Notes under the pieces: generated by a model
Told to the model about the DNA's origin: nothing
Seen by the model: only the letters and a program-made list of their open reading frames with translations
Databases searched by the model: none
Translations under genes and position numbers: made by a program
Assembly (NCBI GenBank): GCA_963609805.1
Contig: CAVDLN010000002.1
Span: 1-57,228 of the forward strand
Length of the DNA stretch: 57,228 nucleotides
From: Erysipelotrichaceae bacterium
GTDB taxonomy: Bacteria; Bacillota; Clostridia; Oscillospirales; CAG-272
Direction of reading: 5' to 3'
Shown: positions 1-57,228 of the stretch, in pieces
Layout: each line of letters opens with the position of its first letter
How positions within the stretch are numbered: position 1 is the stretch's first letter

Positions 1-162
1 GTCGAATATCTTATGCGCAACAGGAAAAACACAATGACCCTGCTGGAAGGAGATGGTGATTTCAGCAGCCCTGAATGCACAGAGCTGCTGAAAGAAGCTG
101 ACATCGTAGTACAAACTGCAATGAACTGTGGCTGTATTTTCAGAATGTTATCAATTGGGTAA
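1..162 (+). pseudogene. 5'-truncated ORF fragment (frame 1, stop TAA 160-162), probably the upstream part of the DUF262/HNH gene but out of frame with it
   Basis: Frame 1 is open from base 1 to 162. The HNH reading frame (frame 3) is open only from 102 (TGA at 99-101). A frame change within about 102-160 would be needed to join them. Confidence 0.35.
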
Positions 163-194
163 AGGCTACCTTCCCGGCACTCCGCAAAAAGCTG

Positions 195-557
195 ATGTGC
201 GGGCTTGATTGGGGTATCTATTTCAACAAATACGGCACTGCGGCGCATGACCCAAAAGCATACGAAAAGCGCATTGTTGAGTTGATTGACGATGAGGACG
301 TGACCAATCAGAGGGGCATCTATGAATACCTGCTTGACGGCAACGAAAACCATCTGAGCATTCGCACGTTCACTCCTAAAATGGCGCGTACCGCATACGA
401 ACGGCAGAAAGGTATCTGCCCAAGATGCAAAAAACATTTTGAAATTGAGGGAATGCAGGCAGACCACATTACCCCATGGAGCAAGGGCGGCAAGACCGTC
501 TCCGAAAACTGCCAAATGCTTTGTGCGGATTGCAACCGCCGGAAAAGCAATGTCTGA
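195..557 (+). CDS. HNH nuclease domain protein, C-terminal region of a DUF262/GmrSD-like (type IV restriction-like) protein; likely a remnant
   Basis: HNH motif is present: CPRCKK...ADHITPWSKGGKTVSENCQMLCADCNRRK. The frame continues upstream without a stop to 102 (ELWLYFQNVINWVKATFPALRKK). There is no SD before ATG 195. The region looks AT-richer than the rest of the window. Confidence 0.7.
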   Translation: MCGLDWGIYFNKYGTAAHDPKAYEKRIVELIDDEDVTNQRGIYEYLLDGNENHLSIRTFTPKMARTAYERQKGICPRCKKHFEIEGMQADHITPWSKGGKTVSENCQMLCADCNRRKSNV

Positions 558-586
558 GAACACAAAAAATCATGTGAGGCATCAAA

Positions 587-787
587 ATGAAAAAATACGT
601 CGTCATTATAGAGGAAACGGTATCCGAGCAGTTTGCGGTGACCGCGGACAGCGAGGAGGATGCCGGGAAAATCGCACGCGAACGCTACAATAACACGGAG
701 TTTGTGCTGGAGCCCGGCAACCTAATCGGCAGGAAAATGGCAGTCCTTTCCCGCGACGGAGAGGCTGTCGTGTGGACGGAGTTCTGA
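587..787 (+). CDS. DpnD/PcfM-like small protein (66 aa)
   Basis: MKKYVVIIEETVSEQFAVTADSEEDAGKIARERYNNTEFVLEPGNL resembles the small DpnD/PcfM family found in restriction cassettes and conjugative elements. Followed by a terminator. Confidence 0.6.
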   Translation: MKKYVVIIEETVSEQFAVTADSEEDAGKIARERYNNTEFVLEPGNLIGRKMAVLSRDGEAVVWTEF

Positions 788-837
788 TACCGCAACGGAA
801 GCCGGCATCCTCTCCGAAATTTTCCGTTAACCCGCAG

Positions 838-871
838 AAAAAAGGTGAACCGTGCCCGGTTCACCTTTTTT
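838..871. terminator. bidirectional intrinsic terminator between the DpnD-like gene and aroF
   Basis: A-run 838-843, stem GGTGAACC (844-851) / GGTTCACC (858-865), T-run 866-871. Confidence 0.8.
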
Positions 872-916
872 CATATCAAAATTTGAAGAGGCCCTGCGGG
901 GGTTCCGATTCCCCGC

Positions 917-1945
917 TCACAGCATCTCCGCGATATCGTATATCAGCCGTTCGGTTTTCTCCCAGCCGAGGCAGGGGTCGGTAATCGACTGGCCGAATAC
1001 CCCGCCGTCGGTCTTCTGGTTTCCGTCCACGAGGTAGCTCTCGATCATCAGGCCCTTGCAGAGGCGGCGGATGTCGGCGTTCTCCCGCATGGAGGTCAGC
1101 ACGTCGTGGGCTATGCGGATCTGCTCCTCATAGTGCTTGCCGGAGTTGGCGTGGTTGGTGTCGATGATGACGGCGGGATTCTCCAGCCCGGACTTTGCGT
1201 ACCGCTCGTTCAGACTGACCAGATCCTCATAGTGGTAGTTGGAGACCGTCTTGCCGTCCGTCGTCTGGTACCCCCGCAGGATGGCGTGCGCCAGCGGATT
1301 GCCGGTGCTCTCCACCTCCCAGCCGCGGTAGATGAAGGTGTGCGGATGGTGCGCCGCCGTGATGGCGTTCATCATGACCGATATGTCGCCGCCCGTCGGG
1401 TTTTTCAGCCCGACCGGGATATCCAGTCCGCTCGCCGTCAGGCGGTGCTGCTGGTTCTCCACGCTCCGCGCCCCCACGGCGACGTAGGAGAGCAGGTCGG
1501 AGAGGTAGCGGTGGTTGTCCGGGTACAGCATCTCGTCCGCGCTGGACATGCCGTAGTCCCGCAGCGCGCTCATGTGCAGCTGGCGGATGGCGATGATGCC
1601 GCGCATCATGTCGGGATGCCCGTTCGGGTCCGGCTGGTGCAGCATGCCCTTGTAGCCGTCGCCCGTCGTGCGGGGCTTGTTGGTGTAAATGCGCGGCACG
1701 ATGAGGATTTTATCCTGCACCTTGTCCGCCACGCGGCGCAGCCGTCCGATGTACTCCAGCACGGGCTCGCTCTTGTCCGCCGAGCACGGCCCTATGACCA
1801 GCAGGAATCTGTCGCTTTTCCCGGTGAAAATATCCCGTATTTCCGCGTCCCGCTGCTTCTTGACCGCCGCCATCTCCGGCGTGACCGGATACCACGCCTT
1901 CGTCTCCTGCGGAATCGGCAGCTTGCGGTAAAATTTCATGTTCAT
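917..1945 (-). CDS. aroF: 3-deoxy-7-phosphoheptulonate (DAHP) synthase, class I (AroF/G/H type)
   Basis: 342 aa. Contains LLVIGPCS...PRIYTNKPRTTGDGYKGML...HANSGK, typical of class I DAHP synthases. Last gene of the aromatic operon. Confidence 0.9.
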   Translation of the reverse strand: MNMKFYRKLPIPQETKAWYPVTPEMAAVKKQRDAEIRDIFTGKSDRFLLVIGPCSADKSEPVLEYIGRLRRVADKVQDKILIVPRIYTNKPRTTGDGYKGMLHQPDPNGHPDMMRGIIAIRQLHMSALRDYGMSSADEMLYPDNHRYLSDLLSYVAVGARSVENQQHRLTASGLDIPVGLKNPTGGDISVMMNAITAAHHPHTFIYRGWEVESTGNPLAHAILRGYQTTDGKTVSNYHYEDLVSLNERYAKSGLENPAVIIDTNHANSGKHYEEQIRIAHDVLTSMRENADIRRLCKGLMIESYLVDGNQKTDGGVFGQSITDPCLGWEKTERLIYDIAEML

Positions 1946-1955
1946 GGCTATACCC

Positions 1956-2876
1956 TCACTTTTCGTTGCATTGGTTTATTTTTGTCCGAACGGTCCCGGA
2001 CGGCTTGTCGAATTTCTCGCGCCGCTCGCCGGAGAGGCGCATCATGGCGCGCATGGTCTCCCTGTCCCCTTCCGCCAGCGCGGTGCGCAGCCTGTCAAAT
2101 ACCGCGCCGAACCTGTCCATCTCGCCCAGCAGCGCCTCCCGGTTGCACAGGAACAGCTCGCTCCACATTTCGTCGTTGATTCTGGCAATCCGCGTCAGGT
2201 CGCGGAAGGAATCGCCGGTAAAGGCCTCCAGCCCCGGCTGATCGTTGGCGCACATCAGCGCCACGGCAATGCAGTGCGTCAGCTGCGAGAGGAAAGCAAT
2301 CATGCGGTCATGCTCCGCGGCGGACAGCCGGCTGATGCGGTGAAAGCCCAGCAGCTCCCCCAGCTGCACGCACAGCGCGATCGCCTCCGGCGTGTTCCGC
2401 TCAGTCGGCACCACGATGTAGTTGGCGCCGTGGAACACGCTGTCGTCGCTGTGCTCGACACCGCTCCGCTCCCTGCCCGCCATCGGGTGCGCCGCGATGA
2501 ATTCCACCCCGTCCGGCATCAGATCCTGCATCCTGTCCACAATGCAGCCCTTCACGCCGGTGACATCCGTAACCAGCGTACCCGGCGAAAAGAGATGCCC
2601 GTTCTCCTCCGTCCATTCCAGCAGCGTATGCGGGTACAGGGCAAGCACCACGAGATCCGCCCGGGCGAACAGTCCGGGGTCCGCCTCCGTGCTGCCCCCG
2701 GCAAGGAATCCCTCCCGCACGGCATAGTCGATATCCTCCTGCCGCTTTGTTACGGCCCACACCGAAAAGCCCTGCTTTGTCAGCGCCTTTGCGTAGCTGC
2801 CGCCGATAAGTCCCAGCCCCACGATCAGCACACGCGCGCTGCTGTCCAGCCGCTCAAGTCTGAGTTTTTCTCCCAT
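1956..2876 (-). CDS. tyrA: prephenate dehydrogenase
   Basis: N-terminal Rossmann VLIVGLGLIGGSYAKAL, AHPMAG motif, C-terminal helical domain. Confidence 0.9.
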   Translation of the reverse strand: MGEKLRLERLDSSARVLIVGLGLIGGSYAKALTKQGFSVWAVTKRQEDIDYAVREGFLAGGSTEADPGLFARADLVVLALYPHTLLEWTEENGHLFSPGTLVTDVTGVKGCIVDRMQDLMPDGVEFIAAHPMAGRERSGVEHSDDSVFHGANYIVVPTERNTPEAIALCVQLGELLGFHRISRLSAAEHDRMIAFLSQLTHCIAVALMCANDQPGLEAFTGDSFRDLTRIARINDEMWSELFLCNREALLGEMDRFGAVFDRLRTALAEGDRETMRAMMRLSGERREKFDKPSGTVRTKINQCNEK

Positions 2877-2883
2877 TCCGTCC

Positions 2884-4128
2884 CTATGCCTCCTCCCCGG
2901 TGCGCACCGTTATTCCGAGAGATCCCAGCGCGTCAAAAAATTCCGGCATGCTTTTGGCGACGCATTCCGCACCGTCGATGCTGCCCCCCGTGCGGCACAG
3001 CAGCACCGCCAGCGACATGGCGACCCGATGGTCGTTGTGCGCGCACAGCACCCCGTCCGGCGCGTGCACGCCGCCCGGCTCCACCGTGATTTCGTTCTCC
3101 CCGACCGCTATGCGCACGCCGCAGCGCCGCAGTTCCTCCGCCATCGCCTCGCCGCGATCGCTCTCCTTGAGCCGCAGGCGGGCCGTGTCGCACAGCGTGC
3201 CGCCGTGATGCAGCGCCGCCACGACAAGCAGTATCGGCGCAAGATCCGGGCAGTCCGCCACCGACAGGCGGCACCGCTCCCGGCACAGCCTGTCCATATA
3301 CGCTCCGTACACACGGTCGCCCTGCGCCCCGTCGTCCGTATACCCCGTCATGGTTATGCTGCCGCCGAACGTCCGCATGGCGCCGAAGAAGGCGGCGGCG
3401 GACTGATCCGTCGGCACGCACAGCGCCGCCGCGGGCGCGTGTCCCGTCTGCCCGCCGGGGATGCCGTACTCCCGCCTGTCGGCGCCGTCGGCGCGGATCT
3501 CATACCCGAACAGGCGCAGCGCGTCCAGCGTCAGCCCGATGTAGGACGCGCTCTCCACCCGCCCCGTCAGCCGCAGGGTGCTGTCCCCTCTCAGGTGCGG
3601 CAGGGCAAACAGCAGACCCGACACAAACTGGCTGCTGATATTGCCGGGGAAGGAGAAGGTGCCGGGCCGCAGTCCGCCCCCCACCGTAACGCTTGTCTCC
3701 GTCCTCTCAAAGAGTATGCCCTGCCCGCGGCATATGTCCTCATACACGGACAGAGGCCGCGCGAACAGACGCCGCGCCCCCGTAAAGGTCACGCGGGATT
3801 CCGCTCCCCGCAGCAGGGCAAGCGGCAGCAGCAGCCGCAGGGTCGTTCCGCTCTCCCCGCAGTCGGCATGCGGCGCATCCGCCGGCACGGGGAAATCCGC
3901 CGGGGCGCATCCCCGCACCAGCGCGTCGGATCCCTCCTGCCGGATTTCCGCACCCATAGCCCGCAGGCAGCGCATCGTCGCGCGGATATCCGCGTTGTCC
4001 GGCAGTCCCCGCAGGCGCGTCTCGCCCGGGGTGACGGCAGCCGCCGTCAGGTACCGGTGCGCCACGCTCTTGGAAGCCGGCACGCACACCTCGCCCTGCG
4101 GAATGCCCGGAAGGATCGTCACGCGCAT
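2884..4128 (-). CDS. aroA: 3-phosphoshikimate 1-carboxyvinyltransferase (EPSP synthase)
   Basis: 414 aa. Contains VPASKSVAHR, LPDNADIRATM, HNDHRVAMSLAV. Its start overlaps the aroQ stop. Confidence 0.92.
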   Translation of the reverse strand: MRVTILPGIPQGEVCVPASKSVAHRYLTAAAVTPGETRLRGLPDNADIRATMRCLRAMGAEIRQEGSDALVRGCAPADFPVPADAPHADCGESGTTLRLLLPLALLRGAESRVTFTGARRLFARPLSVYEDICRGQGILFERTETSVTVGGGLRPGTFSFPGNISSQFVSGLLFALPHLRGDSTLRLTGRVESASYIGLTLDALRLFGYEIRADGADRREYGIPGGQTGHAPAAALCVPTDQSAAAFFGAMRTFGGSITMTGYTDDGAQGDRVYGAYMDRLCRERCRLSVADCPDLAPILLVVAALHHGGTLCDTARLRLKESDRGEAMAEELRRCGVRIAVGENEITVEPGGVHAPDGVLCAHNDHRVAMSLAVLLCRTGGSIDGAECVAKSMPEFFDALGSLGITVRTGEEA

Positions 4129-4613
4129 GGCGTTCCCTCCCCGCGCGCCAGCAGAAGATCCACCGCCTCGCAGTATCCCGCGAATCCGTGCCCCTTGATG
4201 CAGGCGACGCAGGCGGCGCGCACATAGCTGACGCGGCGGAATTCCTCCCTGGTATCCACATCCGATATATGCACCTCCACGGTCGGAATGCCGACCGCCT
4301 TGAGCGCGTCCAGCAGGGCGACCGACGTGTGGGTGTAGGCGGCGGGATTCAGCACGATCCCGTCATACACCCCCAGCGCGTCCTGTATGGCGTCCACCAG
4401 CGCGCCCTCGTGGTTGGACTGGAAAAACGCGATTTCAATCCCCCTCCGCTCTGCGTGCTCCCGCAGCATATCGCACAGCGACCGATAGGTCTGCGTCCCG
4501 TATATCTGCGGCTCGCGAACGCCCAGAAGATTCAGATTCGGCCCGTTGATGACCAGTATCCGGCGGACAGCCGCCTGTTTTGCATCCGTATGCTTTTCCG
4601 TATCTGTACTCAC
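4119..4613 (-). CDS. aroQ: type II 3-dehydroquinate dehydratase
   Basis: RILVINGPNLNLLGVREPQIYG...FQSNHEGALVD...NPAAYTHTSVA...HISD. The tracked ORF (to 5312) is over-extended. GTG at 4613 overlaps the upstream stop (GTGA) and has AGGAG about 9 nt upstream. Confidence 0.88.
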   Translation of the reverse strand: MSTDTEKHTDAKQAAVRRILVINGPNLNLLGVREPQIYGTQTYRSLCDMLREHAERRGIEIAFFQSNHEGALVDAIQDALGVYDGIVLNPAAYTHTSVALLDALKAVGIPTVEVHISDVDTREEFRRVSYVRAACVACIKGHGFAGYCEAVDLLLARGEGTPCA

Positions 4614-5890
4614 AGCAGATTTCTCCTTTCCTCCCGCTGCGCCGCAGCCGCCGAAAGCAGGCGGCCGGCACATTCCTTCGGACTGCCGTACACGGGGAAA
4701 ATCAGGTCGGCGGACTCCCGGTAGAGTGCCTCCCGCTCCCGGAACACCCGCTCCAGTGCCGCGCGGTCGCGCGTCAGCGGACGGCTGTCGGACGGCTCGA
4801 TGCTGTCCAGCGGCCTGTCCAGATAGACAAGACAGCCGTTGCGGCGCAGCGCCTTCACGTTCTCCTGCCGCGTGACGGCGCCGCCGCCCGTGGCGATGAT
4901 GCAGCCGGTTCCCGCCGCAAGCTCCCGCAGGACTGCCGTCTCCTCCCGCCGGAAGGCATCCTCCCCGTGCGCGGTGATATACGCGCCCGCCGGCATGCCG
5001 ACACGGGCGGCAAGCAGGGTATCGCTGTCGAAGAAGGGTTTTCCCGTCCGTGCCGCCAGCTGCCTGCCGAGCGTGCTTTTTCCGCTGCCCGGCATGCCGA
5101 CCAGCACGATGTTCTCCTTGCTGTCCCGCACGGAGGCAAAGACCTCCTCCGTCCGTTCGGTCAGGTCCGGCCGATCCAGAAACAGCGCCGCCGCGCAGGC
5201 CGCCTGCGCAACCAGCATATAGAGACCGCCCGCCGCGGGAATGCCGCGCTCCCTCGCCCGCCCGACAAAATCCGTCCGCAGCGGATGGTACACGGCGTCC
5301 GCCGCCCCGCACAGCCGCGGGAATCCGGCAGGGTCCGCGGGCAGTTCCCCGTCATGCGGGAACATGCCGACCGGCGTTGTGTTGACCAGAATCTCCACGT
5401 CCTCCCGCCGCCGGTTCAGCTCGTCATACCCGATGACGTCCTCTCCCTCCGGTCTGCGGGATACGCGGACGACCGATGCCGCCCCCTCCGCCCGCAGTAC
5501 GGCGCAGGCCGTTGAGGAGGTGCCCCCGGTCCCCAGCACCGCCGCATGTTTCCCCTTTGCGTCGATGCCGGCGCGGCGCAGCAGCATCCGCATGCCGTAG
5601 AAATCCGTATTGTAGCCGATCAGCTTTCCGTCCCGGCACAGAATCGTGTTGACCGCCCCGATGGCGCGCGCCGCGTCGTCAATCGCATCCAGATACGGGA
5701 TAACCGTCCGTTTGTAGGGAATGGTTACATTGATGCCGCTGAACGCGCGTGCCCGCAGGAAATCGCCGACCTCCTCCGGCCGCAGCTCACAGAGCCTGTA
5801 ATCGTATGTTCCCAGCATGGCGTGAATCTCCGCCGAGAAGCTGTGCCCGAGATGCTCCCCGATACAGCCGTATTCCTTGATGGTGTTCAT
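4610..5890 (-). CDS. aroE: fused shikimate dehydrogenase (N-terminal) / shikimate kinase (C-terminal)
   Basis: N-terminal half has AroE features (SFSAEIHN-like, GAVNT, LGTGGTS). C-terminal half has the shikimate kinase P-loop NIVLVGMPGSGKSTLGRQLA. One uninterrupted 426-aa frame. Confidence 0.88.
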   Translation of the reverse strand: MNTIKEYGCIGEHLGHSFSAEIHAMLGTYDYRLCELRPEEVGDFLRARAFSGINVTIPYKRTVIPYLDAIDDAARAIGAVNTILCRDGKLIGYNTDFYGMRMLLRRAGIDAKGKHAAVLGTGGTSSTACAVLRAEGAASVVRVSRRPEGEDVIGYDELNRRREDVEILVNTTPVGMFPHDGELPADPAGFPRLCGAADAVYHPLRTDFVGRARERGIPAAGGLYMLVAQAACAAALFLDRPDLTERTEEVFASVRDSKENIVLVGMPGSGKSTLGRQLAARTGKPFFDSDTLLAARVGMPAGAYITAHGEDAFRREETAVLRELAAGTGCIIATGGGAVTRQENVKALRRNGCLVYLDRPLDSIEPSDSRPLTRDRAALERVFREREALYRESADLIFPVYGSPKECAGRLLSAAAAQREERRNLL

Positions 5891-5899
5891 GCCTGCCTC

Positions 5900-7009
5900 C
5901 TATACCCGCAGCGCGTCGTCGCCGAAGCGCATCAGCAGAAGATCCGCCACGGTCAGCGCCGTCACCGCGTCGATGACGGGGCAGGCGCGCGGCGCTATGC
6001 AGGGATCATGCCTGCCGCGCACACGCAGCGTCACGTTCTCACCGCGGATAAAATCCACGCTGTCCTGCGGCAGCGCAATGGACGGGGTCGGCTTGACGGC
6101 GCAGCGGAACAGAACCGGCATTCCGTTCGTGATGCCGCCGCCGATGCCGCCGCCGCGGTTTCCCGCCGTGACAACCGCGCCGTCCGCCGAAATCCTGTAG
6201 GGGTCGTTGGACATGCTCCCGCGCATGCCCGCCAGCGAAAAGCCGTCGCCGAACTCCACGCCCTTGACGGCGGGAACCGAGAACAGTCCGTGCGCCAGCA
6301 TGCCCTCCGCCGTATCAAACCACGGCTCACCCAGCCCGGCGCAGAGCCCGGTTACGGCGGTTTCCGTCACACCGCCGACGCTGTCCCCGTCCGCGCGGGC
6401 GTCGAGAATGGCCTGCCGCATCCGCTCCCCCGCCTCCCCGTCAAGCACGGGAAAACCGGGTTCGTGCAGGCTGTCCAGCACCCCGTCGGAAACGGTTCCG
6501 TCCGCCTGCTGAAACGGCGCGTCCTTCACGCCCGCGCAGACGGCCAGATGTGTCCCGATCCGGATGCCCTTCCCACGCAGGGCGCCGCCGACGACAGCCC
6601 CGGCCGCGACCAGCGCCGCCGTGATTCTTCCGCTGAAGTGTCCGCCCCCGCGGTAGTCGGAAAAACCGTGGTACTTGCTGTAGGCGGGGTAGTCGCTGTG
6701 ACCGGGACGGGCGCAGCTGCGCATCTCGTCGTAGTCCCCGCTGTGCTGCTCCGCGTTGGGAATCCGTATGCAGAGCGGCGTCCCGGTGGTATACCCGTTG
6801 AACACGCCGCTTTCTATGACAAAGGGGTCTGCCTCCGCCCTTGCCGTCGCCGTCGGCCCCTGCGGGCGGCGGCGGGTCAGCTCCTTCGCAATACGCTCCC
6901 CGTCCACCGGGATGCCGGGCGTCAGGCCGTCCAGCACGGCGCCGATGCCGCTGCCGTGGCTCTCGCCGTACAGTGTCAGGGTCAGTGCGTTTCCGTATAT
7001 GTTTTTCAT
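5900..7009 (-). CDS. aroC: chorismate synthase
   Basis: GESHG near the N-terminus, RPGHSD, SGRITA, GGISNG-like GGGITNG. ATGA overlap with the aroB stop. Confidence 0.93.
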   Translation of the reverse strand: MKNIYGNALTLTLYGESHGSGIGAVLDGLTPGIPVDGERIAKELTRRRPQGPTATARAEADPFVIESGVFNGYTTGTPLCIRIPNAEQHSGDYDEMRSCARPGHSDYPAYSKYHGFSDYRGGGHFSGRITAALVAAGAVVGGALRGKGIRIGTHLAVCAGVKDAPFQQADGTVSDGVLDSLHEPGFPVLDGEAGERMRQAILDARADGDSVGGVTETAVTGLCAGLGEPWFDTAEGMLAHGLFSVPAVKGVEFGDGFSLAGMRGSMSNDPYRISADGAVVTAGNRGGGIGGGITNGMPVLFRCAVKPTPSIALPQDSVDFIRGENVTLRVRGRHDPCIAPRACPVIDAVTALTVADLLLMRFGDDALRV

Positions 7010-8031
7010 CGGAATGAAATTACCTCCCCGCAGGATTCCGTAATGGCATCAAGGCTTTCCTTCTGCAGCGAAAACCGCCCGATCTCCGGTACGCGGACCG
7101 TGGTGATGCCGTCCGCCGCGGCTTTCTTGTCGTGCGCCAGTGCCGCGCGGAACTCATTCTTCCCGCAGCGGAAGGCGGTCGGCAGATCATAGCGGTGCAG
7201 CAGCCGCAGAATGCGTCCGCGCACCTCCCCCTCCGTCAGGGCAAGCATGCCGATGCCGACGCACTCGCCGTGCAGCAGGGGGTACGGCTGCTCCGCGCCG
7301 ACGCTCTCCACGGCGTGCCCGACGGTGTGGCCGAAATTCAGCACGCGGCGCAGGCCGCCCTCCCGCTCGTCCGCCTCGACAACCGCCATCTTGATGCGCA
7401 GCGCCGCGCAGATCAGCTCCTCCGGCGGGATTCTGTCCCCCCCGTTCTCCAGACGCGCGAACATGGCGGCGTCCGATGTGGCGAACATTTTGATGATTTC
7501 CGCCATACCGCAGGCGTACTGCCGCGCGTCCAGCGTCAAAAGCACCTGCGGATCCGCCGCAACCGCCCGCGGCTGATAGAAAGTCCCGATGATGTTCTTG
7601 TACCCGCCGAAATCCACGGCGACCTTTCCCCCGACGGAGGAATCCACCATGGCAAGCAGCGTTGTCGGCAGATTGTAGAAATCAATCCCCCGCATATAGG
7701 TTGCCGCGACCATTCCGCCCAGATCCCCGATCACGCCGCCGCCGACCGCAACCACCGCGTCCCCGCGGTCAAAGTCCGCGTCCAGCATGGTTTTGAGAAC
7801 CGACAGCCATGTCTCCGGGCACTTGTTGTGCTCACCGGGCTCCAGCGTGACGATATGCGGCTCCGCGCACGCGGCCGCCACCGTCTGCGCGTAGGCGGCA
7901 GGCACGCCGCTGTCGGTCAGAATCAGGACACGGCGGCGGAGGGAAAACAGTTCCCCGACCCGCTCCAGCGCGCCGCTCTCCACCGTAATCGGGTAGCTGT
8001 CACTGCCCAGATGCATGGTAAGTGTGCTCAT
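7006..8031 (-). CDS. aroB: 3-dehydroquinate synthase
   Basis: GGGVIGDLGG, DSSVGGKVAVD, LNFGHTVGHA. Start taken at internal ATG 8031, which overlaps the pheA stop (ATGA). The longer tracked ORF start (8100) lies inside pheA. Confidence 0.88.
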   Translation of the reverse strand: MSTLTMHLGSDSYPITVESGALERVGELFSLRRRVLILTDSGVPAAYAQTVAAACAEPHIVTLEPGEHNKCPETWLSVLKTMLDADFDRGDAVVAVGGGVIGDLGGMVAATYMRGIDFYNLPTTLLAMVDSSVGGKVAVDFGGYKNIIGTFYQPRAVAADPQVLLTLDARQYACGMAEIIKMFATSDAAMFARLENGGDRIPPEELICAALRIKMAVVEADEREGGLRRVLNFGHTVGHAVESVGAEQPYPLLHGECVGIGMLALTEGEVRGRILRLLHRYDLPTAFRCGKNEFRAALAHDKKAAADGITTVRVPEIGRFSLQKESLDAITESCGEVISFR

Positions 8032-9179
8032 TCCCCGTCCTCCGTTCTGTTCAGTACCCGCTCCCCGGCAAAGCTGCCCAGCACGCGCACGCTGTTGCAT
8101 ATGCCGCTCAGCTCACGCAGCATGGCGGCGCCCGCCTCGGTTCCGAGATTGCCTTCCCCCTCGGCATAGAAGTAGTACGCCCAGTTTTCCACGCCCGTCG
8201 GGTGGCTCTTCAGGCATTTCAGGTTGTAGTCATGCCGACTGATGACGGATATGGCGTCCCCCAGAGAACCGGGGCGGTTGCTGCAGCTGAAAAGCAGGAC
8301 GAAATGCCCGTCGGACGGCTTGATTTCGCAGGCTGCCGGCGTAAAGACCGCGAACCGCGTGGTGTTGGTTTTCTGCTCGTTGATGTCGTTCTCCAGCACC
8401 TGCAGTCCGTACAGATCCGCCGTCTCCCGCGACGCAATGACGGCGACCTCCCGCCGCTCCCCGGCGGCAAGGTCACGGGCGGCGACCGCCGTATTGACGG
8501 CCGTTGTCTGTATCCATCCGCGCCTGCGCAGGAACGGCTGACACTGCGCCAGTGCCTGCGGGTGGCTGACGACCTCCCGGATTTCCGCCATCGCCACGCC
8601 CGGCTTTGCAAGCAGGCACTGGGACAGCGGCAGATCGTAAATGCCGCTGATGCTCAGCGAACCGCGCCACGCAAGATCCATAACCTGTCCGACGTCTCCG
8701 GCATAGCTGTTCTCAATCGGCAGGACGGCGCAGTGGCAGGCACCGCTCTCCACGCTCCGGTACGCGGTCGTGAAATCGGGGCAGGAAATCTTCTCTCCCG
8801 ACTTTCCGAAAATCCGCAGCGTCGCCACATGGGCGAACGCGCCCTCCACGCCGCTGTACGCGACCCGCTGTCCCCCGATCAGCAGCCGCTGATAGCGTTT
8901 GGATTCGGTGATTGCGCTTACCAGAAAGTTCTTGTAATAGGGGCGGTACGCGGGCGGCAGACGGTCCGTGTTGCGCGCGATCATCTCCTTCTCCCGCACA
9001 AGGTCCTCCACCGGCAGTCCGTGCTCCTCCTTGTAGGCGGCAACCACGGCCGCCGCCTGCATCCGCTGCGCGAACAGCTCCGCCATTTCCCTGTCTATGC
9101 GGTCTATGTCCCGCCGCGCTGCCGTGATATCGGATTCCGTCTCCTCCGCCGTGCCGGTTTTCTCTGCCGTTTCGTTCAT
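8028..9179 (-). CDS. pheA: bifunctional chorismate mutase / prephenate dehydratase (P-protein)
   Basis: N-terminal chorismate-mutase helix (RRDIDRIDREMAELFAQRM), PDT domain (VAYSGVEGAFAH...NTTRF), C-terminal ACT-like region. First gene of the operon. Confidence 0.9.
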   Translation of the reverse strand: MNETAEKTGTAEETESDITAARRDIDRIDREMAELFAQRMQAAAVVAAYKEEHGLPVEDLVREKEMIARNTDRLPPAYRPYYKNFLVSAITESKRYQRLLIGGQRVAYSGVEGAFAHVATLRIFGKSGEKISCPDFTTAYRSVESGACHCAVLPIENSYAGDVGQVMDLAWRGSLSISGIYDLPLSQCLLAKPGVAMAEIREVVSHPQALAQCQPFLRRRGWIQTTAVNTAVAARDLAAGERREVAVIASRETADLYGLQVLENDINEQKTNTTRFAVFTPAACEIKPSDGHFVLLFSCSNRPGSLGDAISVISRHDYNLKCLKSHPTGVENWAYYFYAEGEGNLGTEAGAAMLRELSGICNSVRVLGSFAGERVLNRTEDGE

Positions 9180-9226
9180 TTCCGTGTCCTCTTTCTTTCA
9201 TTTTCGTCCATGTTCGTCCGCCCCGC

Positions 9227-9280
9227 AAACAAAAAGGAAAGCCCGCGCGGATCCTTTCGGGATTTCCATGCGGGCTTTCC
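9227..9280 (-). terminator. intrinsic terminator inside the pheA leader (attenuator terminator)
   Basis: Minus-strand RNA GGAAAGCCCGC (9280-9270) ... GCGGGCUUUCC (9246-9236), followed by UUUUUGUUU (9235-9227). An inner extension GGAAAUCC/GGAUCC is also possible. Ends 47 nt before the pheA ATG. Confidence 0.8.
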
Positions 9281-9342
9281 GATATGTCGGGATTTGCGCG
9301 GGTGCTCCTGCCGATAGTACCATCAGAGGGAAGCACCGCCTA

Positions 9343-9414
9343 TCACGAGCAACGGGCAGAAAGACCGCCTTGATGGTAATAATAAAATCGAGCAGCTGTC
9401 ACTGTCATCTTCAT
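9343..9414 (-). CDS. candidate leader peptide MKMTVTAARFYYYHQGGLSARCS (23 aa) with a Phe-Tyr-Tyr-Tyr run
   Basis: ATG 9414-9412 is preceded by GGGAAGG (9428-9422) at 7-nt spacing. Codons UUU UAU UAU UAC occupy 9387-9376. Stop TGA at 9345-9343. Too short to appear in the ORF track. Confidence 0.55.
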   Translation of the reverse strand: MKMTVTAARFYYYHQGGLSARCS

Positions 9415-9460
9415 CACGGTGCCTTCCCTGTCCTTTCCTTCGGTTTATCAAGTCCCGTTT

Positions 9461-9489
9461 ATTATATTCCTTTTTCCCGCGTTTGTCAA
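9461..9489 (-). promoter_or_regulatory. sigma-A type promoter of the aromatic operon
   Basis: Minus strand TTGACA (9489-9484), 17-nt spacer, TATAAT (9466-9461). Confidence 0.8.
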
Positions 9490-9649
9490 GCCCCCGCAGC
9501 AGGGCTTTTTGCCGAAACTGCGGGGGCTTTGCTGGCGGTTTGTCGGCATTATGCGCCCTTCCCGTTACGGGTCGGGGATACTTCATGCGTCCTCCGTTAC
9601 CGTAAAGTCGAACGAACTCACGCTGCCGTCCGCGGATGAGAGTAAAAGT

Positions 9650-9687
9650 AAAAAATAAAGCCTTCCCGAACTCTGTCCGGGAAGGCT
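9650..9687 (-). terminator. intrinsic terminator downstream of tRNA-Gln
   Basis: Minus-strand stem AGCCUUCCCG / CGGGAAGGCU (9687-9659), followed by UUUAUUUUUU. Confidence 0.8.
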
Positions 9688-9689
9688 TT

Positions 9690-9765
9690 TGGCTGCGGCA
9701 CAAGGATTCGAACCTTGGGAATGACGGAGTCAGAGTCCGTTGCCTTACCGCTTGGCGATGCCGCA
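9690..9765 (-). tRNA. tRNA-Gln (anticodon CUG), CCA encoded
   Basis: Reverse complement is UGCGGCAUCGCCAAGCGGUAAGGCAACGGACUCUGACUCCGUCAUUCCCAAGGUUCGAAUCCUUGUGCCGCAGCCA. It has a 7-bp acceptor stem with U1-A72, anticodon loop CUCUGAC, and T-loop UUCGAAU. Confidence 0.93.
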
Positions 9766-9784
9766 TTGCTAACCAACGGACGGT

Positions 9785-9813
9785 ATTATAGCAGGTTTTT
9801 ATGTGTTTGTCAA
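9785..9813 (-). promoter_or_regulatory. promoter of tRNA-Gln
   Basis: Minus strand TTGACA (9813-9808), 17 nt, TATAAT (9790-9785). About 20 nt upstream of the tRNA 5' end. Confidence 0.8.
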
Positions 9814-9939
9814 GGGTTTTTTGAAAAAAACCGTGCCCTTTCCGCGGCGCGGCGGAAAACATTTTCAGAAACGACACGAGGCCGCCCCGATGCCTTCACG
9901 CATTCCGCTTAAAATATATGCAAAGCGCCCGCAAAGCAT

Positions 9940-9968
9940 TTGACAAACCGCCGGATACGTGCTATAAT
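9940..9968 (+). promoter_or_regulatory. promoter of the sugar-phosphate isomerase / cysS transcription unit
   Basis: TTGACA (9940-9945), 17 nt, TATAAT (9963-9968). Confidence 0.75.
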
Positions 9969-10045
9969 GATGCGGATAATATTGTATGCAGGTACGCAGA
10001 GGTATGCCCGCATACAGGCATGCATGTCCGAAAGGAGGAGTCGCC

Positions 10046-10975
10046 TTGAATATGCCGGATAATCGGCTGCCGGACAGCCGACCGCAGATACTGATACCGA
10101 GCCGGTACTATGCCTACCGAAGCGGCGGAGGACGCTACCCGCTCTCCGCCATGGCGGACTTTGCCGCCGAAACGGGTTTTTCCGGCGTGGATCTCTCCCT
10201 CGATCGGTACGACACCACCGACGACGGGCTTCCCGGCATGCTGGACGCCTTCCGTCGGCGGCTGGCGGCGAGGGGACTGACCCTTCCGGTCTGCCATCTG
10301 CCCTTCTATATGCCCTCACCCGACGATGCCGACGCCATGCGGCGGTTTGCCGGGGAACAGGCGGCCGCCCTGCGCGCGGCGGCGCGTCTCGGCGTCGGAG
10401 TTGCCGTGGTTCACCCCATTGTGCGGCACGGCAGCCGCTGCCGCGGCACGGACGGCGATCCCGCCGACGCATGGCTGCGGGAAAACACCGCCCGTCTCTC
10501 CCCCCTGCGGGAGCTGGCGGACAGCCTCGGCGTGCGTCTCGCCGTGGAAAACATGGCGGGCAGGCCGTCCCCCGACGCGCCCGATGAGACCGTATACGGC
10601 TCCCGCGCCGAGCATGTCGCCGCGCTGGCCGACGCTCTGGACTGCGGCATATGCTGGGATTTCGGACATGCCCATATCACCGGCGCGTGCCGTCCCTCCG
10701 ACAGCCTGCGGGTTGTCGGGCAGCGGCTCGCACTGGTTCATATTCATGACAACGACGGGAAGACCGACAGCCATTCCCTGCCCGGCGAGGGCGGCGTTGA
10801 CTGGGCGGATGCCATGGCGGGGCTTCGTGCCGCCGGCTACTCCGGCTGCATGGATATGGAACTGAAAACCTCGGATCTCCCGGATGACCGTCTGCTCCGC
10901 GGGCAGCACGCCTCACGCGCACTGGCGGCCGCGCGGCGGCTGTGCCGTATGCGTGACGGACGCGCGACGGACTAA
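10046..10975 (+). CDS. sugar phosphate isomerase/epimerase (xylose isomerase-like TIM barrel) family protein
   Basis: FSGVDLS..., VENMAG, WDFGHA, LVHIHDN, MELK pattern of the AP endonuclease 2/TIM-barrel family. TTG 10046 is 7 nt after AGGAGG. ATG 10052 is an alternative start. The tracked start 9986 lies in the 5' UTR. Confidence 0.75.
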   Translation: MNMPDNRLPDSRPQILIPSRYYAYRSGGGRYPLSAMADFAAETGFSGVDLSLDRYDTTDDGLPGMLDAFRRRLAARGLTLPVCHLPFYMPSPDDADAMRRFAGEQAAALRAAARLGVGVAVVHPIVRHGSRCRGTDGDPADAWLRENTARLSPLRELADSLGVRLAVENMAGRPSPDAPDETVYGSRAEHVAALADALDCGICWDFGHAHITGACRPSDSLRVVGQRLALVHIHDNDGKTDSHSLPGEGGVDWADAMAGLRAAGYSGCMDMELKTSDLPDDRLLRGQHASRALAAARRLCRMRDGRATD

Positions 10976-11010
10976 TTTGTTTTTTTCAGCATGAAAGGAT
11001 CGGACTTGCT

Positions 11011-12486
11011 ATGATTCTCTATAATTCCGCCTCCCGCAAACGGGAGGAATTTGTCCCCTACGAGCCGGGCAAGGTAAGCATGTACACCTGCGGCCCCACC
11101 GTCTACCACTTCGCCCACATCGGCAACCTGCGCACCTACATCATGGAGGATATCCTTGACCGCTACCTGCGCTACTCCGGCTACGATGTCCGCCGCGTCA
11201 TGAACATCACCGACGTCGGGCACCTCGCCTCCGACGCGGATGAGGGCGAGGACAAGATGCTCAAGGGCGCGCGCCGGGAACACAAATCCGTGATGGAAAT
11301 CGCGAAATTCTACACGGACGCCTTCTTTGCCGACTGCGACAAGCTGCATATCCGCCGTCCCGATATCGTGCAGCCCGCGACCGGCTGCATTCCGGATTAC
11401 ATTCACATCATTCAGACGCTGATGGACAAGGGTTACGCCTACTTTGCGGGCGGAAACGTCTACTTCGACACCTCCAAGCTGGAAAAGTACTATATTTTCA
11501 ACGAGCAGGACGCGGAGGATCTGGCGGTCGGCGTGCGGGAAAGCGTGGAGGAGGACACCAACAAGAAGAACCGGAACGACTTCGTGCTGTGGTTCACCAA
11601 ATCCAAGTTTGAGGATCAGGCGCTCAAGTGGGATTCCCCGTGGGGCGTCGGCTACCCCGGCTGGCATATCGAATGCTCCGGCATAAGCATGAAGTATCTG
11701 GGCGAACATCTGGACATCCACTGCGGCGGGATTGACAATGCCTTCCCGCACCACACAAACGAGATCGCGCAGTCGGAATCCTATCTGGGACACCCGTGGT
11801 GCCGCTACTGGATGCATGTCCTGCACCTCAACACGACAAGCGGGAAAATGTCCAAATCCAAGGGCGAATTTCTGACGGTTTCCCTGCTGGAGGAGAAGGG
11901 CTATGATCCCATGGCCTACCGCTTCTTCTGCCTGCAGTCGCATTACCGCAAGTCCCTTGTGTTCACATGGGAGAATCTGGACAACGCCGCGCTGGCGTAC
12001 GGCAAGCTTGTATCACGCATTGCGGCGCTGAATCCCTCCGCTCAGGCGGATGCCGCGGACACGGCTGCCGCGGGTGCCCTGCGCCGGGAATTTGCCGACG
12101 CGCTGGACAACGATCTGAATACCTCCCTCGCCGTCACCGCCGTATACGACGTGCTGAAGGCCAAAATCGGCGACGCCGCCAAGCTTGCGCTGATCGGGGA
12201 ATTCGACAGGGTTCTGGCACTGGATCTCTGCGGACACGCCGAGACGCTGCGGAAGCAGTCCGAGCAGACGTCGGGCGGCACCGCGGACGGCGATGCGCAG
12301 AAGGCGGAGCAGGCGTCGGGCGCAGACGATCCCTTCACGGCGGAAATCCTTTCGCTGATTGAGGCGCGCAAGGCCGCCAAGAAGCAGAAGGATTTCGCGG
12401 AGGCAGACCGCATCCGCAATTATCTTGCCGAACGCGGCGTGACGCTGGTGGACACCAAGGACGGAACGACCTTCCGCCGGAGCTGA
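11011..12486 (+). CDS. cysS: cysteine--tRNA ligase
   Basis: [19 protein letters not shown] (HIGH region) and KMSKSKG (KMSKS). 491 aa. Confidence 0.95.
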
Positions 12487-12492
12487 CACGCC

Positions 12493-13017
12493 ATGGGAAA
12501 GATTGACGAAACGGTAAAGAAACACCGCGAGGTGCTGCTGTACCTTCTGTTCGGTGTACTGACCACGCTGGTCGGCTGGGCGGTATACTTCGCCATCCTG
12601 TGGACATGGCGGGCGGCCTTCGATCTTGACCCGGAGGACACATCCGGACGGATGTACCTCATCGGCTACACCGTCGCGCAGGTCATCCAGTGGATTGCCG
12701 CCGTTCTGTTCGCCTTCTTCACAAACCGGAAATGGGTATTCACGGACGCAGACCGCGCCGTGTCCCTGCCCGTCCAGCTCGGCACCTTCGCCGCAGGACG
12801 CGTGGCAACCTTTTTCCTTGACTACGTTGTAACCTATTTCGGCGGGCGCGCGCTGACCGCGCTGTTTCCCGCCCTGACGTCCGTCGGCCTTCTCGGGCGG
12901 GATTGGAATCTCTGCGACATCCTCGCCAAGGTCGCGGCGGCGGTCATAGTGATTATCGGAAACTATATCTTCAGCAAGCTGGTGGTGTTCCGCAAGGGAA
13001 AGGCGCCGCGGGGGTGA
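12493..13017 (+). CDS. GtrA family membrane protein
   Basis: 174 aa with four hydrophobic segments. NRKWVF and NYIFSKLVVFRK motifs are typical of GtrA-like proteins. Confidence 0.75.
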   Translation: MGKIDETVKKHREVLLYLLFGVLTTLVGWAVYFAILWTWRAAFDLDPEDTSGRMYLIGYTVAQVIQWIAAVLFAFFTNRKWVFTDADRAVSLPVQLGTFAAGRVATFFLDYVVTYFGGRALTALFPALTSVGLLGRDWNLCDILAKVAAAVIVIIGNYIFSKLVVFRKGKAPRG

Positions 13018-13118
13018 CCGGCGGTATGACCGACACTTCCTACGGAGCAAGACGCTATATACACAGTCCGTATATTCTGCGGGGACATCCGCAGGCGGAG
13101 GATGGGAGGAATGCGCCG

Positions 13119-13934
13119 ATGAAACTGTATCTGAGCGCGGATATCGAGGGCACCGCGGGCATTGACACATGGGACGAAACCGAACTCGGCAAGGAGAAAT
13201 ACGCCTACTTTGCACAGCAGATGACGCGGGAAGTCCGCGCCGCCGCGGAGGGCGCCGAGCTGTCCGGCTATGAGACCACCGTCAAGGACGCGCATGACAG
13301 CGCCCGCAACATAGACCCCGCCGGACTGCCCCTCTCCACCCGCCTGATCCGCGGCTGGACGCGGGATCTGTTCTGCATGATGGGCGGTCTGGATCGGGAC
13401 TGCTATGACGCGGTTGCCTTCACGGGCTACCACAGCGGCGCGGCAGACGGCGGCAATCCGCTCTCCCACACCATGGACACCTCCGTGCAGCGGGTGCTGC
13501 TCAACGGCAAACCCGCCTCCGAATTCACCGTAAACGCGTACATGGCAGGTCTTCTGGGGATTCCCGTTGTGTTCCTGTCGGGGGATGAGGCACTCTGCCG
13601 GGAGGCGGAGGCCATGCTGCCCGGCATTGCCACGGTCGCCTCCAAGACGGGTATGGGCAGCGCGGTGCTGTCCCGCCACCCGGACGTGGTATGCGACGAG
13701 ATCCGCCGCACGATGCAGGCGGCGCTGTCGGAGCTGCATCAGAATGCCGACCGCCGCGCCGCGTGCCTGCCCGTCATGCCGCCGCGATTTGAGATTTCGG
13801 TTGAATACAAGGACTGGAATCAGGCCTACCGCCTGTCCTTCTACCCCGGGGCGGAATCCCCCGCTCCCGACACCGTCACCTTCGCCTCCGCGGATTACCG
13901 GGAAATCATGCGGTTCATGCATTTCTGCCTGTAA
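13119..13934 (+). CDS. M55 family metallopeptidase (D-aminopeptidase DppA-like)
   Basis: MKLYLSADIEGTAGI...HDSARN...FTGYHS pattern. ATG 13119 is preceded by GGGAGGA. The tracked start 12903 overlaps gtrA. Confidence 0.75.
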   Translation: MKLYLSADIEGTAGIDTWDETELGKEKYAYFAQQMTREVRAAAEGAELSGYETTVKDAHDSARNIDPAGLPLSTRLIRGWTRDLFCMMGGLDRDCYDAVAFTGYHSGAADGGNPLSHTMDTSVQRVLLNGKPASEFTVNAYMAGLLGIPVVFLSGDEALCREAEAMLPGIATVASKTGMGSAVLSRHPDVVCDEIRRTMQAALSELHQNADRRAACLPVMPPRFEISVEYKDWNQAYRLSFYPGAESPAPDTVTFASADYREIMRFMHFCL

Positions 13935-14020
13935 GCCGCAAGGGTCCCGCCGATTGATTCGGCAGCACATCTCCGGCACATCGTTTTCCGATTGCCGATT
14001 TCAGAAAGGATTGTTTACCC

Positions 14021-15379
14021 ATGAATCTCCCCACGACACGCCGCGCCCTGCCGGCGATTCTCCTGTGCGCCGCCCTGCTGGCGGCAGTCTTTGCGGGTTC
14101 CCTGACCGGATGCTCCTCCGCGGATCTCGGAAAACCGCTTCTGACACTGGACGGCGAGGAAATTTCCGAGAACATGGTGCAGCTGCTGATGGCGCGCGTC
14201 AAGGGAAATCTGGCGTCCAACGGCTACTCGGTCAGCAGCGACAGCTTCTGGGATCAGGTTGTGTCCCTGGACGGCACCCGCTATGACGAGTACACCAAGC
14301 AGCTGGTTCTGCGCACCGCAAAGGAATACCTGGCGGGCGTCGTCCTGTTTGCCGAAAAGGGGCTGTCCCTCTCTCAGGCGACGCTGGACAGCATCGATCA
14401 GGAAATACAGGACATGCAGGACGGGGCGGGTTCCGCCACGGCACTGAATCAGACCCTTTCGTCCTACGGCGCCAACGCGGATATCCTGCGTGCCCTGTAC
14501 ATCATTGAGGCGAAAAACACCGCCCTCAAGACGTCCCTGTACGGCACGGACGGCTCCCTGCTCTCCGATTCCGTCAAGCAGGAGTATCTGGAAGAGAACG
14601 CCATCGCCTTCCGCCAGCTGCTCATCCGTTCCTACCGCTACCTCTATGTCACGGACACCAACGGAGACGATGTATACTATCTGGCAGGCGAGAACAACGC
14701 GAAGGTCAGCAACATCGCCTATGACACGGTGAACGGCCACAAGCGCACGGACAAGGACGGAAACATCATCACCGACTCCAACGGCTCCGAGGTGTATTAC
14801 ACCGACGACGGCCGGATAGCCTACGACCGTGAGAACGGCGTCCGTTCCTATGATTACGATGAGGACGGCAACCCCAAGACCGAGCAGTACTCCGATGAGG
14901 AGCTGGAGGCGCACCGCGAGGCGGCGCTGGAGCTGCTGGCGAGAACGCAGACCGGCGGCACATCCGGGTTTGAGGAACTGCTCACGGAGTATGAGGAAAG
15001 CGGCGACGACGCCTACCTTGTCAGCGATTCGCTCTGTTTCCTCTACAAGACGGACAACACCCTGGAGGAATTCAACGACATCGCCGACGCGCTCCAGTGG
15101 CGGGAGGACGATGACGGCAATCAGGTGGAAATCACCGTGGGAGAGGCCGTCGTGCTTGAATCGGACAACGGCATTCACGTCATGATGCGCTACAATGTCC
15201 CCTCGGATGCCGCCACCAACAGCTCCTATGAGGACTGGTTCTCCGGCCTTTCCGACCGCATTATCGAGACGCTCTTCGCGGATCTGTGCGCGCCCTACAT
15301 GGAGCGTGTGACGGTGGACGAGGAACTGTTCGCCGCCCTGCCGTCCATGAAGGAAGTCGGAACGAATTATAAGTATTGA
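14021..15379 (+). CDS. lipoprotein, SurA/PrsA-like foldase (degenerate parvulin-like C-terminal part)
   Basis: Signal peptide with lipobox LTGC. N-terminal SurA_N-like region. C-terminal ...ELLTEYEESGDD...ESDNGIHVMMRY resembles a parvulin domain with insertions. Confidence 0.55.
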   Translation: MNLPTTRRALPAILLCAALLAAVFAGSLTGCSSADLGKPLLTLDGEEISENMVQLLMARVKGNLASNGYSVSSDSFWDQVVSLDGTRYDEYTKQLVLRTAKEYLAGVVLFAEKGLSLSQATLDSIDQEIQDMQDGAGSATALNQTLSSYGANADILRALYIIEAKNTALKTSLYGTDGSLLSDSVKQEYLEENAIAFRQLLIRSYRYLYVTDTNGDDVYYLAGENNAKVSNIAYDTVNGHKRTDKDGNIITDSNGSEVYYTDDGRIAYDRENGVRSYDYDEDGNPKTEQYSDEELEAHREAALELLARTQTGGTSGFEELLTEYEESGDDAYLVSDSLCFLYKTDNTLEEFNDIADALQWREDDDGNQVEITVGEAVVLESDNGIHVMMRYNVPSDAATNSSYEDWFSGLSDRIIETLFADLCAPYMERVTVDEELFAALPSMKEVGTNYKY

Positions 15380-15446
15380 GAAACGTCGGGGCGCTTCCTA
15401 AAAGAAGCCTCCCGACCCCCCAAGAACTTTTCAAAATCCAGTTTTG

Positions 15447-15490
15447 AAAAAAAGCAATCCCCCGCCGGAAGGCGGGGGATTGCTTTTTTT
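15447..15490. terminator. bidirectional intrinsic terminator (lipoprotein gene / rplA)
   Basis: A-run 15447-15453, stem GCAATCCCCCGCC (15454-15466) / GGCGGGGGATTGC (15471-15483), T-run 15484-15490. Confidence 0.85.
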
Positions 15491-15512
15491 CATGTGAAAA
15501 TTACGGTTGGTA

Positions 15513-16208
15513 TCAGCCCAGCTTAGCCTGGTTGATCTTGATACCGGGGCCCATGGTCGAAGCAATCACGCAGCTGCGGATATACTGACCCTTGCAGGCA
15601 GCCGGCTTTGCCTTCACAACGGCACCTACCAGCGTATCAAAGTTGGCCTGCAGCTTCTCGGCACCGAAGGATGCCTTTCCGATGGGGCAGTGGATGATGT
15701 TGGTCTTGTCGAGACGGTACTCGATCTTACCGGCCTTCGCCTCACGGACGGCGCGGGCGACATCCGGCGTGACGGTTCCTGCCTTGGGGGAGGGCATCAG
15801 TCCCTTGGGACCCAGCACCTTACCCAGACGGCCGATGGTACCCATCATATCCGGGGATGCGATCACGACATCAAAGTCGAACCAGTTTTCCTTCTGAATC
15901 TTCTCGGCATACTCCAGACCGCCGACATAATCGGCGCCGGCTTCCTTTGCCTTGTCCACGTTCTCGCCCTTGGCGAAAACCAGAACCTTGACGGACTTAC
16001 CGGTACCGTTGGGCAGAACCACGGCGCCGCGGACCTGCTGATCTGCGTGACGGGAGTCAACACCCAAGCGGATGTGGATTTCGATGGTCTCATCGAACTT
16101 TGCCTTGGACGTCTGGCAAACCAGTGCCAGTGCCTCGGCGGGATCGTACAGCTTGTTCTTTTCCAGCAGCTTTACGCTGTCTGCATACTTCTTTCCGACA
16201 TTAGCCAT
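15513..16208 (-). CDS. rplA: 50S ribosomal protein L1
   Basis: 231 aa. [28 protein letters not shown]. Confidence 0.96.
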
Positions 16209-16227
16209 TGCAGTGTTCCTCCTTTAC

Positions 16228-16653
16228 TCAGTCTTCCACCGTGATACCCATGCTGCGCGCGGTGCCGGCGATCATGCTCATGGCAGTCTCCAGCGACGCT
16301 GCGTTCAGGTCGGGCATCTTGGTCTCGGCGATCTTCTTGATCTGATCCTTGGTCAGGGATGCGACCTTGGTCTTGTTGGGTACAGCGGATCCGGACTCGA
16401 TGCCGGCGGCCTTCTTGATCAGAACGGCGGCGGGAGGAGTCTTGGTGATGAAGGTGAAGGAACGGTCGGCATACACGGTGATGACAACGGGAATGATAAG
16501 TCCGATGTCATTCTTGGTCTGCTCGTTGAATGCCTTGGTGAATACGGGAATAGCCACGCCGTACTGACCCAGAGCGGGACCTACAGGCGGCTGGGGGGTC
16601 GCCTTACCGGCGGGCAGCTGGAGCTTGATATAGCCCAAAATCTTTTTTGCCAT
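16228..16653 (-). CDS. rplK: 50S ribosomal protein L11
   Basis: [30 protein letters not shown]. Confidence 0.96.
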
Positions 16654-16923
16654 AATGATTTACCTCCAAAATGTGGTACTTGCGCGGGAGAAGCGCCATA
16701 GGCTGATTTTCTCCCTCCCACGTCGGCTCTTTGCCTGCGGTGACGCACGGTCCCGCGGCGAGCCGGTTTTCGGCTGCGTTTTTTTCGGTGCAGTTTCTGC
16801 GCTGCCGCAGTATGCCGCAGCACATCGTATCGGTGCTTTCGCGGTGCGCTGACCGCCGGGTGCCCGAACGCGGAACCCGCTGCCGTTCCCGGTCGTCCCC
16901 GGTTTCGGCGTTACTCTTTTTGC
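16654..16923 (-). other. GC-rich 270-nt nusG-rplK spacer; possible rplK-rplA leader (L1 autoregulatory site candidate)
   Basis: No credible ORF. Contains hairpin GGGAGAA...UUCUCCC just upstream of the rplK SD (GGAGG). Assignment is by position only. Confidence 0.25.
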
Positions 16924-17463
16924 TTACTTTGCCAGCTTCAGGAGGGATGCCTCCATCTCGACCGGCACATCGCGGCGGCCGCGCTTTACCAGCACCGTCA
17001 CCGTGCGCATATCCTCGGAGATCGACTGGACAACGCCGGTATAGCCCTCGAACAGGCCGCTGACGATCTGCACCGTGTCGCCGACCCGGAAGGACAGGCG
17101 AACCTTGACCTCCTCGATGTTCAGCCTCTCGACCTCTGCCTCGGAGAGGGGGGTCGGGCGGGAACCGGGTCCCACGAATCCGGTGACGCCTGTGATGTTC
17201 CGCACGGCGTGCCAGCTTGCGTCGGTCATAGCCATCTTAATGAAGACATAGCAGGGGAAAACCTTGTTCTCAACGGTTTTTTCCTCGCCGTTTTCCTTCA
17301 CCACGACGGTTTCCACCGGAATCCTGACATCAAAAATCAGGTCTCCGAGTCCGCGGTTTTCAACAATCTTTTCAAGGTTTGCTTTTACCTTGCTCTCATA
17401 GCCCGAATAGGTGTGCGCCACATACCACCGGGGGCCTACGTTCATCGCGTCGATATCGCTCAT
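16924..17463 (-). CDS. nusG: transcription termination/antitermination factor NusG
   Basis: WYVAHTYSGYESKVKANL (NGN domain) and C-terminal KOW motif GDTVQIVSGLFEGYTGVV. Confidence 0.95.
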   Translation of the reverse strand: MSDIDAMNVGPRWYVAHTYSGYESKVKANLEKIVENRGLGDLIFDVRIPVETVVVKENGEEKTVENKVFPCYVFIKMAMTDASWHAVRNITGVTGFVGPGSRPTPLSEAEVERLNIEEVKVRLSFRVGDTVQIVSGLFEGYTGVVQSISEDMRTVTVLVKRGRRDVPVEMEASLLKLAK

Positions 17464-17503
17464 GCTTTTTGTTTCCTTTCAGCCGTGTCTCTCTCCGCCG
17501 GGC

Positions 17504-18082
17504 TTACTTTCCGATATTTTTGATAGCTTCGCTCAGCTCAATGATACCGGTCGAGAAAGCGATATCCAGCAGTGCGATCAGAACTGCGATAACCACGATG
17601 ATGACCACGACGACGATCGAGTTCTTCTTCAGCTTATCCTTGGGGCACCAGACGATCTTGCCGCACTCGCTCTTCACGGCCTTGAACCACTTGGGAATCT
17701 TGTGGCGGAAGACGATTGCCAGCACAACGAGGGCCGCCAGGATGACACCGCCGACAATCAGGTTGATGCGGCGGCGGGTTTCCGCCTTCTGCTGCGCTTC
17801 GCTCTTGGTCTCGGCTGCCGTTGTGGTTTCCTCATCGGCAGAGGATTCCGTTTCGCTTGCATCTTCGCTTGCCGCTTCCGTGTCGGTTACGGACACGTCC
17901 TCATCCGACCCGTCGGAGACGGTCTCATCGGACAGGGTGTCCAGCTCACCGCCCGCTGCGGCATCAGCCGCCTCGGTGTCATCCGCAAAAGCGGACACAA
18001 CGGACAGGGACAGCGCAAGGCACAGGACAAGGACGGCAGCGAGGAATGTACGCAGCATTTTGCGGTTGCAAATAGCAGTCAT
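17504..18082 (-). CDS. secE: preprotein translocase subunit SecE with long N-terminal extension (3 predicted TM segments)
   Basis: C-terminal about 65 aa matches the SecE core (KWFKAVKSECGKIVWCPKDKLKKNS plus a TM). ATG 18082 has GGAGG at 7 nt, right after the rpmG stop. There is no internal ATG. Confidence 0.85.
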   Translation of the reverse strand: MTAICNRKMLRTFLAAVLVLCLALSLSVVSAFADDTEAADAAAGGELDTLSDETVSDGSDEDVSVTDTEAASEDASETESSADEETTTAAETKSEAQQKAETRRRINLIVGGVILAALVVLAIVFRHKIPKWFKAVKSECGKIVWCPKDKLKKNSIVVVVIIVVIAVLIALLDIAFSTGIIELSEAIKNIGK

Positions 18083-18104
18083 TATTTTTCCTCCCCGTTT
18101 CCCG

Positions 18105-18266
18105 TCACTTGGACTCTTTGTGCAGAGTGTGCTTGCGGCAGAATTTGCAATACTTCTTCAGTTCGAGTCTGTCCGGGTCGTTCTTCTTGTTCTTCTTTGT
18201 GTCGTAGTTTCTCTGCTTGCATTCGGAGCAAACCAGAGTTACCTTGACTCTTGCTTCATTAGCCAT
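18105..18266 (-). CDS. rpmG: 50S ribosomal protein L33
   Basis: Hand translation gives [53 protein letters not shown] (53 aa, CxxC...CxxC). Below the ORF-track length cutoff. Confidence 0.92.
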
Positions 18267-18418
18267 GTGTATCGGCACCTCCCATTCAAAATATTTGCCC
18301 CCGCGGCGCGAAAAGGCAGCCGCAAAGGACCGTGTACCTCCCTCTGAGACGGCACGATGCCCGACTTGTGGCGCAAGTCTCCGGGCACAACAAAAAAGCC
18401 CTTCGCAGAGGTAGAGCT

Positions 18419-18447
18419 ATTATAGCACCTTTTTCCCTGTCTGTCAA
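18419..18447 (-). promoter_or_regulatory. promoter of the rpmG-secE-nusG unit
   Basis: Minus strand TTGACA (18447-18442), 17 nt, TATAAT (18424-18419). Leaves an about 145-nt leader. Confidence 0.75.
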
Positions 18448-18477
18448 TAGGTTTTGCATAGGAAACCGCGGCGGCGG

Positions 18478-18510
18478 CAAAAAAATCCCTCCCGCGCGGG
18501 GAGGGATTTT
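18478..18510 (-). terminator. intrinsic terminator after yloV
   Basis: Stem AAATCCCTCCC (18483-18493) / GGGAGGGATTT (18499-18509). U-run on the minus strand (A-run 18479-18485 on plus). Confidence 0.8.
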
Positions 18511-18522
18511 CCGGCTGTTCCG

Positions 18523-20178
18523 TTATTCCACCGAAATGACAAAGTCGTAAAGCGGCTGCCCGCCCGGGATCATGGTAATCTCCGCCTCCGGCAGCAGCTC
18601 CTGCGCGTCCTTCCGCAGCTTCTCGGCGCAGGCCTCGTCCACGTCGGCGCCGTAGAACGCGATCACGAACTGCGCGTGCGGGAAATTCTTGAGCATCTCC
18701 AGCACGATCACGCGGCGGGATGCGCCCGTATACCCGATTTTCCGATCGCACAGACCCATGTATTCGCCCTCGCGGATGCTCATGCCGTCAATGGCGGCAT
18801 CCTTGACCGCACGGGTCACGGACAGCGTATGCACACCCGCGAAAGCCTCCGTCATGGCCGCGCGGTTTCCCTCCGTCCCGGCATCGGGATTGAATGCCAG
18901 CATGGCGGAGAGTCCCTCCGGCACGCTGCGCGTCTCCAGCACCACCGCGGTCTGGCGTCCCTCCTCCGCGAGGATATGCGCCGCCTGCTGCGCGACCATG
19001 ATGATGTTCTTGTTGTTGGGCAGGATAAACACCGTCTCGGCGGCGGTTTTGCGCACGGCACGGAGCAGATCGTCGGTGGAGGGGTTCATGGTCTGTCCGC
19101 CCGTGACGATTTCCTGCGCGCCCGCGTCGCGGAACACGGCGGCGACTCCCTCGCCCATGCACACAGCGACAAAGCCGACCGGCTTGTCGATTTCCGGGCA
19201 GGCGGTGTCCCCCGCATCGGCGGACTTCTCGCCGGCGGCGGTCAGCGCGTGGTGCTGATTGCGCATGTTCTCCACCTTGACCATCTCCAGCGATCCGTAG
19301 CGGACAGCCTCGGACAGCACCCGTCCGGGGTCGTTGGTGTGGATATGCACCTTGATGATGTTCTCGTCATCCAGGAACACCATGGAGTCGCCGATCGGCG
19401 CGATGGCCTGACGGAACGGCTCGCCGGTTCCGTCGCCCGCATACTCCGGCGACTTGGCGATAATGCATTCGGTGCAGTAGGCGAAGCGGATGCTGTCCGT
19501 GTCGATTTCGGAAAAATCGGCTGCGGCCTGCGTATCCCCCGCGGGGGCCTCCGTCTCCGCAGCGGCAACATCCTGTCCCCGGAGCGACGCCAGCATGCCC
19601 TTCAGCATGGCGACAAATCCGCTGCCGCCGGCATCCACGACCTTGGCCTGCTTGAGCACGGGGAGCATCTCGGGCGTTTTCTGCAGCACCTCCTCGGCGG
19701 TATCCACCAGACGCTCGAAGAAGGCCTCCGGGTCGCCCTGATACAGTTCGCTCTCCGCCTCCGCGGTGTCTGCCGTGCCGCGCATGACGGTCAGGATTGT
19801 GCCCTCCGTGGGCTGTCCGACCGCGCGGTATGCCTCATTGGTGCCGGAGCGGATCGCCTGCGCGATGTCCGCGGTATCCGCCTTTTCCTTTCCCTTGAAG
19901 GACTTCGCCATTCCGCGGAAGAACAGTGAAAGGATCGCGCCGGAGTTTCCGCGCGCGGCGCGCAGAACCTTTTCCGCCACACGCCCCGCCGCCTCGGACA
20001 GAGTCCCCGGCTCGACATGTATCTCCCGCACGGGTTTCATGGTCAGGCTCATATTGATGCCCGTGTCCCCGTCCGGCACGGGGAATACGTTCAGGTTGTT
20101 GATTTCGGTTTTCTGGCTGTCCAGCGAATTGGCAGCCGATACGCACATTTTCTGAAATTTATTGCCGTCTATTTCCAT
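18523..20178 (-). CDS. yloV: DAK2 domain-containing protein (YloV family)
   Basis: N-terminal DhaL-like domain (VFPVPDGDTGINMSLT) and a YloV-type C-terminal domain. ATG 20178 (MEIDGNKFQ) is preferred over the tracked GTG 20193 because AAAGGTGG lies 11 nt upstream. Confidence 0.85.
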   Translation of the reverse strand: MEIDGNKFQKMCVSAANSLDSQKTEINNLNVFPVPDGDTGINMSLTMKPVREIHVEPGTLSEAAGRVAEKVLRAARGNSGAILSLFFRGMAKSFKGKEKADTADIAQAIRSGTNEAYRAVGQPTEGTILTVMRGTADTAEAESELYQGDPEAFFERLVDTAEEVLQKTPEMLPVLKQAKVVDAGGSGFVAMLKGMLASLRGQDVAAAETEAPAGDTQAAADFSEIDTDSIRFAYCTECIIAKSPEYAGDGTGEPFRQAIAPIGDSMVFLDDENIIKVHIHTNDPGRVLSEAVRYGSLEMVKVENMRNQHHALTAAGEKSADAGDTACPEIDKPVGFVAVCMGEGVAAVFRDAGAQEIVTGGQTMNPSTDDLLRAVRKTAAETVFILPNNKNIIMVAQQAAHILAEEGRQTAVVLETRSVPEGLSAMLAFNPDAGTEGNRAAMTEAFAGVHTLSVTRAVKDAAIDGMSIREGEYMGLCDRKIGYTGASRRVIVLEMLKNFPHAQFVIAFYGADVDEACAEKLRKDAQELLPEAEITMIPGGQPLYDFVISVE

Positions 20179-20291
20179 ACTGCTGAGCACCACCTTTCAT
20201 GGCAGTCTGTTTGAATGCCGCCCCGCGGGTACCGATATCCGCTCCCGCATATCGGATTTCCTTGTATCGCACACGACATTCGTCCGCCATG

Positions 20292-20320
20292 ATTATACCC
20301 TGTTTCTCCCCTGTTGTCAA
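20292..20320 (-). promoter_or_regulatory. promoter of yloV
   Basis: Minus strand TTGACA (20320-20315), 17 nt, TATAAT (20297-20292). Confidence 0.75.
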
Positions 20321-20423
20321 TACTTTCTTTTTCCGGAGGCGGACGCTCGCCGAAAATTCGTGATATTGTCATCAAAAGAACACGGCGGACGGAGTCTCTT
20401 CGGCAGTTCGGCAAAGGATTTCC

Positions 20424-20452
20424 TTGACATACGGGGGAAAAGCGTATATAAT
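20424..20452 (+). promoter_or_regulatory. promoter of mtnN
   Basis: TTGACA (20424-20429), 17 nt, TATAAT (20447-20452). Confidence 0.75.
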
Positions 20453-20506
20453 TATGTATCAGCGCATGCAACTGCGAAAATTTCAGTCAGAAAGCGGGAT
20501 TTCCAT

Positions 20507-21256
20507 ATGACGGGTACGGATACGAACACGGAAAGAAAGCCGGGATGCCTCGGCATCATAGGCGCCATGCAGGTTGAGGTGGCGGAGCTTGTCTCCCACA
20601 TGACCGACACGCGCAGCCGGACGGTCAGCGGCATCACCTTCACGGAGGGACTGCTGCGCGGGCGGCACACGGTAGTCGCGGGCTGCGGCATAGGGAAGGT
20701 ATTCGCCGCCCTGTGCGCGCAGACCATGATCCTCCTCTACCACCCGGACGCCGTCATCAATACCGGCGTGGCGGGCAGTCTGTCCCCGCGGCTGGGCATC
20801 GGACAGGTCGCCGTCGCGGAGGCCGTGGTGCAGCACGACATGGACACCACCCCCATCGGAGATCCGAAGGGGCTTATCTCCGGGCTGAACATCATCGAAA
20901 TACCCACCGACCCCGCCGTGACCGACGGTCTGTGCGCCTGCGTGCGGGATGCGGGCGTGCCGTTTCTGCGGGGCGTCATCGCCTCCGGCGACACCTTTGT
21001 CGCGGGCAGCCCCGCCAAGGAGCGCATCCGTTCCGACTTCCCCGCGCTGAATCTGGTGGCATGCGAGATGGAGGGCGCCGCCATCGGGCAGGTCTGCTTC
21101 GTCAACCGCACGCCCTGCGCCATTCTGCGCGCCATCTCCGACGGAGGCGACGAGCAGGCGTACGCGGATTACCCGTCCTTCCTGCACGCCGCCGCCCACA
21201 CCGCCGCCGCCCTGCTGGAGGAGTACGCCGCAAGGAGTCACGGCAGCGCGGACTGA
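20507..21256 (+). CDS. mtnN: 5'-methylthioadenosine/S-adenosylhomocysteine nucleosidase
   Basis: GIIGAMQVEV, VVAGCGIGKV, NTGVAGSL, ACEMEGAAIGQV, RAISD. Start is at internal ATG 20507, downstream of the promoter. Confidence 0.9.
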   Translation: MTGTDTNTERKPGCLGIIGAMQVEVAELVSHMTDTRSRTVSGITFTEGLLRGRHTVVAGCGIGKVFAALCAQTMILLYHPDAVINTGVAGSLSPRLGIGQVAVAEAVVQHDMDTTPIGDPKGLISGLNIIEIPTDPAVTDGLCACVRDAGVPFLRGVIASGDTFVAGSPAKERIRSDFPALNLVACEMEGAAIGQVCFVNRTPCAILRAISDGGDEQAYADYPSFLHAAAHTAAALLEEYAARSHGSAD

Positions 21257-21449
21257 CAAAAATCCTGCCTTCCGGCAGGCCGTCCCCGCGCGGATGTTCA
21301 CGCTTTGTTAACCATTATGTGCTATACTTATATGCTGTTTGAAAAAGAACGAACACCCGGGCATCATCCGGAAGGGATTAATTCGTTCCCGGTATTTGCA
21401 TGCCGAAGGCGTCATGCGTCCGGATTGAGTTTGAGAGGAGAAAAGCATC

Positions 21450-22067
21450 ATGAACATTGTATCCCGTACCTACATCGCAATCAAAGACCGACTCTGGCGC
21501 CGCAAGCTGCACAAGACCTTCCGCCGCATGAAGTCGGTGGGGAGAAACGTCTATATCCGGGAGGACTACAGCATTTTTCCGCCGGAAAACGTGACCATCG
21601 GGGACAACGTATACATCGGCGAGCATTTTCTCGCCCGCGCGGAGGGCGGCCTGACCATCGGCAGCGGCACTCTGATCGGACGGTATACCGAAATCCGCAC
21701 CAGCGGACACAATTACAACTCCCCCGACCTGCGCAGCCTGCCCTATGACGACAGGATCTCCAGCGCGCCCATGGTCATCGGCGAGAACTGCTGGATCGCC
21801 ACGCATGTCATTTTCGTCCGCGGCGTAACAGTCGGCGAGGGCGCCATTATCGGCATGGGCGCCGTCGTGACCAAGGACGTCCCGCCGCTGGCGGTGGTGG
21901 CGGGAAACCCTGCCCGCATCATCAAGTACCGCGACCGTGAAGTCTACGAAAAACTCAAAAAAGAAGGGAAAATTTACCTCGACATGACCTACGATTACGA
22001 CCGCTCCACCCTCAAGAAAAGCGAACTTTCCCGCGGCGGAAAGTCCGCGCGGGAGAAAAACGCATGA
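21450..22067 (+). CDS. hexapeptide-repeat (left-handed beta-helix) acetyltransferase
   Basis: IGDNVYIGEH..., IGENCWIATHV..., GAIIGMGAVVTKDVPPLAVVAGNPARI. Maltose/galactoside O-acetyltransferase-like. Confidence 0.8.
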   Translation: MNIVSRTYIAIKDRLWRRKLHKTFRRMKSVGRNVYIREDYSIFPPENVTIGDNVYIGEHFLARAEGGLTIGSGTLIGRYTEIRTSGHNYNSPDLRSLPYDDRISSAPMVIGENCWIATHVIFVRGVTVGEGAIIGMGAVVTKDVPPLAVVAGNPARIIKYRDREVYEKLKKEGKIYLDMTYDYDRSTLKKSELSRGGKSAREKNA

Positions 22068-23431
22068 GCCGCGCGATCGGGACCGCTCCCCTCTCCGTGC
22101 GCACCGTCACGGTGCTGGGAGCCGGAGGAACCATGGGATCCGCCGTTGCGGGTCTTTTTGCCGCCTACGGCGGCGCACGGGTGTACATAACCGGACGCAA
22201 CCCGCAGCACGTGGAGGCAGCCGCTCTGCGCGCCGCCCGCTCGGTGCGCGGCGACAGCATCCGCTCCCGCCTGATTCCCGTCGCATGGGAGGACGCGGAG
22301 ACCGCCGTTGCCGAATCCGATCTGATTTTTGAGAGCGTCGCGGAAAATCCGGACGTCAAGGCGCCCGTTCTGGCGCGCGCCGCCGCCGCCATGCGCCCGG
22401 ATGCCCTGCTCTGCACCGGCACCTCGGGACTCTCGGTCACATCGCTGGCCGCCACGCTGCCCGCGGAGCTGCGCAGCCGTTTTCTCGGCATGCACCTGTT
22501 CAACCCGCCCGGAAAAATGACGCTGTGCGAACTGATCCCGTCTCCCCTCACCGATCCCGCCCTCACCGACGCGGTGCAGGTCAGGCTGGAGACATCGCTG
22601 GGGCGGCATGTGGTGCGCACCGCCGATACCCCCGCCTTCCTCGCCAACCGCATCGGTCTGTGCTTCCTGCATGAGGCGGCGCACCTGGCGGACGACTGCC
22701 GCGGGAAGGGCGGCATAGACTACGCGGACGCGCTGTTCGGCGGCTTTACCGGCCGTGCCATGCCGCCGCTCGCCACGGTGGATTTCATCGGGCTGGACGT
22801 CCACGCCGCCATTATCCGCAATCTGCATGACAACACCCGCGACGGCATGAACGGTCTGTACGTCCTGCCGCCCTACATGGAGACGCTGCTCTCCCGCGGC
22901 GCGCTGGGGCGCAAGTCCGGCGGCGGACTGTTCCGGCAGACCGCCGGCGCGGACGGCAGCCGCATCCGGGAGGTATACGATATCGCGTCGGACAGCTACC
23001 GTCCGGCGGCACACTATGCCTTCCCGTTCGTGCGCGATATGTGCGCCCGCCTGCATATGGGCGACTACGCGGGGGCCTTCCGCGTCCTGCTGAAGGATTC
23101 CTCGGAGGAGGCGTCGCTCTGCCGCAGGCTGCTGGGGCATTACCTGCTGTATTCCTTTGTCGTGGCGGAGGAGACCCGCTGCAGCATGCGGGACGCCGAC
23201 ACCGCCATGGCCTGCGGCTTCGGCTGGTGTCCGCCGCTGGCGCTGGCAGACGCACTGCGCACGGCGGGCGACCCGCTCACGCTGATTGACCTGCAGGATC
23301 CGCTCTGCGCCGGGGACGCGGAACGGGAGGCGCTTGAAAACCTGCGCCTTGCGTGTTCCGCACGCGGCGGACGGCATGACCGCCTCTCCGCCTATGATTT
23401 CCGCCCCTTTTTCCGGGCAAAGGAGGACTGA
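22064..23431 (+). CDS. 3-hydroxyacyl-CoA dehydrogenase family protein (extended C-terminus)
   Basis: VTVLGAGGTMGS Rossmann fold, ESVAENPDVK, GMHLFNPP, DTPAFLANRI. ATGA overlap with the upstream gene. Confidence 0.8.
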   Translation: MSRAIGTAPLSVRTVTVLGAGGTMGSAVAGLFAAYGGARVYITGRNPQHVEAAALRAARSVRGDSIRSRLIPVAWEDAETAVAESDLIFESVAENPDVKAPVLARAAAAMRPDALLCTGTSGLSVTSLAATLPAELRSRFLGMHLFNPPGKMTLCELIPSPLTDPALTDAVQVRLETSLGRHVVRTADTPAFLANRIGLCFLHEAAHLADDCRGKGGIDYADALFGGFTGRAMPPLATVDFIGLDVHAAIIRNLHDNTRDGMNGLYVLPPYMETLLSRGALGRKSGGGLFRQTAGADGSRIREVYDIASDSYRPAAHYAFPFVRDMCARLHMGDYAGAFRVLLKDSSEEASLCRRLLGHYLLYSFVVAEETRCSMRDADTAMACGFGWCPPLALADALRTAGDPLTLIDLQDPLCAGDAEREALENLRLACSARGGRHDRLSAYDFRPFFRAKED

Positions 23432-23434
23432 CGC

Positions 23435-24694
23435 ATGGGACTGAACGGAATGAGCCGTGTATATGTTCTGGGCGGTGCCCAGACCGATTTCGAACGGAAC
23501 TGGTCCCGCGAGGGAAAGGGCGCCGTCGCCCTGCTGCGGGAGATACTGGAGGACGGGCTGGCGGCCGCCGGCATATCCGACGGGGACATCCGCGCGCTGA
23601 ACGCGGACGGACGGGTTTCCTGCTTTGTAGGCAACTACTGCTCGGAGCAGTTCGTGCGGCAGGGTCATTCGGGCGCCCTGCTGACGGAGGCCTCCCCCCT
23701 GCTGTACGGCGTGCCGTCCGCGCGGTATGAGGCGGCCTGCGCCTCCGGCTCGGTGGCGCTGGACGCCGCCATGACCAAAATCCGCGCCGGGGACGCCGAC
23801 CTGTGCATTGTCATCGGCTGGGAGCTGATGAAGAGCGTGAATTCCGCCGTCTGCGGCGATATTCTGGGCATTGCCGCCCTGCAGGAGGTCGAAAGCGAGG
23901 GCGTGGCGTACCCGTTTCCCAAGCTGTTCGGCAGACTGGCGGACGAGCTGCTGCGCAAGTACCGCCTGCCGGAGGATCGTTTTCTGGACGATCTGGCGCG
24001 CATTTCCGCCAACAACTACGCCGCGGCGCGGAGCAACCCGCTGGCGCAGACCCGCAAATGGTTCATGGACTATGAGGAGGCGCGGACGCGCGGCACCGCA
24101 AGCAACGGCTATGTCAGCGGACATCTGGCCGTGTCCGACTGCTCCCAGATTACCGACGGCGCCGCGCTGGTCGTGCTGGCGTCCGAGAAATATGTAAAGG
24201 AACACCGGCGCGACGCGTCCGTATATGTCAAGGGCTTCGGACATCGGGTGGCGCCCCTGCGCTTTGACGCGAAAATCGCCGAATCGGAGGGCTCGCCCTA
24301 CATTCTGCCGTGGACGCGGCAGACGGCTCTGGATGCCTACCGGCGGGCGGGACTGACCGTCGACGATATCGACGTCTTCGAGGTACACGACTGCTTCACC
24401 TCCAGCGAGTACGCGGCTCTGTCCGCACTGGGGCTGTGCGAGCCTGGACGGGAGCATGATCTCATCGCGGGCGGCTGTCTGGCACCCGACGGCAGTCATC
24501 CCGTCAATCCGAGCGGCGGCCTTATCGGGTGCGGCCACCCGGTCGGCGCTACGGGTGTCCGGATGTTTCTGGATATCTACAAGCAGGCTGCCGGCACGGC
24601 AGCGGGCTGCCGCGTAAAGGGCGTTAAAAACGCCATGATGCTCAACATCGGCGGCAGCGCCACCACCAATTATTCTTTCATTATCGGGAAGTGA
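23435..24694 (+). CDS. thiolase family protein (SCP-x / archaeal-type acetyl-CoA C-acyltransferase-like)
   Basis: 419 aa. Active-site-like YEAACASGS, VHDCFT, GCGHPVGATG. Starts 4 nt after the dehydrogenase stop. Confidence 0.8.
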   Translation: MGLNGMSRVYVLGGAQTDFERNWSREGKGAVALLREILEDGLAAAGISDGDIRALNADGRVSCFVGNYCSEQFVRQGHSGALLTEASPLLYGVPSARYEAACASGSVALDAAMTKIRAGDADLCIVIGWELMKSVNSAVCGDILGIAALQEVESEGVAYPFPKLFGRLADELLRKYRLPEDRFLDDLARISANNYAAARSNPLAQTRKWFMDYEEARTRGTASNGYVSGHLAVSDCSQITDGAALVVLASEKYVKEHRRDASVYVKGFGHRVAPLRFDAKIAESEGSPYILPWTRQTALDAYRRAGLTVDDIDVFEVHDCFTSSEYAALSALGLCEPGREHDLIAGGCLAPDGSHPVNPSGGLIGCGHPVGATGVRMFLDIYKQAAGTAAGCRVKGVKNAMMLNIGGSATTNYSFIIGK

Positions 24695-24698
24695 TTTC

Positions 24699-25334
24699 AT
24701 GCGGGCTTTTCTGTACGCCGGAGGGCACATATACCCGGAATTCATTACGGAGCATCCGCGGGCGGAGGATCTGCGCATCGCGGCGGATTCCGGCCTGCGG
24801 GCAGCCGACGCGCTGTCCGAACGGGTGGATGTTCTGGTCGGGGATTTTGATTCGCTCGGCGAACCGCCCGTGCGCGACGGCACGGAAATCGTCCGTGTCC
24901 CCGCCGAGAAGGATCTGACGGACACGCAGCTGGCGCTGGAGATCGCCGTCTCCCGCGGTGCGGACGAGATTATCCTCATCGCCGGTCTGTCCGGACGGCT
25001 TGACCATACGCTGTCCACGCTGTCGATTCTGGAGGACATGCAGGCGCGCGGCCTGCACGGATACATCACCGACGGACAGAACCGGGTGCATTTTCTGCGC
25101 TCCTCCTCCCTGCTGATCGCGCGGAGCAGCTACCGCTACCTCTCGCTCATCGCCGCCGACCCCGTCGTGCGGGGCGTCTCGATTGAGGGCTGCAAATACC
25201 CTCTGTCCCGCGCGACGCTGCGCCGCAGACTGCAGTACGCGGTATCCAACGAAATCACGGGCAACGCCGCCCTTGTTTCCTGCAGAAAAGGCGGACTCTA
25301 CATCATAGAGTCCGCCGACAGGAATGCCGTATAG
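24699..25334 (+). CDS. thiN: thiamine diphosphokinase
   Basis: IAADSG...VLVGDFDS...EKDLTDTQLAL...GLSGRLDH, and a C-terminal thiamine-binding domain. Confidence 0.85.
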   Translation: MRAFLYAGGHIYPEFITEHPRAEDLRIAADSGLRAADALSERVDVLVGDFDSLGEPPVRDGTEIVRVPAEKDLTDTQLALEIAVSRGADEIILIAGLSGRLDHTLSTLSILEDMQARGLHGYITDGQNRVHFLRSSSLLIARSSYRYLSLIAADPVVRGVSIEGCKYPLSRATLRRRLQYAVSNEITGNAALVSCRKGGLYIIESADRNAV

Positions 25335-25354
25335 AGGGCAGCAGCCGGAGAAAA

Positions 25355-26320
25355 TCAGTCCACATCCGCCACGATGCGGTCGGGGCGCACGGTCAGCGCA
25401 GCGGGATGCTCCACGAACCGCCGTATCATCTTGAACGCGGAGGCATAGTAGAAACCGTCGCAGATTCTCTCATCGGTCACGACCTTGACGTCAATGTACC
25501 TGCGCGGCTCGGTTGTCCCGTCCCGCTTGATTTTCACGACGCTGCGCTTGACGCCGTAGGAAATGAACACGGGCAGCGTTCCGAAGTTGTAGATGTGGTG
25601 GTAGATGGGTTTGATGCCGAGTGAGCCCATGCTGGTAATGATCATGGAGCCGTGGAACGGGCTGATTTTGAGTATTGCCTCCGGCAGCCATCCGTGGTAA
25701 TCCAGCCAGTACAGCATACGGACGACGCCGCGCAGCGCAAACCGCGGCAGGTTCGCCAGCCGGTTGGCGGTCGTGTCAAAGCTGCTGTCCAGCTCCTGCG
25801 TCGCCTTGACCTCCTCCACCGCGCGGTTGAATTTCTCGTATATCTCCTCCACGGTATCGTCCGGCTCAAACTGCACCTTGATGCAGGTATCCGGCGATTC
25901 GGAGGTCATTTCCTTCTTGATGGTCATGACGATTTCGATATTGTTGCGCGCGTAGACGCGGCTTCCCGCGACAAAGCGGTTGATGCCGGGCTTCTGCGAC
26001 AGGGTGCGGACATACGCCGCCAGCATGATGTGCAGGAAGCTGAAATTTTTCAGTCCCTTTGCGATCATCTGCTTGCAGAAGGCGTCGGTTTCGGTCACGT
26101 CGAACTCGTCGGCATAGGTATTGCAGCCGTCCGATCTCTCCGGCATGATATAGGGCATGAATTTGGTCATGGCGTATATGCTGCGCAGAACACGCCCCTC
26201 ACGGCGGTCTCCCCAGCGTTTTTTCCGCGGTTCGGGACGGGGCAGGCGGGGGAGCTCTGCGGGGGCTGTCTCCTCCGTTCCGACATCATCGGGGCGGGTC
26301 TCTGCTGCTGTTTCATTCAT
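25355..26320 (-). CDS. 2-oxoacid dehydrogenase E2-like acyltransferase catalytic-domain protein (no lipoyl domain)
   Basis: [11 protein letters not shown]...[27 protein letters not shown] aligns by eye with the E2 catalytic motif DHRxxDG. ATG 26320 has AAGGAG 8 nt upstream. Confidence 0.65.
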
Positions 26321-26477
26321 GGGGTTTTCTCCTTCCGGGTCTCTGCCGGTATCCGACAGCCGACTGCTGATTGCATTCACCCCTTATTTTATACGAAAAT
26401 GTCCGGAAAATCAAGTATATATTCCGATAATTTACATTTTCTGTCCGATTTTTCGCCGAAAGGACGGGTATATCACC

Positions 26478-26930
26478 GTGAAACAGATACAGATTTATAC
26501 AGACGGCGCCTGCCGCGGGAATCCCGGCCCGGGCGGATGGGGCGCGGTTCTGGTATACGGGAACGCCGAACGGGAACTCTCGGGCGGGGAGCCGGAGACC
26601 ACCAACAACCGCATGGAGCTGACCGCCGTCATTGCCGCGCTGTCCGCCCTGCGGGAGCCGTGCGCGGTCACGCTGACCACGGACTCGCAGTATGTCGTCA
26701 ACGGCATCGAAAAGGGCTGGGCACGGGGATGGCGCGCGCGCGGCTGGCGCAAGGCGGACAAATCCCCCGCACTCAACGCCGACCTGTGGGGTCGGCTGCT
26801 GGATCTGCTGGACATCCATACCGTCACCTTTGTGTGGGTGCGCGGGCACGCGGGGCATCCGTACAACGAACGCTGCGACCGCCTCGCCACGGCCTGTGCC
26901 GACAGCCTGCGCGGCGTCGGCAAAGAGTAA
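26478..26930 (+). CDS. rnhA: ribonuclease HI
   Basis: [17 protein letters not shown]...TNNRMEL...TDSQYV...[21 protein letters not shown] start at 26478 is inferred (N-terminus [10 protein letters not shown]). Confidence 0.88.
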
Positions 26931-26949
26931 AAAACAGGGGGAAAATCGT

Positions 26950-27525
26950 ATGAGACATCCGTATTTCCGCGCGGCGGCGGCGTTGCTTCTTTCCGCCTCC
27001 TTGCTGACCTCCTGCTCGGTTATTCTGATTGATCCCTCCGATACGGCGGCCGCCCTCCCGGATGCGGGTGCGGTCACAGCCGCGGAGACGGAGAGCCGCA
27101 CGGCGGCGGACGATACCCCGTCGGGCACGGAAAGCACCGCTCTCCCCGATGACGGCAGCCTCAGCGGGCAGGCCTGCTCCGCACAGTCGGACAAGCTGCG
27201 CCTTGTGCTGGATTACCGCCGCACCAAAGGCCCGGACGGACAGGACAGCCTGCTCCTGACCGTAAGTCTGTCCTCCTACAGCCTCTCGGTCGGGGAGCGG
27301 CCGGATCTCGGGAAACTGACAGTCGGGGGCGACTGCCTTACCTTCTCCACCCCCGCCATGGAAATCACGGAAAACACGGTGCGCACGACGACGGTTCTCC
27401 TCACGCACACCGCGGCCGTTCCGTCCGGTGAGGCGGTCGCCGTTTCGGTTTCCTGGCCGTTCAACGGCGTGTATGCCGGTGTCGAACTGACGGATCTTAC
27501 CGTGTCCTGCACCGTCCCGGGATAG
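26950..27525 (+). CDS. hypothetical lipoprotein
   Basis: Signal peptide with lipobox LLTSC. No recognisable domain. Confidence 0.6.
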   Translation: MRHPYFRAAAALLLSASLLTSCSVILIDPSDTAAALPDAGAVTAAETESRTAADDTPSGTESTALPDDGSLSGQACSAQSDKLRLVLDYRRTKGPDGQDSLLLTVSLSSYSLSVGERPDLGKLTVGGDCLTFSTPAMEITENTVRTTTVLLTHTAAVPSGEAVAVSVSWPFNGVYAGVELTDLTVSCTVPG

Positions 27526-27564
27526 TCCCGCGGACAAATACATACGGAAAAGGAGGAATATGCC

Positions 27565-29721
27565 GTGGATGCATTGCTTGCGGCACCGGTCCTGCGGCTG
27601 CCCGGCGTGGGGGAGCGGCGCGCGGCGCTGCTCGCCCGACTCGGCCTGCACACCGTATACGACCTCCTGTTTCACTTCCCGCGTGCCTACGAAAACCGGG
27701 GCGATATTGTCCGCCTGACGGAGACGCAGAACCCGTCCCGCGCCGGCATGCGGCAGGCCGTCCTTCTCACCGTATCCGCCGAGCCGCGCAGGGCACGCCT
27801 GAAAAACCGCATGACGCTGCTGAAATTCCGTGCCTTTGACGACAGCGGAACCTGCGACATATCCTTTTTCAACCAGGACTACCTGCACGACAGCTTCCCC
27901 GTCGGATCGGTGTTCCGCTTTTACGGGCGGGTGGAAAAAACGGCGCGCGGGCTGTCCATGACGAATCCCGCCTTTGAGCCGTACGCACAGGGGAGCGCAC
28001 TGCCCCCGCTGGTCCCCGTCTATCCGCTGACCGAGGGGCTGAGCGGCAAGGTGGTATCGGGTCTTATCCGCCGTGCGCTGCCCGCCGCCGCGCGGATTGA
28101 TGACCCGCTGCCGGAGGATATCCGTGAGCGGGAGGGCCTCTGCACACTGGCCTACGCCCTGCGCACCGTCCACTGCCCGCCGGATTTCCAGTCCCTGCAG
28201 ACAGCCAAAACCCGCCTCGCCTACGATGAATTCTTCCGCTTTTCCCTCGCGCTCGGCATACAGGGGGGCGCAGCCCGCAGCGGCGGCGCGCCGGTCTGCC
28301 GCATCGGCGAGGAGGAATTCTCAGAATTCCGTGCCCTGCTTCCCTATGCCCTGACGGGGGCACAGGAGCGCGCCGTCGCCGATATCCGCCGCGATATGGC
28401 AGAGGGGCGCGCCATGAACCGCATTCTGGTCGGTGACGTCGGCTGCGGCAAGACTGTCTGCGCCGCCGCCGCCGTATACGTGGCGGTACGGTCCGGCAAG
28501 CAGGCGGCAATTATGGCGCCGACCGGCATTCTGGCGGCGCAGCATGCCGCAGACTTAATCCCGCTGTTCGCCCGCGTCGGCATACGGGGCGAACTGCTGA
28601 CCGGAGCCACCCCCGCCGCGCGCAAACGGCAGATCCGTGCCGCGCTGGCGTCGGGCAATCCGTCGGTGCGGCTGGATTTCGTCATCGGCACGCAGGCGCT
28701 GCTGTCCGACGGCGTGGAATTTGCCGCGCCCGCACTGGTCGTGACCGACGAGCAGCACCGCTTCGGCGTCGGACAGCGGGCGGCTCTCTCCGGGAAAAAC
28801 CGCCACGCGCACCTGCTCTGCATGAGCGCTACGCCGATTCCGCGCTCGCTGGCGCTGGTGCTGTACGGCGATCTGGACGTGTCCCGCATCGACGAAATGC
28901 CGCCGGGACGGCAGCGGGTGGACACCTATGTCGTGGACGAAAGCTACCGTGCCCGTCTGGATGCCTTTATCCGCAAAAACGCGGCAGCGGGCGGACAGGT
29001 CTATATCGTCTGCCCCGCCGTGGAGCAGTCCGCGGACGAGGAGGAGGACGGGGCGGATCTGATTCCGCTCTCGGCCGATTTCGGCGCGTACGACCCACCG
29101 GCGCCCTCCCTGCCTCCGCTGCGGGCGGCGGTACAGTACGCGGAGGAGCTTCGGGAACGCCTGCCCGATCTGCGCATAGGCTTTGTCCACGGCAGGATGA
29201 AACAGGCGGAGAAAGACAGCATCATGCAGGATTTTGCAGACGGCGCCGTGCAGGTGCTGGTGTCGACCACCGTCATAGAGGTCGGCGTCAATGTTCCCAA
29301 CGCCTGCCTGATGATCGTGGAGAACGCCGAACGCTTCGGGCTGTCCCAGCTGCACCAGCTGCGCGGGCGCGTCGGACGCGGCAGCCGCAAATCCTACTGC
29401 ATTCTGGTGCGCGCGGGAGGCGGAGAGGCGGCCCGCGCCCGGCTGGAGGTCATGCGCACGACGTATGACGGCTTCCGCATCGCGGAGCAGGATCTGGCGC
29501 AGCGCGGCCCCGGCGATTTTCTCGCCCCCGCGGGGGGCGGCAGCATCCGGCAGAGCGGCGGATTCCGGCTGGCGGCGGGCTGCGGCGACGGAGACCTCAT
29601 GAACCGTGCCTGCGGGGAGGCGCGCGCCCTGCTCGCGTCCGATCCCGGACTTGCGGAGCATCCGCTGCTGTCGGAGTCCGTCCGGCGCCTCTTCTCCGAC
29701 GCCGGCGATATTCTGAATTGA
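27565..29721 (+). CDS. recG: ATP-dependent DNA helicase RecG
   Basis: Wedge/OB N-terminus, helicase motifs GDVGCGKT, VTDEQHRFG, MSATPIPR, QLHQLRGRVGRG. GTG 27565 lies 8 nt after AGGAGG. Confidence 0.93.
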   Translation: MDALLAAPVLRLPGVGERRAALLARLGLHTVYDLLFHFPRAYENRGDIVRLTETQNPSRAGMRQAVLLTVSAEPRRARLKNRMTLLKFRAFDDSGTCDISFFNQDYLHDSFPVGSVFRFYGRVEKTARGLSMTNPAFEPYAQGSALPPLVPVYPLTEGLSGKVVSGLIRRALPAAARIDDPLPEDIREREGLCTLAYALRTVHCPPDFQSLQTAKTRLAYDEFFRFSLALGIQGGAARSGGAPVCRIGEEEFSEFRALLPYALTGAQERAVADIRRDMAEGRAMNRILVGDVGCGKTVCAAAAVYVAVRSGKQAAIMAPTGILAAQHAADLIPLFARVGIRGELLTGATPAARKRQIRAALASGNPSVRLDFVIGTQALLSDGVEFAAPALVVTDEQHRFGVGQRAALSGKNRHAHLLCMSATPIPRSLALVLYGDLDVSRIDEMPPGRQRVDTYVVDESYRARLDAFIRKNAAAGGQVYIVCPAVEQSADEEEDGADLIPLSADFGAYDPPAPSLPPLRAAVQYAEELRERLPDLRIGFVHGRMKQAEKDSIMQDFADGAVQVLVSTTVIEVGVNVPNACLMIVENAERFGLSQLHQLRGRVGRGSRKSYCILVRAGGGEAARARLEVMRTTYDGFRIAEQDLAQRGPGDFLAPAGGGSIRQSGGFRLAAGCGDGDLMNRACGEARALLASDPGLAEHPLLSESVRRLFSDAGDILN

Positions 29722-29769
29722 TTTATTCTATAAATTATTCTATCTTCTTACCGAAAGGACGGTATCCCC

Positions 29770-30681
29770 ATGCCCTCATATTTTTCGCTCTGCCCCGACA
29801 CCTACAAGGGGCGTCCCGCTCTCCGCATCACGACAGGAAAGCTGTCCGCGCTGTTTCTGCCGGAGGACGGAGGCAAGCTTTCGTCGCTGACCGCGGCGGA
29901 CGGCTTTGAATTCCTGTGTCAGAATCCGTCGGCGGACTATGCCCGCCTTGCCTATGACGGCAGTTATGTCGCATCGGAATGCGCCTCGTGGGACGATATG
30001 TTCCCCACCATTGATCCGTACACCCTCCCGTCCGGCCCCTGCGCGGGACTGACCCTTCCCGACCACGGCGAGGTCTGCCGCCTGCCGCTGACCGCAGAGC
30101 AGCTCCCCGACGGCTTTTCACTGCGGACAGATTCCCGCCTGTTCCCGCTGTCCTTCCGCAAGGAGGTGCGCGCCGAGGCGGACGGCGCACTGGCGCTCAC
30201 CTACACGCTGACCAACCGGTCGGACGTCCGGTTCCCCTGCCTGTGGGCGGCGCACTGCATGCTGCGCGGGCAGGACGACCTGCGCATCCGCACGCCGTTT
30301 GCCGCCGACGCCCCCGTCGATTACATGTTCGGCGCGACGGCCGATGAAGGTCTCCCCCGCGACCGCCTGACCGGCTATGCGCCCGGCAGCGGACGCGCCT
30401 ATAAGTTCTACTATACCGAGCCGACGGCAGAGGGGTTTCTGACCGGCCTGTACACGGAATCCGGCCACAGCTTCACGATGGATTACCGCGGCGCCGCCGA
30501 CGCTGTCCCCTATGTCGGAATCTGGATCAACAACGGGAAATTCCGCGACTACTACAACATCGCGCTGGAATGCTGCACCGCGCCCTATGACGCCCCCGAC
30601 AAGGCGGAGGCGCACGGCTACCCCGCCTTCCTGCCGCCGCATGCCGAGAAGCGCTTCACACTGCGCGTACGAGCTGAGTAA
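29770..30681 (+). CDS. aldose-epimerase-like (galactose mutarotase fold) family protein
   Basis: Weak family recognition only (LPDHGEV..., beta-rich). Lies next to rbsK. Confidence 0.45.
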   Translation: MPSYFSLCPDTYKGRPALRITTGKLSALFLPEDGGKLSSLTAADGFEFLCQNPSADYARLAYDGSYVASECASWDDMFPTIDPYTLPSGPCAGLTLPDHGEVCRLPLTAEQLPDGFSLRTDSRLFPLSFRKEVRAEADGALALTYTLTNRSDVRFPCLWAAHCMLRGQDDLRIRTPFAADAPVDYMFGATADEGLPRDRLTGYAPGSGRAYKFYYTEPTAEGFLTGLYTESGHSFTMDYRGAADAVPYVGIWINNGKFRDYYNIALECCTAPYDAPDKAEAHGYPAFLPPHAEKRFTLRVRAE

Positions 30682-30776
30682 ACTCAGCTCCGAGTAAACT
30701 CAGAGCGAAACGACCCGGCAGGCAGAGCCGCTGCGGATTCCCTCAAAAAAGGCCGAAACAGAAAGGAAATGACGCC

Positions 30777-31751
30777 ATGAACACGAAAACGACGGAACAA
30801 ACCGGAAAAAAACAGAAAGTAAAAATCCTTGTCCCCGGCAGCAGCAACGCCGACCTGACCGGCTTTGCACCGCGCCTCCCGACGGCGGGTGAGACGGTGA
30901 TGGGCAGCAGTCTGCATATCGGAATCGGCGGGAAGGGCTGCAACCAGATGACGGCGGCGGCGCGAGCGGGCGCGGACGCGTGGTTCATCACGCGGGTCGG
31001 CCGGGATGTGTTCGGCGAAACCCTGCGCCGCCACTTTGCCGCCGAGGGCTTCCGGGACAGGTACATCCGGGAGGACGAAACCGCGGAAACCGGCTGCGCG
31101 CTGATTGAAATCGACGAACGCGACGGGCAGAACCGCATTATGGTGATCCCCGGTGCCAACCGCCGCATCGGCGAGGCGGATGTGCGGGCGGCGGCCGCCG
31201 ATTTCGCGGACGCGGATGCCGTGCTGACCCAGCTGGAAACGGATCTGTCCGCCGTGGAGGAGGCAAAGCGGCAGGCGCAGGCGGCGGGCGTGCCCTTCCT
31301 GCTCAATCCCGCACCGTGGCAGCCGCTGCCGGAGGAGCTGCTGCGGGGCACGGACTGGTTCACGCCCAACGAAACCGAGGCGGGCGGCTGCACCGGCACG
31401 GAAATCACCGACGACGCGAGCGTGCGCCGTGCCGCGCGGATCCTGCTGGACAGGGGCATCCGCAATGTCGTCATCACGCTGGGCGTGCGCGGCGTCTACT
31501 GGACGGACGGTGCGCGGGAGCTCACGGTGCCCGGCATTCCCGTAAAGGCCGTGGAAACGACGGGCGCAGGCGACACCTTCAACGGTGCGCTGGCCGTGGC
31601 GGTCGCCGAAGGCCGCGATCCGGCATGGGCGATCCGCTTCGCCAACGCTGCCGCCGCCCTGTCGGTCACGCGGATGGGCGCCGCCGTATCCGCTCCGTAC
31701 CGGGACGAAATACTGGACATGATGCAGCGGCAGTACGGAATATCGGAATAA
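30777..31751 (+). CDS. rbsK: ribokinase (PfkB family)
   Basis: GGKGCNQ and TTGAGDTFNGAL motifs. Confidence 0.88.
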   Translation: MNTKTTEQTGKKQKVKILVPGSSNADLTGFAPRLPTAGETVMGSSLHIGIGGKGCNQMTAAARAGADAWFITRVGRDVFGETLRRHFAAEGFRDRYIREDETAETGCALIEIDERDGQNRIMVIPGANRRIGEADVRAAAADFADADAVLTQLETDLSAVEEAKRQAQAAGVPFLLNPAPWQPLPEELLRGTDWFTPNETEAGGCTGTEITDDASVRRAARILLDRGIRNVVITLGVRGVYWTDGARELTVPGIPVKAVETTGAGDTFNGALAVAVAEGRDPAWAIRFANAAAALSVTRMGAAVSAPYRDEILDMMQRQYGISE

Positions 31752-31757
31752 ACGAAG

Positions 31758-31793
31758 GAGAGGGGCGGCGGCTGCCGTCCCTCTCTCTGTTTA
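31758..31793. terminator. convergent terminator hairpin (rbsK / glycosidase)
   Basis: 12-bp stem 31758-31769 / 31774-31785 (GAGAGGGGCGGC ... GCCGTCCCTCTC), followed by a T-rich tail. Confidence 0.6.
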
Positions 31794-31803
31794 TGCAATC
31801 TTT

Positions 31804-33486
31804 TTACCGTACAATCTCGACGCCCGCGGGCGCGTCGATTTCGACAACGGTCTTCCCGTCCTCACCGCGGAATGCCCATACGGACAGAACGCCCTTCGTG
31901 GTGGGATAGGTTCCCTTTGCCCACGCAAGACCCGCCAGCTCCGGCTTGACCTCGTACTTGCCGGGCGCAAGAGGACGGATGCCCAGCACATAATTGGTCA
32001 GGTAGGGGCAGGGGCCGGATGCCCATCCGTGGCAGAGGGAGTGGCGGAACTTGATGTAGCAGTACGCGCCGTAGTCGCCGTGAATATCGATCTTGCCCTC
32101 CGGTACGACCTCGTCGATGCGGCCCGCGTTGTTCATCCAGTCCAGATTGAAGTCCTCCCAGAAGGTGGTGGCGCCCATATCCAGCATGCCGCCCCAGTAC
32201 TGCTTCATATCCTCCAGCGCACCGGCGTAATCGCCCGCCAGCGCCTTGGCTGCCAGAATATAGTAGCCGAAGAAGGTGGAGTAGCCGTGTCCGCCGCCGG
32301 GAACCAAAACCTCCTCGTTGATCCTTACGGGATCAGCCAACCCGGACAGCGCCAGCAGCGCCGCAGCCTGCTTGGAGCCGTGGCAGTCCGGAATATGCTT
32401 CTTCATGCGCTCGGCTGCCGCCTCGCACAATGCAGCGGTTTCCTCCTCGCCGAGCACGCGGAGCAGTTCCGCGCCCTTGTCCAGCGCCAGCTTCAGAAGG
32501 CCCTGCAGACCCGCATGGATGGCGGCGGGATCGGCATTGTTGGGCCAGTCCAGGAAACGGCCCTTCGGCATGTGCTCCACGCCGTCCGCGTCCACGCAGC
32601 CGGCCAGAATCGTCATAAGGCCCTTGATGTACTCGTGCTGCTGCTCCAGGTAGTCCCTGTCGCCGAAGGCGCGGTACCAGTCGCAGTGAATCATCAGCCA
32701 CCAGATGGAGTAGGAGGAAATGTTGTTCATCCAGCTGCCGACCGGCGTCTCATCCCGCACGATATCCAGAGAGCGCGGCACGATGTCGTTGTAGCCGAAG
32801 GCCGTCAGAATCGTGTTCACCTCGGTGTGCATATCCCCGATCCAGACCAGACGGTCGCGCTTGATGCCGTCCCAGAGGTATTCCTGCATGTTCAGGTGCG
32901 CCGTATAGGCGGCGGTATTCCAGATGCGGTTCAGCTTCTCGTCGGAGCAGGTGAAGGAGCCGACATAATCCAGATCCAGATAGTGGAACACGCCCTGCAC
33001 CGCCTTGAACTGCACCAGCGCCTCCTCCTCCAGCAGCTCGATGCAGACGAACCGGAAGCCGGATTCGTTTGTCTCGCAGGCGGACATCATGCCGACGTTC
33101 ATCACGCGGTCGCGGATGGCGTGGTCGTTGGTGGTATTCTTCTCAAAGATAGGCGTGAGCGATTCCATGACCGACTCGCCGAAGCGGACATTGATATCGG
33201 CGCGGCTGTGCGGGCCCTGCACGCCCCAGATCATCAGGCGCACGCTGCCCGCGAATTCGATGCCGAAATCCAGCACGATCTTGGCATGCGGCCGGCCGGG
33301 CTGATTGCGCAGGGTGCAGTTCTCACCCGTCAGCAGCGTAATCTGGTTGCTGCGCTCCCGGAGCAGCGTCTCGGGATTCTGCACGTCTCCCTCGGTCAGC
33401 ACGACGCGGCACGGCGCAAGGTACCGCCGTGTGCGGGGGTCTGTCTCATGCCCGTTCAGGGCTGCGAATTTTTCGTTGACCTTCAT
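31804..33486 (-). CDS. six-hairpin glycoside hydrolase, alpha-L-rhamnosidase-like (GH78-like)
   Basis: WDGIKRDRLVWIGDMH and a C-terminal region resembling bacterial rhamnosidase catalytic/C-terminal domains. ATG 33486 is preceded by AAAGGAA. Confidence 0.55.
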   Translation of the reverse strand: MKVNEKFAALNGHETDPRTRRYLAPCRVVLTEGDVQNPETLLRERSNQITLLTGENCTLRNQPGRPHAKIVLDFGIEFAGSVRLMIWGVQGPHSRADINVRFGESVMESLTPIFEKNTTNDHAIRDRVMNVGMMSACETNESGFRFVCIELLEEEALVQFKAVQGVFHYLDLDYVGSFTCSDEKLNRIWNTAAYTAHLNMQEYLWDGIKRDRLVWIGDMHTEVNTILTAFGYNDIVPRSLDIVRDETPVGSWMNNISSYSIWWLMIHCDWYRAFGDRDYLEQQHEYIKGLMTILAGCVDADGVEHMPKGRFLDWPNNADPAAIHAGLQGLLKLALDKGAELLRVLGEEETAALCEAAAERMKKHIPDCHGSKQAAALLALSGLADPVRINEEVLVPGGGHGYSTFFGYYILAAKALAGDYAGALEDMKQYWGGMLDMGATTFWEDFNLDWMNNAGRIDEVVPEGKIDIHGDYGAYCYIKFRHSLCHGWASGPCPYLTNYVLGIRPLAPGKYEVKPELAGLAWAKGTYPTTKGVLSVWAFRGEDGKTVVEIDAPAGVEIVR

Positions 33487-33562
33487 GTATATTCCGTTCC
33501 TTTCTGCCTTGCGGCAATCCGGTACATATTTTCGGCGGAGACCACTCCGCCGGTTCGTGTGT

Positions 33563-33592
33563 ATTGTACCACATCGGCGCACGGATTGTCAA
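33563..33592 (-). promoter_or_regulatory. promoter of the glycosidase gene
   Basis: Minus strand TTGACA (33592-33587), 18 nt, TACAAT (33568-33563). Confidence 0.6.
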
Positions 33593-33640
33593 CCGTTTTT
33601 ATTTAAAACGGCAAAGTTCGGGGCATGATGTGAAAAAACC

Positions 33641-33669
33641 TTGCTGTCCGTACTTTTTTGTGCTATAAT
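33641..33669 (+). promoter_or_regulatory. promoter of the lipoprotein gene 33727
   Basis: TTGCTG (33641-33646), 17 nt, TATAAT (33664-33669). Confidence 0.55.
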
Positions 33670-33726
33670 TGTCTCCTAAAATCGGGACAGTCCCATATTG
33701 CCCCGGAAGGAAAGGAGATTACTATC

Positions 33727-34836
33727 ATGACACATTCCGTATTCACGCGTCTGCGTCTGCGTGTGCTGTCCCTCGCGCTGGCAGCTCTTATGCTGCTGGG
33801 TCTGTCCGCGGCTGCGCTGACCGGCTGCGACAAGGAAGAGAAGCAGACAGAAACCGCAACCGAAACCGAGACGGAGACCGAAACCGAAACCGAGGTTCCG
33901 CTGGCCGAGGCAGAGCCGGAGGTCGCACTCACCCGGGTTATGGACAATCTCGGCAGCCGTGCCGAAAGCGCCGCCGCCGATGTCTCCAGGAAGGCCGCCG
34001 ACGGAACCTTTGATTTCTCCTTCGGTGTCAATCTGAAGGTGGAGGCGCAGGTCGTCCTGACCACCAAAATGACGCTGCTGGGAACGACAACCACCAGCGA
34101 AACCACCGCATCCGTTGTCGTAACGGTGGCGGACGGCGGCGTGTCCGTCACGGTATCCGTTCCCGAAATGCTGGAGGTCGCCGTTGTGTGCGCGGACAAA
34201 ACCGTGTACATCTCCACAACCATGTTCGGCGTGACGAGCAAGCAGAGCTTCTCCTTTGACACCGACATGCAGAAGGAACTGTCCGACCTGCTGAACGGCA
34301 AGGCATCCGACGGGGAAAGCAAGGCTCTGGATACCCTGCGCAGCGCCCTGAAGGACACCGGCGTCGCCGACGTGTTCGGGTCCGTTGCCTCCGCGGCCGA
34401 CGGGGAGAAGCTGACCATCTCCTGCACGGGAATCAAATCGGAGTTTGTCGCCAAGCTGAAGCAGCTTGCGGCCGACCTGAAGACGCTTGCCCCGGACGAG
34501 ACCGAAACCGACGGTGCGGACACGGACGAGTCCGTATCCGAGGAGTCCGGCCTGCTGGACTCCCTGTTCTCGGCGCTGGCCTCTGTCGTCCCGGACGATT
34601 TCAGCATGGAGCTGGACGTTGACATGGACGGACAGGTGCTTGCCGTCCGCGCGCAGGCGTCCATCCTGCAGAGCGAAACCGAGGATTACGGCAATGTGAA
34701 AAAAGAAACCGCGATCGCCGCAAACGTCACCCTGACGCGCGGCGGACAGACCGTTGAGAAGCCGGCGGACGCGGAGGAGTATGAAACCTCCGACGACCTG
34801 CCGCAAATCGGCGGGGAGGACGGGAACGCCGCCTGA
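33727..34836 (+). CDS. hypothetical lipoprotein with Thr-Glu repeat linker
   Basis: Lipobox LTGC. TETATETETETETETE follows the lipidation site. AAGGAG precedes ATG 33727. Confidence 0.65.
   Translation: MTHSVFTRLRLRVLSLALAALMLLGLSAAALTGCDKEEKQTETATETETETETETEVPLAEAEPEVALTRVMDNLGSRAESAAADVSRKAADGTFDFSFGVNLKVEAQVVLTTKMTLLGTTTTSETTASVVVTVADGGVSVTVSVPEMLEVAVVCADKTVYISTTMFGVTSKQSFSFDTDMQKELSDLLNGKASDGESKALDTLRSALKDTGVADVFGSVASAADGEKLTISCTGIKSEFVAKLKQLAADLKTLAPDETETDGADTDESVSEESGLLDSLFSALASVVPDDFSMELDVDMDGQVLAVRAQASILQSETEDYGNVKKETAIAANVTLTRGGQTVEKPADAEEYETSDDLPQIGGEDGNAA
33847..33894 (+). repeat. in-frame (ACN GAR)n microsatellite-like repeat encoding (Thr-Glu)n
   Basis: ACA GAA ACC GCA ACC GAA ACC GAG ACG GAG ACC GAA ACC GAA ACC GAG. 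Confidence 0.8.
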
Positions 34837-34862
34837 TATCCGGAAACACGGAATCCGCAAAG

Positions 34863-34894
34863 AAAAACCCGGAGGCAGCCGCCTCCGGGTTTTT
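34863..34894. terminator. bidirectional intrinsic terminator
   Basis: AAAAA, then CCCGGAGGC (34868-34876), loop AGCC, GCCTCCGGG (34881-34889), then TTTTT. Confidence 0.85.
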
Positions 34895-34901
34895 CTTACG
34901 G

Positions 34902-34946
34902 GGGTGCGGGAAACTCAAATTGAGTTCCCGACACCCTTTCTTTTTT
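34902..34946 (+). terminator. second hairpin plus T-tract
   Basis: GGGTGCGGGAAACTCA / TGAGTTCCCGACACCC (with bulges), followed by TTTCTTTTTT. Confidence 0.6.
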
Positions 34947-34951
34947 ATGCC

Positions 34952-36904
34952 TTAATCCAGTTCCCGTCCGCCGGTGTACAGCTCGTAGTAGCGGCCCTTG
35001 AGCGCCAGCAGCTGCTCGTGGTTGCCGCGCTCCATGATCTCGCCGTGCTCCAGCACCAGAATGGCGTTGGCGTTGCGAACGGTGGACAGACGGTGCGCGA
35101 TGATGAAGGTCGTGCGGTTCTGCATCAGCCGGTCCATGCCTTCCTCAATCAGGCGCTCGGTACGGGTATCCACGGAGGAAGTCGCCTCGTCCAGCACCAG
35201 AATGGGGGCGCGGGACAGCGACGCGCGCGCGATGTTGAGCAGCTGACGCTGCCCCTGCGAGAGGTTGGCGCCGTCGCCCGTCAGCACGGTCTGGTAGCCC
35301 TTGCTCAGACGCATGATAAAGCCGTGCGCGCTGGCTGCCTTGGCTGCCTCTATAACCTCCTCGTCGGTCGCGTCGGGACGGCCGTAGCGGATATTTTCCA
35401 TGATGGTTCCGGTGAACAGGTGCGTATCCTGCAGCACCATGGCGATATTCGACCGCAGCTCCTCCCGCCGCCAGTTGCGGATATCCACGCCGTCAATCGT
35501 TATGACGCCGTCCTGAATATCGTAGAACCGGTTGAGCAGGTTGGTAACGGTCGTCTTGCCCGCGCCGGTAGAGCCGACAAAGGCTATCTTCTGCCCCGCA
35601 TGAGCGTACAGGCTGATATGCTTCAGCACCGGGTGGCCGGGCACATACCCGAAGGTCACGTCATCCATAACCACCTCGCCGCGCACGCCGCCTGCCTCTT
35701 CCATCGAGACGGCATCCGGGCTGTCCGGCTCCTCGGGCTTCTGATCCATGACCGTGAACACGCGCTCCGCGCCCGCAAGTGCCGAGAAAATGTTGGACAT
35801 CTGCATGGAAATATTGTTGATAGGGAAGGAGAACTGCCGCGACGCGTTGCAGAATGCGGTCAGTCCGCCGACGTCAAAGCCGGAGGTCAGGCACAGGATT
35901 CCGCCCACGCCCGCCGTAATGGCATATGCGATGTTGGAGGAATTGTTCATAATGGGGCCCATCACGCCGCCGTAGTACTGCGCGCGGAACTGCTTCTCCC
36001 GCATGTCGTCGTTGAGCGACTCGAATTCCTCCACGCAGACGGACTCATGATTGAACACCTTGACGACCTTGGTGCCGCTGACCGACTCCTCAATATAGCC
36101 GTTCACCGCACCAAGCGCAGCCTGCTGAGCGCTGTAGTAGCGGCTCGACATCTTGGCGATGGCCTTTCCGGAGAACAGGAATATCGGCACAAACACCAGC
36201 GTGATAAGCGTCAGCCAGATATTGAGATAAATCATCATGATCAGTGTTCCGACAAGCGTAATCGCTCCGGAAATCAGGCTCGTGACGGTGGAGTTGATCA
36301 TGTTGTCGATGGCGTCGATATCATTGGTGAAGCGGGACATCAGCTCGCCCGTCGTGTTGGCGTCGAAGTACCGCACCGGCAGACGCTGCAGACTGCCGAA
36401 CAGATCGTTGCGCAGCCGCTCGGTGGCGTTCTGCGACACCGTCACCATGATGCGGTTCTGCAGGTAGCTGGTCAGGATGCCGACAAGGTATACGACGGTC
36501 AGCACGGCAGCCACCAGAACCAGGCAGCTCAGCCGCTTCTCCTCGAAGTTCTCCTGCGTGACGCCCGGCATGAACAGCCGTACAATGGTGGATTTCGCAG
36601 GATCGTCGTTGCGCGGGTTGACGACGTTGATCACATCACGGAGCAGGAAGGTCCCCGCCAGCGAGGTCAGCGTGTTGATAACCATAAACACCAGCGCCAG
36701 AATGATGCGTCCGCGGTAGGCGGCGATATAGGACATAAGACGGTTTACCGTGCTGCGGTTGTACCTGCCCTTTCCGCCCTCCCCCATGGGACGGCGCGGC
36801 CCGGGGCCGCCCGGTCCGCCCGGTCCGCCCGGACCGCGCATACCGCCGGGTGCGGCGGCACTGGCATACCGTTTCTGAAGCTCTTCCAGACTGCGCTTAG
36901 CCAT
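34952..36904 (-). CDS. ABC exporter permease/ATPase, consensus-site half of a heterodimer
   Basis: Six-TM domain plus an NBD with GSTGAGKTT, LSQGQRQ, LVLDEATSSVD and IIAHRL. ATG 36904 overlaps the upstream stop (ATGGCTAA). Gly/Pro-rich N-terminus. Confidence 0.88.
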   Translation of the reverse strand: MAKRSLEELQKRYASAAAPGGMRGPGGPGGPGGPGPRRPMGEGGKGRYNRSTVNRLMSYIAAYRGRIILALVFMVINTLTSLAGTFLLRDVINVVNPRNDDPAKSTIVRLFMPGVTQENFEEKRLSCLVLVAAVLTVVYLVGILTSYLQNRIMVTVSQNATERLRNDLFGSLQRLPVRYFDANTTGELMSRFTNDIDAIDNMINSTVTSLISGAITLVGTLIMMIYLNIWLTLITLVFVPIFLFSGKAIAKMSSRYYSAQQAALGAVNGYIEESVSGTKVVKVFNHESVCVEEFESLNDDMREKQFRAQYYGGVMGPIMNNSSNIAYAITAGVGGILCLTSGFDVGGLTAFCNASRQFSFPINNISMQMSNIFSALAGAERVFTVMDQKPEEPDSPDAVSMEEAGGVRGEVVMDDVTFGYVPGHPVLKHISLYAHAGQKIAFVGSTGAGKTTVTNLLNRFYDIQDGVITIDGVDIRNWRREELRSNIAMVLQDTHLFTGTIMENIRYGRPDATDEEVIEAAKAASAHGFIMRLSKGYQTVLTGDGANLSQGQRQLLNIARASLSRAPILVLDEATSSVDTRTERLIEEGMDRLMQNRTTFIIAHRLSTVRNANAILVLEHGEIMERGNHEQLLALKGRYYELYTGGRELD

Positions 36905-38867
36905 TTGCAGTCGCCTCCTTCCGTCCTGCCGAAGCAGCGGCCGCCGCCCTGGCGGCAGATGCCTTGGCAGCCGCCGCGGCGTCCGCCGACATGGCTCCCG
37001 CGGCTGTTTCCATCTGGGAATCGTAAATTTCGCGGTACTCCTTGTTGTTCTGCAGCAGATCGGCATGCTTGCCCATACCGGTTATGCGCCCCTCGTTGAG
37101 CACCACAATGCAGTCCGCGTCCATAACCGACAGGATGCGCTGCGCGATAATGATTTTCGTCGTATCCTTCAGCTCGCCCTGCAGCGCCTGCCGGATGCGC
37201 GCCTCTGTCGCGGTATCCACGGCGGAGGTGGAATCGTCCAGAATCAGAATCTTCGGCTTGGCAAGCAGGGCGCGCGCTATGCACAGACGCTGCTTCTGTC
37301 CGCCGGATACGTTGGTTCCGCCCTGGTCGATGTCATGGGAGTACCCCTCCGGGAAGGAGCTTACGAATCCGTCCGCCTGCGCATCGGCAGCCGCCTTGCG
37401 CACTGTCTCATCGTCGGCTGTCTCGTCGCCCCAGAGCAGGTTGTCCCGCACGGTTCCGGAGAACAGCACGTTCTTCTGCAGCACCATGCCGATGCCGGCG
37501 CGCAGGTTGTGCAGGTTCCAGTCACGGACATTGACGCCGTCCACCAGAACCTCGCCCTCATCCGTGTCATACAGGCGGGGAATCAGGGAAACCAGCGTGG
37601 ACTTGCCGGATCCGGTCGATCCGATAATGCCGACGGTGGAGCCGGCGGGGATCTTCAGGTTGATGTCGTCCAGCACGCGCTCGGCGCTGTCCTTGTAGTA
37701 GCGGAAGGAGACATGGCGCAGCTCCACGCTGCCCTCCCGGACGGTCAGTTCCGGGTTTGCGGCTTTCGCGTCGGAAATATCCGGGACTTCCTCCATGACC
37801 TCACGGACACGGCGTCCGGAAGCCACGGCACGGGTCATCTGGATAAACAGCATGCTGACCATCATCAGCGAGTTCAGCACCTGCGTGATGTAGGTGATGA
37901 AGGAGGTCAGGTCTCCGGTGGACATACCGCCCGCCATAACCTGCTTTCCGCCGAACCACAGCACCGACAGCGTGGCGGCGTTCATGCACAGCGTCATCAG
38001 CGGGGACATGAAAATCATGAGCAGCCATGCCGACATGCCCGTTTTCTTCAGATCCGCGTTGGTGTTCTCGAATTTCCTGATTTCGTAGTCTTCCCGCACG
38101 AAGGACTTGACCACACGGACGTTGGTCAGGTTCTCCTGCACATTGGAGTTCAGTCCGTCCACGCGGCTCTGCACGGCGGTAAAGCGGGGCGCCGCCATCT
38201 TGATGAAAATCACAATGCCGACAGCCAGCACCGGAACGGCAACCGCCAGCACCAGCGACATATGCGTCCCCTTGTCGATATCCATGGAAATGACCATGAT
38301 CAGCGCGCCGATCAGCATGCCGGGCGCGCGCAGCGCCATGCGCAGCAGCGTATTGACGAAGTTCTGCAACTGCGTGACGTCGTTGGTCAGACGGGTGACC
38401 AGTGAACCCGTGCTGAAGCGGTCAATGTTGCGGAAGGAAAAGCTCTGCACCTTGCGGTAGATGTCGGCGCGCAGGTCGGCGGCGAAATTCACCGATGCCT
38501 TGGAGCCGAAGTAGGCGCCGCCCACGCCGCCTATCATCATGAGAATGGCGGTCAGAATCATGGCGACCGCAATCGCCGCGATAAAGGGCACATTCTCGGA
38601 GCTGTCCGTCATGCGGCTGCACAGATCATACAGCCAGCGGATGACGCCGGGGACGTTTTCGGTTTCTCCGCTGACGCCGAAGTCGATAATGTATGCCAGG
38701 AAGCGGGGCATAAGCACCTCTCCCAGCACCTCCACAATCATCAGGATAGGACCTGCAATGAAGTAGAACAGGTAGGGCTTTATGTACTTGCCCCAGTGCA
38801 GCCCGTCCGGAATGGCCGGGGTCTGCGTTTCGTTTTGCTTGTTCACGGGATACTCGCCGCCTTTCAT
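36897..38867 (-). CDS. ABC exporter permease/ATPase, degenerate-site half of a heterodimer
   Basis: GSTGSGKST, VSGGQKQR, but Walker B is ILILDDSTSAVD (Asp for the catalytic Glu) and the H-loop is IIAQRI. This is typical of heterodimeric multidrug-type exporters. Confidence 0.88.
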   Translation of the reverse strand: MKGGEYPVNKQNETQTPAIPDGLHWGKYIKPYLFYFIAGPILMIVEVLGEVLMPRFLAYIIDFGVSGETENVPGVIRWLYDLCSRMTDSSENVPFIAAIAVAMILTAILMMIGGVGGAYFGSKASVNFAADLRADIYRKVQSFSFRNIDRFSTGSLVTRLTNDVTQLQNFVNTLLRMALRAPGMLIGALIMVISMDIDKGTHMSLVLAVAVPVLAVGIVIFIKMAAPRFTAVQSRVDGLNSNVQENLTNVRVVKSFVREDYEIRKFENTNADLKKTGMSAWLLMIFMSPLMTLCMNAATLSVLWFGGKQVMAGGMSTGDLTSFITYITQVLNSLMMVSMLFIQMTRAVASGRRVREVMEEVPDISDAKAANPELTVREGSVELRHVSFRYYKDSAERVLDDINLKIPAGSTVGIIGSTGSGKSTLVSLIPRLYDTDEGEVLVDGVNVRDWNLHNLRAGIGMVLQKNVLFSGTVRDNLLWGDETADDETVRKAAADAQADGFVSSFPEGYSHDIDQGGTNVSGGQKQRLCIARALLAKPKILILDDSTSAVDTATEARIRQALQGELKDTTKIIIAQRILSVMDADCIVVLNEGRITGMGKHADLLQNNKEYREIYDSQMETAAGAMSADAAAAAKASAARAAAAASAGRKEATANG

Positions 38868-39391
38868 TCGCCGTCCGGCTCCCCGTCGGTCTCGGATTCA
38901 CCCGTGACCGCGCGCAGGTTGTCCGCCATGCGGCGGAGCATGCCGATCAGGGTTTCCATTTCCTCATCGGAAAAGCCCTTAAACGTAGCCTCGTCCATCT
39001 CCTCGAACAGACGGTGGCTTTCCTCCACCTTTTCCCTGCCCTTGTCGGTAACGAACAGGAAGTTGCGGCGGTTGTCCTTCTCATCCGCCTGGCGGGAAAT
39101 GCAGCCTCCCTTTTCCAGCGCCTTCACGGTAGCGGTAAGGGCGGCGGGGCTGATTTCCAGAATTCTCGCCAGATCCCTCTGGGATCCGATCCCGTCGTTG
39201 GCGGCAAGCGTCATGAGCATTCTGTGCTGGCTGTGGTGAAGACCCTGCTCCTCCACATGGCTCTCCACCTCACTGTGGTGCAGGCGCGTGACCAGCAAAA
39301 GAAGCCCCATGGCCTCCATTCTCGGGCTGCACGGCTCGCCGCCCTTCTCGCAGGGCTTGCAGGGGTCGCTGTTCTGATTTGTCTTTTTCAT
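38864..39391 (-). CDS. MarR family transcriptional regulator
   Basis: Winged-helix region QHRMLMTLAANDGIGSQRDLARILEISPAALTATVKALEKGGCISRQADEKDNRRNFLFVTDKG. ATGA overlap with the ABC gene. Confidence 0.88.
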   Translation of the reverse strand: MKKTNQNSDPCKPCEKGGEPCSPRMEAMGLLLLVTRLHHSEVESHVEEQGLHHSQHRMLMTLAANDGIGSQRDLARILEISPAALTATVKALEKGGCISRQADEKDNRRNFLFVTDKGREKVEESHRLFEEMDEATFKGFSDEEMETLIGMLRRMADNLRAVTGESETDGEPDGE

Positions 39392-39458
39392 CCTGTTCTG
39401 TGTGCTCCTTTCAAAAATAAAAGTCCGAACTGTGTAGTACTTTACATTTAACGCTTTA

Positions 39459-39486
39459 ATTATATCACGAATCGCCTGTTTGTCAA
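39459..39486 (-). promoter_or_regulatory. promoter of the marR-ABC operon
   Basis: Minus strand TTGACA (39486-39481), 16 nt, TATAAT (39464-39459). An imperfect palindrome TTAAAGCGTTAA lies just downstream. Confidence 0.65.
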
Positions 39487-39597
39487 GGGACTTCACAAAA
39501 AATTCATATTTTTCATGAAATCTCCCGACACGCCGGCATCGCCTTCCGCACACGCCGCACCTTACCGTAATTTTACACTTCCGATACGCCCCGATGA

Positions 39598-39626
39598 TTG
39601 CCGGCATGACTCGTTTTACATATAAT
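39598..39626 (+). promoter_or_regulatory. promoter of the MBL-like gene
   Basis: TTGCCG (39598-39603), 17 nt, TATAAT (39621-39626). Confidence 0.55.
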
Positions 39627-39666
39627 ACAGGTGTAAAATAAAAGAAGAATAAGGGAGGATGCGGAA

Positions 39667-40758
39667 ATGGTCAAAATGAAAATAGCGGGCGGCTGCGGAG
39701 AGAACGGAAGAAGCTGCTGCCTTGTGGATACCGACTGCCGCGGGGCGGCCTTTCTGGTGGACTGCGGTCTGTCACCGGACGGCGGATTTCCGCGTCTTTG
39801 CGACGGGGAGATTTCCCGTGTCGGCGCCGTGTTCCTGACGGACTCCGTGCCGGAGCGCGCGGGGGCCCTGCCGTGGCTGGAGTCACATGGCTTTGACGGG
39901 CAGGTGATCGCGTCCGCATGCACCCTGCAGCAGCTCCCGCACCGGCCCGCACACCCCGTCCCGCTGGAGCGGCTGTGCGGCGGACGGCGGAACGGCTCTC
40001 TCGGCCGCCTGTCGTTTACCTACGGACGGAGCGGACAGAGCACCGGCAGCGTCTGGTACCGGTTCAGTCTGGAGGGGAAATCCCTGTTGTTCTCCGGCGG
40101 CTATACCGAGGACAGCTTCCTGTATGCCTGCGACCCCATCCGCGATACCCGCGCGGACGCCGCCGTGCTGGACTGCGCCTGCGGCTACCGGACGGTGTCC
40201 TTTGAGGCGGATTGCGAGGCATTGATTGACGCCGTGCGCGAACTGAGGAAGCAGCACGGCATGCTGCTGCTTCCGGCTCCCCCTGCCGGCCGCGGTGCGG
40301 AGCTGCTGTACCTTCTGCACACCGCTTTCCCCGCATGGCGGTTTGCCTTTGACCGCCGCTTTGCGGAGCAGCTGCGCCGCATGCCCGCGCAGTCTGACCG
40401 GTTCAGGCGCACCGTACGTCTGCCCGCCCGCACGACGGGACTGTACGATCCGCCCGCGGGATGCGCGGGCCGCCGTGCCGACGCGGTATTCGTCTCGGAT
40501 GCGTCGCTGACCCTGCCGGAGGACCGGGACATAGCGGACACGGTGCTGCAGGGCGGAGGCATCGCCGTCCTGACCGATACGCCGGCTCCCGGCACCCGCG
40601 CCGCCTCCCTGCTGGCGGAGGGACGCGCGGTTCTGCTGCCGCTGCCCACCCACTCCGATATGGTGCACTGCAGCCGTCTCTCCCGGCTCAACCGGTTTGA
40701 ACGCGTGATTCCCGCCATGACGCAGGATATCTCCTCGGAGCTTGAATTCGTCGTCTGA
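39667..40758 (+). CDS. MBL-fold / beta-CASP-like protein with degenerate metal-binding motifs
   Basis: Overall layout matches beta-CASP RNases (LVDCG...; FSGG...; PTHSD). However, HxHxDH is replaced by DSVPER, GHxxGS by GQSTGS, and SGD by SGG. GGGAGGA lies 7 nt before the ATG. Confidence 0.6.
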   Translation: MVKMKIAGGCGENGRSCCLVDTDCRGAAFLVDCGLSPDGGFPRLCDGEISRVGAVFLTDSVPERAGALPWLESHGFDGQVIASACTLQQLPHRPAHPVPLERLCGGRRNGSLGRLSFTYGRSGQSTGSVWYRFSLEGKSLLFSGGYTEDSFLYACDPIRDTRADAAVLDCACGYRTVSFEADCEALIDAVRELRKQHGMLLLPAPPAGRGAELLYLLHTAFPAWRFAFDRRFAEQLRRMPAQSDRFRRTVRLPARTTGLYDPPAGCAGRRADAVFVSDASLTLPEDRDIADTVLQGGGIAVLTDTPAPGTRAASLLAEGRAVLLPLPTHSDMVHCSRLSRLNRFERVIPAMTQDISSELEFVV

Positions 40759-40786
40759 CGGTTCGGACTCCCCGCGTGTTTCACGT

Positions 40787-40836
40787 GAAAAGAGGGTAGG
40801 AAAAAACTCGAAATGAGTTTTTCCTACCCTCTTTTC
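40787..40836. terminator. long near-perfect inverted repeat / bidirectional terminator
   Basis: GAAAAGAGGGTAGGAAAAAACTC, loop GAAAT, GAGTTTTTCCTACCCTCTTTTC. Sits between convergent genes. Confidence 0.75.
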
Positions 40837-40856
40837 TATGTCTCGTCTCTCTTCTC

Positions 40857-42041
40857 TCATCTGTCCCCGCGCACGCCCCGCCTCAGACGGGACAGGCCGT
40901 CCTCCAGCACGGCGGGCGGGCAGGCGATATTCATGCGGAGAAATTCCGCCCCGTTTCCGCGGTAGACAGAACCGGCGGACAGGTACAGTCCCGTTTTCGC
41001 CCGTATGGCGGCGGCATAGGCAGCGGAATCCTCCGTCACGGCGGAGCAGTCCAGCCACAGCAGGTAGGTCGCCTCGGAGGGAACGACGCGGATCTCCGGG
41101 ATTTCCTCCCGCACGAAGGCCTCCACCCGTTCCCGGTTTGCCTGTATCCTCCCGCGCAGCGCATCCAGCCAGCCGCCGCCGCGTGTGAAGGCGGCAATGG
41201 CGGCATCCACGGCGAAGGCGTTCGGCTCGGCGACCTCGTCGGTATTCAGCGCGCGCCGCACCCGATTGCGCAGGTGCTCATCCGGCACCATGACGGCAGC
41301 CGTGTGCAGGCCGGCAATGTTGAACGCCTTGGTGGGCGCGATGCAGGTCACGCTTATATCCCGGCACTCGTCGGACACCGACGCGAAGGGGACATACGCC
41401 CTGCCCGGGGCGGTCAGGTCGCAGTGGATTTCGTCCGACAGCACCGTCACGCCGTGCGCGCGGCACAGCGACCCGATGCGCGCCAGCGTCTCCCTGTCCC
41501 ATATTTTCCCGACCGGGTTATGCGGATTGCAGAGAATCAGCAGCGTCGCCTGCGGATCGGACAGGCAGGCCTCCAGACGGTCAAAGCTGACGGAATACGC
41601 CATTGTCTCCGAGTCGTACTCCAGCGGGCACTCCAGCGGCACCCGCCCGTTGTTCAGCACCGAATTGAAAAAGATATTGTACACAGGCGTCATCAGCACG
41701 ACCTTTTCGGCGGGCGTGGTCAGCTTGCGCACGACAGAGGACACGGCGGGAATCACGCCGGTGCAGAAAATCAGCCACTCGGGATTGATATGCAGGCCGT
41801 GGCGGCTCTCCCACCAGCCGACGTAGGCACCCGCCCACGCATCCGGCAGCATCGTGTAACCGTAAATGCCGTGCGCGGCGCGGCGTTCAATCGCCTCCCG
41901 GACGGCGGGCGCGGTCTCGAAATCCATGTCCGCCACCCACATGGGCAGCTCTCCCGGCGCGACGTCCCATTTTTCGGATCCCGTCCCGCTGCGGTCTATG
42001 ACGCTTTCAAAGTCGAATGTTCCGCCGGACTCCTTACTCAT
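40857..42041 (-). CDS. patB: MalY/PatB family PLP-dependent C-S lyase (cystathionine beta-lyase-like)
   Basis: DFESVIDRSGTGSEKWD...MWVADMDF...; aminotransferase class I/II fold. ATG 42041 overlaps the upstream stop. Confidence 0.85.
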   Translation of the reverse strand: MSKESGGTFDFESVIDRSGTGSEKWDVAPGELPMWVADMDFETAPAVREAIERRAAHGIYGYTMLPDAWAGAYVGWWESRHGLHINPEWLIFCTGVIPAVSSVVRKLTTPAEKVVLMTPVYNIFFNSVLNNGRVPLECPLEYDSETMAYSVSFDRLEACLSDPQATLLILCNPHNPVGKIWDRETLARIGSLCRAHGVTVLSDEIHCDLTAPGRAYVPFASVSDECRDISVTCIAPTKAFNIAGLHTAAVMVPDEHLRNRVRRALNTDEVAEPNAFAVDAAIAAFTRGGGWLDALRGRIQANRERVEAFVREEIPEIRVVPSEATYLLWLDCSAVTEDSAAYAAAIRAKTGLYLSAGSVYRGNGAEFLRMNIACPPAVLEDGLSRLRRGVRGDR

Positions 42042-42904
42042 ACGCCGTCTCCCGTTCTCTTTTCGATTCTGTCGCAGACGATCTGCGTCCGCGCGGGGTC
42101 GATGCGGCTGCTCTCCAGAATCAGCTCGCCGATCTCGTCCGCCGCAATGCTGCCTCCCGCCGGGTTCTTGATGCTCTCCGCGCGCCCGCTCAGCTCCGCC
42201 TGCACCGTCGAATACTCGAAGGCAAGCGTCGTATTCAGAAGGCGGCAGTTCCGCATGACAAGCCCGTCCACATAGCACATGCCCTGCAGGCTCTCCACCG
42301 TGCAGTTCACCAGCGTCAGGTTGTGCGCGTTCCAGCCAAGATACTCTCCCGATATAAAGGAATCGTACACCGTGACGTTGCGGCTGTTCCAGAAGGCATC
42401 CTTGGACAGCAGGCGCGAGGAGCGTATGACCACATTCTCCGCGCCGTCAAAGGAATAGTTTCCGTACAGCGTCAGGCCGTCCACCGTCATGTCGCGGCTG
42501 TTCATGGCGAAATAGTCGCCCTTGGCCGTGACGCCGTCCAGCACGACCCCCGTACAGTTCCACAGCGTTTCGGCGGCATTCGGGAAGGACACGCGGCGCA
42601 GCACCAGCTCCCGGCAGCGCCGGAAATTCTTGGGCGCCTCAATGGCGCAGTCCTCCGCCGTGACGCGGTCGGAATACCACACCCCGGCGCGCGCCATCTC
42701 AAACCACGTGCACTTCCGCGCGATGATGTCGGTGCAGTACCACAGCGGGTACTTCCACTTGAACATGCAGCCGTCCAGCGTGATGTTCCGGCTTTCCTTC
42801 AGCGGGGACTCCCCGTCCTCAAAGATGCTGTCGCGGAGTTCGAGTCCGTCCGAGGAAAACAGGGCGCGCTCCCCGGTAAATATTTTCTGATCGTATTGCT
42901 CCAT
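42038..42904 (-). CDS. DUF3737 family protein (beta-helix repeats)
   Basis: FTGERALF..., repeated NxTLxxC/V segments, 288 aa. Family call is from memory of DUF3737 proteins. Confidence 0.6.
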   Translation of the reverse strand: MEQYDQKIFTGERALFSSDGLELRDSIFEDGESPLKESRNITLDGCMFKWKYPLWYCTDIIARKCTWFEMARAGVWYSDRVTAEDCAIEAPKNFRRCRELVLRRVSFPNAAETLWNCTGVVLDGVTAKGDYFAMNSRDMTVDGLTLYGNYSFDGAENVVIRSSRLLSKDAFWNSRNVTVYDSFISGEYLGWNAHNLTLVNCTVESLQGMCYVDGLVMRNCRLLNTTLAFEYSTVQAELSGRAESIKNPAGGSIAADEIGELILESSRIDPARTQIVCDRIEKRTGDGV

Positions 42905-42930
42905 GAGTTTTTCTCCGAATATGTTATCCT

Positions 42931-43359
42931 TTACACTTTTCCGTCCAGCAGATCCTGCACGGTGACGGCGGACAGGTAGTCCACCACACGCCGCTCCAGC
43001 TCCTTCCAGAGAGGGAGCGTGAGGCAGCTGCCGGCGCGGCTGCAGGTGCATCCGACGGACGGGTCATAGTCCTCAAGACAGGTGACGGGCGCCAAAGACC
43101 CCTCCGTCAGGCGGATAATTTCGTATACGGGTATGTCGGCGGCGGGCCGGGAGAGGCGGTAGCCCCCCTGTACGCCGCGCTGGCTCACCAGTATGCCGCC
43201 CTTCTGCAGAAGGGCGGCGATGGATTCCAGATACTTGACAGAGACTTCCTGCCGCTCTGCCACGGACTTGAGGGAAACGCAGCCGTCCCCGGCGTGCTGT
43301 GCCAGATCCAGCGCGACGCGCAGGGCGTACCGTCCCTTTGTGGATATAAGCATACGCAA
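42931..43359 (-). CDS. Rrf2 family transcriptional regulator (IscR/CymR-like), Cys-rich C-terminal part
   Basis: STKGRYALRVALDLA..., GGYRLSRPA, then CLEDYDPSVGCTCSRAGSC (possible Fe-S ligands). Confidence 0.88.
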   Translation of the reverse strand: MRMLISTKGRYALRVALDLAQHAGDGCVSLKSVAERQEVSVKYLESIAALLQKGGILVSQRGVQGGYRLSRPAADIPVYEIIRLTEGSLAPVTCLEDYDPSVGCTCSRAGSCLTLPLWKELERRVVDYLSAVTVQDLLDGKV

Positions 43360-43383
43360 CCTCCGGGTAAACCCGGACGCCGG

Positions 43384-44679
43384 TCAGGGCGTCAGGCGGT
43401 TCGGGCCGCGGAACAGGTACTCCGCCTCCTTGATGGACAGACCCAGGAAGAGCATGGTCAGGCGGTCAAGACCCAGACCGAAGCCGCCGTGCGGCGGGCA
43501 GCCGTAGCGGAAGAACTGCAGATAGAAGGCGACATCCTGTCCCAGACCCTTCTCGTCCGCCTGCTTTTTCAGAATCTCGTAGCGGTGCTCGCGGACGGCG
43601 CCGGTCGTGATCTCGCAGCCGCGCCAGATAAGGTCATAGCCCATCGGTACGCCGCGCTCGTCCCGCATATGGTAGAACGCGCGCTCGGCGGCGGAGTAAT
43701 CCGTCACGAACAAAAATTCGCTGCCGTACTTCTCCTTGGAGAAACGCGCGCACAGGTGCTCCGCCTCGGTGGTCAGGTCGCCCTTGGCGTCGTCCGGAAC
43801 CGTATAGCCGTACCGCTCCTCCAGCTCGCGGTACAGATCCGCCAGCGCGATGCGCGGGAACGGGACGGTCGGCACCGTAACGGCCTTATCCTCGCCGAAC
43901 AGGCGGACGATATCCTCGCCGTGCGCCTCCTTCACCTTGGCGAAGGCATACGCCAGCAGCTCCTCCTCCATGTGCATGACGTCCTCACAGCTGTACACAT
44001 AGGAAAACTCCAGATCGAAGCAGGAAAATTCGGTCGCGTGCTTGTTCGTGTAGGATTTCTCGGCGCGGAAGACCGGGCCCGTCTCGAAAATGCGCTCAAG
44101 ACCGGACGCCATTGCCATCTGCTTGTAGAACTGCGGCGACTGCGCCAGATACGCCTTGGTGTCGAAATACTTGACCTCGAACACCTCGGAGCCGGACTCG
44201 GAGGCGGCGGCGATCAGCTTGGGCGTATGGATTTCCACGAAATCGCGCGCCAGCAGAAACTCGCGCAGGGCGGATGTCAGGGTGGTCTGCAGGCGTATCA
44301 TGAGCTGATTCTGCTCCCGCCGCAGGTCGATCCAGCGGTAATCCATGCGGGCGTCTATGTCGCTGTCGTCCTTGATGGGCAGTGCCTCGGCGATCGACTC
44401 AATGCGCATCGTGTCGGGCAGCATCTCCATGCCTCCCATCTTGACGTACTCATTGGCGACGACCTCGCCCTCCACCGTAACGACGGAATCCAGCGTCAGC
44501 TGATCCACCAGTGCCGCCAGCTCGGCGTTCTTTTCCTTCTCGACCGTGACCTGCAGCTTGCCGGAAATGTCGCGGATGACAAGGAAGGCCATTTTCTTCT
44601 TGTTCCGCAGGTTCTCGACAAAGCCGGAAATGCGGCAGCGCGTGCCGGGGACAACCGCGGCTATTTTGGTTCTTTCCAT
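43384..44679 (-). CDS. aspS: aspartate--tRNA ligase, archaeal/type 2 form
   Basis: OB-fold N-terminus, class II motifs FRAE...(motif 2) and GGFGLGLDRL (motif 3), C-terminal ...PNRLTP. About 431 aa from ATG 44679. Confidence 0.85.
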   Translation of the reverse strand: MERTKIAAVVPGTRCRISGFVENLRNKKKMAFLVIRDISGKLQVTVEKEKNAELAALVDQLTLDSVVTVEGEVVANEYVKMGGMEMLPDTMRIESIAEALPIKDDSDIDARMDYRWIDLRREQNQLMIRLQTTLTSALREFLLARDFVEIHTPKLIAAASESGSEVFEVKYFDTKAYLAQSPQFYKQMAMASGLERIFETGPVFRAEKSYTNKHATEFSCFDLEFSYVYSCEDVMHMEEELLAYAFAKVKEAHGEDIVRLFGEDKAVTVPTVPFPRIALADLYRELEERYGYTVPDDAKGDLTTEAEHLCARFSKEKYGSEFLFVTDYSAAERAFYHMRDERGVPMGYDLIWRGCEITTGAVREHRYEILKKQADEKGLGQDVAFYLQFFRYGCPPHGGFGLGLDRLTMLFLGLSIKEAEYLFRGPNRLTP

Positions 44680-44731
44680 AGTAGTGTTTTTCCTTTCGCT
44701 TGCGTATATATGGTAGGATACTGCGGGGACA

Positions 44732-45295
44732 TCAGCCGAGCGGGTTTCCGTCGGCGTCGAACAGGGGCAGCTTTTCGATGAAGACAAGATCCTTCCGGTT
44801 GGCGGCGTCGCCCTCCGCCAGAATGCAGGCGCGTCCGCAGACGGTTCCGCCGGTCTCGCCGACCAGCTTTTCCAGCGCGCGCAGCGACTCGCCGGTGGAG
44901 ATTACGTCATCCACGATCAGGATGCGCTTGCCCTTCATGCGGGCGGCGTCCTCCCCGTCCAGATACAGGTGCTGTTCCCGTTCCGTTGTGATGGAGTGCA
45001 CAGCCACATCCAGAATATTGCGCATATACAGCTTGGGGCCCTTGCGCGCCAGCATATACCGGCGGTTTCCGGCAAGGCGCGACATTTCGTGCGCCAGCGG
45101 GATACCCTTTGCCTCGGCGGTAATGATGTAATCATAGTCCGGGACGCGGCGCAGAAGCTCCTCGGCGCAGGCGGTGGTCAGCTCGGGATCGCCGAAAATG
45201 ACGAACGCGCCGATCATCAGGTGATCGTTCAGGGGGCAGAGCGGCAGGTCGCGCTCGCAGCCCAGAATATTCATGTGGTAGTATTTCTGTTCCAT
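44732..45295 (-). CDS. type I phosphoribosyltransferase family protein (Apt/Xpt-like)
   Basis: PRPP-binding loop RILIVDDVISTGES. 187 aa. Confidence 0.75.
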   Translation of the reverse strand: MEQKYYHMNILGCERDLPLCPLNDHLMIGAFVIFGDPELTTACAEELLRRVPDYDYIITAEAKGIPLAHEMSRLAGNRRYMLARKGPKLYMRNILDVAVHSITTEREQHLYLDGEDAARMKGKRILIVDDVISTGESLRALEKLVGETGGTVCGRACILAEGDAANRKDLVFIEKLPLFDADGNPLG

Positions 45296-45430
45296 GGTGA
45301 TGTTCCTTTCTTGCTTGACGGTGAGGGGAGATAAGACCGCTCCCCCGGCGGCACATTATTTTTTGAGGGCGGATCAAAGCATTCGACGCCGGGACACGGA
45401 TTTTTCCCGAAATATTTAAATCATTGTTTC

Positions 45431-46624
45431 TCAGAAATCAATCTCCTCGCCCGGATGCAGCACCACGCGGTGCATGCCGGCGACGGCCTCATTCACCAGT
45501 GCGGCGAAATCAAGCCGGTTTTCCTGCTCCAGAACCTTCGGAAGTTCGGGTCTTGTGCGGGGATGGCGGGGCGTGAAGACGGTGCAGCAGTCCTCAAACG
45601 GCTCGATGGAGGTGTCAAACGTGCCGATGCGCCGCGCGCTTTCCACGATTTCCTCCTTGTCAAGGCCGATGCAGGGACGGAACACGGGGCGGTTCGCCAG
45701 CGGATCGGTCACGCTCAGGGCTTCGGCGGTCTGCGATGCCACCTGACCCAGACTCTCGCCCGTAATCAGCGATCCGCAGCGGCACATGTCGGCGGCGCGG
45801 TCGGCGATCGCCATCATGTACCGGCGCAGCAGCAGCGTGAAGTAGTCCTCCTCGCAGGCCTTTACCAGTTCCTCCTGAATATGCGTCAGGGAGACGATAT
45901 GGACAATCAGCTCGTCGTTGTTGTAGGCGGAGAGAATCCGTCCCAGCCGCAGAACCTTTTCCAGCGCCATGCGGCTGGTGTAGGGTGCCGACTCGAAGTG
46001 GATGGCCTCCACGGTCATGCCGCGTTTCGCCATCATGAATCCGGCAACGGGGGAATCGATGCCGCCGGACAGCAGCAGCAGTCCCCGCCCGTTGGTGCCG
46101 ACGGGCATGCCGCCCGCTCCCTTGACGGAACCGGCGTGAACATACGCGGCGTACTCCCGCACCTCCACCCGCACGGTCACGTCCGGATGATGCACGTCCA
46201 CCCGTATACCGGGAACCGCCTCCAGCACGGCGGCACCCGCCTCGGCGGCAATCTGCATGGAGTCAAACGGGAACCGCTTATCCGATCGCTTCGCCTCCAC
46301 CTTGAAGCTGCGCGCGCCGGCCAGCGCGGGCGGAATGTAGCTCTTCACGGCGGCGCATATGCCCTCCATGGATTTCTCGCATACGGCGGCGCGGGCAACC
46401 GATATAATGCCGAATACGCGGCAGGCGTCCGCCAGCATGCCGTCCATGTCCGCCGCGTCGTCCGCCGGCTCGGCATACAGCGTGCTCTGCGCCCGATAGA
46501 TGTTGAAGTTTCCGTGCGCACGCGCCTTCCGTTTTAGCTGCCGCTCCAGCATATCCTCAAAGTAGCGGCGGTTTGCGCCCTTCAGAATGATTTCCCCGTA
46601 CTTGCACAGCAGAATTTCCTTCAT
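45431..46624 (-). CDS. thiI: tRNA 4-thiouridine(8) synthase ThiI
   Basis: THUMP N-terminus (KYGEIILKG) and PP-loop LLLLSGGIDSPVAG. 397 aa, no rhodanese domain. Confidence 0.9.
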   Translation of the reverse strand: MKEILLCKYGEIILKGANRRYFEDMLERQLKRKARAHGNFNIYRAQSTLYAEPADDAADMDGMLADACRVFGIISVARAAVCEKSMEGICAAVKSYIPPALAGARSFKVEAKRSDKRFPFDSMQIAAEAGAAVLEAVPGIRVDVHHPDVTVRVEVREYAAYVHAGSVKGAGGMPVGTNGRGLLLLSGGIDSPVAGFMMAKRGMTVEAIHFESAPYTSRMALEKVLRLGRILSAYNNDELIVHIVSLTHIQEELVKACEEDYFTLLLRRYMMAIADRAADMCRCGSLITGESLGQVASQTAEALSVTDPLANRPVFRPCIGLDKEEIVESARRIGTFDTSIEPFEDCCTVFTPRHPRTRPELPKVLEQENRLDFAALVNEAVAGMHRVVLHPGEEIDF

Positions 46625-46944
46625 TGCGATTCCTCACCCCGCTCTCCGTTCCCGCTCTCCGCCGCGGTCTCCTTCTCTTCCGAAAAACCGGAAATCAGCC
46701 CGCGCGCCGTCTCCAGCGCCTCGGCGGGAACGAAAATATCCGTCCCGAAAAGCGAAAATCCCGTCATGATGCGCATGGCGCTGCCCGTAGCGCGTTCCTG
46801 CACCAGGTAGGGTATGTCCGCGTCCTCCAGAAGGCCGCGCACCATGCCCAGCATGACAACATCCCGCACCGTGGTCAGCAGCACGACCTCCCCGTCGCCG
46901 CGGATTCTGTGGTCCTTTTCCAGACCGAAAATGGGGTCAGACAT
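46621..46944 (-). CDS. small DUF2007-like (putative signal-transducing) protein
   Basis: 107 aa. ATG 46944 overlaps the upstream stop (ATGTCTGA), and its own stop overlaps the thiI ATG. Family call is weak. Confidence 0.5.
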   Translation of the reverse strand: MSDPIFGLEKDHRIRGDGEVVLLTTVRDVVMLGMVRGLLEDADIPYLVQERATGSAMRIMTGFSLFGTDIFVPAEALETARGLISGFSEEKETAAESGNGERGEESQ

Positions 46945-48292
46945 ATGCTGTCTCCTCTCCGTCCCCGTCTCCGTCCTCGTCCTCGCCGTCACTGTCGCTG
47001 TCGCTGTCACTGTCACCTTCGCTGTCACCGTAGCCGTCCTCATCGTCCGCCGGGAACCCGCCGTAGCTGACGCCGACGGTCGCCGCCATGCTTGCGGCGC
47101 GCTCCAGTTTGGTTTTGCCTTCCAGCACGTAGGGAATGCCCGTCATGCCGCGGGACACGGCCTCCGGCGCGGGTGTATCATAGTAATGCGGGAACAGAGC
47201 CTCCCAGACCTTCATGCAGCCGACGGTATCCGCGATGGAGGAATGGGGAATCCCCTCCCACGTAATGCCGAGGGTCGCCATGGCGTCCACCAGGGAGGCA
47301 TGGGTGTTGTCGGGGAAATGCTCGTTCTGGTATCTGACGAATTCCAGCGCGGCGCAGCGCACCTTTCTGTGCAGTGCCTCCTGCTCGGATTCCGTCTCAT
47401 AGATGTACTTGATATGTCCGTAGTCGGTCGACACACCGAAGGCTATCAGGTTGTCCGCCCCGTCGAACAGCTGCTTGATGCGGGGAATCAGCTCATCCAG
47501 CGTGGGCGCGTCCTGCACCATGGCGGGGGTGATGCCGTGAATTTTCTCTGTGCGGGTCCACTTCTTCTTGCGCAGCGGACGCACCAGCGTGTCCATCAGC
47601 ACCTCTCCCATGGCGTTCATAACGGATACGGATATAATCTCGTCGTGCGTGTACACGCCCGTCAGCTCCAGATCGAAGAACAGCACGCGGGAACGGTCCA
47701 TGTGGTACGGTCTGGATCGGTACGCGTCTCCCTCGGCACGGCGCCGTGCCAGATCCGCCTCAAAGCAGGCGCGGCAGAGCTTTCTCTTGTAGCGTTCCGC
47801 TTTTCCGCATGAAATGCAGGGCAGCGGACGGCGGACGGCGGCGCGTCTGTCATAGAAGCAGACAAGCTGTCCGCCTGCGCGCTCGCTGCAGGCCACGGGC
47901 TCCTGTCCCTCCGCCACGTCATACCCCATGCGGTCGAGTCTCTCCCGGGTATACCAGCCGCGCGCGGCTGCCTGCCTTGTATTGAGTTTCACGACGACGG
48001 CGCCGCTCTCCAGCGTTCTGGTCTCCTGCGCCTCCATGGCGGGACGGTACCAGAGCTCCGGCTGCGCCTCGGCCACGTGCCCCGCGTCATAGTAGTAAAC
48101 CGTCTCCCCGTCCTCGCCCTGCGTGCAGGCGACGGGTGAACCCGTCGGTGCAAGATGCATCCGATTGAGGATATCGGCGGACAGATACCCCCTCTTTTCC
48201 GCTTCCTTTGCGGACAGGCAGACCATGGCGGACTGCCCGTCTCCCTGCCGCGCGCTTCTGCCTCCCGAACCGTATCGCCTTCTGTTCCCCAC
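46937..48292 (-). CDS. DEDDh 3'-5' exonuclease with tandem N-terminal repeats, CxxC...CxxC ribbon and acidic tail
   Basis: ExoI FFDLELTG, ExoII AFGVSTDYGH, ExoIII HSSIADTVGC. GTG 48292 is the tracked start; ATG 48226 is an alternative. Confidence 0.75.
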   Translation of the reverse strand: MGNRRRYGSGGRSARQGDGQSAMVCLSAKEAEKRGYLSADILNRMHLAPTGSPVACTQGEDGETVYYYDAGHVAEAQPELWYRPAMEAQETRTLESGAVVVKLNTRQAAARGWYTRERLDRMGYDVAEGQEPVACSERAGGQLVCFYDRRAAVRRPLPCISCGKAERYKRKLCRACFEADLARRRAEGDAYRSRPYHMDRSRVLFFDLELTGVYTHDEIISVSVMNAMGEVLMDTLVRPLRKKKWTRTEKIHGITPAMVQDAPTLDELIPRIKQLFDGADNLIAFGVSTDYGHIKYIYETESEQEALHRKVRCAALEFVRYQNEHFPDNTHASLVDAMATLGITWEGIPHSSIADTVGCMKVWEALFPHYYDTPAPEAVSRGMTGIPYVLEGKTKLERAASMAATVGVSYGGFPADDEDGYGDSEGDSDSDSDSDGEDEDGDGDGEETAYV

Positions 48293-48346
48293 TGCTTTTT
48301 ATTCCTGCTTCCTTCCGATTGTTTTTCTTTCAATCAATCAGAATTC

Positions 48347-48375
48347 AGTATATCACAAAAAGAGGAAAGAATCAA
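48347..48375 (-). promoter_or_regulatory. promoter of the exonuclease-thiI unit
   Basis: Minus strand TTGATT (48375-48370), 17 nt, TATACT (48352-48347). Confidence 0.5.
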
Positions 48376-48425
48376 GAGAAAGAACGGAAAAAACGGGCTT
48401 CGGCAGACAAAAAATGCGCACACGC

Positions 48426-48468
48426 GAAAAAACCCCGCAAATTCCGCGCGATGCGGAAATTTGCGGGA
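48426..48468 (-). terminator. intrinsic terminator after the LRR lipoprotein gene
   Basis: Minus-strand stem CCCGCAAAUUUCCGC / GCGGAAUUUGCGGG, followed by UUUUUU. Confidence 0.8.
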
Positions 48469-48506
48469 TTATTTTCATTCTGTGACGGTGACTGTGACCT
48501 TTCCGG

Positions 48507-49328
48507 TCAGTCGTCCTCCCCGACGGTCGGATCCTTCATGTCGGCGACATACTTCAGAACCGTCTCGTTGGTCAGGTTGGAGGTGTCGATCTTGTCCTTC
48601 AGCGTGGAACCGTCCAGAACAAAGGCATAGCTGCCGAGGTTCTCCAGCGAATCGGTCAGGCGGATGCTCTCGATGCCGGTGCAGTTGTAGTAGGCCAGCG
48701 TGCCCAGCGTCTTGAGGGAGTCGGGCAGGGTTACGGACTTGATTGACGTGCAGTTCCAGAAGGCCGCGTCTCCGATGCTCTCCAGAGAGGCGGGCAGGGT
48801 GATGTTCTCCAGAAGCGTGCAGCCCCAGAATGCCTTGTCGCCGATGGAGGTCAGCGCGGTGCAGGCACTCATGTCAACGCCCGTCAGCTTGGTGCAGCCG
48901 GCGAAGGCGCTCTGGCTGATTGTCGTCACGCTCGAAGGCAGCGTAACGGAGGGAAGCTCGGTGCAGGCGGCAAACGCATTGGCGCCGATAACCTGAATCG
49001 AATCGGGGATGGTCACCTTCACGATGGACGCAAGGTGATAGAACGCGCCCGCGCCGATTTCGACAACGCGGCGGTTGTTGAACGTGGAGGGAATTTCCAC
49101 CTCATCGTTGGAGGTAGCCTTTCCTGCGTAGCTCACCAGAATGGCGGTGTCGCCCTCGCCGTTCTCAAACGTGAAGACACCCTTGTCGGTCTTTAAGGTC
49201 ATATCCTCCGGCGTATAGTCATCAATGGCGTCCGGGTCACCCTCCAGGTTTGCGCAGGAAGCCAGCGGCAGCGCGCACAGCAAAAGGACGGCCAGCAGAG
49301 CCGCTGTCAGAGCACAGATTTTTTTCAT
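48507..49328 (-). CDS. BspA-type leucine-rich-repeat lipoprotein
   Basis: Lipobox LASC. Repeated ...IxxxAFxxCTxLxSVTLPxSL... units. ATG 49328 has GGAGG 10 nt upstream. Confidence 0.8.
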   Translation of the reverse strand: MKKICALTAALLAVLLLCALPLASCANLEGDPDAIDDYTPEDMTLKTDKGVFTFENGEGDTAILVSYAGKATSNDEVEIPSTFNNRRVVEIGAGAFYHLASIVKVTIPDSIQVIGANAFAACTELPSVTLPSSVTTISQSAFAGCTKLTGVDMSACTALTSIGDKAFWGCTLLENITLPASLESIGDAAFWNCTSIKSVTLPDSLKTLGTLAYYNCTGIESIRLTDSLENLGSYAFVLDGSTLKDKIDTSNLTNETVLKYVADMKDPTVGEDD

Positions 49329-49367
49329 GAATGGAAACCTCCGCACAGATACAGATTCTATAAAATC

Positions 49368-49396
49368 ATTATACCGCAATCCTGCCAAAATGTCAA
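49368..49396 (-). promoter_or_regulatory. promoter of the LRR lipoprotein gene
   Basis: Minus strand TTGACA (49396-49391), 17 nt, TATAAT (49373-49368). Confidence 0.75.
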
Positions 49397-49462
49397 GGGG
49401 GAAGGGCAGGCACTTTGTAAACATTTTTGTGCCCTTGCTCTTACCTTTCTCTCTTTCCGTCA

Positions 49463-49924
49463 TCATGGCTTTTCCTGCCCTCCGGGCAGCCGCTCCGCCG
49501 GCTCCTCCCCATCGGCGGCCATCATTTTCCGGACGTTCTGCGTCCAGTAGGCAAGCATGGCTTTTCTCGTAATAATGCCCATGAATATGTCGCGGTCGTC
49601 CATGACCGGCACAAAGTTCTGCTCGATGGCGTAGTGCAGCAGCTCCTCCATGGTCGTCGTGACGCGCACCGGCCTGTAGCGGTCGGATATGATGCCGTCA
49701 ATCCGCTCCCGCTCCAGATCCTTCATGGTGGCGCTTTCCATGCTCAGGATTTTCCGCAGAAAATCCCCCTCGTTGACGCATCCCACGAATCGTCCGTCAC
49801 GGGACAGGACGGGCAGGCAGGCGTACCCGTGCCTTTTCATTTTCTCCAGCCCCTGGCGGAGGCTGTTTCCCTCCCGGAGATAGGCAACCTGACTCTTCGG
49901 TGTGAGAAAAAAAGCTATGTTCAT
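49463..49924 (-). CDS. CBS domain pair protein
   Basis: 153 aa with two CBS-like units (GYACLPVLSRDGRFVGCV..., NFVPVMDDRDIFMGIITR). Confidence 0.8.
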   Translation of the reverse strand: MNIAFFLTPKSQVAYLREGNSLRQGLEKMKRHGYACLPVLSRDGRFVGCVNEGDFLRKILSMESATMKDLERERIDGIISDRYRPVRVTTTMEELLHYAIEQNFVPVMDDRDIFMGIITRKAMLAYWTQNVRKMMAADGEEPAERLPGGQEKP

Positions 49925-49966
49925 GCGCGGACGCTCCTCCCCTGAATAATTTTTTCCCTTCTGCCG

Positions 49967-51508
49967 TTACCGTGTGACGGCTGTCCGGTTTCGGCGCCGG
50001 CGCGCGCTGATGCAGAGACCGGCGGTCAGGCAGGCGGCGGGAATCAGCAGGACAGCGACAACCCCCCACAGAATGGCGGGCACGCTTTCCATCTCGATAG
50101 AGTCTCCGTCAAGGCAGATGAAATCGGCAGAGGAATATTCGGACGTATAGGTTTCGCTCATGTAGAGGAAAAATCCGAGCAGCATGGAATAGTTTCCGTA
50201 CTCGTTCTCCTCCGTCTCCGCCTCCGTGAAGGCCTCCGTCGATCCGAACCAGACAAAATGCCCCGTCCTGCTGCTGCCGTCGCTCTGCTCCGCGGTCAGA
50301 TCGGCGCACACGCCGACATTGAGGACGCCCGCCTCGCAGAGAGCCGTCGTCCCGTCGGAATCCAGACGCACCGCCTGCTCGGAGGTCGTCAGAATCGGAG
50401 TCACCGTCACGCCGAGCGGCAGCTTGTCCGCAACGGTTATGGCATGGGAGGACGGCATGGTCACGGTGCAGTTCTCCCCGATGGTCGCGCTCACCGTGTT
50501 GCCGGTGCTGCAGTCGGGTTTCAGGTCGGTCTCTCCGTCCGCGCCGTGATGGCTCTCCTCCGCGTCCGAAACAATCCCCTCCGCCGCGGTGAGCCCGTAC
50601 AGACTGCCCAGTCCCGCCGCGCGCGGGCAGGCGGACAGGCTTGCGGAATCCGTCGCCAGCAGGAAGGAACCGCCGCCGCTCAGAAACGCGCGGATCTGCG
50701 TCTCCTCCTTCTCGGTCAGATCGCTCTCCGGGGCATACAGAATCAGGCAGTCGGCATTTTCCGGGATTTCACCCGTCCCGGCAAGGTCCAGCGTACTCAG
50801 TCCGTAGCTGCCCAGCACATTCAGAAGAAGCTCGGGCAGGGACGTGTCCCCGTGTCCCGTCAGGATATACCCCTGCGGGATACTCTCCGCCGTCACGTAG
50901 TCAATGGCTCCGCTGAGCTGCGCCTCCCCGCGGAAATAGCGGGAGGTCACGGAGTTCTTCAGAACATCACTGTAGTAGGTCATGTACTGCACCAGCTGTG
51001 AGTAGGTCAGATAGGTCACGGATCCGCCGTACGCGCTGTCTATCACGTCATTGGAATATACATACAGATCGGTGTAATCCAGCACGGACACGCGGCGGTC
51101 GCTCTCCACAATCAGGCTGTAGTTGCTCAATGTGGAGCTGCTGCCGATATACTGCTCGGCAAAGTCCGTCTGCGTGTCGGTGTCTATGACCTCCACGCTT
51201 ATATGTTCCCCCGCCTCCTCGTAGCGCGTCAGGAACAGCTCCATATCGTAATCCGTTGACCCGCCGGAGCACAGCCAGTACACCCTCACGTCCTCCGTAA
51301 GACCGGCGGCAAGCTGCACGGATTTTTCGGATACGCGGGAAATATTGCCGCTCCCGACGTCTATCTTTGTCATGCGCCACGGCAGAAGAACCGCCAGAAT
51401 CTGCACAGCCAGCAGCAGCACCGCCAGACAGACGCAGACGGCGAACAGAACAGTCAGCCTTCGCTGATTTCTCGTTGAAACCATATCGGCGCCTCCCTTC
51501 AGCGGCAT
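49967..51508 (-). CDS. GldG-like auxiliary component of an ABC-2 system (N- and C-terminal TM anchors)
   Basis: Size, terminal TM segments and position after an ABC-2 permease and ATPase. Alternative start ATG 51484 has GGGAGG at 7 nt. Confidence 0.65.
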   Translation of the reverse strand: MPLKGGADMVSTRNQRRLTVLFAVCVCLAVLLLAVQILAVLLPWRMTKIDVGSGNISRVSEKSVQLAAGLTEDVRVYWLCSGGSTDYDMELFLTRYEEAGEHISVEVIDTDTQTDFAEQYIGSSSTLSNYSLIVESDRRVSVLDYTDLYVYSNDVIDSAYGGSVTYLTYSQLVQYMTYYSDVLKNSVTSRYFRGEAQLSGAIDYVTAESIPQGYILTGHGDTSLPELLLNVLGSYGLSTLDLAGTGEIPENADCLILYAPESDLTEKEETQIRAFLSGGGSFLLATDSASLSACPRAAGLGSLYGLTAAEGIVSDAEESHHGADGETDLKPDCSTGNTVSATIGENCTVTMPSSHAITVADKLPLGVTVTPILTTSEQAVRLDSDGTTALCEAGVLNVGVCADLTAEQSDGSSRTGHFVWFGSTEAFTEAETEENEYGNYSMLLGFFLYMSETYTSEYSSADFICLDGDSIEMESVPAILWGVVAVLLIPAACLTAGLCISARRRRNRTAVTR

Positions 51509-52365
51509 CTCCGCCGCTCCGTCACGGCGGTCGTCAGCCCTACAAACAGCAGCGGCACAGCCAGCAGCAGCAGCAGTGTGTTTATGTCAAGCAGACCGTA
51601 CAGCCCTGCCTCCTCATACCGCATAAAGGGCGAGAGCAGCAGCGTCAGGTCATAGAAAAGCCCGCCGAAATACTCCCGCTGCAGCAGGAAGCCCGCCGTC
51701 AGGGCCGCCGTCAGCACGATGCCCGTCACGGCACTCACAAGGGGACTGCGCGTAAAGAGGAATCCCGCCCCTGCCGTGAGCAGTGCGACAAGCACCAGCG
51801 CGGCATAGGACACCCACGGCGACGTGGGAAGAAAATACATAAGAATCGGCAGAAAGTACAGCAGAAGCAGAACTGCCGTCCCCGTCCCGAAGGCAATCGG
51901 CCAGCGGGTAGTCAGGGAGGACAGAAACTGGCAGACAGCCGCAAACGCCGCGTTCAGCAGGAAAAAGTTCAGTATCGACGTGTAGGAGGCGGCGAAGTTC
52001 ACCGTCCCGTACAGGGAAAACAGCAGCGGATACAGGCACAGCACCGCGACAGGCAGCGCCGCCGCGCATACAAGCGCCAGATACTTGCCCAGCACGACCG
52101 ACAGACTGCCGCAGGGCAGGGAGCGCAGCAGGCGGTCCGTCCCGTCCCGGCGGTCGCGCGCCATGCTGTCGGCGCAGAGCATCGGCACGGCCGGAACCAG
52201 CATGTACTCCGCGAAGGTCAGCGCATACAGAATCTCGGCGGATCCGCTGTAAAGGTTGTAGTAGGCGACCGCAATGCCGGACGCCAACAGCATAAGCGCC
52301 GCATACCCCCAGCCGCGCAGGCCGCTCATGCAGGTGAGCAGTTCACGTTTGAATACGGCTCTCAT
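51499..52365 (-). CDS. ABC-2 type transporter permease
   Basis: 288 aa with six hydrophobic segments. ATGA overlap with the ATPase gene. Confidence 0.75.
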   Translation of the reverse strand: MRAVFKRELLTCMSGLRGWGYAALMLLASGIAVAYYNLYSGSAEILYALTFAEYMLVPAVPMLCADSMARDRRDGTDRLLRSLPCGSLSVVLGKYLALVCAAALPVAVLCLYPLLFSLYGTVNFAASYTSILNFFLLNAAFAAVCQFLSSLTTRWPIAFGTGTAVLLLLYFLPILMYFLPTSPWVSYAALVLVALLTAGAGFLFTRSPLVSAVTGIVLTAALTAGFLLQREYFGGLFYDLTLLLSPFMRYEEAGLYGLLDINTLLLLLAVPLLFVGLTTAVTERRRCR

Positions 52366-53330
52366 TGTCTGTCCTCCCGCGTCAGCGACGCATACAGATC
52401 CTCCATGGATCTCTCCTCCGCCTCCATGGACAGCACGGCATACCGCCTCTCCGCCATGGTAAAGAAAATTTCGTCCCGCACATCCGTGCCGTCTCCCTGC
52501 GCGTCCGGCGACAGGTGCACCGTCACGGCGGCAACGCCCGGCGACGCCTGCTCTCCGACAGCATCGGCGACGCCCGCGATTGTGCGCAGCACCCCGGCTA
52601 TCTCCTGCGGATCTCCCTTGGCGGTCAGGTGCAGCACGGCTCCGCCCGGCGCGGCTGCACGGCGAATCTCACCGATACCGTTCTCAGACGCGACGCTGCC
52701 GGCGCTCAGCAGAATGACCCGGTCGCAGTATTCCTGCGCGCCGCACGACAGTCTCCCCGCCAGCACCACCGTCCTGCCGGCGGCGTTCTCACGGATCAGG
52801 CGGTACAGCACCGCGCTGTTCGCGGCATCCAGTCCCCACGCGGGATCGTCCAGAATCAGGTATTCCGGATCTCCCAGCAGCGCCTGCGCCAGCGCGGCAC
52901 GGCGGCAGACCGCCTGCGGCAGCACGCCGGCTCTCGTGTCCCGCACGTCCTCAATGCCCGTCATGCGGCAGACGGCGGCGATCCGGCGGACGGCGTCCTC
53001 GCCCCGTATTCCCTTTGCCTCGGCGATAAATTCCAGATACTCCCATACCGTCATATCGGCGGGCAGTCTCAGGCCCTGCGGAATATACCCGACCTGTTTC
53101 TTTGCCTCGCGCGGCCGCTTTGCGGTATCGTACCCTCCGATTGTCACGCTGCCTCTGTCCGGCAGGACGCACCCCGCCATAAGCTCCGCAAGCGCGGTCT
53201 TTCCGGATCCCGCGGGCCCCAGCAGCGCGTATACGCTGCCCTCCGCTCCGCCGTTGCGTATGCGGAGGTTTATGTCCCGCAGTATCTCTTTCCCGTTTCG
53301 GATCCTGCAGAGATTCTGAATTTCTATCAA
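52362..53330 (-). CDS. ABC transporter ATP-binding protein with degenerate catalytic motifs
   Basis: Walker A GPAGSGKT and Q-loop YIPQG are present. The signature reads LPQAV, Walker B is LILDDP, and the H-loop position reads AGR. TTG start 53330 has AAGGAG 8 nt upstream. Confidence 0.8.
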   Translation of the reverse strand: MIEIQNLCRIRNGKEILRDINLRIRNGGAEGSVYALLGPAGSGKTALAELMAGCVLPDRGSVTIGGYDTAKRPREAKKQVGYIPQGLRLPADMTVWEYLEFIAEAKGIRGEDAVRRIAAVCRMTGIEDVRDTRAGVLPQAVCRRAALAQALLGDPEYLILDDPAWGLDAANSAVLYRLIRENAAGRTVVLAGRLSCGAQEYCDRVILLSAGSVASENGIGEIRRAAAPGGAVLHLTAKGDPQEIAGVLRTIAGVADAVGEQASPGVAAVTVHLSPDAQGDGTDVRDEIFFTMAERRYAVLSMEAEERSMEDLYASLTREDRQ

Positions 53331-53443
53331 AACCGTGTCTCCTTTTCCGACTTTCGACTTTCTGTTTTTTCTTCCGGAATATCATACTCCGCCGCGGTGT
53401 GCGCCGCATGACACAACCATGAATTTTTTCTGAACGCCCCCGT

Positions 53444-54073
53444 TCAGCAGGAGGGACCGTTCAGGTACCATTCCCCGTCCTGCAGGACAAAGTACAGGCT
53501 GCTCTCCGTCCACTCGCTTCCGGCGGCATCGGCGCGGGATCTGACGGTTACATGCAGGTAGTCCGCCCTGCTGTCCGACTGTATCTCCATGGTGTCATAG
53601 TCGAAAAATCTTGTCCCCGCAACGGTCGGCCCTACCTGATTGCTCTGCATCAGGCTTCCGTCGCCGTCCTGATAGCGGGCAGGCAGAACGACCCCGCCCT
53701 CGGTCAGCGAAAACCCGGTCAGCAGGGAGGAGCAGATCGAATCGGCATAGGATTCGGAGTACACCTCCCGCACGGCTGCCTCGATTTCCTCACAGCTCAC
53801 ATACCGGGCATACGCCGTCATGACGTAATCGCTGCTGTCGTCCCCCGTACCGTAGTAGCGGTGAATCAGCTCCTCCTCGGCGCCCTCCCGCGCGAACACG
53901 GGCAGCCCGGCTCCGAACACAACCGTATTGACATCCGCCGCCATCTCTATCTTTTCCACAAGCAGGTCGAACACCTCGTCCCGCGCGGGCACCGCGGAGC
54001 GGCACCCGGACAGGAAAACGGCCGTCAGCGCAAGCGCAAGGCATACGCAAAGAATCCCGATTCTCTTTTTCAT
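53444..54073 (-). CDS. hypothetical lipoprotein
   Basis: Signal peptide with lipobox LSGC. No recognisable domain. Confidence 0.6.
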   Translation of the reverse strand: MKKRIGILCVCLALALTAVFLSGCRSAVPARDEVFDLLVEKIEMAADVNTVVFGAGLPVFAREGAEEELIHRYYGTGDDSSDYVMTAYARYVSCEEIEAAVREVYSESYADSICSSLLTGFSLTEGGVVLPARYQDGDGSLMQSNQVGPTVAGTRFFDYDTMEIQSDSRADYLHVTVRSRADAAGSEWTESSLYFVLQDGEWYLNGPSC

Positions 54074-54133
54074 ACTTCAGCTTTCCCTTCGCAATTCATG
54101 GGTGCGCGGTACGGCGGCAGGGTGACGGTTCAC

Positions 54134-56836
54134 TCACTCCTGCCCGTCCGCGGGCTCCTCGTTCTCCAGCAGGATTTCCCCGCCGTCCGGGCTGTCCTCA
54201 CTGTCCCCGCCGTCGTTTTCCTCCGTGCCGGCACTTTCCGCGGACGCGGACGCGGATCCGCTCTTCTCGCCGTTCTTGCTCTCCTCGTCGGCGCGTGCGA
54301 TCTTGGTCAGGTTGACAAGCTTCTGTCCCTCCTCCAGCCGCATGACAATCACGCCGGCCGCCGTGCGGGACACCTCGGAGATATCCTGCGCGGGCGTGCG
54401 GATAATCATGCCCTGGTTGGTAATCATCATCAGGTCGTCGTCGTCCGACGCCGCCAGAATGCCCGCCAGCCGTCCGGTCTTCTCGGTGCACTTCTGGCAG
54501 GTGACGCCGAGGCCGCCGCGGTTCGTCATGGTGCGGAACTCGTCAAACGGCGTGCGCTTGCCGTATCCGTTCTCGGTCACGGTGACAAGTCTCTTGCCGT
54601 CGTCAACCGCAACGGCTCCCACGACTCTGTCCTCCCCGCGCAGAGAAATGCCGATGACGCCGCGCGCCGTGCGGCCCATGGTGCGGACATTCGATTCGCT
54701 GTAGCGGACGGCGCGTCCGTCGCTGGTGGCGATCAGCACGTCGCTCTGTCCGTAGGTATGCAGGACGTACAGAAGCTCGTCCCCCTCGTCCAGCGTCAGC
54801 GCGATTTTTCCGCCCTTGCGCCGGTACTCGAACTCGGAGAGCATCGTGCGCTTGATAATGCCCCGCTTGGTCACCATCAGCAGGTACTCACCCTCGCCGA
54901 ACCCGTCCACGGCAATCATGGAGGTGACGCTCTCGCCGGACTCAAGCTGAATCAGGTTGACAATATTGCTTCCGCGCGCCGTCCGGGACGCCTCGGGTAT
55001 CTGGAAGGCCCGCAGCGTCTGCACGCGCCCCGTATTGGTAAAGAACAGCACGGTGGAGTGCGAATGCACGGTCATGACCTTCTCGATGAAATCCTCGTCC
55101 TTTGTCGTCATGGCGGTCACGCCCTTGCCGCCGCGCCGCTGGGCGGAGTAGGTATCGCTGGGCAGACGCTTGACATAGCCCGCGCCGGTCAGGGTCAGCA
55201 CACAGGTGTGCTTCTCCACCAGATCCTCATCGATGATTTCGTTCTCCACTTCCTCGATGCGCGTCCGGCGGTCGTCGCCGTACTTGTCCCGTACAGCCGT
55301 CATTTCGTCCTTGACGATGCCGCGGATTTTCTCCCGGTCGCCCAGAATCACCCGGTACTCGCCGATGGACTGCCGCAGCGTATCCAGTCTGTCCTCGATC
55401 TTTTTGCGCTCAAGACCGGACAGCCGTCCCAGCGTCAGCGATACGATGGCCTGCGCCTGCTCCTCGGACAGTCCGGGGTTCTCATCGGCGGCAAACGCCG
55501 CCAGATCCACGGTCGGGTCTCCGCTTATGCGGGGGCCGTCAAACCGCTTCATCAGGTTTTCCTTTGCCGTCGGCGTATCCGGCGACGAACGGATGATGGA
55601 GATGACCTCGTCCAGATTGTCCAGCGCCAGCTTGTAGCCCTCGAAGATATGCGCCTCGCGGAGCGCGGCGGCAAGATCGAATTCCACGCGCCGCCGTATG
55701 ACGCTTTCCTGGTGCGCGATGTAGTAATCCAGAATCTGCGGCAGGGTCAGCACCTTCGGCTCGTTGTTGACCAGCGCCAGCATGTTGACGGCGCAGGTAT
55801 CCTGCAGCTGGGAGTAGCGGTAGAGCTGGTTGAGTATCACATGCCCGTTTGCCTCGCGCTTGTACTCCACCACGATGCGCATGCCTCCCTTGCCGGAGGA
55901 CTCGTCGCGGATGTCGCTGATTCCCTCGATGCGCTTGTCCTTGACAAGCCCCGCCATGGCCTCGACCAGCATGCTCTTGTTCACGCCGTAGGGGATCTCG
56001 GTGATGACAATGCGCCGCTTGTCCTCCTCGACCTCCGCCTGTCCGCGCACGATGATGCGCCCCTTGCCGGTCATGTAGGCTTCCTTGATGCCGTTGACCC
56101 CGTGAATGGTGCCGTAGGTCGGGAAATCCGGCCCCTTGATGAAATTCATGAGATCGGAGACGGAGCAGTCCGGGTGATCCATGCGGTACACCGTCGCGTC
56201 TATGACCTCGCGCAGGTTATGCGTGGGGATATTGGTCGCCATACCGACCGCAATACCCATGGAGCCGTTGACAAGCAGGTTGGGAAAACGGGACGGCAGG
56301 ACGGAGGGCTCCTTGAGTCTGTTGTCGAAGTTCGGCACCATCGGCACGACGTTCTTGTCGATGTCGCGGAGCATTTCGTCCGCCAGACGGGACATTTTCG
56401 CCTCGGTATACCGGTAGGCGGCGGGCGGATCCCCGTCGATGGAGCCGAAATTTCCCTTGCCCTCAATCAGCTTGTAGCGCATGTAGAACGGCTGCGCCAG
56501 ATGCACCATGGTGCCGTATACGGAGCTGTCGCCGTGCGGGTGGTACTTACCCAGCACGTCGCCGACGGTGGTCGCCGATTTGCGGGTGGGCTTGTCGTAG
56601 GTCAGGTGCTGCTCGTACATATCGTACAGCACGCGGCGCTGTCCCGGCTTGAGTCCGTCGCGGACGTCCGGCAGCGCGCGCTGCATGATGACGGACATGG
56701 CGTACTCGATGAAGGATTTTCTTACCTCGTGTTCCAGGTTTACGTCCACGATTTTCTGATTTTCGAATATCAGGCTTTCGTTTTCCAGCTCCTGTTCACG
56801 CTCTTTTTTCCTGCTGAATTTCTCTTTCTTTTCCAC
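54134..56836 (-). CDS. gyrA: DNA gyrase subunit A
   Basis: [27 protein letters not shown], active-site region AAYRYTE, beta-pinwheel C-terminal domain, acidic tail. GTG start. Confidence 0.95.
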
Positions 56837-56914
56837 GGTTTGCTTATCCTCTTTTTCTTGTTTGTCGGGTGTTTATATGATTACGGCGAGGCGGAATATC
56901 CGTCCTGTCCCGTT

Positions 56915-57228
56915 TTATTTTTTTCTCTTGAATCGGGATGCCTTTTTCCGCTGCCCGCCCCATTTTCCGTCCGCCCCCGGAAATTTTCTTGCCGCATACA
57001 CGATGCCGTACACGGCGGGGGAGAAGAGTACGCACATAACGACATGCGGAATCACGGCGTAAGGAAAAAAGCCTGCGGGCGGCAGCGCATGCGCCGCCGC
57101 GGCCGCGGCGGCATAGCGGAACAGTCCCTCCGCCGACGCCCCTATGGCGGCGAACACCGCGAAGGACGGCAGATTGTGCGCCAGCCGGGAGTGCGCCAGC
57201 GCCCCCGCCAGCCAGCCCAGCAGAAAAT
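56915..57228 (-). CDS. hydrophobic membrane protein, 5' end outside the window
   Basis: The frame stays open from 56915 to the window edge (…FLLGWLAGALAHSRLAHNLPSFAVFAAIGASAEG…). Basic C-terminal tail. No family recognised. Confidence 0.5.
   Translation of the reverse strand, partial: FLLGWLAGALAHSRLAHNLPSFAVFAAIGASAEGLFRYAAAAAAAHALPPAGFFPYAVIPHVVMCVLFSPAVYGIVYAARKFPGADGKWGGQRKKASRFKRKK

Follow-up and report, generated by a model that had tools for sequence, protein, structure and literature searches.

A probable ribosome-mediated attenuator with a Tyr-codon leader peptide upstream of an aromatic amino acid operon in Clostridia-class gut bacteria

Upstream of the aromatic amino acid operon of an uncultured Clostridia-class bacterium (GenBank assembly GCA_963609805.1, contig CAVDLN010000002.1), a promoter and an intrinsic terminator flank a short ORF in which a Phe codon is followed directly by three Tyr codons. 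This arrangement raises the question of whether translation of the ORF decides if RNA polymerase proceeds into pheA and, if so, which amino acid would be sensed. We analyzed the locus within a 57,228-nucleotide stretch of this contig, called the window herein, and in homologous leaders from genomes and metagenomes. A first-pass annotation of the window had proposed a ribosome-mediated attenuator at this site. Its promoter, Shine-Dalgarno (SD) sequence, 23-codon ORF, terminator arms, U-tract and pheA start codon all lie on the minus strand where it had placed them, as do the codons UUU UAU UAU UAC, which we take to be the regulatory codons (Table 1). Based on the sequence comparisons and modeling described below, we assign a probability of roughly 0.85 to the reading that the aromatic operon is controlled by a ribosome-mediated transcription attenuator with a leader peptide, which would respond mainly to Tyr-tRNA charging, with the Phe codon in a secondary role. 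Most likely, it represents a textbook mechanism carried by a previously uncatalogued family.

Table 1. Leader and operon features, in window positions
Feature	Position	Strand	Remarks
-35 hexamer TTGACA	9484..9489	minus	sequence and promoter scan
-10 hexamer TATAAT	9461..9466	minus	17-nt spacer from -35; 12/12 match
Purine-rich 5′ box GGAAAGGACAGG	9427..9438	minus	kept in most lineages
SD-like GGGAAGG of the mini-ORF	9422..9428	minus	7 nt upstream of ATG 9414
Leader ORF MKMTVTAARFYYYHQGGLSARCS, 23 codons plus stop	9343..9414	minus	ATG 9414, TGA 9345-9343
CGA-UUU-UAU-UAU-UAC (Arg-Phe-Tyr-Tyr-Tyr)	9376..9390	minus	invariant columns of alignment A1
Region 1 (H1a) UACCAUCA	9371..9378	minus	pairs with 9325-9318, -9.4 kcal/mol
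AT strand GCGGUCUUUCU, base of the antiterminator hairpin, start of region 2	9358..9368	minus	within ORF; pairs with 9280-9270
Apical part of the antiterminator	9296..9339	minus	H2 9339-9329:9308-9296; H3 CUGAUG 9326-9321:9316-9311
H1b UGAUGGUA, partner of region 1 and 5′ strand of H3	9318..9325	minus	UGAYGG invariant
Region 3 (T5′) GGAAAGCCCGC	9270..9280	minus	common to antiterminator and terminator
Region 4 (T3′) GCGGGCUUUCC	9236..9246	minus	11-bp stem, -21.3 kcal/mol
U-tract UUUUUGUUU	9227..9235	minus	U-tract also 3′ of the stem in homologues
pheA (chorismate mutase/prephenate dehydratase)	9179-8028	minus	NCBIfam
pheA-aroB-aroC-aroE/aroK fusion-aroA-tyrA-DAHP synthase (aroF)	917..9179	minus	NCBIfam assignments

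Both hexamers of the promoter match the sigma-70 consensus at every position, and the shuffled region yields 0.3 promoter-like sites in the same scan. A promoter of the form TTGAC[AT]-N16-18-TA[ACT]AAT is found in every homologous leader processed. Judging from the position of the hexamers, transcription probably starts near 9454, about 7 nt past the promoter. Besides PheA and TyrA, the operon specifies the common pathway, which agrees with the earlier suggestion that the codon run matches the operon products. Elsewhere in the window, no further copies of the leader or other mini-ORFs with an aromatic run were found.

Of 12 related genomes, 10 carry the same arrangement ahead of their pheA orthologue, including a mini-ORF with an aromatic run. 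Among 47 pattern matches in metagenomes, 43 are true leaders upstream of pheA, and the other four (L015, L021, L024, and L033) are chance matches within coding sequence. Because it recurs in 10/12 genomes and in 43 metagenome contigs, we judge from sequence comparison that the leader arrangement is far beyond chance. The carriers are uncultured metagenome-assembled genomes or metagenome contigs throughout, with PheA identities of 54 to 89% and GC contents of 0.39 to 0.63. The nonredundant set of leaders used below comprises 16 lineages, 12 of which entered the test for a long hairpin. A search with the PheA protein did not widen the phylogenetic range, as the best 120 matches were all close relatives (85 to 99% identity).

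Homologous ORFs have 21 to 26 codons, and several features indicate that they are maintained as reading frames. An AUG in frame with Phe-Tyr-Tyr-Tyr is kept in 16/16 leaders, compared to 1/16 for each of the other two frames, and the spacing from (A/G)UGAUG to CGA is 18, 21 or 27 nt, a multiple of three throughout. An SD-like motif lies 4 to 14 nt before this AUG in 13 of the 16 lineages; by this measure, L001, L011 and L017 have a weak one or none. In the window leader (WIN), a GTG in the same frame (9417-9415) directly precedes the ATG. The segment RFYYY is fixed, and the peptide termini vary freely. Each leader has one Phe codon and three, four or five Tyr codons, because in two lineages the run grows to four or five Tyr codons around an F-Y-Y-Y that is itself invariant. 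The first-pass annotation had described a dual Phe and Tyr signal. Both codon types are indeed present, but the balance of codons points mainly to Tyr.

The codon string is also conserved at the nucleotide level. CGA-UUU-UAU-UAU-UA(C/U) is fixed at synonymous sites despite the 39 to 63% GC of the genomes. Within the aromatic operon, UUU accounts for 28 of 84 Phe codons, UAU for 21 of 75 Tyr codons and CGA for only 1 of 218 Arg codons. The nucleotide invariance of CGA-UUU-UAU-UAU exceeds what hungry-codon logic alone requires.

It might be reasonable to view this string as a programmed stalling cassette, in which RFYYYH would cause a ligand-dependent, TnaC-like arrest, or in which the codons would report tRNA modification or decoding speed in place of Tyr-tRNA charging. 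In either case, the RNA switch further downstream would be unchanged. The synonymous-site invariance and the scarcity of CGA speak for such a cassette, and pairing predictions for the RNA give no consistent reason for the fixed bases. In addition, the Tyr-Tyr-Tyr-His(-His) codons are all decoded by Q34 (queuosine-modified) tRNAs. However, between 10 and 13 codons separate YYY from the stop codon among homologues, the number of Tyr codons is not constant, and the residues after YYYH vary (Q/H/R, then G/S/C) precisely where the RNA is unconstrained. Conserved residues at a fixed spacing to an arrest site or stop codon, as in TnaC or SecM, were not found across the homologues. Furthermore, repeated codons for a pathway's end product are the hallmark of classical attenuation by tRNA charging, and rare codons are known to influence the sensitivity of leaders; a precedent is the leu leader of Salmonella, with four rare CUA codons. 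We regard a programmed stalling cassette as quite unlikely. Given the invariant RFYYYH, nascent-peptide arrest survives in a weak form.

A less exclusive version, which we consider unlikely, is that CGA-UUU-UAU-UAU-UAY-CAU might be a decoding-sensitive cassette that senses Tyr-tRNA charging and, in addition, either responds to decoding speed or tRNA modification or acts through RFYYYH arrest. The string joins a very rare Arg codon to four or five consecutive Tyr/His codons read by queuosine-modified tRNAs. If this version were true, gut bacteria would tie the whole aromatic pathway to tRNA modification, decoding speed or RFYYYH arrest.

The attenuator reading depends on whether the RNA can form two competing structures. 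The terminator extends beyond its two long arms, with inner stems at 9268-9265:9251-9248 and 9262-9260:9254-9252, and the whole hairpin has a predicted stability of -30.6 kcal/mol. A simple terminator scan missed it because its loop rule is restricted to 3 to 8 nt. In the alignment, 93.7% of cells are paired, four pairs show compensatory changes, and none of 500 shuffles match the observed value. The attenuated transcript is predicted to be about 220 to 228 nt long.

The 5′ arm of this terminator is complementary to the AT strand in all lineages. As proposed in the first-pass annotation, 10 of 11 positions pair in the window leader, with a predicted stability of -12.4 kcal/mol. Over the 16 leaders, 85.8% of cells are paired, a value reached by 7 of 500 shuffles, and two pairs are compensatory, both in L003. 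The region from AT to T5′ folds as a single long hairpin in 12/12 lineages tested (z-scores of -1.9 to -5.7). This antiterminator is a multi-helix hairpin of about 100 nt, with the 3′ half of the ORF as its 5′ strand. Its apical hairpin is found in all lineages with differing sequences. For example, GGUGCUUC:GGAGCACC in WIN and GGCGUUUC:GGAACGCC in L001 form the same helix by compensatory change.

The segment at 9339-9329 had been suggested as a second antiterminator strand that could alternatively pair with GGAGCACC (9308-9301). Only the alternative is conserved among homologues, with the segment serving as the 5′ strand of the inner helix of the long hairpin. We rejected the segment as a conserved antiterminator; its sequence is restricted to the WIN/L001/L002 clade. 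In contrast, the suggestion that terminator and antiterminator exclude each other has held up, given that they share the 5′ arm, that the terminator shows covariation and that the antiterminator carries compensatory changes in one lineage. Together, the comparative folding models show regions 2 and 3 as one long predicted antiterminator hairpin and regions 3 and 4 as the predicted terminator.

These pairings also bear on the simplest account of the locus, namely that the leader is not regulated at all. A leaky, constitutive terminator or insulator might follow the upstream tRNA-Gln gene, and the ORF might be a small protein gene or an enhancer of pheA translation. Consistent with this account, the terminator is predicted to be far more stable than the antiterminator, and in one related genome (L009) the promoter and terminator persist without the ORF. 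However, the leader is separated by the promoter from the tRNA gene, which is served by a terminator of its own. The two ends of the peptide show no constraint, and the ORF stops about 165 nt upstream of pheA, which is too distant for translational coupling. Moreover, an AT:T5′ complementarity that is kept by compensatory change would have no role in an unregulated leader. We consider this account extremely improbable.

Another alternative is that the RNA is recognized directly, either by a TRAP-like protein that binds UAU/UUA repeats or by a metabolite as in a riboswitch, with the mini-ORF being incidental or auxiliary. A 35-nt core has very high nucleotide conservation that exceeds peptide-level needs, a triplet repeat, UAUUAUUA, is able to expand across homologues, and the structured domain is long, with z-scores down to -5.7. 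Yet all 16 leaders keep an AUG in frame with the codon run, preceded by a purine-rich region, none of the other frames does so, and indels are multiples of three. Conserved bases outside the Phe and Tyr codons are explained by the terminator, by AT:T5′ and by a further helix, H1. We saw no conserved multi-helix junction or pocket of the sort that characterizes riboswitches, and the hairpin interior varies freely.

Rfam models likewise give no T-box, riboswitch or known leader that would explain the region. No match reached a gathering threshold anywhere in the window, and the T-box model (RF00230) gave no match at E<=10 over positions 9100-9800. The homologous loci of L003, L009, L012 and L014 likewise match no Rfam family, T-box included. 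The models Phe_leader (RF01859), Leu/phe leader (RF01743), and the Thr, His, Trp and Leu leaders had no match near the gathering score over the leader. The sole match to the leader at E<=10, Thr_leader at the terminator hairpin, scores 16.7 bits compared to a gathering score of 55 (E = 2), and we rejected it as noise. Given this evidence, we hold recognition by a trans-acting factor to be very improbable.

Two pairings absent from the first-pass annotation are the H1 helix, CCAUCA:UGAUGG, and a pairing between the 5′ UTR and the AT strand. All 16 leaders keep the 6-bp core of H1 paired through one compensatory change and two changes to wobble pairs, and the helix was independently recovered by RNAalifold. 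Its 3′ strand, UGAYGG, is constant, and the H3 partner and register of that strand are variable. Covariation for both AT:T5′ and H1 comes from single lineages (L003 and L010, respectively) because the core is almost invariant, and the change in H1a of L010 is also accommodated by an alternative local pairing. These folding results make H1 a candidate for the classical "1:2" role. We also entertained a second ORF beginning at the AUG within UGAUGG, and rejected it on finding ACG there in L010.

The purine-rich box GGAAAGGACAGG and the SD sequence are complementary to the AT strand and to the bases that follow it. In a predicted 5′ hairpin, the purine-rich box pairs with CUUUCUG(Y)CC in 16/16 leaders. 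Due to indels, the 5′-UTR:AT pairing was assessed by comparing cognate and noncognate duplexes rather than by column covariation. The cognate 5′ region pairs better with AT than every noncognate one in 9 of 16 leaders, which is moderate support. The 5′-UTR:AT pairing is a candidate for the off-state of the leader.

If the attenuator reading is correct, the following series of events would be expected. RNA polymerase would begin about 7 nt past the promoter, and a ribosome would load onto the 23-codon ORF. Region 1, UACCAUCA, would emerge directly after the Tyr run; region 2, made up of the 3′ half of the ORF and the bases just beyond it, would start with GCGGUCUUUCU (AT), pass the stop codon and end with UGAUGG; region 3 would be the returning strand that ends in GGAAAGCCCGC; and region 4 would be GCGGGCUUUCC with the U-tract. 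A shortage of Tyr (or Phe) would stall the ribosome with UUU or either UAU in the A site. Its footprint would then mask region 1, stop just short of AT and part AT from the 5′ UTR, such that region 2 would zip up with the emerging region 3, no terminator would form and RNA polymerase would enter pheA. When supply is good, the ribosome would reach the stop codon and occupy or unwind the 5′ strand of the antiterminator. T5′ would then pair with T3′, and transcription would end near 9235-9227. Less certain is the state without a ribosome, in which either region 1 might pair with UGAUGG (H1) or the SD region might pair with AT. Either pairing could keep AT from T5′ and make termination the default.

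Modeled ribosome footprints behave as the first-pass annotation had proposed for stalled and running ribosomes. Assuming a footprint from A-18 to A+12, the mean calculated probability of AT:T5′ is 0.72 and 0.83 with the ribosome on the two Tyr codons preceding the last, 0.21 on the last Tyr codon, and about 0 from +1 to +11. In this model calculation, F-Y-Y are the last three stall positions that are still compatible with the antiterminator, and in the variant with five Tyr codons the permissive codons move to Y3-Y4. The accompanying idea that a ribosome at the stop codon hides the antiterminator strand needs amendment. In homologues with longer ORFs, AT itself is uncovered at this stage, but the ribosome still sits within the 5′ strand of the hairpin.

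When the full leader was folded at equilibrium with ribosome masks applied, the terminator won in every case, which makes this calculation uninformative. The switch therefore has to be kinetic. As long as T3′ has not emerged, ribosome-free RNA is also predicted to form the antiterminator in about half of the lineages, and termination by default in the absence of a ribosome is thus an assumption. In Bacillus subtilis, transcription runs uncoupled from translation. If the same holds in these bacteria, classical attenuation would, by analogy, need a pause mechanism here.

The proposed leader has the general plan of trpL, pheL, hisL and leuL of Escherichia coli, in which a short ORF carries a run of codons for the pathway product, and four RNA regions form a 1:2 helix, a 2:3 antiterminator and a 3:4 terminator followed by a U-tract. 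As in the attenuators of Proteobacteria, the regulatory codons are placed such that a stalled ribosome would mask region 1. In isolation, the candidate 1:2 helix (H1), the 2:3 helix and the 3:4 helix have predicted stabilities of -9.4, -12.4 and -21.3 kcal/mol, and the helices of E. coli trpL have the same hierarchy (weak, weak, strong). In contrast, the present leader has no sequence or covariance-model similarity to the proteobacterial examples, its run is dominated by Tyr (F-Y-Y-Y) and its host is of the class Clostridia. Its antiterminator of about 100 nt is composed of multiple helices and uses the 3′ half of the ORF as its 5′ strand, and there is an additional SD:AT pairing. Also unlike these attenuators, AT is located between the two strands of the candidate helix 1:2, and therefore the exclusion would be topological.

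Other precedents are closer in the genes they control or in their hosts. As summarized in PMC11802643, the aroR leader of Corynebacterium glutamicum (Phe-Tyr-Phe) controls the downstream aroF operon by ribosome-mediated attenuation, and experiments by Neshat et al. (2014), as cited there, found a response to Phe and not to Tyr. As described there, aroR likewise places mixed Phe and Tyr codons before aromatic biosynthesis genes, but it differs in belonging to Actinobacteria, in having aroF as the first gene and in having three codons with a Phe majority. Because only Phe mattered for aroR by this account, the sensed amino acid is not certain from the codons. In Acholeplasma, uORFC-13-1 upstream of aroF is a candidate uORF with its own promoter, ribosome-binding site, start codon and Phe codons (PMC8632094). 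Compared by description, it shares with our leader an aromatic-codon uORF directly 5′ of an intrinsic terminator, a shikimate-pathway gene and a Firmicutes-related lineage. However, its Phe codons derive from a U-run, it has no Tyr run, and the gene and taxon are different.

Leader-peptide attenuators sporadically replace T-boxes in Firmicutes, as seen for His leaders of hisS/hisZ in the B. cereus group (PMC2965389) and of his operons in Peptostreptococcaceae and Erysipelotrichales (PMC9413887), and for the Leu/phe leader RF01743 of Lactococcus (PMC2864571). The present leader resembles these in that respect, but they differ in amino acid and operon, and their sequences are unrelated to it. 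Our literature searches, as far as they extended, returned no leader with a Tyr run and no motif like the present one in Clostridia. The first-pass annotation had called such a leader unusual. This holds for an uncatalogued family in an unusual phylum, but the His leaders of Firmicutes, Acholeplasma aroF and C. glutamicum aroR make it less unusual than had been supposed.

In Clostridia, T-boxes and protein regulators are regarded as the dominant means of control. The leaders described herein would add a well-supported, uncatalogued family of leader-peptide attenuators in Oscillospiraceae-type gut bacteria and, as far as the literature searches reached, the first with a Tyr run as its main regulatory signal. 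Human and animal gut metagenomes contain the carriers in abundance, and so the leader bears on the aromatic amino acid output of commensals. It is also a compact test case for ribosome-mediated attenuation in Firmicutes-type cells, in which coupling is in question; if transcription and translation are uncoupled as in Bacillus, it would show a classical attenuator working without tight coupling. The leader merits annotation as an RNA/uORF family. It also appears to cause N-terminal over-extension in pheA gene calls.

The first-pass annotation had proposed a ribosome-mediated Phe/Tyr attenuator upstream of the pheA operon, in which an FYYY mini-ORF would govern the choice between a terminator and an antiterminator. 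Our analysis supports this model, with refinements, and places the leader element, as a new family, within a well-known mechanism. Reading the minus strand from 9600 to 9100 places all listed elements at the coordinates claimed. The leader promoter scores 12/12 in a promoter scan, against 0.3 promoter-like sites in shuffled versions of the region, and a GTG at 9417 (minus strand) is in frame with the leader ORF.

Features of the pheA leader and its upstream neighbor
Feature	Position	Strand	Basis or remark
tRNA-Gln (anticodon CUG)	9690-9765	minus	Rfam tRNA match; tRNA-Gln by ARAGORN
Terminator-like hairpin of tRNA-Gln gene	9689-9657	minus	directly 3′ of tRNA
-35 box TTGACA	9489-9484	minus	sequence reading
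-10 box TATAAT	9466-9461	minus	17-nt spacer from -35
Shine–Dalgarno (SD) GGGAAGG	9428-9422	minus	sequence reading
Leader ORF MKMTVTAARFYYYHQGGLSARCS	ATG 9414, TGA 9345-9343	minus	sequence reading
Aromatic codons UUU UAU UAU UAC	9387-9376	minus	within leader ORF
Terminator arms	9280-9270 and 9246-9236	minus	sequence reading
U-tract UUUUUGUUU	9235-9227	minus	directly 3′ of terminator arm 9246-9236
pheA ATG	9179	minus	sequence reading

The genes 3′ of the leader are pheA (chorismate mutase/prephenate dehydratase), aroB, aroC, an aroE-aroK fusion, aroA, tyrA, and a DAHP synthase gene (NCBIfam). Because the upstream tRNA-Gln gene has its own terminator-like hairpin, the aro leader is a separate transcription unit. 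A GC-rich hairpin lacking a U-tract (9527-9490, minus strand; GCCCCCGCAG at 9527-9518 and CUGCGGGGGC at 9499-9490) abuts the -35 box exactly with its 3′ end. It may serve as insulation or as weak termination downstream of the tRNA gene, or may be a repeat element. The fusion is a single 426-aa ORF (4610-5890, minus strand), with shikimate dehydrogenase at residues ~1-255 and shikimate kinase at ~255-415. Many database PheA orthologues (P0004-P0120) are called at 416 aa, not 384 aa, probably through N-terminal over-extension into the leader/terminator region.

The mini-ORF and aromatic run recur in 10 of 12 PheA loci and in 43 metagenome leaders. The 12 loci came from a protein-guided PheA scan with one genome per species (PheA identity 43-89%), and all lie in MAGs of Oscillospiraceae or Clostridia type, Ruminococcus sp. 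CAG:382 and Clostridium sp. CAG:448 among them. The 10 share a consensus promoter, a purine-rich box, an ORF of 21-26 codons whose core reads RFYYYHQ(G/S)GLS, and a terminator. Metagenomes were scanned with a DNA pattern, which matched 47 times: 43 of the matches are true leaders, each preceding a pheA orthologue (PheA 54-89% identical), and four were rejected as chance occurrences within coding sequence. The GC content of the carrier loci spans 39 to 63%. Peptide variants include NRFYYYHHCGLSAF, RFYYYRQSGLS, and RFYYYHRSGLS, and both peptide ends vary freely. In two lineages the Tyr run is longer, with four codons (L017, 3685-3720) or five (L011, 2789-2830). These two are close relatives whose extra codons arose by TAT triplet expansion; the length of the regulatory run evidently changes on short time scales.

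In an alignment of 16 non-redundant leaders, every leader has an in-frame AUG for the FYYY frame, compared to 1/16 for each other frame. Where the start is conserved, the distance from (A/G)UGAUG to CGA-UUU is 18, 21, or 27 nt, all multiples of three, and SD-like motifs lie 4-14 nt 5′ of the AUG in 13 leaders. Codons free of RNA-pairing constraint vary non-synonymously (Q/H/R, then G/S/C), and thus the constraint there is on the RNA rather than the peptide.

The terminator is conserved, with 93.7% of cells paired, compensatory changes in four pairs, and 0 of 500 shuffles reaching the observed value. The pairing proposed between the antiterminator strand (GCGGUCUUUCU, 9368-9358) and the 5′ terminator arm also holds (85.8% of cells paired; 7 of 500 shuffles reach this value), with position 5 mismatched in every leader. 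Its two compensatory pairs come from one lineage (L003), in which the 3′ terminator arm changes along. The second proposed antiterminator strand, 9339-9329, was rejected as a conserved antiterminator: it pairs with 9308-9296 as an inner helix of one long, imperfect hairpin. This hairpin, which spans the stretch from antiterminator strand to 5′ arm, forms in 12/12 distinct lineages (z -1.9 to -5.7; -39.0 kcal/mol in the window), and its interior differs between lineages in sequence and length.

A further helix, H1, can form in 16/16 leaders between CCAUCA, directly 3′ of the Tyr run, and UGAUGG past the stop codon. It shows two wobble changes and one compensatory change, the latter from a single lineage (L010), and is also recovered by unguided RNAalifold. 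UGAUGG is invariant although what it pairs with locally, in the apical stem, varies among lineages, which points to a second role in H1. Because the two helices are in pseudoknot order, with two nucleotides between the 5′ strand of H1 and the antiterminator strand, H1 and the antiterminator should be mutually exclusive. Isolated helix energies are -9.4 (H1), -12.4 (antiterminator strand with 5′ terminator arm), and -21.3 kcal/mol (terminator stem).

For ribosome-free RNA extending to just before the 5′ terminator arm, a 5′ hairpin is predicted in every lineage, wherein both CCAUCA and the 3′ half of the antiterminator strand base-pair with the SD/start region. In 9/16 leaders, the 5′ region forms a better duplex with its own antiterminator segment than with any non-cognate one. 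At equilibrium, ribosome-free transcripts are predicted to prefer the antiterminator in about half of the lineages, likewise with the 5′ region masked, and H1 reaches a probability of at least 0.5 (10/16 leaders) only before the 5′ arm exists. Termination as the putative default without a ribosome is therefore inferred from the order of synthesis.

Ribosome positions were modelled with an assumed footprint that begins 18 nt upstream of the first A-site base and extends 12 nt past it, as based on bacterial footprints and toeprints generally. Once the terminator is complete, it wins at equilibrium for all positions, as expected for a kinetic switch. In transcripts of the 16 leaders that stop just short of the 3′ arm, the antiterminator strand pairs with the 5′ arm at a mean probability of 0.72 and 0.83 when the ribosome occupies the two Tyr codons preceding the last, 0.21 on the last, and ~0 at each later codon through the stop. 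These values would make F-Y-Y the last three permissive codons, at which the modelled footprint also covers the 5′ strand of H1. In the five-Tyr variant, the permissive codons are predicted to shift to Y3-Y4. A ribosome at the stop codon would cover part of the antiterminator strand in short-ORF variants, and in long-ORF variants would sit deeper in the 5′ strand of the antiterminator hairpin, beside or on UGAUGG.

The string CGA-UUU-UAU-UAU-UA(C/U) is fixed at the nucleotide level across the wide GC range of the carrier loci, and its codons are minority choices in the window's operon (UUU 28/84, UAU 21/75, CGA 1/218). The Arg codon before FYYY (9388-9390, minus strand) is CGA in the window and all homologues. 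The attenuator model does not explain this invariance. Both the fixed rare codons and the default state without a ribosome are puzzles that, if followed up, could raise the significance of the element.

A T-box or other riboswitch would offer a rival explanation for the region, as the first-pass annotation recognized. The only Rfam 15 match in the whole window at the gathering threshold is a tRNA. Between 9100 and 9800 at E≤10 there is no meaningful match and no T-box; among leader families Thr_leader alone appears, with 16.7 bits versus a gathering score of 55. No Rfam families were found in four homologous loci.

Leader-peptide attenuators are classical in Proteobacteria. Among Firmicutes, His leader-peptide attenuators occur in the B. 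cereus group (PMC2965389) and in Peptostreptococcaceae and Erysipelotrichales (PMC9413887), and a further example is the Lactococcus Leu/phe leader (PMC2864571). In Acholeplasma, a Phe-codon uORF (uORFC-13-1) has been proposed 5′ of aroF (PMC8632094). The C. glutamicum aroR leader (Phe-Tyr-Phe, 5′ of aroF) is, as summarized in PMC11802643, responsive to Phe and unresponsive to Tyr. A literature search of incomplete coverage yielded neither a described Tyr-run leader nor any account of the present motif in Clostridia.

L009 and L051 are homologous loci that depart from the common arrangement. The related genome L009 (PheA 63% identical; ~2840-3000) still has the consensus promoter together with a hairpin resembling a terminator (GCAAGCCCGCC...GGCGGGCUUUGC-GUUUUU), and in place of the FYYY ORF carries an ORF, MPVMRASPPAHPPGSALAGFAFF..., that passes through this hairpin; the control element here may be degenerate or of a different kind. 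In L051 (8192-8554, minus strand), which has ~270 additional nucleotides 5′ of pheA, the terminator differs (AAGGCUUGC...GCAAGUCUUUUAUUAU) and is still complementary to its own antiterminator strand via G-U pairs.
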